In this document: positions 1 to 32,000 of the stretch, one piece after another | How positions within the stretch are numbered: the first letter of the stretch is position 1 | Layout of the letters: the number at the start of each line of letters is the position of its first letter | Source of the DNA: Halomicronema hongdechloris C2206 | GTDB lineage: Bacteria; Cyanobacteriota; Cyanobacteriia; Phormidesmidales; Phormidesmidaceae | Direction of reading: 5' to 3' | Assembly: GCF_002075285.3 (NCBI RefSeq) | Contig: NZ_CP021983.2 | Coordinates: 840,001 to 872,000, forward strand | DNA: 32,000 bases | Translations under genes and position numbers: made by a program | Notes under the pieces: model-generated | The model's input: the letters and a program-made list of their open reading frames with translations, nothing else | Database searches by the model: none | Told to the model about the DNA's origin: nothing

Positions 1-179
1 AGCATAGTGCCGACGAGGGCTTCGGTTAAGGCCACATCGGCGGCACCGAAGAGGGCATACACTAGGGCCGCCACCGCCCCTAAAATGCCGCGGATGACTA
101 ACCCGTGGTAAGGATTGGTCTGGGTGACTAACATGCCAGCGGTTAGGGGCAGCAGTAGGACAATGGCCACCATGTACAT
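1..179 (-). CDS. Mrp-type Na+/H+ antiporter subunit, DUF4040/MnhB-like (cyanobacterial MrpA-like). Only the 5' part is present; the gene continues past the window start.
   Basis: Reverse-strand translation from the ATG at 179-177 gives MYMVAIVLLLPLTAGMLVTQTNPYHGLVIRGILGAVAALVYALFGAADVALTEALVGT. This is hydrophobic and resembles the DUF4040 segment of MrpA/MnhB as I remember it. It starts 5 nt after the mrpG-like stop on the same strand. Confidence 0.55.
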   Translation of the reverse strand, partial: MYMVAIVLLLPLTAGMLVTQTNPYHGLVIRGILGAVAALVYALFGAADVALTEALVGTM

Positions 180-183
180 GTCT

Positions 184-462
184 TCAGCCATGATCACCTC
201 CAGCGCTAGAGCAATAGGCCAACACATACCCCAGGACCGTATTCCAGATGGCCAGGGAAATCAGCGCTAACAATAACAGCGGCCATTCCCGCGGAATTTT
301 AAGCAGTAGCCCCACCATAATTGCCATAGACCCTAACGTATCTGACACCGAGAGCGTATGGAGTTTAAATAATACGGAACGATTGCCTAATAGTGGCACA
401 GTTCCCCAAAACCAAAAGGCGATGCCAATTCCAATCAACGCATAGCTGCAGGCATTTATCAT
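184..462 (-). CDS. mrpG: Mrp/Mnh antiporter subunit G
   Basis: 92-aa membrane ORF. The motif LLGNRSVLFKLHTLSVSDTLGS matches the MnhG/PhaG signature (G.lR...y.RlHa..k..tlG). It lies directly after the E and F subunits with overlapping stop/start codons. Confidence 0.7.
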   Translation of the reverse strand: MINACSYALIGIGIAFWFWGTVPLLGNRSVLFKLHTLSVSDTLGSMAIMVGLLLKIPREWPLLLLALISLAIWNTVLGYVLAYCSSAGGDHG

Positions 463-764
463 ACTTCATTCATCCGCCTAATAATATGAGCCAGTAGCAT
501 TAAGGCCGCGTTACCAACGCTTAAAATCAAGACACCGACCACCCCAATCATCCAATCGTCGCGCAGCACAGAGACCACCAAAATCATGATGGACGTTTTG
601 GTGGCAATACTGGCGAAGGCCAATATTTTTTGCCAGGCGTTATTATCTTGCCAGGCCTCATAAATCGGAATCATTAAGGCAATCACCATTACCGAGAGGA
701 GCCAGTTCATCAAGTCTATTATCTCCATTTTGGGATTACCGTCGGCGTAGTCGATGCACCTCAT
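459..764 (-). CDS. mrpF: Mrp/Mnh antiporter subunit F. The start may instead be the ATG at 728.
   Basis: Roughly 90-100-aa protein with 3 TM segments, placed between the E and G subunits. Called from size, hydrophobicity and gene order. The ATG at 726-728 lies 7 nt after the mrpE stop and removes the overlap. Confidence 0.6.
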   Translation of the reverse strand: MRCIDYADGNPKMEIIDLMNWLLSVMVIALMIPIYEAWQDNNAWQKILAFASIATKTSIMILVVSVLRDDWMIGVVGVLILSVGNAALMLLAHIIRRMNEV

Positions 765-1116
765 ACCACCCTTCCTGGTGATAATTCACGGCGATGGTTT
801 TCGGAGTAAAGGTAATCAATAAAATATCCAGAAAAACGAGACCAGGACTGCGATTTGGCCGTACTCGCTCTTGAGTAAACTCTTCGCGAGTATGAGGGAA
901 AATCACCATCTCAATGGCTTCTATATAGGCCTTAGGAATGGCCACTAAGATGCGGCCAATAATGTGGAGCCAATCCCTAAGCACAGGGGTTGGCACGGGG
1001 TGCCTAGGCAATAATAAGGCGACACCAGTGCCAATGCCAATATTGGCTAAGCTGATATCGGATGTTAACAGCAGCCAAATGGTCAACCGTAATATCAGAT
1101 CTAGACATCTAATCAT
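736..1116 (-). CDS. mrpE: Mrp/Mnh antiporter subunit E
   Basis: 126-aa ORF whose start overlaps the mrpD stop by 4 nt. It has an N-terminal TM pair followed by a soluble C-terminal part. Position and size fit MnhE. Confidence 0.6.
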   Translation of the reverse strand: MIRCLDLILRLTIWLLLTSDISLANIGIGTGVALLLPRHPVPTPVLRDWLHIIGRILVAIPKAYIEAIEMVIFPHTREEFTQERVRPNRSPGLVFLDILLITFTPKTIAVNYHQEGWYEVHRLRRR

Positions 1117-2546
1117 GCCAGCACCATCCAGAATAGGGCTATTATCACTAAGCTCATGGCTCCGATCAAATGCTCAAACTCTTCTAGCACACGCGGCAAC
1201 TTCAGCGTCGTTCTTTGCAAGACAGCACCATAGGCCAACCAACCGATAAGAATCGTGAGCAGAGGCTTGACAAGATTGGTCAGGGTGTAGACTTCGGAAT
1301 GCACAGAATTAGCAATTATCAAGCCCCCTAGCAACACAATTATTGCCATCCAGAAACCAGATTTCACTGGGGCTTTAGTCTCGTCACCATGGGGTAGAAA
1401 GATAAATTTTGCAAATAAAATCGCCGTGCCTAAGGCGGCCAAATTCATGGCAATGACCTGCCAAGATACTAAACTCTTCATGGTCAGCACCTTGGCGCCG
1501 AAGCCGGATAATAGGGGAAACCCTGAGATCGAGAGACTAGCGATGACAAGCGCTATCCAGATTGAGGTCGGGATCCTCTGTTGCTGTAGTTGCTTCAGGT
1601 TGCGATTGGGTAAATTGCCGACAGTCAGAAACAAGGCCGCCTTAACTAGGCCATGGGTCAGGGCATAAAATCCTGCCGCCGCTGGTGCCGCTAAAACAAA
1701 CCCCATTTGAGAGATGGTACTAAGGGCCAGCATGCGCTTGGTATCGCTCTCAAAGATGGCATAGCCGATTCCTAATAGTGCCGTGGCTACACCAAATAGA
1801 CGCACGATGGGGGCGATGCTGTCAACCATCAGAGCACACCGGACTAGGGGGAAGACACCGGCCTTAATCACGACGCCCGATAGTAATGCTGACACTGGCG
1901 TTGCTGATTCGGAGTGGGTCAACGGCAACCACAGCCCTGAGATAAAAATCCCGCCTTTAGTCAGCAGCCCCAGCATGATGAGGGCAGTGGCTTCGGTGGG
2001 CGCGGATTGCAATCCAGCGAAGCCAAAGGATTGGTTGCCCTGATAGACCAGCACCGCCCCAATCAGGTAAAATAGCATGGCTGTATTGCTGACAAAGAGA
2101 TAGCGTAGACCCACCCAAATTGAGCGGTCGCTACGGGGATAGGCAATTAAGAGGAATGCGGCAATACTAATGACCTCCAGGGCCACGTATAAACTAATAA
2201 AATCAGCACAGATAAAGGCCGCATTGACGCTGCCGTGCAGGATGATTATCTGGGTATAAAAGAAAGCTGATTTGTCACTGGACCAGCAGTAGAGAACGAC
2301 GGCTATCGTGACCAGGGCATTGGTGACGATAAAAAAGCCACTCAGGGAATCGACAGTTAGCGTTACCCCAGCCTGATCGAGTAACTCCAGAGTGAGTGAG
2401 GCTGGAGCCAATAAGTGCCGTAAGCCATACCCTAGGGATACTAGGGTAACTGCGAGGGCAAGATGGCGAATGAGCTTAGGTAGGAGATATCCGCCGAATC
2501 CCAAGAATAATGGTAGGCAAATCCAGGCGACGGTGAAGGTGCTCAT
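1113..2546 (-). CDS. mrpD: Mrp/Mnh antiporter subunit D (NuoN/NuoM-like proton-conducting membrane transporter)
   Basis: 477-aa polytopic ORF with Proton_antipo_M-like stretches (HGSVNAAFICADFISLYVALEVISIAAFLLIA; THSESATPVSALLSGVVIKAGVF; STISQMGFV). It overlaps both mrpC and mrpE by 4 nt. Confidence 0.9.
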   Translation of the reverse strand: MSTFTVAWICLPLFLGFGGYLLPKLIRHLALAVTLVSLGYGLRHLLAPASLTLELLDQAGVTLTVDSLSGFFIVTNALVTIAVVLYCWSSDKSAFFYTQIIILHGSVNAAFICADFISLYVALEVISIAAFLLIAYPRSDRSIWVGLRYLFVSNTAMLFYLIGAVLVYQGNQSFGFAGLQSAPTEATALIMLGLLTKGGIFISGLWLPLTHSESATPVSALLSGVVIKAGVFPLVRCALMVDSIAPIVRLFGVATALLGIGYAIFESDTKRMLALSTISQMGFVLAAPAAAGFYALTHGLVKAALFLTVGNLPNRNLKQLQQQRIPTSIWIALVIASLSISGFPLLSGFGAKVLTMKSLVSWQVIAMNLAALGTAILFAKFIFLPHGDETKAPVKSGFWMAIIVLLGGLIIANSVHSEVYTLTNLVKPLLTILIGWLAYGAVLQRTTLKLPRVLEEFEHLIGAMSLVIIALFWMVLA

Positions 2547-2884
2547 GGTGTGTTATTTTTCTCGATCTCATGGCTCTCTAGGGTGGGGTTATCCCGGGAT
2601 AATTTCATCACCCCCACTAGCATCAGCGCCTGAATTGAAAACCCAATGACGATCGCAGTCAAAATGACGGCTTGAGGGACCGGATCGGCATAGGTCCGGG
2701 ATGGAGCCTCTGACATGATTGGTGTGAAGGAACCTCCATGGGCTGCGACGAGTACGTAATAGGCAATTACGCCAGTACTCATGACGTCCATGGAGATGAT
2801 TTTCATCATTAGATTCTTTTTCAGAATAATGCCAAAAAAGCCACAGAAGACTGTGGCAAAGATACACGCTTCTAAACTAGACAT
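2543..2884 (-). CDS. mrpC: Mrp/Mnh antiporter subunit C (NuoK-like)
   Basis: 113-aa ORF with 3 TM segments (ISMDVMSTGVIAYYVLVA; QAVILTAIVIGFSIQALMLV), typical of MnhC/NuoK. It is first in the C-D-E-F-G order. Confidence 0.8.
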   Translation of the reverse strand: MSSLEACIFATVFCGFFGIILKKNLMMKIISMDVMSTGVIAYYVLVAAHGGSFTPIMSEAPSRTYADPVPQAVILTAIVIGFSIQALMLVGVMKLSRDNPTLESHEIEKNNTP

Positions 2885-2965
2885 CGTGATTACTCGTAGC
2901 TTGACGGCTAGGCAGCCAATAACATGGCTTTACCATGCCCCCACTATTGGCCTTTCTAGATAATT

Positions 2966-4372
2966 TTAGTCAGCGGCAGGCATGGTGGCCGGGGCAGAGC
3001 CTGACTGGGTTTTCAGGGCCCGTTGCAATAGGGGCGGCGCCAGGAATGTGGTCAGAATTACCATGACGATAATGCCGGCTTCTAAAGGTCTATCTAGAAC
3101 ACCACTGGCGGAGCCAATGCCGGCAAAGACTAAGCCCACTTCACCCCGGGGCACCATGCCCACCCCGATGGCTAGGCGATTAATGCCCGGCTGGCCAAAG
3201 ACAGCCCAGCCGGTGACCACTTTGCCCAGGATAGCAACGGCGATGAGGAAGGTGGCGATGATCAACCCGGCTCGATTCTCGGCCACGGCTGGGTTCAGCA
3301 CGCTCAGATCGGCCTTGGCACCGACGGTGACGAAGAAGATTGGCACTAGGATGTCGGCGACCGGCATGACTTGCTGATCGAGTTCTTTACGCTGATCGGT
3401 TTCATCGAGGACCAATCCAGCGGCGAAGGCACCGAGAATGGCTTCCAGATGGATGGTGTTGGCTAACACGGCCATGACGAGGGCAAAACTGATGGCCGGA
3501 ATTAGCAGGGCTCCTCGGGTTTGTAACTGGGTTGCGATCGCAACAAAGCTTTGGTTAATCACCTTACCCAGCAGAATTGCCCCTAGTAAAAAGGCGCTGG
3601 CACTGACGATCAGATAGACCACATTGAGCAGATCCACCTCACCCGTTTTCGCCAGACTAGCCACCACAGCCAGGACAATGATGCCCAACACATCATCAAT
3701 GACAGCGGCCCCGACAATGATTTGGCCTTCCGTCGACTTCAAATGCCCTAACTCTGAGAGCACCTTCGAGGTGATGCCAATGCTAGTAGCCGTCAGGGCA
3801 GCTCCGGCAAATACTGCCGGAATCGTCGGCACATGAAACAGCGCAATCAGGCCGATAGTCCCTAATGCTAACGGAACAACAACCCCAACAATCGCCACCA
3901 CCGCCGCCTGATACCCCACCTTACCGAGTTCTCGTAAATCAGACTCCAGGCCAATTTCAAACAGCAACACCATTACCCCTAACTCAGCCAGCACCGAGAT
4001 CACCTCACTCTGGCTCTGAAAGATATGGGTTGCAGCTGTCGCATCCAGATGCCCCAACCATTGCAACCCACTCATCAGCACGGAGTCAGCTGCCGTCGCT
4101 CCCGTTTCAGGAAACACCAGTAGGTGAAGGGCCGAGATACCGACGACAACACCACCAACCAATTCCCCTAATACCGGCGGCAACTCTAGGCGTTTCGAGA
4201 GCTCGCCCCCGAGCTTACTCATGGTGTAGATGACAATCAGCGTCAGTAGTACCCCAGTCAGGATAAAGGGGCCATACTCTGCCTCGGGCGTCGTGGCTAA
4301 CAGAGCCGACTGCGAAGGCCAAATATCGATCCAGGTTCCTGGAGGAAGATGAGAAAACACATTAGATAGCAT
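2966..4372 (-). CDS. CPA2-family cation:proton antiporter (NhaS3-like Na+/H+ exchanger)
   Basis: 468-aa polytopic ORF. LPPVLGELVGGVVVGISAL near the N-terminus and an IDDVLGIIVLAVV-type segment are Na_H_Exchanger/Kef-like signatures. It sits between bicA and mrpC on the same strand. Confidence 0.85.
   Translation of the reverse strand: MLSNVFSHLPPGTWIDIWPSQSALLATTPEAEYGPFILTGVLLTLIVIYTMSKLGGELSKRLELPPVLGELVGGVVVGISALHLLVFPETGATAADSVLMSGLQWLGHLDATAATHIFQSQSEVISVLAELGVMVLLFEIGLESDLRELGKVGYQAAVVAIVGVVVPLALGTIGLIALFHVPTIPAVFAGAALTATSIGITSKVLSELGHLKSTEGQIIVGAAVIDDVLGIIVLAVVASLAKTGEVDLLNVVYLIVSASAFLLGAILLGKVINQSFVAIATQLQTRGALLIPAISFALVMAVLANTIHLEAILGAFAAGLVLDETDQRKELDQQVMPVADILVPIFFVTVGAKADLSVLNPAVAENRAGLIIATFLIAVAILGKVVTGWAVFGQPGINRLAIGVGMVPRGEVGLVFAGIGSASGVLDRPLEAGIIVMVILTTFLAPPLLQRALKTQSGSAPATMPAAD
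3534..3541. repeat. HIP1 (highly iterated palindrome GCGATCGC), one of 15 copies in the window
   Basis: Exact copies start at 3534, 6718, 8806, 12725, 14580, 16183, 19623, 22200, 23327, 24276, 25370, 25719, 25934, 26290 and 26497. Fewer than 1 copy is expected by chance for an 8-mer in 32 kb. Confidence 0.95.
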
Positions 4373-4470
4373 GATCGACTGTCTCTAAGCATCAACAGAT
4401 TGAGGTTCAAAGATGAAATAGTGATGAAAAGTCCTTCTTAACCGCACCACTCCTGAGCCGAGCAGCAGCT

Positions 4471-4704
4471 TCACCTCCCTTGAATGAATGAGGACCTGAA
4501 CTGCAACCACCCCATGACTAAGAGAGCTAGGGAGAGAGGAACGGCGGTGGGAGCCATCACTAACCCCCAGAGCGCACTCAGGAAAGCTGTACTAAACAGA
4601 GCCAAACCGTATATCTCATCAACGGTGTGCAGATACCTACCAAAGGTGGTCAAGACTAAGGCAATAATTAGCCAGATAAACCAGATCATCATATCCGCCC
4701 ACAT
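4471..4704 (-). CDS. Small 2-3-TM membrane protein of unknown function
   Basis: 77-aa hydrophobic ORF. Its ATG (4702-4704) lies only 6 nt after the bicA stop (4711-4713), suggesting co-translation. No family recognised. Confidence 0.4.
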   Translation of the reverse strand: MWADMMIWFIWLIIALVLTTFGRYLHTVDEIYGLALFSTAFLSALWGLVMAPTAVPLSLALLVMGWLQFRSSFIQGR

Positions 4705-4710
4705 CGATGC

Positions 4711-6399
4711 TTAAACTGTGGTCGAGGTACCCAGGTCTGGAGCTGGCCGGGAGCTAGGGAACACCGTTGTAACCGCTTGCCTCAGCGCTTCGCCGCGATC
4801 CATATACTGATGGTGAGGCGGCACCAAATTGAACACATCCAGGCTTTTTAACCGTCGCCGAGTCTGTCCCGCCGCCCCCACAATAAAGACCTGTCGTCCT
4901 TTATCAGCAGCCTCTTGAATGGCATTTTCCAAGGCCAGAGAAGCCGTGACCCCCAGGTGTGGCACATCGCTCAGGTCAAACACGATGGCATCACAGTCAC
5001 CAATGGCATTGTGCTCTCGAGAAATGGCCTTAGCTACCCCGAAGATCATGGGACCACTCAATTGAAATAGCAGCACCCGACCATTGGCCTCATCCAGCCA
5101 ACGCTTTTCCTCCGGATTCAGGCGAATGGCATCATCGGCATCGGTAATCGTCTGCACAGACTCTGCCTGCAGGGCACTCATACGCTCGATGGTCAAGATA
5201 TTGGCCACAAACACACCGATGCCCACGGCGGCAATCAGGTCTACCAGCACCGTCAGCAGAATCACGCCATACATAATCAGGGCGCCCTTGATCGAGACCT
5301 GATGAGCTCGCTTCAAGAAGCCCCAGTCAATGATGTCAATCCCCACCTTCAGAGCAATCCCGGCCAGCACTGCCAGAGGAATCGTAGCCGCCAAGTTGGC
5401 TGCTCCTAAAATCACCACCAGCAAGACACCCGCCCGGGTTAGGCCAGAAAGGGCTGTCCTACCCCCGGTTTGAATGTTCACTACTGTGCCCATGGTGGCC
5501 CCAGCCCCGGCGATGCCGCCGAACAGACCGGACATCAAGTTGCCCAACCCTTGCCCAATTAACTCTTTGTTGGAGTTGTGCTCGGTGCGGGTCAAGCTAT
5601 CGGCGACCAAGGAGGTCAGCAGGGCATCGATACAGCCCAGCATGCCTAGCACTGCCGCATCCACGAACATCAACTGCAGCTGATCGACGCTGAAGGTGGG
5701 AATCTGCATGGCCGGGAAACCCGCCGGAATTTCACCAATGCGACGAATGTCGAGCTCTGGAAACAGCAGCAACGACAACACCGTCCCGGCAATCAACGCC
5801 ACTAACTGGGGGGGCACCAGCCGCTTAAATTTGGCCGGCATGAACCAGATGATGGCGACTGTGACGGCGGCCAATAGGGTTTCCGCCGGTTGAATGTTTG
5901 CCAGCAAGTCCGGGATGGCTTGCAGGGTTCCTACCACTCCTCCGGAGGGGCTGGCCTGTCCCAGAAATGGAGCCAGCTGCAAAATAATTAGAATGATGCC
6001 AATCCCCGACATAAAGCCGGAAATTACCGTATAGGGCATCATGGTGACGTATTTACCCAGCCGCAGCGAGCCAAAAATGATCTGAAAGATCCCGGCCATC
6101 ATCACGACGGTGAAGGCCATGGCCATGCCATTTTCAGGATTACTGGCGGTGAGGTTGGCAATTACCGCTGTCATCACCACCGTCATGGGACCGGTCGGTT
6201 CCGAAATTAGAGTCGGCGTGCCCCCAAATAGGGCGGCAAAGAAGCCGACCAAAACGGCTCCCCATAGCCCTGACGCCGCTCCCGCCCCAGAGGCTACCCC
6301 GAAGGCCAGGGCCATGGGTAAGGCAATGATGGCTGCCGTAACCCCCCCGAAGATGTCCCCCCGGAGGTTGCGAAAATGAATTCTATTGGTCAGTTGCAT
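4711..6399 (-). CDS. bicA: SulP-family Na+-dependent bicarbonate transporter BicA (with C-terminal STAS domain)
   Basis: The N-terminus MQLTNRIHFRNLRGDIFGGVTAAIIALPMALAFGVASGAGAASGLWGAVLVGFFAALFGGTPTLISEPTGPMTVVMTAVIA is nearly identical to the Synechococcus PCC 7002 BicA N-terminus as I remember it. At 562 aa it has a SulP core plus a STAS tail (LLFQLSGPMIFG). Confidence 0.9.
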   Translation of the reverse strand: MQLTNRIHFRNLRGDIFGGVTAAIIALPMALAFGVASGAGAASGLWGAVLVGFFAALFGGTPTLISEPTGPMTVVMTAVIANLTASNPENGMAMAFTVVMMAGIFQIIFGSLRLGKYVTMMPYTVISGFMSGIGIILIILQLAPFLGQASPSGGVVGTLQAIPDLLANIQPAETLLAAVTVAIIWFMPAKFKRLVPPQLVALIAGTVLSLLLFPELDIRRIGEIPAGFPAMQIPTFSVDQLQLMFVDAAVLGMLGCIDALLTSLVADSLTRTEHNSNKELIGQGLGNLMSGLFGGIAGAGATMGTVVNIQTGGRTALSGLTRAGVLLVVILGAANLAATIPLAVLAGIALKVGIDIIDWGFLKRAHQVSIKGALIMYGVILLTVLVDLIAAVGIGVFVANILTIERMSALQAESVQTITDADDAIRLNPEEKRWLDEANGRVLLFQLSGPMIFGVAKAISREHNAIGDCDAIVFDLSDVPHLGVTASLALENAIQEAADKGRQVFIVGAAGQTRRRLKSLDVFNLVPPHHQYMDRGEALRQAVTTVFPSSRPAPDLGTSTTV

Positions 6400-6598
6400 G
6401 GCTAGATTCCCTGCCTAACTGGATGAAGTCGCTGATATGTGACTAATGAAGTAGTCAACTCCCCTTGAGATTGCTAGTGCAGACCCCACCGAGAACATCC
6501 ATTAGTTGATCAATCAGAGCTGCAGGCACCAACACCTACCTCTGTAGGAGCATGGGAGTTGAGACCAGGCAATATAGATTCAAGTAAATCATAAATTG

Positions 6599-6616
6599 CT
6601 CTGTTATTTAACAGAG
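6599..6616. promoter_or_regulatory. Perfect 8-2-8 palindrome CTCTGTTA-TT-TAACAGAG about 200 bp upstream of bicA; candidate transcription-factor operator
   Basis: Read directly from the sequence. It lies in the AT-rich 5' region of the bicA operon. A second palindrome, TTGATCAA, is at 6506-6513. Confidence 0.25.
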
Positions 6617-7057
6617 TCTAATCACAACCTACCCTGAGTCAACCATTAGCTAGGTGATGTTTTTTGATTGAAATAATAGGTTTGGCTTATACTTATCCCT
6701 GATGATTCGCTGGTCTTGCGATCGCAATCGGGCAGTGGGAGCCCCACCATGGCATAGCGACAGTCATCAGAGAGCTAGGAAGCGAGCGTCGACCTCGAAC
6801 TGCAGACGTCGGCATTTAAAATGCGTTGCAGCATGGATGAGGTTTGCTGTCATTTAGGACGTCCATGGTCAAACTATGTCCGGTAGGTGCATCCCTTCGG
6901 GGACCTCGATTAATCAGTTTTCTTTAGCTAATGGCGTCTCATTTGAGACCGTCAAGGTGACTCAAAGAGAGTCCGAGACATTCCACCGAAAAAAGCTTCC
7001 CATTTTGACAAAAAAATAGGGTTGGAAGACCACGTTTAAGTCGATTTCCCGGCTTTA

Positions 7058-8138
7058 GGTCCGATTATCTTGCCAGTTCAGCCGATGCAGCACGTTGGGT
7101 TTCGAGACACACAAACCGCTTCAGGTTATACACCAGATTTTTCAGACCTAGCTGGGTCTGGGCACGGGCTAACCCGATGCTGCGCACCACCTTGCCACCC
7201 ATGCTGGTGACGACATCTCCGAAGATGTGCTCCACTCTGGCACGGGTTTTGGAGCGCTCTCGATTCGCGGTTTTCTGGGCCTCGCTTAAGGGGCGATTGC
7301 GATAGGCCCGTTCATTTATATGCGGCTCAAACCCTATCAATTTCAGCACCTCGACAATCAGCACGGAGAGATACGCACTATCGGCCCAAAGTCCATCGCC
7401 GCTATTATCCGCATCGAGCAACTCGCCCAAGACCTGCGAGTCATGGACCGACGCATCGGTGACGCTGTAACGGCGAATGAGCTTAAAGCCGGCATCACTA
7501 TTGATGTGGTTTTTGTAGCCGTAGTGGGACGTTCCATTTTTCTTCGTCCATCGGGCGTCAACATCTTTTTGCGCGAGCTGATGAGGGGTCTCTTGCCACT
7601 CAACGGGAACCTCACCCTGCTTGAGGGTTTGGTTCTCCTCACGGGTGTTGCGTTGTTTGGGAACTGGAATCAAGGTCGCATCCACAATTTGCCCATCCTT
7701 GGCGGCATAGCCTGCCCCTTGCAGATAGGCTCCAAACTGCTCGAACAACGCCTCCACCAAGCCGTGCTGCTGCAACTGTTCTCGGAAGAGCCACACCGTC
7801 GTTGCATCCGGGACTCTATCCTCAAGCCCCAAACCGAGAAATTGCATGAAGGACAGTCGGTCGTTGACCTGATATTCCAGTTCGTCATCGCTGATGTTGT
7901 ATAGCTTTTGCAGCACCAGCATCTTGAAGAGTAACAGGACATCGGTGGGGTTACGACCGGCCTGGCTTTTGCGCGGTTTCTCTCGAATCTGCATCAGAAT
8001 CGGACGAAAGGTCTCCCACGGCACCAGTTGATTCAACCGATTCAGTACCGCCTTCTTTTGCTCCAGTTTTTGCTGGCGCTCTTCGATATCCCAGAATCCC
8101 TGCTGTCCCATGGCCTGCGTGCTTCAACAAAACCGACC
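7058..8138 (-). mobile_element. IS5-family insertion sequence of about 1.08 kb; boundaries are tentative
   Basis: The transposase ORF fills the element. The candidate imperfect terminal IRs are GGTCCGATTATC (7058-7069) and the reverse complement of 8127-8138, GGTCGGTTTTGT, matching at 8 of 12 positions. They are flanked directly by TTA (7055-7057) and TTA (8139-8141), which fits a 3-bp TNA target duplication. Confidence 0.5.
7065..8111 (-). CDS. IS5-family DDE transposase
   Basis: 348 aa. The N-terminal segment LVPWETFRPIL...GRNPTDVLLLFKMLVLQKLYNISDDELEYQVNDRLSFMQFLGL...PDATTVWLFREQL parallels the IS5 InsH N-terminal domain. A DDE_Tnp_1-like C-terminus is present (WADSAY; RVEHIFG). Confidence 0.9.
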   Translation of the reverse strand: MGQQGFWDIEERQQKLEQKKAVLNRLNQLVPWETFRPILMQIREKPRKSQAGRNPTDVLLLFKMLVLQKLYNISDDELEYQVNDRLSFMQFLGLGLEDRVPDATTVWLFREQLQQHGLVEALFEQFGAYLQGAGYAAKDGQIVDATLIPVPKQRNTREENQTLKQGEVPVEWQETPHQLAQKDVDARWTKKNGTSHYGYKNHINSDAGFKLIRRYSVTDASVHDSQVLGELLDADNSGDGLWADSAYLSVLIVEVLKLIGFEPHINERAYRNRPLSEAQKTANRERSKTRARVEHIFGDVVTSMGGKVVRSIGLARAQTQLGLKNLVYNLKRFVCLETQRAASAELAR

Positions 8139-9120
8139 TTATGATCTCATACTGAGATCGCTCTGGCTATTTTTCGAGGTGCCCCTTCGATATACGCCAT
8201 TTACAAATGCCAATGGCTATGCATTCTTTCAGGCCAACGGCATAGCATTCTCGTCTCCGGATGATGCGGATTTGATCGTCAGCGGCACCGTTAAGAAGCT
8301 GCTGACCTTCATGGTCAGATTTGGCCGCAAAAAGCACTATCTGTTGTGGACTATCGAGCCCCGATTCAGCCAACATTTTCAAGCCCAGATAGCCTATCCG
8401 CTGTTGCCGCCTGTCCATGTCATGAACGTGTATACCGGCATCTTCGACAACAATTATTTCTTTGCCCCCCAGCAGGTCATAGCGCCTGATATGACTCAGG
8501 CCCTAGCCGGTAGGAAGATGTCAACCGCCGCCCTGATGACCTACCGGAAAGGGCGGCAGTGGCGACTCATTCATCGAGGACGAGACTTGGATCTCTGCAA
8601 TCTAAGGACTGACATCGCCCTGCATGGCTACCGCCGAGGCTGTCTCGATATCTATGGCAAAGGCTGGCCTGAGGTCGTTACGGTAGGCCCCTCTACTAGC
8701 AAAGGACGACAGCAGAATAAGATGGCGATTTTGCGTCAGTATCGGTTTAATCTCTGTTTTGAAAATACCCGCTGGTCCTACTATTGCACCGAAAAGATCT
8801 GGGATGCGATCGCAGCTGGATGCTTACCTATTTACGACGGTCAGGGCACTCAGATCTATGAGGACTTTCCTGCCCACAGCTTCTTGGATTACAGCACCTT
8901 CGAGACCCCCGCGGCCCTGTTTGACTACCTGGACACCATGACAGACGACGAGTTTCAGGTGCGTCTGTGCCGCTGCGTGCAAGCCTATAATCGGGCGGTA
9001 CAAGGCCGACAGAGGACTCAACCTCGTCAGGCCATTCTCCAGAAAACTCTGCAGCGGATAAATAGCATCCTGCAGCATGGGGGGAGTCATCGAGCGCCAG
9101 ATTTGGCCTTAAGACAATGA
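8110..9120 (+). CDS. GT10-family (alpha-1,3/4-fucosyltransferase-like) glycosyltransferase. The 5' end is uncertain because the first 29 nt lie inside the IS5 element.
   Basis: YRFNLCFENTRWSYYCTEKIWDAIAAGCLPIYDG...DFPAHSFLDY (motif starts at 8746) matches the GT10 signature seen in H. pylori FucT (YKFNLCFENT..GYVTEKI.DA...IPIY.G...DF...SF). Confidence 0.8.
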   Translation: MACVLQQNRPYDLILRSLWLFFEVPLRYTPFTNANGYAFFQANGIAFSSPDDADLIVSGTVKKLLTFMVRFGRKKHYLLWTIEPRFSQHFQAQIAYPLLPPVHVMNVYTGIFDNNYFFAPQQVIAPDMTQALAGRKMSTAALMTYRKGRQWRLIHRGRDLDLCNLRTDIALHGYRRGCLDIYGKGWPEVVTVGPSTSKGRQQNKMAILRQYRFNLCFENTRWSYYCTEKIWDAIAAGCLPIYDGQGTQIYEDFPAHSFLDYSTFETPAALFDYLDTMTDDEFQVRLCRCVQAYNRAVQGRQRTQPRQAILQKTLQRINSILQHGGSHRAPDLALRQ

Positions 9121-9550
9121 CTATTCAGGAAATTCCTCGTCTATAAAGCTGTGTATAGGATACGGTCAGCCGGCTACCTACCTATCAACGCCACCTGTAG
9201 TAGAAGCCCAGGGTTGGGTCTTCGGCCCTGGGGGGGAGGTTGTCCTGACGGATAATGAGATGACGATTTCGCATGGACCGGCCTGTGGCTGAGGCATTCT
9301 GCCTAAATGGCAGAGTTAGGTTTGCTTATGGCAACGGATACCGTAGAATACTTCTGTCAATGCGCGCCAAAAATGACTGTATACAGGCTAAGCCTTAATT
9401 CTTGGTAAAAACAGACCGCTTTACCTATGAACTGAGAAGTTAGCATCATCTGCTGACCCTGAGTTCGGTTTAGTCTGCCATCACCACTGCCCGTTTCCCT
9501 GTAGCCTTTCGACTGTTACGAAGCTATATCTTAAGAATCGGGGGTGCCCC

Positions 9551-12208
9551 GTGGCCCTAAGAGTTTATCCCCGCCGGCAGGAGTGGCTAAGTCTGATGGC
9601 AGCCTTGCCCGTTGCCTTCCTGGTTTCACCTGCTGCCACAGCGCAAAGTGTCGTCTTCGACGGCCGCTTCTCTAATCAGCCCCTGGGCAATGGTCCGATA
9701 TATAACATTCTGGCTGGCCATGGTCGCTTTTCAGCCGATGGCCAGAGCCTCTTCTATAGCTTTGACCGCTTTTCCCTGCTGAATGGTGAAACGGCAAATT
9801 TTGCCGATGGCGGAGCCCAAAACATCATCTCTCGCGTCACCGGAAATCTGCAGTCCTCTATTGCCGGCACCATCAATGCCGGGGCCAATTTTTACTTTAT
9901 TAATCCCAACGGGATTACATTTGGTGATGGTGCAACGGTCAATATCGCTGGTGCCTTTGTCGCCTCTACCGCCGACAGCATTTTTTTCGATGCAGCAGGG
10001 CAATTCAGCGCTAGCCAGCCTGATCAATTTGATAATAGTTTACTGACGATCACGGGAGACCCCAGTGGCTTTTCCTACAGCCAAACTGCCCCGGCGCCAA
10101 TTCGGGTAGATGGATTGATCGGCAATCCCGGACGATCCATTTTGTTGGCCGGTGGAGACGTGATGGTGAATGGATTGGTCAGGGCGAGGGGGGGGCTGAT
10201 TGAGATTACCGGGCTTGCGGTCCCTGGCACCGTTGAGATTATTCCCAATTCTCCGTTGGGCGTGGAAATTGATGTTGCAGATAGTGCCACCCGCTCCGAT
10301 ATCACTTTAAGTAATGGTACCTTAGACGTTTCCATTGACAATGCCTTCGTCACCTTTGCAGGAGGCAGTATCGGCATCAAGGGTGACAACATCGACTTGC
10401 TGAATAATAGTGCTATTTGTGCTGGCATAGGGGCCGCTTCTGATTGTAATGGAGATAAATTTCCAAGCAATCCAGTTAATGGTGGGGAGGCAGGCAATAT
10501 CCTGCTGGATGCAACAGGACGCATGCGGCTGCTGGAAGAAAGTGCAGTTGTCAATCGAATAGAATTCGCCGCTTCTGGCAATAATATCAGTAACATTTTT
10601 GATGCTACAGATCCCTTTGGCTCGATTCTCGTTAATGCGGGATCCCTTGAAATTGATGGGATAAATTCACTGATTAGTGCCACTTCGCGGGGGACAGAGG
10701 GAAATGCTGGGCTAGTTATCATCAATGTTGAAACAGACGTTTCGATTTCCGGCGGTACGATTACGGATCCACTTTTTGACATACCTGGAGGTCTCTATAG
10801 TCAGATAGCACCAGGTACTGAGGGTAACGCTGGTGGAATCATTGTTCGTGCTAGTTCTTTGAAGTTTCTAGACAATGCCTTGATAACCAGTCGTAGTTCT
10901 GGTCAGGGAAATGCCGGTGAGGTTCAATTGCTTGTTCCTAATATTTTGATAGATAGCGCCGATGTGATTTCCACAATCGGTCCAGGTGGCACCGGTGAAG
11001 CCGGTAATATTCTGATCCAATCGGATACTTTAAGGCTAACTAATGGAGCGGAAGTATCTACCAGCCTGGAGGGCACCAGCACGGGTACCAATTTCTTCGC
11101 GGGCAATCTGGTGGATGCCATCATCTCAGGTAATTTCGAGGATGTGGTGGCGTCCGTCTTGGTATTCTCTGATTCGGTGACCATCGAAAATGGTTCATCG
11201 GTGACAGCCAGTGCCACGGGCACTGGCAATAGTGGCGGCATTTTCATGCTGGCTGATGGTGATATTCTTTTGAGAAATCAGGGGGCTATCACCAGTGAAG
11301 TGGGACCTGGAAATAATGCCATCAGTGGTGCTATTTTACTGTTCTCAGAACGATTAGGGCTCTCTAATGGCTCTAAGATTAGTGTCGAAAATCAGTCGGC
11401 TAACTTAGCCGGGGCGATTTTAGCCAGGGCTCGGGTAATTGGCTTGGCCAGGAACAGTGCAATTAGTGCCGAGACCAATGCCCAAGTGGCGACGGTCTCT
11501 GGATTAGAGGGGTCCATTTTCTTGAATGGAGAATTTTTATCCCTGTCGCTGAACAGCAATATTCGCACCGATGCCAGCGGATTAGGGGATGGCGGTGACA
11601 TTCAGCTGAACATCACCAATACCGTCTATGCCTCGCCCTCGCGAGACAGTAATATCACCGCCAATGCCACCGGTACCGGTGGCAATATCGTCTTCCCAGC
11701 AACACTGTTGTTGCGCAACATCGCTCCTCGCTCAGATGACTTCCCCGACTCTAATGACATCACCGCCAGCGGTCAGTTTAGTGATGGCACCATTTCCTTT
11801 CAATCAGGCACCCAGGATGTGAATCCGGTGCGGGAGTCGGTGACGTTGCCTAATGATTTAGTCGATGCCTCTAGTCTGATTGCCCAGGGTTGTGCCGCCG
11901 GCAATTTGCGGGCGGCCCAGGAGATTGGAGAACTGGTGGTGACCGGGCGGGGCGGGTTGCCGCCGAGCCCCTCTGAACAGGTGAGCGAGGCCGACATTCT
12001 CACCGAGTTGGCGGAGCGTCCTAGGGTGGAAGGGCGCTCCCAGGATTCGGCAACGACAGCGGTGGCGGCGGCTCCTGCGGTCACCCCCGTGGTGGAAGCC
12101 CAGGGCTGGCACTACCGCGAGGACGGCGACATCGTGTTGACGGCCCAGGCCACTGGGGCAGTGCCCACGGCTCCGGCCTTTGCTTCCTTGGGGTGTGATG
12201 ATTGGTAA
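9551..12208 (+). CDS. TpsA-type exoprotein: filamentous-haemagglutinin N-terminal (TPS) domain plus beta-helical repeats. The alternative start ATG 9596 gives a classical signal peptide.
   Basis: TPS-domain motifs NIISRVTGNLQSSIAGTI and FYFINPNGITFG (NPNGI at 9902-9916). About 8-9 degenerate repeats of the type G-x-G-N/E-A-G-x-I-x-(I/L) are present (TEGNAGLVII, TEGNAGGIIV, GQGNAGEVQL, GTGEAGNILI, GTGNSGGIFM, GGEAGNILL). Signal-like N-terminus MAALPVAFLVSPAATAQS. Confidence 0.9.
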   Translation: MALRVYPRRQEWLSLMAALPVAFLVSPAATAQSVVFDGRFSNQPLGNGPIYNILAGHGRFSADGQSLFYSFDRFSLLNGETANFADGGAQNIISRVTGNLQSSIAGTINAGANFYFINPNGITFGDGATVNIAGAFVASTADSIFFDAAGQFSASQPDQFDNSLLTITGDPSGFSYSQTAPAPIRVDGLIGNPGRSILLAGGDVMVNGLVRARGGLIEITGLAVPGTVEIIPNSPLGVEIDVADSATRSDITLSNGTLDVSIDNAFVTFAGGSIGIKGDNIDLLNNSAICAGIGAASDCNGDKFPSNPVNGGEAGNILLDATGRMRLLEESAVVNRIEFAASGNNISNIFDATDPFGSILVNAGSLEIDGINSLISATSRGTEGNAGLVIINVETDVSISGGTITDPLFDIPGGLYSQIAPGTEGNAGGIIVRASSLKFLDNALITSRSSGQGNAGEVQLLVPNILIDSADVISTIGPGGTGEAGNILIQSDTLRLTNGAEVSTSLEGTSTGTNFFAGNLVDAIISGNFEDVVASVLVFSDSVTIENGSSVTASATGTGNSGGIFMLADGDILLRNQGAITSEVGPGNNAISGAILLFSERLGLSNGSKISVENQSANLAGAILARARVIGLARNSAISAETNAQVATVSGLEGSIFLNGEFLSLSLNSNIRTDASGLGDGGDIQLNITNTVYASPSRDSNITANATGTGGNIVFPATLLLRNIAPRSDDFPDSNDITASGQFSDGTISFQSGTQDVNPVRESVTLPNDLVDASSLIAQGCAAGNLRAAQEIGELVVTGRGGLPPSPSEQVSEADILTELAERPRVEGRSQDSATTAVAAAPAVTPVVEAQGWHYREDGDIVLTAQATGAVPTAPAFASLGCDDW

Positions 12209-14135
12209 GGGGTCATGGCTAGGGGCGGGATTGTTGAGTACCGTCGTTGCCCTGGCGGTGGCTCCGGCAAGCTATGGCTTTGAGGTATCCCTGTCGGATC
12301 ATCAGGGCTGGTCGACGGATAGTCACGACCTGCTGGAGTCTGGGCCGCCAGAGGCAGATCGTAAATCCAGGCGGCTGCCGGCATCGGAACATCCCTCTGT
12401 AAGGATATGGGTCGCTCCCCAGGAAGGACTGTGGCTGGCCCAAAGCGATCCCTTAGACTCCTTACCTTTCGAGCAGCGACCCCCGTCTCAAGAGCCGTTG
12501 CCGGAGTTCGAGCTGCCGCCGCCCCTACCGCCACCAGAGGACTTAATTAAACCCCAGCAGCCGATTCCGGAGACACCGCCGCCGGTGCCGGGGGAGGTGC
12601 CGGAAACCGTGGTGGTGGAGCGGTTTGAGGTGGTGGGCAGCACCGTCTTTACCGAGGAAGAGTTAACGGCGGTGACGGCGCCGTTTACTAACCGGCCCCT
12701 CAGCTTCAATGAACTGTTTCAGGTGCGATCGCAGATCACCGATCTCTACGCCAGCGCAGGCTATATCACTTCGGCGGCGATCATTCCGCCCCAGACCCTG
12801 AGTGAGGGCGTGGTGCGGATTGAGGTGATCGAAGGTCGGCTAGAGGCCGTCCAAGTCACTGGCAACCAGCGCCTACGGGCTGACTATGTCAGCAGCCGCA
12901 TCGCTCCCTATGCCACCGCTCCCCTGCAAATCGAGCGCCTGCTGGAAGGATTACAACTGCTGCAGCTCGACCCCCTGATCCGGCGCGCATCTCCTCAGAA
13001 CTCTCAGCCGGGCCGCAACCCGGCACCAGCCTGCTCAGCATCACCGTCGACGAGGCCAAGACTGGCAGCCTGTCGGTGGATCTCAACAACAACCGTACCC
13101 CCAGCGTCGGCAGCTTTCAGCAGGTGCTGCAACTCACCGAAGACAACTTCAGTGGCCGGGGCGATCGGCTGCAGCTCAGTGTGGGCAACAGTGACGGCAG
13201 TAACACCGCCCAAGCTGGGATACCGCACCTTCGTCAACCCCCAAAATGCCACCGTCGAGCTCACCCTGGGCGGCTCCCTGGGCGAGGTGTTGGAAGGCGA
13301 TCTGGAGCTGCTCGACATCGACTCCCGCTCCTTCTTCGTGGAAGCCACCTGGCGCCAGCCCCTGGTGCGCACCCCCGAGCGCGAGTGGGCCATCGGCGCC
13401 ACCTTCACCCGGCAGCAGAGCGAAGCCTACTTCCTGGGCAACCTGTTCGGCCAATCCGTGCCCTTCCCCGCCATTGGGGCCGATGACAATGGCGTGTCCA
13501 CCGTCTCGGCGCTGCGGCTGTTTACCGACTGGGTGCGGCAAGGGGAACGGCAGGTGCTGGCCTTTCGCTCCCAGCTGAGTCTGGGGCTAGGCAACGTCTT
13601 GGGTGGCACCGTGCAGGATGAAGCCCGGCCGAGTCTGGACCCCACCCTGGAGGAACCACGCCCCGACAACCAGTTCCTCTCCTGGAGTGGCCAAGCCCAG
13701 TGGGTGCGATTGCTGGCCCCCGATACCTTACTGTTGCTGCAGGCCAATGCCCAATGGGGGACGGGCAGTCTCCTGCCAGCCGAGCAGTTCCGCCTGGGGG
13801 GCCAAACCAGTGTGCGCGGCTACCGCCAGGATTTTCTACTGGTGGACCGTGGCATCTCGGCCTCGGCGGAGGTGCGCCTGCCCCTCTATCGCACTCCCCT
13901 GGGAGACCAACTGCTGCAGGTGACCCCCTTCTTCGATGTCGGCGCCGGCTGGAACAACCGTCAGACTCCAGAGGACAATTTTTTAGCGGCGATCGGGGTC
14001 GGTCTCCTGTGGCAGCAACCCAATCTCACGGCGCGAGTCGATTGGGGCATTCCCCTGGTGTCGGTGGATAGCTTTGGTGATTCCCTGCAGGAGAATGGTT
14101 TGTATTTCTCGCTGGTGTATCGGCCGACGTGGTAG
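12198..14135 (+). CDS. TpsB outer-membrane transporter (ShlB/FhaC/HecB family, POTRA plus beta-barrel), with two apparent compensating frameshifts at about 12987 and about 13210
   Basis: Signal peptide MIGKGSWLGAGLLSTVVALAVAPASYG. POTRA region VVERFEVVGSTVFTEEEL...VVRIEVIEGRLEAVQVTGN. Barrel C-terminus FRLGGQTSVRGYRQD...FFDVGAGW...GLYFSLVY. The ATG at 12198 overlaps the tpsA stop (12206-12208). Nucleotides 12989-13213 look ShlB-like only in frame 2 (ISSELSAGPQPGTSLLSITVDEAKTGSLSVDLNNNRTPSVGSF...GRGDRLQLSVGNSDGSNTA), whereas the open frame-0 reading is Cys/Pro/Ser-rich and not ShlB-like. Confidence 0.85.
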   Translation: MIGKGSWLGAGLLSTVVALAVAPASYGFEVSLSDHQGWSTDSHDLLESGPPEADRKSRRLPASEHPSVRIWVAPQEGLWLAQSDPLDSLPFEQRPPSQEPLPEFELPPPLPPPEDLIKPQQPIPETPPPVPGEVPETVVVERFEVVGSTVFTEEELTAVTAPFTNRPLSFNELFQVRSQITDLYASAGYITSAAIIPPQTLSEGVVRIEVIEGRLEAVQVTGNQRLRADYVSSRIAPYATAPLQIERLLEGLQLLQLDPLIRRASPQNSQPGRNPAPACSASPSTRPRLAACRWISTTTVPPASAAFSRCCNSPKTTSVAGAIGCSSVWATVTAVTPPKLGYRTFVNPQNATVELTLGGSLGEVLEGDLELLDIDSRSFFVEATWRQPLVRTPEREWAIGATFTRQQSEAYFLGNLFGQSVPFPAIGADDNGVSTVSALRLFTDWVRQGERQVLAFRSQLSLGLGNVLGGTVQDEARPSLDPTLEEPRPDNQFLSWSGQAQWVRLLAPDTLLLLQANAQWGTGSLLPAEQFRLGGQTSVRGYRQDFLLVDRGISASAEVRLPLYRTPLGDQLLQVTPFFDVGAGWNNRQTPEDNFLAAIGVGLLWQQPNLTARVDWGIPLVSVDSFGDSLQENGLYFSLVYRPTW

Positions 14136-14157
14136 GGGCATGGGGAGGTAGACACCG

Positions 14158-16857
14158 ATGGCACATTGGTTTCGGTCACGACAATGGCGATGGGGACGCC
14201 GTCTGCTGCTAGCCCTGATGGCACTGCTGCTGCTGGTGCAACCGGGCATGGCCACGGCTCCTGTCACACCGGTGGAGCCGGCCCTGGTGCAGGGGACATC
14301 GCCCACGACCCTGGAGCAGCAGGCTCGGGATCTGTACGACTCGGGCCAGTTTCTGGCGGCAGCGGCTCACTTTCAGCAGGCAGCCACCGCCTATGAAGCC
14401 CGGGGGGATATCCTCGGGGCGGCCACCCTCTTCACCAATGCCGCCTTAGCCGCCCAACAGGGGGGGGATTGGTCCCTGGCCCAGCGCACCAGTACCCAGG
14501 CCCTGGTCTTAGTGGAGTCGGTGGCTGCGGAGGGGCGTACAGCAGCGGATTGGCTGGCTTTGGGCAGTGCCCTGGATGTGCGATCGCGGCTCTGGTTTAC
14601 CCAAGGGGAAGGGGAGCAGGCGGCCCTGGGCTGGGCTGATGCCGCCAGGGCTTACCAGCAGGCCGGAGCCGTGAAAAAGGCCCATACCAGTCGCCTCAGC
14701 CAAGGCCAGGCCCTACAGGCGGCAGGCTTCTACCGCCGTAGTCTGGAGGTGCTCTCGCGGCTCAGGGACGAACTGGCCTCCCAACCCGACAGTCTTACCG
14801 CCGTGATTACCCGGCGTACCCTAGGAGACGCCCTGCGGGTGACCGGCGACCTCACCCAGGCCGAGCAACAGTTGCAGGCCAGCCTGGCCATGGCCCAACG
14901 GTTACAGCTGCCCGATGCGGTTAGCCTGGCCCAGCGGGGGTTGGGGGATATCGCCAAGTTACGGGATGGCCGGAGTCGTCCCGAGGCAGCCCTGGCTGCC
15001 TATGAGCAGGCCTTTGCCACCGCCCAATCGCCGTTGCCCCAGCTGCAGGCCCGGCTGCAGCAGCTGGATTTGCTGATCACCTCGGGCCAATGGCTAGAGG
15101 CCCATCGCCTGGGGGCACCGCTGTGGGATCTAATCGAGGCCCTGCCTCCGGGACGATCCAGCCTCTACGCCCGCATCGACTTCGGCCGCCACCTAGTGGC
15201 CCTGCGCCAGGCCACGACCCAGGCCCTGACCCAACAGCAGACCCCAGCCCCCTTCTGGTACGTACTCAACAAGAAATTGCCCCCGACCACGGAGATCGCC
15301 ACCCTACTGCTGACGACGCGGCAGCAGGCCCAAACTTTGGGGCATGCCCAGGCAGAGGCCTATGCCCTGGGGGAACTGGCCGCCCTCTACGAACAGACCC
15401 AGCAGTGGGACATTGCCGCCGACCTGGCCCAAGCGGCCCTGGTTTTGGCCCAGAGCCACAACGCCGCCGCCGTGGTCTATCGGCTGCAGTCGCAGCTGGG
15501 GCGAATTCAGCTGGCCCAGGGAGACCGCCGGGCCGCCATCAAGGCCTATAGCGCCTCGGTCGACACCCTGCAGGCCGTGCGCCAGGACGTGGTGGCGGTG
15601 AGTTCTGAGGCCCAGTATTCTTTCCAACAGAGCGTTGAGCCCATCTATCGGGAGCTGGTGACCCTACTGCTGGACAGCGAGGAGCCCAGCCAGGCCGAGC
15701 TGAAGCAGGCCCGGGAAGTGATCGAGTCGTTGCAATTGGCCGAGCTGGATAACTTTTTCCGGGAGGCCTGCCTCAGCGCCGAAACGGTGGAGATCGACCA
15801 GCTGGACACTCAGGCAGCGGTGCTGTATCCGATCATCTTGCCGAATCGCCTGGATGTGGTGATCAGCCTGCCCGATCGGCAGTTCACCCATTTTCCGGTG
15901 TCGATTGATCCCCAGGCGTTCCAGCAGACTCTGGAGCAATTGCAGCAGGCCGTCTCTGACTCCCGATCTGATACCCGATCCGTCGAGGTGCGACCAGACC
16001 CTGGGGCGGTGCCGCCCCTGCTGCCCCCGGCCCAGCAACTCTACGATTGGCTGATCCGCCCGGCAGAAGCGGCTCTGGAAGCCGCCAATACCGAGACCCT
16101 AGTATTTGTGCTGGATGGTCGCCTGCGCGATGTGCCCATGGCCGTGCTCCACGACGGGGAGCAGTATTTGCTGGAGAACTATGCGATCGCATTGACCCCA
16201 GGACTCCAGTTACTGGACCCCCGGCCCCTACCCCACGGCGACCTCAGCGTCATCGCCGCCGGTCTCTCCCAAGTGGGGGAGGCCTCGGCTCGAGAGAATC
16301 TGGGCGGGTTGCCCTTCGTGGAGCAAGAAGTCGAGACGATTCAGCAGTATCTGCCCAGCAACGTGTTGCTGAACCAAGACTTTAACGTCAATAACTTCGA
16401 GACCCAGGTGGGCACCCTGCCCGCTCCCATCGTGCATCTGGCCACCCACGGCAAATTCAGCTCCAGCTTGCAAGACACCTACGTGCTCACCTGGGATGAC
16501 AAACTCACCGCCGATGAATTCAGCAATCTGCTCCTGGCCAGCGAATTGAGTCGCCAGCGTCCCGTAGAGCTGCTGGTGTTGAGTGCCTGCGAAACTGCTG
16601 CCGGGGACGATCGGGCGGTGCTGGGCTTGGCCGGGATTGCCATTCGTTCCGGTGCCCGCAGCACCCTGGCCACCCTCTGGCAGGTGAGCGATCCGGCTAC
16701 GGCTCAGCTAATGGGCCAGTTCTACCAAACCTTGAGCCAGACCCAGACCACCAAGGCCGAAGCCATTCGCCAGGCCCAATTGAGCCTGCTGCATAGCGGT
16801 GACTACAGTCATCCCTATTACTGGGCGGCCTTTGTGCTGGTAGGCAATTGGTTGTGA
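14158..16857 (+). CDS. Exported TPR-repeat / CHAT-domain (caspase-like) protease
   Basis: N-terminal signal peptide RRLLLALMALLLLVQPGMATAP. Ala/Leu/Gln-rich TPR-like helical repeats span about residues 50-500. The C-terminal CHAT domain carries VHLATHGKF (His codon 16447-16449) and LVLSACETAAGD (Cys codon 16588-16590), and ends HPYYWAAFVLVGNWL. A GGAGG Shine-Dalgarno sequence lies 9-13 nt upstream. Confidence 0.9.
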   Translation: MAHWFRSRQWRWGRRLLLALMALLLLVQPGMATAPVTPVEPALVQGTSPTTLEQQARDLYDSGQFLAAAAHFQQAATAYEARGDILGAATLFTNAALAAQQGGDWSLAQRTSTQALVLVESVAAEGRTAADWLALGSALDVRSRLWFTQGEGEQAALGWADAARAYQQAGAVKKAHTSRLSQGQALQAAGFYRRSLEVLSRLRDELASQPDSLTAVITRRTLGDALRVTGDLTQAEQQLQASLAMAQRLQLPDAVSLAQRGLGDIAKLRDGRSRPEAALAAYEQAFATAQSPLPQLQARLQQLDLLITSGQWLEAHRLGAPLWDLIEALPPGRSSLYARIDFGRHLVALRQATTQALTQQQTPAPFWYVLNKKLPPTTEIATLLLTTRQQAQTLGHAQAEAYALGELAALYEQTQQWDIAADLAQAALVLAQSHNAAAVVYRLQSQLGRIQLAQGDRRAAIKAYSASVDTLQAVRQDVVAVSSEAQYSFQQSVEPIYRELVTLLLDSEEPSQAELKQAREVIESLQLAELDNFFREACLSAETVEIDQLDTQAAVLYPIILPNRLDVVISLPDRQFTHFPVSIDPQAFQQTLEQLQQAVSDSRSDTRSVEVRPDPGAVPPLLPPAQQLYDWLIRPAEAALEAANTETLVFVLDGRLRDVPMAVLHDGEQYLLENYAIALTPGLQLLDPRPLPHGDLSVIAAGLSQVGEASARENLGGLPFVEQEVETIQQYLPSNVLLNQDFNVNNFETQVGTLPAPIVHLATHGKFSSSLQDTYVLTWDDKLTADEFSNLLLASELSRQRPVELLVLSACETAAGDDRAVLGLAGIAIRSGARSTLATLWQVSDPATAQLMGQFYQTLSQTQTTKAEAIRQAQLSLLHSGDYSHPYYWAAFVLVGNWL

Positions 16858-17061
16858 TACCTAAACAGTTGATGGATACCTTGCCTAGAAAAGACTTCGG
16901 AAGAATCGGCAGTTGAGCGATCAGCTATGTCCTACAGCATTTCCTTTCTGGGTGAGGTACAGCTTATCCCCTGAGGTCAAGGGTTTCATGGCTATCCTCA
17001 CACCTGACTAGATTCAGAAACGCTGTAAGCTAACCAGCAAATACTGAATTTCACCAAATTG

Positions 17062-17520
17062 TCATGGTTGCTGGCTTGCCTGAATTACTCGTCGGACATT
17101 TCCCAAACAACAGGATCCTTGAGGATTGTTTACTTCGCAGCCACAACGGTTTGCTTTGACATGGGCTGTAATGCTTTCGATTGCAGTGCTGTAACCCGTC
17201 GATATACGCTCGTTGCGGAGGCGCTGCCGGCTCCAGCCAAAGCAATAACAGACCAAGACTTCATCCCCACGATCTTTTTGAAAGATAGATACTTCCAAAT
17301 CCTGAGTAGTGAAGGTATCCCCTTGATTGGAAAAGTAAACAATCGGACAATCTGGAGCATCACAGAAGCGATATTGCCTTTGGGGTTCCAAGCGTGCCAG
17401 AGCAGAGGGTGTGAGCAAACTTTTCAGCGTGATAAGGTGCACTGGCTTGCCTCGCTGCTGGTTCTGAGGACAAGTATACACAGCGTCTTGGGACGACGAT
17501 GAATCACAGCACGGACCCAT
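17062..17520 (-). CDS. Cys-rich metallochaperone-like protein (zf-CopZ, i.e. Archaeoglobus CopZ N-terminal-domain-like)
   Basis: The pattern CP...KPV...T...YRFC....CPIVYF......F....L.V..K......VCYCF...//...CGCEVNNPQGSCCLGNV parallels the A. fulgidus CopZ N-terminal [2Fe-2S]/Zn domain as I remember it. Confidence 0.6.
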   Translation of the reverse strand: MGPCCDSSSSQDAVYTCPQNQQRGKPVHLITLKSLLTPSALARLEPQRQYRFCDAPDCPIVYFSNQGDTFTTQDLEVSIFQKDRGDEVLVCYCFGWSRQRLRNERISTGYSTAIESITAHVKANRCGCEVNNPQGSCCLGNVRRVIQASQQP

Positions 17521-17536
17521 GGCAACGTTCCTCCAA

Positions 17537-17584
17537 TTAGTCGGACGGTTAGTCGGACGGTTAGTCGGACAGCTAGTCGGGTTG
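17537..17584. repeat. 12-bp tandem repeat, about 4 units (TTAGTCGGACGG x2, TTAGTCGGACAG, CTAGTCGGGTTG)
   Basis: Read directly. It occupies the merF / zf-CopZ-like intergenic spacer, and the last unit contains the merF stop codon (17573-17575). Confidence 0.9.
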
Positions 17585-17815
17585 GTTATGGCAATGGCGG
17601 CGATATCGCCAGTATGACCATAGGGTGAGTCCTACGAAGGCTCCTAGTGCAGGGAGCAAGACATAATCCAGATATCCGGCCCAGGCACTTAGCCCCAAAG
17701 CACCTAACATCACCAGCAGAATCGGCGTAAAGCAACAAAGAGCAACCACGGTTGTTCCAATCAGGCTGGCAATCAACCTATTTTTGGGGTTCATTCTGCT
17801 CATTATCCTGCTCAA
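17573..17815 (-). CDS. merF: Mercuric ion transporter MerF. The likely start is one of the internal ATGs at 17803 or 17794.
   Basis: LIGTTVVALCCFTPILLVMLGALGLSAWAGYLDYVLLPALGAFVGLT matches MerF (IGTTLVALCCFTPVLVILLGVVGLSALTGYLDYVLLPAL), including the CC metal-binding pair in TM1. Confidence 0.8.
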   Translation of the reverse strand: MSRIMSRMNPKNRLIASLIGTTVVALCCFTPILLVMLGALGLSAWAGYLDYVLLPALGAFVGLTLWSYWRYRRHCHNQPD

Positions 17816-17972
17816 TCAAGCCACAGACTTTCCCGTTACAAACGGTTTCATCAAGGGCTTCAATGGAATCAGAAATTACGGCCTCAATATGCTCATATCG
17901 ATGCGTTAACTCCCGGCGAAGGGTCAGCATATCTTGAATGTGTTGATCGAGTTCTGCAAGATGTTGCTTCAT
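17778..17972 (-). CDS. Small ORF resembling only the C-terminal dimerisation helix plus Cys loop of MerR-family metalloregulators (no HTH)
   Basis: HLAELDQHIQDMLTLRRELTHRYEHIE...CNGKVCGLIE resembles the alpha5 coiled coil and metal loop of CueR/ZntR/MerR. Its ATGA overlaps the upstream ORF stop. Whether it is coding is uncertain. Confidence 0.35.
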   Translation of the reverse strand: MKQHLAELDQHIQDMLTLRRELTHRYEHIEAVISDSIEALDETVCNGKVCGLIEQDNEQNEPQK

Positions 17973-18166
17973 CTGACTACGACAGAGGGAACACGATGAA
18001 TGCCGTATTGAGCTGCTTTTTCAATACCTTCATCCGGTGCAGATGCTGTGCATAAATCCCAAATCTGCACGTCGCAATTCGAGCAGGCTAGCGCTCGAAC
18101 GAGCTTGACGGTCTCATCACACAGAGGGCATCCTGCGGTAAAAACTTCAACGATACGGTTAGACAT
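17969..18166 (-). CDS. Thioredoxin-fold CxxC protein (Thioredoxin_3-like), possibly C-terminally short
   Basis: IVEVFTAGCPLCDETVKLVRALAC..CDVQIWDL...AAQYGIHRVPSVVV fits small redox-active thioredoxin/glutaredoxin-like proteins. An AGGAGA Shine-Dalgarno sequence lies 9-14 nt upstream. Confidence 0.6.
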   Translation of the reverse strand: MSNRIVEVFTAGCPLCDETVKLVRALACSNCDVQIWDLCTASAPDEGIEKAAQYGIHRVPSVVVR

Positions 18167-18178
18167 TTTGCTTGTCTC

Positions 18179-18195
18179 CTGAACTCTGAGTTCAG
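18179..18195. promoter_or_regulatory. Perfect 17-nt palindrome CTGAACTC-T-GAGTTCAG overlapping the RBS of the thioredoxin-like gene; candidate ArsR/SmtB-type operator or 5'-UTR hairpin
   Basis: Read directly. It has the same CTGAA...TTCAG arm type as the smtA operator inverted repeat (CTGAATC-AA-GATTCAG), from memory. Confidence 0.4.
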
Positions 18196-18208
18196 CCTAA
18201 ACCTTATA

Positions 18209-18226
18209 CTTGACTTCAAGGTCAAG
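18209..18226. promoter_or_regulatory. Dyad CTTGAC-N6-GTCAAG overlapping a TTGACC -35-like hexamer (minus strand) upstream of the metal cluster
   Basis: The minus strand reads GCTTGACCTTGAAGTCAAGTATAAGGTTTAGG. TTGACC and TATAAG/TAAGGT hexamers are present, but their spacing is neither the canonical 17 bp nor the MerR-type 19 bp. Confidence 0.35.
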
Positions 18227-18445
18227 CACTTTCCTGAAACACCTGTCTGAACGCTGTGCCTGAGCGTTGTCAACTGACTCAGGAAACCACTCGGCTTCTA
18301 AGCTATTGCGGCAAGCCTCCTCTATCGAGCCCTAAGGGAACGTTTCGCAGCCCCATGGCTGATGGTGTGTCGATTATGCCATCCCCGGGTGATGCCCAAA
18401 ACCACCTGGGAGCGTTACGGTGATTGCAGCGATATATATAGTAGT

Positions 18446-18507
18446 AGCCAGTCAGCTTCCCTAGACTAGGCAATTAGGCGATCAGCAATGTCCTAAGCTG
18501 ACTGGCT
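18446..18507. repeat. Perfect 13-bp inverted repeat (AGCCAGTCAGCTT ... AAGCTGACTGGCT) with a 36-nt loop
   Basis: Read directly (18446-18458 and 18495-18507). It lies 80 nt upstream of the SBP start, in the divergent intergenic region. Confidence 0.85.
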
Positions 18508-18587
18508 CGCCATCGCACAACACGTTGTGATGGTGACGATAATCGCGATCCCAATGACTCAACCACCATTGTAAGCAGGGGTATTCC

Positions 18588-20333
18588 ATGGCGACGGGCA
18601 GGCAACAGATAAGCGGGGTCGCTGCTGCCATTTTGGTGGCAGGGCTGATGGCCCTGGGGGGCTGTCGCCCGCAGCCGCCAGAGGCCGGGTCGGCCTCGAC
18701 GCCGACCACTGTAGCGCGAGATCTGAGCCAACTACGGCTGCTCTACGGTCGCATCCCTGAGACCCTCAATCCCCACCTGGCCACCGGCGTGCAAGACTTC
18801 GAGGCGGCCCGCATCGTCTACGAACCCCTGGCCAGTTACAACGCTCAAGGGCAGCTGGTGCCGTTCCTGGCGGCGGAGATCCCCACCGCCGAGAACGGGG
18901 GGGTGGCTGCCGATGGCCGCTCAGTTACTTGGCAATTGCGGCAGGATGTGCAGTGGTCTGATGGCGAGCCCTTTACCGCTGCCGATGTGGTGTTCACTTT
19001 CGAGTTCATTCGCAATCCCCAGGTGGCGGCGGCCACGGCCCAGTATTACGATCGGGTAGACAAGGTAGAAGCCATCGACGACCACACGGTCAAGGTCACC
19101 TTCACCCAGCCCAACCCCGCCTGGGCCGTGCCCTTTACCGGCGAGACCGGCCTGATCCTGCCGCGCCACATCTTCGCAGAGCTCGAGGATTCCCAGGTGC
19201 GTCAGGCGGAGGCCAATCTGCAACCGGTGGGCACCGGCCCCTATCAGGTGGTTAGCTTCGGCGGGGGCACGGTGCTGTTTGAGCCCAACCCCAGCTATTG
19301 GGATGGGGAGCCCGCCTTTCAACAGGTGGCACTGCAGGCGGGTCTGGCTCCCTATGCCGCCGCCCGCTCGGTGCTGAAGACCGGGGAGGCTGACTTTGCC
19401 TACAATCTGCAGGTGGATGGCCAGGAGCTGCAGGCCCTGGAACAAGACGGCCAGGGGCGAGTGGTCACCCTCTTCGGCAGTTCTGTGGAACGGCTGATGC
19501 TCAACTTTGCCCATCCCTTTGTGGCCACCGAGGAGGGCGAACGGGCCAATCCTGAGATTCCCCATCCTTTCTTCAGCGATTCCCGGGTGCGCCAGGCCGT
19601 TGCCTATGCCATCGACCGCGATGCGATCGCAACCCAGCTCTACGGCTCCCTCGGTCGCCCCGTCAATCAACTCCTGGTGGCTCCGGCTCGATACAATCAG
19701 GCGATTCCCCACCGCCATGACCCAGAGCAAGCCAAGGCCCTGTTGACGGCAGCGGGCTGGCAAGACAGCGATGGCGATGGCATTCGCGACCGGGACGGAA
19801 ATAATCTGCAGGTGGTGTTTCAGGCGCCGGTGAATCCGGTACGGCAACAGACCCAGGCTCTGATCAAAGCGCAGCTAGAGGCCGTTGGCTTCCAGGTGGA
19901 AATCAAGCGGGTGCGGGTTGACGCCTTCTTCTCCAGCGATCCAGAGGAAACCGATAGCCTCAACCACTTCTACAGCGACCTGCAGCTCTACACCACCGGC
20001 AACGACAGCCCCGACCCCAGCACCTACATGGGCTGGTGGACCTGCGACAACATCGCCTCCCAGGCTAACAACTGGCAGTTGCCCAACAATGCCCGCTACT
20101 GCAACGCCGACTATGACCAGCTCTGGCAGGCCGCCGTGCAGGAGCTGGATCGGGCGGCGCGGACGGACCTGTTCAACCAAATGGACGCTCTCTTAGTGGA
20201 AGAGGTCGCCGTTATTCCTCTAGTGCATCGAGCCTCAGCCAATGCCATCCACGCCAGCCTGGTGGGGGTCAGCCCTACCCCTTGGGATACCAGCACTTGG
20301 GATATCAAACATTGGCGTCGTCAGGATGGGTAA
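18588..20333 (+). CDS. ABC transporter substrate-binding lipoprotein, family 5 (peptide/nickel/opine type)
   Basis: Lipobox LMALGGC. SBP_bac_5-like segments are present (PETLNPHLATG...YEPLASYNAQGQLVPFLAAEIP...DGRSVTWQLRQDVQWSDGEPFTAADVVFTFE). Confidence 0.9.
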   Translation: MATGRQQISGVAAAILVAGLMALGGCRPQPPEAGSASTPTTVARDLSQLRLLYGRIPETLNPHLATGVQDFEAARIVYEPLASYNAQGQLVPFLAAEIPTAENGGVAADGRSVTWQLRQDVQWSDGEPFTAADVVFTFEFIRNPQVAAATAQYYDRVDKVEAIDDHTVKVTFTQPNPAWAVPFTGETGLILPRHIFAELEDSQVRQAEANLQPVGTGPYQVVSFGGGTVLFEPNPSYWDGEPAFQQVALQAGLAPYAAARSVLKTGEADFAYNLQVDGQELQALEQDGQGRVVTLFGSSVERLMLNFAHPFVATEEGERANPEIPHPFFSDSRVRQAVAYAIDRDAIATQLYGSLGRPVNQLLVAPARYNQAIPHRHDPEQAKALLTAAGWQDSDGDGIRDRDGNNLQVVFQAPVNPVRQQTQALIKAQLEAVGFQVEIKRVRVDAFFSSDPEETDSLNHFYSDLQLYTTGNDSPDPSTYMGWWTCDNIASQANNWQLPNNARYCNADYDQLWQAAVQELDRAARTDLFNQMDALLVEEVAVIPLVHRASANAIHASLVGVSPTPWDTSTWDIKHWRRQDG

Positions 20334-20526
20334 TCTCCCGATAGACCTGCTCCAACCGCATCGGCTGGCGGGCGATGAAGTCGATGGGCAGGCCCTCGAA
20401 GCAGGCCAGTAGTTTAACCACCGGTAGGGCCTGGGGCAGCCGAAGCCCTAGCTCGGTGCCAAGCTGAGAGTTTTGTAAAACTAGACGACCACCATAGGCC
20501 TTACAGAGATTTTCGAGCCTTAGCAT
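20305..20526 (-). pseudogene. Probable remnant of an ABC-transporter ATPase (N- and C-terminal ends only, core deleted)
   Basis: The 73-aa ORF starts LRLENLCKAYGGRLVLQN (a typical ABC ATPase N-terminus) and ends MRLEQVYREIT (a typical LE.vF..lT C-terminus). Walker A/B and the signature motif are absent. Confidence 0.35.
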
Positions 20527-20552
20527 GGAAGATGTAAGCCCAGGGGTGAATC

Positions 20553-20750
20553 AACCGTGCTCAAGTCCAGACCTAGAGAGTCACTAGTACACCAAGGCAG
20601 AAGTAGGAAGGCAGAAGGCAGAAAGGGAAATCCTGATAAATGCAGCCTTTCCACACTAGTCAATAGAAGCATAATTTCTGCCACAGAGTACTAGTAGGAC
20701 ACTTGAAGAACTCGAGTCGGACTTGGGATTAACCGCGGTCAAGTCCAGAC
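20553..20750. repeat. Pair of 20-bp direct repeats (AACCGTGCTCAAGTCCAGAC / AACCGCGGTCAAGTCCAGAC, 18/20) bracketing a repeat-rich 158-bp segment
   Basis: Read directly (20553-20572 and 20731-20750). The interior holds three ACTAGT sites, AGGCAGAAG-type repeats at 20595-20630, and the inverted repeat GGCAGAAA (20623-20630) / TTTCTGCC (20674-20681). Confidence 0.8.
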
Positions 20751-20909
20751 TTAAAATTTTCCCCAGAGGGAAAGCTCCAGAGGTGGAGTTGAACTTGGCA
20801 TAACCTCAGCCATGATCCCTACCGACCACCTCGGTAGGACACCATCGGATGAGCCAAACCAAGGGGACGGTGGACATAGGCTGCTCGTATCTTAGCAGGG
20901 AGATTGGTT

Positions 20910-21296
20910 ATGGCTGGCGATCACGACAGTGTCTTGCAGGCAAATACAGCCTTTTATCGGGCCTTCGAAAAGAAGGATCTAGAGGCCATGGCGACCATCT
21001 GGTCCCAGGGGATCGGTAGCCTCTGCGTCCATCCGGGGCGGACGGCGTTACAGGGGTGGGAGGCGATTCGCCAATCCTGGCAGCAGATCTTCAAAAACAC
21101 CCGCTACCTGGAAATCGACATCGACGTGATTTCCGTAGAAGTCTCTGGGGATCTGGCCTATGTGGTGCTGGTAGAAAAGGTGCTCCAGATCGGCCAGGAT
21201 CGCCTAGAAGCCAAATCCATGGCCACCAATATCTTCGAGCGCATGGCCGGCCGCTGGTATTTAGTACACCACCACGGCAGTCCAGTGGTACGCTAG
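20910..21296 (+). CDS. NTF2-like / SnoaL-like (DUF4440-type) protein
   Basis: ANTAFYRAFEKKDLEAMATIWS...VHPGRTALQGWEAIRQSW...GRWYLVHHHGSP is typical of the NTF2-fold DUF4440 family. The ATG at 20910 is preferred over the TTG at 20904. Confidence 0.75.
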   Translation: MAGDHDSVLQANTAFYRAFEKKDLEAMATIWSQGIGSLCVHPGRTALQGWEAIRQSWQQIFKNTRYLEIDIDVISVEVSGDLAYVVLVEKVLQIGQDRLEAKSMATNIFERMAGRWYLVHHHGSPVVR

Positions 21297-22261
21297 TGAG
21301 TCATCCCAGGTGTTTTGACAGCCTCTGGAGCATCTTGGCTCCCAGGAATCGAAATTGCATCCCGTCGGCAGCGAGGAGCCCCGTCGAGAGACTCCTCCAC
21401 ACAGGCCAATTTGTCCGGGTTATTGACGATAAAAATGGCGCGAATGTGCTCGGCGTCGAAGCCGAAGGTGGCCACGCTAAACAGACGACGATCAACGTAG
21501 GTGAGAATACCTGGCTGTCCATTCACCCCCTGAATCTGATAGATCGTGTCTGCCGGCTTTTGCTTGCGGATGGTGAGCAAGAACCTGGCCACCTTAGCTG
21601 CGCCCTGTAGAGGTCTAGGAATGGCGCGGGCTTTACCGCCGCCGTCGGTGGCGATGGTGATATCTTCCGACAGTAAGGCCATCAATCCATGGAAGTCACC
21701 GGCATGACAGGCCCGTAGGAACTGGTGGACGAGTTGTTCCTGACGTTGCTGCGAGGGCTCAAACCGGGGCCGCTGAGTTGACAGGTGTCGCTTGGCGCGG
21801 CGGACGATCTGACGGCAGTTTTCCGGCCGTTTGTCGACGATGGTGCCGATGGTGTCATAGTCGTAGTCAAACGCCTCCCGTAGCAAAAAGACGGCTCGCT
21901 CCACCGGAGAGAGGGTTTCTAACAAGAGTAGAAACGCCGTGGAAAGGGTGTCGGCCAACTCGGCAGATTGGGCCGGGTCGGTCGTGGCTGGCGTGGAAAT
22001 TGGCTCTGGCAGCCAAGTGCCGACATACTGTTCTCGGCGAACGCGGGCGGAGCGCAGGTAGTCGATGCAGAGACGGGTAATGATGCTGGAGAGATAGGCC
22101 TTGGCGGAGTGGATGGCCCCATCTGAGGCCTGCTGCCAGCGGATAAAGGTTTCCTGCACCATGTCTTCGGCATCGGCGACGCTGCTCAACATGCGGTATG
22201 CGATCGCAAACAGCAAGGGCCGATATTGCCTGAATGCATCCAGTCGATCCGGTTGATCCAT
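21293..22261 (-). CDS. ECF sigma factor, ECF41 / SigJ-like, with a C-terminal SnoaL-like extension
   Basis: Sigma-70 region 2 (FRQYRPLLFAIAYRMLSSVADAEDMVQETFIRW) and region 4 (PVERAVFLLREAFDYDYDTIGTIVDKRPENCRQIVRRAKRHL) are present. The C-terminal extension carries the DGGGKA and NPDKL motifs described for the ECF41 group. Confidence 0.85.
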   Translation of the reverse strand: MDQPDRLDAFRQYRPLLFAIAYRMLSSVADAEDMVQETFIRWQQASDGAIHSAKAYLSSIITRLCIDYLRSARVRREQYVGTWLPEPISTPATTDPAQSAELADTLSTAFLLLLETLSPVERAVFLLREAFDYDYDTIGTIVDKRPENCRQIVRRAKRHLSTQRPRFEPSQQRQEQLVHQFLRACHAGDFHGLMALLSEDITIATDGGGKARAIPRPLQGAAKVARFLLTIRKQKPADTIYQIQGVNGQPGILTYVDRRLFSVATFGFDAEHIRAIFIVNNPDKLACVEESLDGAPRCRRDAISIPGSQDAPEAVKTPGMTH

Positions 22262-22389
22262 CAGAGGGTGGGCCTCCCTGTCCCCATAGTTTCAATCGCC
22301 GTGATAGGGTGATGCTCCCTGTCACATCGGCCGGATAGCTGCTATGGATTGAGCCTCTGGCCCGTCACCACCTGAAGCGATGGCAGCTG

Positions 22390-22803
22390 CTACACAGGCA
22401 GCGTCAGCGCCTGATCGGCGGCGCCAAAGACCAAGGCAATGGCCTTGGCGGGTTGAGTGTCGCTGGCGCTGTAGGTGGTCACATGAATCTCACCCGGCGG
22501 CTCGTAGAAGACCTGCCCCGCCGAGAGCCGGCGTTTGGGCCGATCTTGCATCTGAAACCAGACGGCGCCATCCAACACATATCCCAACACGAACCCAGGA
22601 TGGCGATGGGCCGGCGTCGGTGCTCCCCCGGCTGGAAACTCCAGGGCCACGACACGAACCGTCCAATCCTCCAAACTAACCGCAGGCAGCTCCTGTTGAA
22701 AGATGAGGGTCTCGCGATAGGTCTCAGCGGCATCAGCGGCCGGCAGCAGCAACTGGGTAAGCAGTCCAGCCAAACTGGCGTGCAGCAGTTCTCGGCGATT
22801 CAT
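22390..22803 (-). CDS. Cupin-domain protein with a Tat/Sec-like signal peptide
   Basis: MNRRELLHASLAGLLTQLLLPAADA, followed by the cupin_2 core PAHRHPGFVLGYVLDGAVWF...SAGQVFYEPPGEIHV. Confidence 0.75.
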   Translation of the reverse strand: MNRRELLHASLAGLLTQLLLPAADAAETYRETLIFQQELPAVSLEDWTVRVVALEFPAGGAPTPAHRHPGFVLGYVLDGAVWFQMQDRPKRRLSAGQVFYEPPGEIHVTTYSASDTQPAKAIALVFGAADQALTLPV

Positions 22804-22833
22804 AGTATCCTCCAGAATCAGCTAGTTTCAGAG

Positions 22834-23766
22834 CTATTTCTTTGTCGTTGCCATGGATCGGGGAGTCAGCCAGGCCAAGGAGCGGGGCTGCCATGCCAGT
22901 GCCTGCTTGGCCTTCACATTGGCGGCTCCCCGGAGGCGCGTGGCGTAGTACACCGTGTCCGCATCTTGGACAGCCTCTGCTGACACCGACAGAGGCGGGG
23001 GCGCCCCCAACCAGTGGGCATAGGCAGGCAACCAGTCTCGCAGGGCCATCGGCGTGTCATCCACAATGGTGTAAATGCCAGGAGCACCCCGCTCCACGGC
23101 GGCAACCGTGGCCGCCGCCGCATCGTCCACGTGAATCCAAGACCACACCCCTGCGCCATCGCCGACGATCGGGAACTGCTGCTGCCGCACCTGTTGGGCC
23201 ATGTTGCCATCGGGGGCATACCAGGTGCCGGGGCCGTAGAAGAAGCCATAGCGCAGGGCAATCCCCTCTAAAGTGTCAGCCGCAAGCACTCGCTGTTCCA
23301 GATTGGCATACAGGCGAGTGCCCGTTGCGATCGCAGGGGGCCCCACAAACGCCAAGGGAGTTTCCTCACTCGCTAACCCGTCTCCAGGGGCGTACCAAAA
23401 GCCGCAGGACTGAATAATATAGCGACGCACCCCGGCGGCTGCCGCTGCGTTTTGGAGATACCTGCCCCCCTGTTGACGAGTGCGGGCATCGGTTGCTGCA
23501 GCAGCTTGCATGGCTTGGCGGGTATAGGTCTGGGGCAGGGAGGTAAGTTCCTCAATCACGACGTCGGGGCGAAGGCGCTTCAGGATCTGGTCCACCGCCT
23601 CGGCCTCGAAAATATTCAACACGATCGGCGTCGCCCCTTGGTCGCCGACTGCCTGGGCTCGCTCCTGGGAGCGCGTCATGCCAAACACGTCGTAACCGGC
23701 CTGCATGAGTTGCGCCACCAGCGGTCGCCCAATCGCCCCGGTGGCCCCAGCCACAAATACTCTCAT
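22834..23766 (-). CDS. NAD(P)-dependent epimerase/dehydratase (SDR superfamily)
   Basis: MRVFVAGATGAIGRPLVAQLMQAGYDVFGMTRS is a Rossmann GxxGxxG N-terminus. The ORF is 310 aa. Confidence 0.85.
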   Translation of the reverse strand: MRVFVAGATGAIGRPLVAQLMQAGYDVFGMTRSQERAQAVGDQGATPIVLNIFEAEAVDQILKRLRPDVVIEELTSLPQTYTRQAMQAAAATDARTRQQGGRYLQNAAAAAGVRRYIIQSCGFWYAPGDGLASEETPLAFVGPPAIATGTRLYANLEQRVLAADTLEGIALRYGFFYGPGTWYAPDGNMAQQVRQQQFPIVGDGAGVWSWIHVDDAAAATVAAVERGAPGIYTIVDDTPMALRDWLPAYAHWLGAPPPLSVSAEAVQDADTVYYATRLRGAANVKAKQALAWQPRSLAWLTPRSMATTKK

Positions 23767-23895
23767 CTTCGCTCTCCTTCATTGCCTTCACTCCAGAAGA
23801 CGAAATCGGGAGGCGATCTGTGACATCTTTCATTGTCTGAGGTGAGTATCTGCGGTGCGAAGGCAGGGATCTGACTTCTGGGAGGAGCCGGTGAT

Positions 23896-24222
23896 TTAGG
23901 TACTAGACATGATGTAGCTCACCCCGACAAGACCACCGACGAAATTCCAGGGAGGCAGGTGAGTCAGGGCTTTCCAGCTGGGGGGTGCAAACAGGCCGGT
24001 CGCCAGCAATAGCAATAAGGCCGCTGTGCCGACGGCGTAGGAGATACCAGCCGCCAATGGGACAGACCCAGTGGTGGTGGCTAAATAGGCGTTCATGCTG
24101 GCCTGGATCGGTAGGGCGGTACCCGCCAACAGCGCCAGAGAGCCATAGAGGCAGGGTTGATAGCGCTGGAGCCAGGCGGTGGTTACATTCACAGGTTGAC
24201 GGTGCATAGTACGTACTCGCAA
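23896..24222 (-). pseudogene. DMT-superfamily DUF606 (YdcZ-like) membrane protein, apparently C-terminally truncated
   Basis: LLAGTALPIQASMNAYLATTTGSVPLAAGISYAVGTAALLLLL...PPWNFVGGLVGVSYI follows the DUF606 consensus. It stops about 40-55 aa before the expected end (the GQl...DhfG part is missing). No continuation was found in other frames of 23767-23895. Confidence 0.45.
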
Positions 24223-24268
24223 TTGGGGATCAGACTATCCACCAGGAGGCCCTTGGTAGATGGCAACC

Positions 24269-25245
24269 TCAAGCTGCGATCGCATGCCGATAGGACCCGT
24301 GGGCCAGTTCAGCCAACAGCGATGGAGCCGAGGGCGTCCAGTTGAGTAGCGTTTTCGCCCGATCGCTAGACACCCGCTGATCCAGGGCCAAGGCATCAGC
24401 CAAGGCTCCCCAAGTTTGTCGGGCCTCAGCCAAAGTCAGGACCTGGCGGCGATCGTCGACCCCCACCACTAAGGCCATCGCCGCGGCAATTGCGTGCACT
24501 GATAAATGCTCCCCGGCACCAATCAGCACCGTGCCAGCAGGGGCCTCTACGACAGCTCGCTCATATAAGCGGGCCAGATCCTCAACATGGACCAACGGCC
24601 ACACCGTCTCGCCCTGGCCGATGATCGGCACTGCATCAGCCTCGCGAGCGGCTTGGATCAGCATGGCAATGAGGCCACCGCCGTGGCCGTATACAATGGC
24701 CGGGCGAATCACCACCGAACTACCCCCCGGGACACCGCCGCCAGGGCGCGCTCTTCCACGGCAGGGCGCCAGGCCACAATCTCAGGGGGAGCCAACGGGG
24801 CGATCTCATCGGCGGGGTGGGCGCCGGTATTGCCCATTACCCAGATCCCGCTAGTGTAGACGAACGGCGTCTGAGTGCCTGCTAACGTCGCCACGATCGC
24901 TTCCACTACCGAGCCATCCACCGCGGCCATATCCCCCTGCTTGGCAGCCGTGTGGATCACACCCTCGGATGCCTCCACCGCCTGCTGCCAGCTAGCCGGA
25001 TTCGTCAAATCGCCACGGACAGGCTCCACGCCACGACTCGCCAGCTTCTGAGCCGACACTTCAGAACGGGCTAGCCCAACGACCTGATAACCACGGGCTT
25101 GCAAGGCCGTCGCCACAGCGCTGCCAATATAGCCGGTGGCACTGGTTAGAAATAGCTTCGGCCCATGATCCGATTGCGTGATCCCAGCGATTGCCGCAGC
25201 GTGATTGGGCAGCTCACACCGCCAAGCCCCTGCGATTTGCGGCAT
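24269..25245 (-). pseudogene. NAD-dependent epimerase/dehydratase-family SDR split by a frameshift at a C6 homopolymer (24723-24728)
   Basis: The upstream ORF contains KLFLTSATGYIGSAVATALQARGYQVVGLARS...ERALAAVSRGV. The downstream ORF continues VVIRPAIVYGHGGG...LLNWTP in the -1 frame. One extra G (minus strand) would give ...AAVSRGGSSVVIRPAIVYG. The likely start is the ATG at 25243-25245; the longer 276-aa N-terminal extension is not SDR-like. Confidence 0.7.
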
Positions 25246-25535
25246 TGATCCAGCCCGTTTTACCGCTATTTTTTGAGCCCTAGCAGGAGTGCAAAAATTC
25301 CCAAGAGTAGGACTTCTGTGCCCAACAGCCCATTCAGGATTGAGGCATCGTCGGGCTTGGAGATGAAGTGCGATCGCAGCAGGGTGTAGGGCACAAGCTG
25401 GCATCGGTTCCCCTTCTAGGAGGTCGCCAGGGCCGTGGCTAGAGTGCCAGGGCAAAACTAGTTCTGGCATCGTGCGGTCAGTGAGCGAGTGGCGATACTC
25501 CAGGTTAGGTCTCTGCCAGCCCAAGGGTTCACTCG

Positions 25536-26510
25536 TCAACAGATGCTGATGGCCACTTTTCCCCGCACCCGTCGTTGCTCCAGGTAACGGATCGCGTCAG
25601 GCACATCGCTGAGGGGATAGATGCGATCGATGAACGGCACCACCTTGCCAGTGTCCAGGAGATCCTTCAAGGTCAGCAGATCCGCTTGCTGGGGCTGCGA
25701 AGCTAGACACTTCACCGAGCGATCGCGCCACTTGCCCACTACCGGACCGAGCAGCATCGCCCGAAAGAAATCGGGAGTAGAGCCGCCCACCATGACGTAG
25801 GTGCCGCCCGGCTTCAATACCGGTAAATAGTCAGCAAAGGCACGAAAAGCTGCCGCATCCAGAATCAGGTCGTACTGCTGCCCCGCTTGGGCGACATCCG
25901 TTTGGGTGTAGTCAATGACCTGGTCGGCACCATGCGATCGCACCATGTCTACTTTTGAGCTGTGGCAAACACCCGTCACTTCTGCGCCAAAGGCTTTGGC
26001 AATTTGCACCGCAAACGACCCGACGCCACCAGAAGCTCCCACAATCAGCACCTGCTGGCCCGCCTGCAACTGCCCCACATCCCGCAGCCCTTGCAGCGCC
26101 GCCAGGCCAGACACCGGCACCGTGGCCGCTTCCTCAACGGTTAGATTCCTAGGCTTGAGCGCCAGGGCTGACTCAGCAGCACAGACATACTCCGCAAAGC
26201 CGCCGAATCCGGATTCCGACAAGTCCCCAAACACCGCATCGCCTGGTTGAAACTGGGTCACATGCTTGCCGATCGCCTCGACGTCACCTGCGATCGCACT
26301 CCCCAAAATTTGCTGCTTTGGTCGGCGCAACCCGCCGTATATGAGGCGAATCAGGAATGGGGTGCCCCGCATCAGATGCCAGACACCAGCATCCACAGAA
26401 GCAGCCCGGACACGGATCAGCACCTGATCATCCTGGGGCACCGGTTTATCGACCTCCTCCAACCGCAACACTTCAGGGGAACCATACTCGGTCTGTGCGA
26501 TCGCTTTCAT
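25536..26510 (-). CDS. Medium-chain (zinc-type/quinone) oxidoreductase, NAD(P)-dependent
   Basis: From the internal ATG at 26508-26510: MKAIAQTEYGSPEVLRLEEVDKPVPQDDQVLIRVRAASVD...VLIVGASGGVGSFAVQIAKAFGAEVTGV...RGKVAISI, a classic MDR/Qor-like pattern. Confidence 0.85.
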   Translation of the reverse strand: MKAIAQTEYGSPEVLRLEEVDKPVPQDDQVLIRVRAASVDAGVWHLMRGTPFLIRLIYGGLRRPKQQILGSAIAGDVEAIGKHVTQFQPGDAVFGDLSESGFGGFAEYVCAAESALALKPRNLTVEEAATVPVSGLAALQGLRDVGQLQAGQQVLIVGASGGVGSFAVQIAKAFGAEVTGVCHSSKVDMVRSHGADQVIDYTQTDVAQAGQQYDLILDAAAFRAFADYLPVLKPGGTYVMVGGSTPDFFRAMLLGPVVGKWRDRSVKCLASQPQQADLLTLKDLLDTGKVVPFIDRIYPLSDVPDAIRYLEQRRVRGKVAISIC

Positions 26511-26726
26511 CGTTTGGGCTCCTGGAACCAGAGCAGTGGGACTCGCTACTTGCATGAGGCTATTTGAGCTTGCAACTAACACACCCTTGCAGGATAGGGC
26601 AATACATTTACACTTGCCCCAGTATTCAGTAGACCTGTTGTGGCGACAGTTTTCTCTTGAACACCAAGGGTGAAAGGCAAATATGGACGAAAACTGGCTT
26701 CTCCTAATGCCGGATCGCCAGAAAGA

Positions 26727-26861
26727 ATTGGGGTTTTCGCCCCATCTTTCACGGATCAGCTTCGCGAGTTGGGAGCCCTGCCTTTCGATGCTCGATTCCC
26801 AGTCTTGGTAGATCAGGTGGTAGTAGGGCGACAATTCGACGTCATTGAGTGCTTCATGGAC
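26727..26861 (-). pseudogene. Possible 5' remnant of a class I SAM-dependent methyltransferase gene
   Basis: VHEALNDVELSPYYHLIYQDWESSIERQGSQLAKLIRERWGENP resembles the N-terminus of a methyltransferase family (hY.liy.dW...i.rQ...l..li). No GxGxG motif follows in any frame. The stretch is fused in frame to the MDR ORF in the ORF track. Confidence 0.3.
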
Positions 26862-26926
26862 TTACAACCGACGCTGACATGAAAATGTTCCTAGCAAACG
26901 ACGCAAGAAATGGTGTCAGAGATGAG

Positions 26927-28226
26927 CTGAGTGCCTGACAGAAGTAGCTGAAAGGTAGTCATATCAGGACAAAGAGGAAATAGGCAGAGCTCGTGTGCGA
27001 GGCTGTAGTTACCACACTGACGGCCAAAGCGACATGCCAAGCTCTACCCAGCTCTATGATCAACTGCTGCACTATCTGCGTCAATACAGCCACTACCGGG
27101 ACTTGCGCCATATCAAAGCCCTATCTTGGATGGTCACCGCCCTGATTTGTAGTGGTGAGCTGAGCCCACCTGCTTGGGAGTCCTACGTGATAAGCCGTGC
27201 CAACAAAGCGCAAAGCTTCGAGCGGCGGTGGCATCGATTTTTCGGCAACCGGCTCGTTGAGATAAATCAGCTCTACCTACCGCTGGTGCTGCTGACGCTG
27301 AGGCAGTGGGAGGGCAAGCGGCTGTATCTGGCACTCGATACAACGGTGCTGTGGAACCAATACTGCATGATTCACCTGTCAGTGGTGTGCTGCGGACGAG
27401 CAGTCCCGCTACTGTGGCGAGTGCTTGAGCATGGCAGTGCAACGGTGGCTTTTGAAGAATACCGCCCTTTGCTGCGCCGTGCCCGGTGGCTTTTGAGGCA
27501 GTACCCGAACCTAATGCTGCTGGCCGACCGAGGCTTTGCCAACCACGACTTGATGAGTTGGTTGCAAGCGAGCAGTTGGCACTACTGCTTGCGAGTGCCC
27601 TGCGATGTCCTGCTGCACGGGCCAAGGCGTTATCCGACTGAAGTGAGATATCTGTGGCCGCCAAAAGGCGAGGCGATTTTCTATCGAAATGTCAGGCTGT
27701 GGCAGGATGGCTCCCACCAGTGCAACATCGTGCTGGCGACGCTTAAAGGCGTCAAAGAGCCTTGGGCCGTCATCACCGATGAACCGCCTACCTTGCAGAC
27801 GCTCTGGCGCTACGCGTTGCGTTTCAGAGTAGAGGAGCTGTTTTTGGATAGCAAATCAGGAGCTTTCGAGATTGAAGACTCCCGAATCCGCTCAGCGGTA
27901 GCCCTTGAGCGACTTTATCTAGTGGCCGCTATTGCACTGCTTTATGGAACAACCACTGGCATGGCGGTTCAGATTGAAGGCCTTAGGCAGCAGGTAGACC
28001 CTCATTGGCGGCGCGGACTCAGCTACCTCAAGATTGGATTGCGCTGGCTTAAGGGAGTCGTTCACAAAGGACGACAGCTTCTAGAGCCGATAGCGCTGTT
28101 AGTCCGTGACCCAGAGCCTTGTTTTGCCTCCAAAAAAGCGGAGCACGACTATTACGACCAAATCTGGTTCTCTCGCATCCGCTCTCTATCCTGCCGACTA
28201 GAGTAAAAGATGTGTCAGGCAGTCAG
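26927..28226 (+). mobile_element. IS4-family insertion sequence of about 1.3 kb
   Basis: Terminal inverted repeats CTGAGTGCCTGACA (26927-26940) and the reverse complement of 28213-28226, CTGACTGCCTGACA, match at 13 of 14 positions. GATGAG occurs just outside both ends (26921-26926 and 28230-28235), a possible target duplication, although the right copy is offset by 3 bp. Confidence 0.65.
27034..28206 (+). CDS. IS4-family DDE transposase. The ORF is open from 26995; the ATG at 27034 is preferred.
   Basis: DDE context LALDTT ... LLADRGF ... and the IS4 signature Y-x2-R-x3-E-x6-K in YALRFRVEELFLDSK. Confidence 0.85.
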   Translation: MPSSTQLYDQLLHYLRQYSHYRDLRHIKALSWMVTALICSGELSPPAWESYVISRANKAQSFERRWHRFFGNRLVEINQLYLPLVLLTLRQWEGKRLYLALDTTVLWNQYCMIHLSVVCCGRAVPLLWRVLEHGSATVAFEEYRPLLRRARWLLRQYPNLMLLADRGFANHDLMSWLQASSWHYCLRVPCDVLLHGPRRYPTEVRYLWPPKGEAIFYRNVRLWQDGSHQCNIVLATLKGVKEPWAVITDEPPTLQTLWRYALRFRVEELFLDSKSGAFEIEDSRIRSAVALERLYLVAAIALLYGTTTGMAVQIEGLRQQVDPHWRRGLSYLKIGLRWLKGVVHKGRQLLEPIALLVRDPEPCFASKKAEHDYYDQIWFSRIRSLSCRLE

Positions 28227-28297
28227 GGCGATGAGACATATCGAAACGAAGCAAGAAACTGATATTCGCCGCTCCTTCGACTTGTTAGCTGACTTTG

Positions 28298-28636
28298 CTA
28301 GAGATACAAAACTGTTCGTAAACCCTCATCTATCTCCTTCTGCAAGTAGTTAGGTAGCGAACCAATACACTCAACCAAAAACGTCTTATCGATCGTGAAA
28401 ATTTGAGAGACATTTACAACGGAATCTCTCGACAAACCCGATACCCCATGCGGTAACAGTACATTGCCTGGTGCTTCCGCTAACCGAATATTTGAAGTGA
28501 TAATAACGACGATAACAGTGCTAATCTGGCTCTGGGTAAAAGTATCATCCTGAATCACCAAGACGGGACGACGATATCGAGGTTCTGAGCCCATTGGATC
28601 GGGTAGGTTCGCCCACCAAATTTCTCCCCGATACAT
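28298..28636 (-). CDS. mazF: Type II toxin, PemK/MazF-family endoribonuclease
   Basis: MYRGEIWWANLPDPMGSEPRYRRPVLVIQDD...VIVVIITSNIRLAEAPGNVLL...GLSRDSVVNVSQIFTIDK is a canonical MazF/PemK pattern. Its ATG overlaps the antitoxin stop (TAATG). Confidence 0.9.
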   Translation of the reverse strand: MYRGEIWWANLPDPMGSEPRYRRPVLVIQDDTFTQSQISTVIVVIITSNIRLAEAPGNVLLPHGVSGLSRDSVVNVSQIFTIDKTFLVECIGSLPNYLQKEIDEGLRTVLYL

Positions 28637-28872
28637 TACCAATCCTCGTGGGGCAAAGACATAAACTGCATCCTTGCCATAACTGGATCAAGTTCAGAGG
28701 ACTCTTTAGCGTAAACTTGGTTCAATTTGAGCAAGATTTGATCACGGTTGTGCCTTTTCAGGTATGCCTGTAGCGCTTTTGTGTAAAGCTCACTGCGTGA
28801 CACCCCTAACTGCTGAGCAAGTACTTCCGCCTGTTCAAAGACTGCATCTGGAAGTGAAATTGCAGTTTTCAT
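28636..28872 (-). CDS. Ribbon-helix-helix (CopG-like) antitoxin partnered with MazF
   Basis: MKTAISLPDAVFEQAEVLAQQLGVSRSELYTKALQAYLK has an RHH N-terminus. The acidic/hydrophobic tail ends HEDW. Confidence 0.85.
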   Translation of the reverse strand: MKTAISLPDAVFEQAEVLAQQLGVSRSELYTKALQAYLKRHNRDQILLKLNQVYAKESSELDPVMARMQFMSLPHEDW

Positions 28873-28902
28873 AGCGACCTTAGCTTAAAGTTCTATTCTT
28901 CG

Positions 28903-28921
28903 GTTATACCTCAGTTATACC
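28903..28921. promoter_or_regulatory. Two direct 8-bp repeats GTTATACC spaced 11 bp apart, 30-50 nt upstream of the RHH antitoxin; candidate autoregulatory operator and -10 region
   Basis: Read directly (28903-28910 and 28914-28921). The minus strand reads GGTATAAC-TGA-GGTATAAC. Confidence 0.4.
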
Positions 28922-28965
28922 AGGGCTGCAAGAATGAGCATCCTTAGATATCAGCAGATAGCCTT

Positions 28966-29357
28966 TCAGTACGTCCCAAGCCAACGAAATCCTTTCTCAC
29001 CTTTCAGCTTGCCATCAAAGCTGGCGGTTTCTCTGCAACCTGCCTGACGCGATGCTGCTCCAATCAGATAGTCAGAGAAGTCTGCTTTGCCCTGTTTGTA
29101 TCGCTGGAGGGCTTGATCCACAGTTGAACGGTTTTCAAATTCAAACGCAGCACTATGGAGCATGGTCTCCAGAACGCTGATAATTTCTTCTGAAAACGGT
29201 AGTTGGCCCCTCTGAGCACCCAAACCAATTCACAGAGAACGATATTTGCTATGAAGCAGGGTTGGTTTTGCTGAATCAGATCGGCAGCTTGTTGCCATTG
29301 CTGTTCGTCATCGCGGGTGAGGTAGCGTACCAGGATGTTGGTATCAAGCCCAATCAT
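28966..29357 (-). pseudogene. vapC: PIN-domain VapC toxin interrupted by a frameshift at a C4 run (29207-29210)
   Basis: MIGLDTNILVRYLTRDDEQQ...FIANIVLCELVWVLRG lies in one frame, and QLPFSEEIISVLETMLHSAAFEFENRSTVDQALQRYKQGKADFSDYLIGAASRQAGCRETASFD lies in the next. One extra G (minus strand) restores VWVLRGGQLPFSEE. Confidence 0.75.
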
Positions 29358-29589
29358 TGGCTCCCTGGGAAATGGCGGCATCCATATCTTCGAGGGTAGC
29401 TGGCTGGGTACCGGGCCGATGCAGAATGCCGGACAGGGTTTCTACAGCAACATTGAGGGGAAAGATTTTCACCTCGCCATCTTCATCAATCACAAACTCA
29501 ACTCTGCTGCCGCTGGTCAGCTTAAGATGCTGCCGAATTTCTTCCGGTATGGTGATTTGTCCAGTGTCAGTAACTGTTGTGCTGAGCAT
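29344..29589 (-). CDS. vapB: AbrB/SpoVT-fold VapB antitoxin
   Basis: From the ATG at 29587-29589: MLSTTVTDTGQITIPEEIRQHLKLTSGSRVEFVIDEDGEVKIFP (a SpoVT/AbrB looped-hinge pattern). It overlaps the vapC start by 14 nt. Confidence 0.8.
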   Translation of the reverse strand: MLSTTVTDTGQITIPEEIRQHLKLTSGSRVEFVIDEDGEVKIFPLNVAVETLSGILHRPGTQPATLEDMDAAISQGANDWA

Positions 29590-29817
29590 GGATAGAATAC
29601 CTGTAATTGAGCTTATATAGCGGTTTTCACTCGAGTGAGGTACAACATATCTCCCGTAATGCTTGTGTAGCAAGGCTCCTGCGTACTTCATCCGTCCGGG
29701 AACCGCTATATCAGTATTTTAAGGAATTGGGAGTGTTCAGCAAACTGGGTTCGACCAGCCTGGAACCCTTGATTTTCCGTGCCCAGAGCCGAGGGTTACA
29801 CAAAAATCAGAACCGAC

Positions 29818-30045
29818 ATTCCGCAGGTTGACAGTCTTTTTTGGATGTGCATAGAAAAGGTCAATGCTTGAAGCCCTTGCCTAGCAATCGTCTCAGACTA
29901 GAGCCGAATTTGCTGTCATGCTCCCGCCTTAACACTTCGCAACCTTGAGAGAGCTCAATTATTGAGACTCATCTAACGAGGTTTCAATGGCTCCGGCAGT
30001 CTGAAATCAGATGCACAACTGAAAACTAAAAGCAACCTGCGGAAT
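29818..30045. repeat. Perfect 13-bp inverted repeat ATTCCGCAGGTTG (29818-29830) / CAACCTGCGGAAT (30033-30045), separated by 202 bp, in an ORF-poor region
   Basis: Read directly. TCAGAAC occurs just outside both arms. Confidence 0.8.
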
Positions 30046-30235
30046 ATAGGTCAGAACACTCTCAGGAATTAGTGCAAAAGCTCTATGCGTAGCTAGCTAA
30101 CGATTGAGATGAGCCGCCGCAGATAACCCAAAGCACCCGACACATAACCTTTCGGCGGTCGGCTCCATCGATTTGTTAGCCCTCGCAACTACCCTCTAAC
30201 GATCGCTCACTCCCTGATTCTTGATTTTTCCTTTC

Positions 30236-30787
30236 TTACCTGCCCTTCGCCAGGTCCGCGTAGATCACAATCTCAATCCCCAGAAATATCAGAAACACCA
30301 GTTCTGCCCAGCACAACACTTGAATTCCCCAATGAACTTGGGACACTAGCAGCCAAAAGGCAACGATCGCAGCGATACCCGAAACAACAAACGTCAACTC
30401 ATCCACAACCAGTTGTTGCAGTTTGCGGCGATGGCGACGGTTATCGCTGCGGTGAGCAATTTCCCAGCCAAAAATTGAATCAATCTCACCCTGTCCCGCT
30501 TCTTCTTTAACCTTTTCAACCAGCGTGTAGCGAATGTAGCGACCTAGTGCCGTAATTTTTTCATCGTTAACCAGATATGTCCATCCTAAAATAAGACAAA
30601 TCCAGGGAATAATCAAAAAGGCATAGTAATTGTTGTTTGCCAGAGAAAAGGAAAGAATACCGCCGAATAGACCAAGGGTGACATACAGCAAGTTATCTCG
30701 AAAACCGATGCGGGCTTTTTGCTCGTCTTTGAGCCGCTGATATTCTTGCAAATAAACTTCTAGCAGTGGAGATTTATTGTCAGCCAT
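30236..30787 (-). CDS. Uncharacterised 4-TM membrane protein (the ATG at 30785-30787 is preferred over 30856)
   Basis: MADNKSPLLEVYLQEYQRLKDEQKARIGFRDN (amphipathic helix), then a TM pair, a charged about 60-aa loop (RSDNRRHRRK) and a second TM pair. It starts 10 nt after the DUF5615 stop. No family recognised. Confidence 0.6.
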   Translation of the reverse strand: MADNKSPLLEVYLQEYQRLKDEQKARIGFRDNLLYVTLGLFGGILSFSLANNNYYAFLIIPWICLILGWTYLVNDEKITALGRYIRYTLVEKVKEEAGQGEIDSIFGWEIAHRSDNRRHRRKLQQLVVDELTFVVSGIAAIVAFWLLVSQVHWGIQVLCWAELVFLIFLGIEIVIYADLAKGR

Positions 30788-30797
30788 TGCGTTTACC

Positions 30798-31146
30798 TTA
30801 CAACGGAAGATATTGAATCTGGTTGAAATAATCTTCTGGTTCGGCGACTTTTGCAATCAGGTCCAAGTCTCGAACACAATCACCTACCGATACTGCTGTT
30901 TGGCGAGCATAGATCACTCCGGCAAAGTCAATTCCTTCTGCTTGACGACGTGATGCTTCAATGGGGAAATCCTCATCTTGCGAAAATAGGACTCGCCCTA
31001 ACTCCAGTGCCCGATCAAGTAAAGCCGGATCAGGATAACCCCTGCGATCATCTTCTTGAACCGTAAGGATATCAACTCCTCGACGACGTAATCCTTCCGT
31101 GATTGCCAGCGGCACATGCTCATCCATATAGAGCGCGATCGTCACA
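30798..31146 (-). CDS. DUF5615-family PIN-like (Mut7-C-like) putative toxin
   Basis: From the GTG at 31144-31146: VTIALYMDEHVPLAITEGLRRRGVDILTVQEDDRRGYPDPALLDRALELGRVLFSQDEDF matches the DUF5615 pattern (DEnv......L...G.dv......g..g..D..il..A...grvl.T.D.DF). A GTGA overlap joins it to the DUF433 stop. Confidence 0.75.
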
Positions 31147-31456
31147 GCAATCCTTGCTCCCGTAGTTTCCGAGCGACTGCTGATTCTCCTACCTGTTGAC
31201 GGGCATGGGCTGCCCACTGGTCGATCTGCTCAATTTCAGCATCCATATCTGCTTTGTGATCCCAGTAATACGCCAGGGCAGAATGAATCTGGCTCATAGA
31301 AAGATGGGGATAGTTGGCGTGAAGTTCGTCGGGATTCCAGCCATAGGCTTTGACAGAGGTAATCAACTCGATCACCTTCATCGTAGTATCGGCGATAACC
31401 GGAATTCCATTTTCATTAATTTGAATATATTTGTAGTCTGTAGTAGTGAGAGTCAT
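31142..31456 (-). CDS. DUF433-domain protein (putative antitoxin / HTH partner of DUF5615)
   Basis: GIPVIADTTMKVIELITSVKAYGWNPDELHANYPHLSMSQIHSALAYYWDHKADMDAEI is the typical DUF433 core. Confidence 0.8.
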   Translation of the reverse strand: MTLTTTDYKYIQINENGIPVIADTTMKVIELITSVKAYGWNPDELHANYPHLSMSQIHSALAYYWDHKADMDAEIEQIDQWAAHARQQVGESAVARKLREQGLL

Positions 31457-31501
31457 GATAACTAGCGGGAGTAGAGGTGGACTAATCAGAATTCTTGAAT
31501 C

Positions 31502-31876
31502 TCAGGAGTTACCTGCTTCCTCCTCCGATACATCAAACATCAATAGATGCTTGATGAACCCTGCTGCCGCTGCTGCTGCGTAAAGTTGCCAGGGCTTGTC
31601 TTTAGTGCCGTCTTTAGTATCGTCCGCATAGTCACACAAGGCACGGACAATAAGACATCGTATCCGTTGATCCCATGCCGCTTTGCTGACACCATATCCT
31701 TCCATTTCAATTGCCCGAATTCTTCGGCTATAGGCAGCAATCCTATCTCGCACGTCGGGATCGGCAATGACGTTGTCTCCGGAAGCAATAACACCAATCT
31801 CGACTCCAGGGTAAGTTCCAGTATCATTAGGTCGCTCAGCAAGAATGGGAAACTTTCTTTTAGGGTAACTGGTCAC
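31502..31876 (-). pseudogene. C-terminal half of a PNP_UDP_1 (nucleoside phosphorylase / nucleosidase-like) domain, lacking the N-terminal half
   Basis: GVIASGDNVIADPDVRDRIAAYSRRIRAIEMEGYGVSKAAWDQRIRCLIVRALCDYADDTKD..KPWQLYAAAAAAGFIKHLL follows the C-terminal consensus of the phosphorylase-superfamily domains fused to NLR-like proteins (IASG...EMEg.G....R.lviRgicDyaD..K...WQ.YAA..AA). The ORF is bounded upstream by an in-frame TAA at 31878-31880. Confidence 0.6.
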
Positions 31877-31885
31877 CGCAATAGT

Positions 31886-31908
31886 AGAGGCTTAATGAGA
31901 AAGCCTCT
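31886..31908. other. Perfect 8-bp stem / 7-nt loop hairpin (AGAGGCTT-aatgaga-AAGCCTCT) immediately upstream of the nucleosidase fragment
   Basis: Read directly. It lies 10 nt upstream of the fragment's GTG start, just outside the in-frame stop (31878-31880) that bounds that ORF. Confidence 0.7.
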
Positions 31909-32000
31909 GACGACCCAGACTTATCCTGGTAACAGAACAGGAGGCGAGCACCCTGATGAGGCGAGGAGCTCAAAGAGCTGGTCTACCGCGTTTTCACCCT

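Follow-up and report, generated by a model that had tools for sequence, protein, structure and literature searches.

We tentatively propose that three adjacent genes on the forward strand of the window (the whole 32,000-nucleotide stretch of the Halomicronema hongdechloris C2206 genome analyzed here) form a single module, in which a periplasmic TPR-CHAT protease would process or release the two-partner secretion (TPS) exoprotein TpsA through its C-terminal tail, by analogy with LapG acting on CdrA and SphB1 acting on FhaB. The adjacency of CHAT and TPS genes is not due to chance. The first-pass annotation of this DNA had asked whether the two are linked beyond expectation, and they are: among 74 cyanobacterial loci, we counted 38 TPS genes whose ends fall, on the same strand, less than 1 kb upstream of the CHAT gene, compared to 1.7 expected. 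We took the expectation from the density of TPS genes more than 5 kb away and counted loci with at least 1 kb of upstream sequence. This is a 22-fold excess relative to the local background, with a P value of approximately 2e-37 that overstates the evidence because the loci are not phylogenetically independent.

Gene order and strand are kept in Nostocales, Oscillatoriales, Leptolyngbya-like, Pleurocapsales, and Pseudanabaena lineages, in which the surroundings differ. The immediate upstream neighbor of the CHAT gene is a TPS gene far more often than other genes, and overlap is frequent; in the independent annotation of Nostoc punctiforme PCC 73102 (CP001037.1, about 3.977 to 3.997 Mb), for example, a TPS gene is followed by a CHAT gene and their ends overlap. 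The complete triad tpsA-tpsB-CHAT is also present at L081, a locus syntenic with the window, and just 10 or so of the 80 loci have tpsB beside the CHAT gene. At L026, L029, L056, L057, L059, and L077, two to three tandem tpsA genes are followed by one CHAT gene, and a single CHAT gene probably serves several TpsA paralogs. The CHAT family occupies at least 593 loci among species-representative genomes, almost all of them cyanobacterial. Viewed from the TPS side, an adjacent CHAT gene was found for 1 of 5 TpsA homologs sampled from large genomes, and none of the 120 best TpsA homologs is a TPS-CHAT fusion.

In the window, tpsA (positions 9551 to 12208, + strand) encodes an 885-residue TPS exoprotein, identified from its ORF and from matches to Pfam TPS and NCBIfam TIGR01901. 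It is followed by tpsB (12198 to 14135, +), which encodes an Omp85/ShlB-type transporter with a proline-rich N-terminal region, a POTRA_2 domain, and VRGY at residue 539, and by the TPR-CHAT gene (14158 to 16857, +), which encodes an 899-residue candidate exported caspase-fold cysteine protease. The ORFs agree with the three same-strand genes first annotated, as do the junctions between them. The tpsB ATG at 12198 precedes the end of the tpsA stop codon (TAA, 12206 to 12208), giving an 11-nt overlap, and 22 nt separate the tpsB stop codon (TAG, 14133 to 14135) from the CHAT ATG at 14158, which has its own ribosome-binding site, GGAGG, at 14144 to 14148 (+). The number of sites from a promoter and terminator scan did not exceed that obtained with shuffled sequence. 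The tpsA start codon is GTG, and the gene of a close relative is called from an ATG equivalent to position 9596; the N-terminal extension beginning VALR that follows from the GTG start is also present in the L081 ortholog, which is 91% identical. Upstream of tpsA, the sequence contains a relic of a second tpsA 3' end (STPPVVEAQGWVFGPGGEVVLTDNEMTISHGPACG, followed by a stop; 9185 to 9292, +), within a 2.8-kb insertion relative to L081. This relic was overlooked in the first-pass annotation, along with the frameshifts in tpsB, the conserved tail of TpsA, and the DUF928 and CHASE2 neighborhood described below.

TpsA has the features of a two-partner (type Vb) exoprotein: a signal peptide-like N-terminus, a TPS domain with NPNGI, and a beta-helical passenger. 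The predicted signal peptide covers residues 1 to 31 (9551 to 9643, +; heuristic reading of the sequence, with the cut between SPAATA and QS). The TPS secretion domain (residues 63 to 259; 9737 to 10327, +; Pfam TPS, E = 4e-30) carries NPNGI at residue 118 and matches the TPS domains of EtpA, HxuA, and the HMW1 adhesin at the sequence level. A motif search did not find NPNL, the first canonical TPS motif, in TpsA; it bore out the NPNGI and the G-x-G-N-A-G-like repeats already reported for this protein. AlphaFold2 (AF2) models residues 34 to 756 as a beta-helix (pTM 0.76), with pLDDT of at least 70 in 628 of the 885 residues. The protein was previously judged not to be a CDI exoprotein or hemolysin, and this judgment holds. 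A VENN/LYN motif is absent by motif search, no small immunity-like ORF follows tpsA, since tpsB comes directly, and at its tip the protein carries a conserved tail, not a toxin. The locus shares with cdiBAI a TpsA/TpsB pair that includes a beta-helical exoprotein, but it lacks the VENN/pretoxin motif, the variable toxin tip, and the immunity gene of such systems, and its C-terminus is the conserved part.

The tpsB gene does not read cleanly. Compared to the syntenic L081 locus (87 to 91% identical), tpsB has 2 additional nucleotides near 12989 to 12990 and 1 additional nucleotide in a C run at 13209. Because of these insertions, approximately 73 codons between the two compensating frameshifts (12989 to 13209, +) are scrambled, while the ORF remains open. 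Three-frame translation, tblastn, and DNA alignment to L081 place the true reading of this stretch in the +2 frame (beginning SSELSAGPQPGTSLLSITVDEAKTGSLSVDLNNNRTPSVG). POTRA_2 (Pfam E = 9e-23) and VRGY are present, and the N-terminal half of the barrel is out of frame: as it stands, tpsB matches only positions 154 to 309 of the Pfam ShlB profile, whereas the gene repaired in silico matches positions 1 to 309, the same as the intact L081 ortholog. Of the TPS pair first described here, tpsA stands, but tpsB as read is not intact. The frameshifts are either real mutations or sequencing errors; unless they are the latter, the TPS copy in the window may rely on a different TpsB or may not function. 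Split tpsA and tpsB genes at a different locus, L082, were considered as a sign of decay and rejected, given that the splits are duplications of 127 and 157 nt that are probable assembly artifacts.

The part of TpsA that bears on the proposed interaction is its tail (residues 757 to 885; 11819 to 12205, +). Over 177 cyanobacterial TpsA tails, its columns are 82 to 99% conserved, with landmarks at Cys781 (11891 to 11893), TGRGGLP (residues 798 to 804; 11942 to 11962), and Pro807, followed by a variable linker, and then EAQGW (residues 849 to 853; 12095 to 12109), Gly859, and Cys882 (12194 to 12196). AF2 assigns the tail pLDDT values below 50 except in a hairpin at residues 852 to 864, so the tail is probably disordered outside that hairpin. 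A segment that is conserved yet predicted to be disordered is plausibly a recognition or cleavage segment, and this tail is the most likely contact point with the CHAT protein. It is a hallmark of the entire cyanobacterial TpsA family, not restricted to copies next to a CHAT gene. A homology search with the tail alone returned six matches, a number limited by the word index.

The product of the third gene has a Pfam CHAT domain (E = 4e-64; residues 623 to 897; 16024 to 16848, +) and a TPR_12 match. The His and Cys codons noted earlier at 16447 and 16588 correspond to His764 (16447 to 16449) and Cys811 (16588 to 16590), which lie in the contexts HLATHGKF and LSACETAAGD, respectively, and are invariant in an alignment of 30 diverse homologs (A1). 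A CHAT domain with a conserved His/Cys dyad places the protein in clan CD, and the invariance of the dyad and the surrounding motifs argues for retained catalysis, as far as sequence can indicate. We found 89 full-length homologs, nearly all cyanobacterial; the closest, from metagenomes, is 87% identical. Ahead of the CHAT domain lies a TPR solenoid (residues 49 to 534; 14302 to 15759, +), placed from AF2 secondary structure and TPR matches. PADLOC models matched neither TpsA nor TpsB, and the CHAT protein gave only a generic TPR match and a marginal one to BovA (E = 0.003).

The first-pass annotation predicted export of this protein by Sec, and by heuristic criteria the N-terminus does look like a cleavable Sec signal peptide across the family. 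The predicted peptide (residues 1 to 32; 14158 to 14253, +) contains five Arg residues and a 12-residue Leu-rich core, has small residues at −3 and −1, and ends VQPGMA, with G-M-A directly before Thr33 (TAP); the same shape is seen in most of the homologs. AF2 models a helix at residues 2 to 26 and disorder at 27 to 45. We rejected Tat export as unlikely because the RR pair is not conserved, being RH in the 87% identical relative, and because the core is very hydrophobic.

The AF2 model of the protein (pLDDT 82.8) has the predicted TPR-CHAT fold of separase, Csx29, and DdvA, which are its top Foldseek matches, with E values of approximately 1e-12 to 8rw5, 9hma, 7y9x, and 8eex and TM-scores of 0.25 to 0.48 that are low because the solenoid shapes differ. 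Separase and the craspase component Csx29 share the fold and the catalytic dyad with the window protein; they work in the cytoplasm or nucleus under the control of securin or of RNA-guided Cas7-11, and neither is connected with secretion. The best structural match is DdvA of Myxococcus xanthus (PDB 8rw5/8rot), a periplasmic TPR-CHAT protein with a His-Cys dyad (PMC11506125). This published precedent was overlooked in the first-pass annotation. DdvA forms the periplasmic part of an anti-sigma factor anchored in the membrane and has no TPS partner; the window protein, by contrast, lacks an anti-sigma domain and begins with what looks like a cleavable signal peptide.

In the established TPS mechanism, the TPS domain is recognized by the POTRA domains of TpsB, and the beta-helix is threaded through the barrel to the surface. 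Under the reading we favor, TpsA would be exported by Sec, its TPS domain would dock on the POTRA domains of TpsB, and its beta-helix (residues 34 to 756) would pass out through the barrel onto the surface of the cell. The probably disordered tail of about 130 residues, running from Cys781 through TGRGGLP, the linker, and EAQGW to Cys882, would stay in or below the pore, where it would be the contact for the Sec-exported TPR-CHAT protease. Bound by the TPR solenoid, the tail would be cleaved at the His764/Cys811 dyad, either maturing the exoprotein or freeing it from the cell. Against this model, no cleavage site can be predicted in the tail, the tail also marks TpsA proteins that have no CHAT gene beside them, and 1 of the 5 sampled TpsA homologs had such a neighbor. 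CHAT specificities differ, with cleavage at Arg for separase and at Met or Leu for craspases (PMC11506125).

Adhesin release offers the nearest functional parallels. CdrA of Pseudomonas aeruginosa is a TpsA adhesin held by a periplasmic C-terminal tail until the cysteine protease LapG cuts it and releases the protein (PMC5422565). The module resembles the CdrA/LapG/LapD circuit in the proposed cutting of a tail by a predicted periplasmic cysteine protease, and the CHASE2 receptors of related loci may parallel LapD, the transmembrane receptor of that circuit. The resemblance extends to function alone: LapG belongs to neither the CHAT nor the caspase-fold enzymes and is encoded outside the cdrAB operon, the two tails have unrelated motifs, and the window module gives no indication of the c-di-GMP control seen in the CdrA circuit. 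The candidate protease here is a CHAT protein and not a member of the calcium-dependent LapG family (DUF920), and no LapD-like gene is present among the Pfam-scanned ORFs of the window or in the L081 annotation. In Bordetella pertussis, similarly, the C-terminal portion of FhaB (secreted by FhaC) is removed by a dedicated protease, SphB1, during maturation or release; SphB1 is a subtilisin autotransporter whose gene lies elsewhere, and the FhaB prodomain has about 1,200 residues, compared to 130 for the TpsA tail.

The neighborhoods of CHAT genes outside the window open a second reading. DUF928 proteins (PF06051; a signal peptide and a conserved GG-x-S-R motif) are encoded in 45 of 80 loci, and CHASE2-domain receptors in 41 of 80, usually 1 to 1.7 kb downstream of the CHAT gene. 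These receptors keep the CHASE2 domain and differ in the output domain attached to it (histidine kinase, cyclase, AAA_35, Ser/Thr kinase, or CHAT). The CHAT protein may have other or additional substrates, since 25 of 69 loci have no TpsA, TpsB, DUF928, or CHASE2 gene ending within 1 kb upstream of it, and six loci with full flanks combine CHAT, DUF928, and CHASE2 without a TPS gene. Together with the proposed role of DdvA in signal transduction, these patterns would fit a CHAT protein that is the hub of periplasmic signaling, with DUF928 or CHASE2 as substrate or partner and TpsA as merely an upstream sensor or co-regulated surface component. This is the main rival to the processing model, and we consider it possible but less likely, given that neither the window nor its closest relative has DUF928 or CHASE2 nearby, yet both keep tpsA-tpsB-CHAT, and that TPS genes dominate the immediate upstream position. 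NB-ARC/VMAP-M9 genes, near two loci at first, occur in only 5 of 80 overall, and we rejected them as part of the module.

Signaling and TpsA processing are compatible with each other. Combined, they would give a surface-to-cytoplasm cascade in which the variable beta-helix acts as an extracellular sensor of contact, phage, or a neighboring cell, the periplasmic CHAT protein cuts the conserved tail or DUF928, and CHASE2 receptors read the product or the freed protease and pass the signal to a kinase, cyclase, STAND-ATPase, or CHAT output. We regard this full sequence of events as doubtful.

The remaining explanations accord less well with the data. A sortase-like transpeptidase that removes the TpsA tail and joins the beta-helix covalently to a cell-envelope component is improbable: the conserved tail does resemble a sorting signal paired with a dedicated caspase-fold enzyme, and NCBI labels some TpsA family members "S-layer family protein," but no acceptor molecule is evident in the neighborhood. 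Other clan CD enzymes transpeptidate, for example PorU of type IX secretion and the GPI transamidase (GPI8); we know of no CHAT family member that does. Somewhat less probable still is a non-catalytic periplasmic chaperone or scaffold for TpsA, acting before or during secretion. TPR solenoids bind extended peptides, the CHAT site of DdvA is in a resting state, and mutation of the DdvA dyad gave no phenotype in the conditions assayed; against these points, His764, Cys811, and their motifs are invariant across the 30 diverse homologs. Besides maturation or release of TpsA, the first-pass annotation suggested that the CHAT protein is delivered with TpsA or displayed on it; TpsB would then export it as a cargo or effector, or TpsA would carry it. 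The sole point in favor of this very improbable reading is that the gene lies next to tpsB in the window. Lacking a TPS domain, the CHAT protein gives co-delivery no support; in addition, tpsB is rarely the adjacent gene, no immunity-like gene is present, and PADLOC gives only the generic TPR match. That the adjacency has no functional meaning, reflecting chance or a co-inherited island of surface-protein genes, is hardly credible: the 80 loci come from related genomes, so common descent inflates the counts, but order and strand persist in five lineages with differing surroundings and at 22-fold over background.

A full-text literature search agreed with the first-pass statement that no function has been characterized for this combination. 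It returned no paper combining CHAT with TPS, hemagglutinin, TpsA, TpsB, ShlB, FhaC, or POTRA in a biological sense; DUF928 appeared in one unrelated paper, and papers on CHASE2 with CHAT did not describe this cluster. We considered two papers as possible prior descriptions and set both aside. One lists releasing peptidases of the caspase-like kind that are built into toxins, which differ from a periplasmic CHAT protein encoded separately beside TPS genes (PMC3482391). In the other, phage resistance of Nostoc 7120 involved mutations in all2170, a CHAT gene, and in a gene with an FHA-N domain (PMC10811720); these arose in different strains with no stated linkage, and we could not assign all2170 to the CHAT family studied here.

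We know of no role for the cyanobacterial TpsA proteins or these CHAT proteins, and of no function or ligand for DUF928 or CHASE2. TPS systems are regarded as two-component machines, with the known maturation proteases encoded elsewhere, and a 2017 review places maturation-protease genes outside TPS operons (PMC5422565). TPS pairs with a functionally coupled third gene, as proposed for the window, occur in hmw1ABC and hxuCBA of Haemophilus influenzae; there the third gene encodes a glycosyltransferase or a TonB-dependent receptor, whereas here it encodes a protease candidate. A gene conserved beside tpsA, often overlapping it, and encoding a periplasmic protease of the separase/craspase family would add a new class of accessory to type Vb secretion, and the module would be only the second setting for a periplasmic TPR-CHAT protein, after DdvA. 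The link to CHAT/TPS loci gives a testable handle on DUF928 and CHASE2, and Nostoc punctiforme PCC 73102, which carries the cluster, is a genetically tractable model. If the cascade outlined above were true, it would provide the first ligand or pathway for CHASE2 and an "extrinsic" caspase-type cascade in multicellular bacteria.

The three co-directional genes read by the first-pass annotation are all present on the forward strand of the window as open reading frames with the corresponding Pfam domains: tpsA (9551-12208, 885 aa; TPS, E = 4e-30), tpsB (from an ATG at 12198, or a TTG at 12180, to 14135; POTRA_2, 9e-23, and ShlB/Omp85), and the TPR-CHAT gene (14158-16857, 899 aa; CHAT, 4e-64, and TPR). 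The junctions also read as described, with the tpsB ATG overlapping the tpsA stop by 11 nt and 22 nt separating the tpsB stop from the CHAT ATG, a GGAGG (14144-14148, forward strand) lying between them. The triad is therefore real, but its tpsB is damaged, carrying two frameshifts relative to L081, a syntenic near relative of metagenomic origin that was independently annotated as TPS, POTRA_2/ShlB, CHAT and whose TpsA and CHAT proteins are 91% and 87% identical to those of the window.

DNA alignment with L081 placed an extra 2 nt and, later, an extra 1 nt in a C run within the window tpsB; because the two changes compensate, approximately 73 codons are scrambled while the reading frame stays open. 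The L081 gene reads ...RRVSSELSAGPQPGTSLLSITVDEAKTGSLSVDLNNNRAPSVG..., and its equivalent in the window lies in the +2 frame from about 12989 to 13209. The unrepaired TpsB matched the ShlB profile at positions 154-309 only, and removing the three bases in silico restored a match to 1-309, the same as in the intact orthologue. TpsA has the sequence and fold features of a TPS exoprotein, and TpsB has those of a transporter only after this repair. The scrambled stretch covers the end of the POTRA region and the first strands of the barrel, where such a change would probably not be tolerated. The transporter of this genome is therefore probably defective, unless the indels are sequencing errors; the pair may be either a real crippling mutation or such an error. 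In a second metagenome contig, L082, duplications of 127 nt and 157 nt break up both tpsA (~6130) and tpsB (~8866), leaving two ORFs for each gene. These duplications are missing from the otherwise identical L081 and most likely represent assembly artefacts rather than gene decay.

The surroundings of the module also differ from L081. A 2.8-kb insertion (6680-9487) holds an IS5/DDE-type transposase (7065-8111, reverse strand) and a GT10 fucosyltransferase-like glycosyltransferase gene (8110-9120) whose start abuts that of the transposase. It also holds the 3'-terminal 35 codons of a second tpsA (9185-9292), STPPVVEAQGWVFGPGGEVVLT...PACG-stop, also read as ...VVEAQGWVFGPGGEVVLT...PACG-stop, just upstream of the intact tpsA; this relic points either to a tandem paralogue since lost or to a piece that arrived with the mobile DNA beside it. 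On the 3' side of the CHAT gene, 16876-18465 contains a CopZ-like zinc-binding/BFD gene (17062-17520) and a MerF-type transporter (17573-17815), both on the reverse strand, where L081 has three small ORFs, one of them DUF6887.

TpsA itself bore out its earlier description, with NPNGI at residue 118, G-x-G-N-A-G-like repeats, and neither a VENN nor a LYN motif. The conclusion that this is not a CDI locus also stands, as the VENN motif and an immunity gene are absent and the tip is conserved; a constant C-terminus is the opposite of what CDI toxins have. AlphaFold confidently modelled the TPS domain and beta-helix (residues 34-756), whereas residues 757-885 fell below pLDDT 50 except for a small hairpin. 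In alignments, the same C-terminal module closes TpsA in all cyanobacterial relatives. Over 177 cyanobacterial tails, we counted conservation of 99% for Cys781, 85-98% for T-G-R-G-G-L-P (residues 798-804), 95% for Pro807, 82-95% for E-A-x-G-W (residues 849-853, past a variable linker), 98% for Gly859, and 95% for Cys882, which typically lies about four residues from the C-terminus (median of a 75-sequence subset). Conservation without a predicted fold is the pattern expected of a segment that is bound by a partner, threaded, or cut. Third-position GC is mosaic within tpsA, at 0.28-0.38 in codons 280-480 and 560-620 and ~0.8 in the conserved tail (0.73-0.76 in tpsB and the CHAT gene). The contrast is also found in L081, and beta-helix cassette exchange or repeat-specific codon bias are possible causes.

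The proposed His/Cys dyad of the CHAT protein (codons 16447 and 16588, His764 and Cys811) showed no variation among 30 aligned homologues. The structural model is confident (pLDDT 82.8, pTM 0.76) and has four predicted parts: an N-terminal helix (residues 2-26), a disordered stretch (27-45), a TPR solenoid (49-534), and, last, the CHAT domain. Its top structural matches were the periplasmic TPR-CHAT domain of DdvA (a Myxococcus anti-sigma factor), separase, and the craspase subunit Csx29. With the domain, dyad, and fold of a CHAT protease all found, we regard the protein as a predicted protease; none of the curated NCBIfam models names it. In the N-terminus, five Arg and the core LLLALMALLLLV are followed by QPGMA/TAP. 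On a heuristic reading, it is shaped like a cleavable Sec signal, as are the N-termini of most full-length homologues, and Tat export is unlikely because the RR pair is not conserved. This shape makes a periplasmic TPR-CHAT protein plausible; DdvA is the sole one reported to date, according to its authors (PMC11506125).

In a scan of species-representative genomes, CHAT relatives were encoded at no fewer than 593 loci; we fetched the best 80, nearly all from cyanobacteria of many genera, together with flanks of up to 10 kb on either side. TPS, TpsB, and CHAT ORFs were mapped by BLAST with the window proteins. In the 69 loci whose upstream flank reached 3 kb or more, the same-strand gene ending within 1 kb upstream of CHAT was tpsA in 29 and tpsB in 4. 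When the count took in every locus with 1 kb or more of upstream sequence, 38 genes of the TPS system ended within 1 kb upstream of CHAT, compared with 1.7 expected from their density beyond 5 kb (Poisson P ~2e-37, a value inflated because the loci are related). Order and strand are kept, and the genes often overlap, though the surrounding genes differ; in several loci a single CHAT gene lies after a tandem array of two or three tpsA. Independent annotation of Nostoc punctiforme PCC 73102 gives TPS then CHAT, with the genes overlapping. The enriched linkage that the first-pass annotation had proposed as a check is thus strongly supported.

Clustering of the other flanking ORFs yielded two further recurrent partners: DUF928 (PF06051), a secreted protein of ~250 aa (45/80 loci), and transmembrane receptors with a CHASE2 domain (41/80). 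The usual gene order is tpsA(n)-CHAT-DUF928-CHASE2. Loci with DUF928 and CHASE2 genes beside CHAT include L009 (12578-15850), L034 (12714-16693), and L084 (11818-17515), and N. punctiforme PCC 73102 has the full set TPS-CHAT-DUF928-(Pkinase-CHASE2). In the receptors, a constant CHASE2 domain is joined to differing cytoplasmic outputs (histidine kinase, adenylate/guanylate cyclase, AAA_35, Ser/Thr kinase, and in one form CHAT). Flanks were complete for 37 loci: 17 of these combined TpsA, DUF928, and CHASE2, six had DUF928 and CHASE2 without TPS, and three had TpsA only. Neither partner occurs in the window or L081, which represent the minimal tpsA-tpsB-CHAT form; together with the partner counts, this makes the CHAT gene the hub of the neighbourhood.

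Several other features accompany these neighbourhoods. In the DUF928 proteins of L002-L080, the signal peptide is followed by a Pro-rich region and a conserved G-G-x-S-R motif, doubled in some Nostoc; this Gly/Arg-rich motif recalls TGRGGLP of the TpsA tail, yet the two are not alignable. One neighbouring receptor (L013, 6515-9061) joins a cytoplasmic CHAT to a CHASE2 domain, a second, independent CHAT-CHASE2 connection. STAND NTPase genes (HTH_VMAP-M9 and NB-ARC, with or without WD40) adjoin two TPS loci (L084, 17553-19250; L087, 2271-5939); with relatives near only 5/80 CHAT loci, they are probably not part of the module.

In TPS families, Sec exports TpsA, the POTRA domains of TpsB recognise the TPS domain, and the beta-helix is translocated and folds at the surface. 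We rate the module as a TPS system with an operon-encoded, predicted periplasmic caspase-fold accessory protease. The TpsA tail would stay in the periplasm or pore, where the TPR solenoid would bind it and the His/Cys dyad would cut it. Such cutting may quite possibly mature or release the exoprotein, a reading that we hold tentatively; the first-pass view that the protease matures, releases, or travels with TpsA, or is presented by it, is plausible but unproven. The closest functional precedents are LapG, which cuts the periplasmic tail of the TpsA protein CdrA (PMC5422565), and SphB1, which releases FHA. The Lap protease belongs to a different family from CHAT, and the module is not Lap; nor is it among the defence systems catalogued in PADLOC models. 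In the full-text literature covered, which leaves out most subscription journals, no paper linked CHAT with TPS components, DUF928, or a tpsA-tpsB-CHAT cluster.

Among the alternatives, a signalling role like that of DdvA, with DUF928 or the CHASE2 receptor as the target of the protease, is unlikely but deserves consideration; it is compatible with tail cutting and may extend it. Caspase-fold transpeptidases exist elsewhere, and by analogy the CHAT enzyme could anchor its substrate as a sortase does, which we consider improbable. It is more doubtful still that the protein is a non-catalytic chaperone, as the dyad is invariant. We give very little weight to a secreted effector, because the CHAT protein is without a TPS domain and TpsB adjoins CHAT in only ~10/80 loci. 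That the CHAT-TPS adjacency is meaningless is scarcely credible. Returning to the accessory protease, a CHAT gene was adjacent in only one of five sampled TpsA homologues; there are thus more TpsA paralogues than CHAT genes, and a single protease would need to serve several of them.
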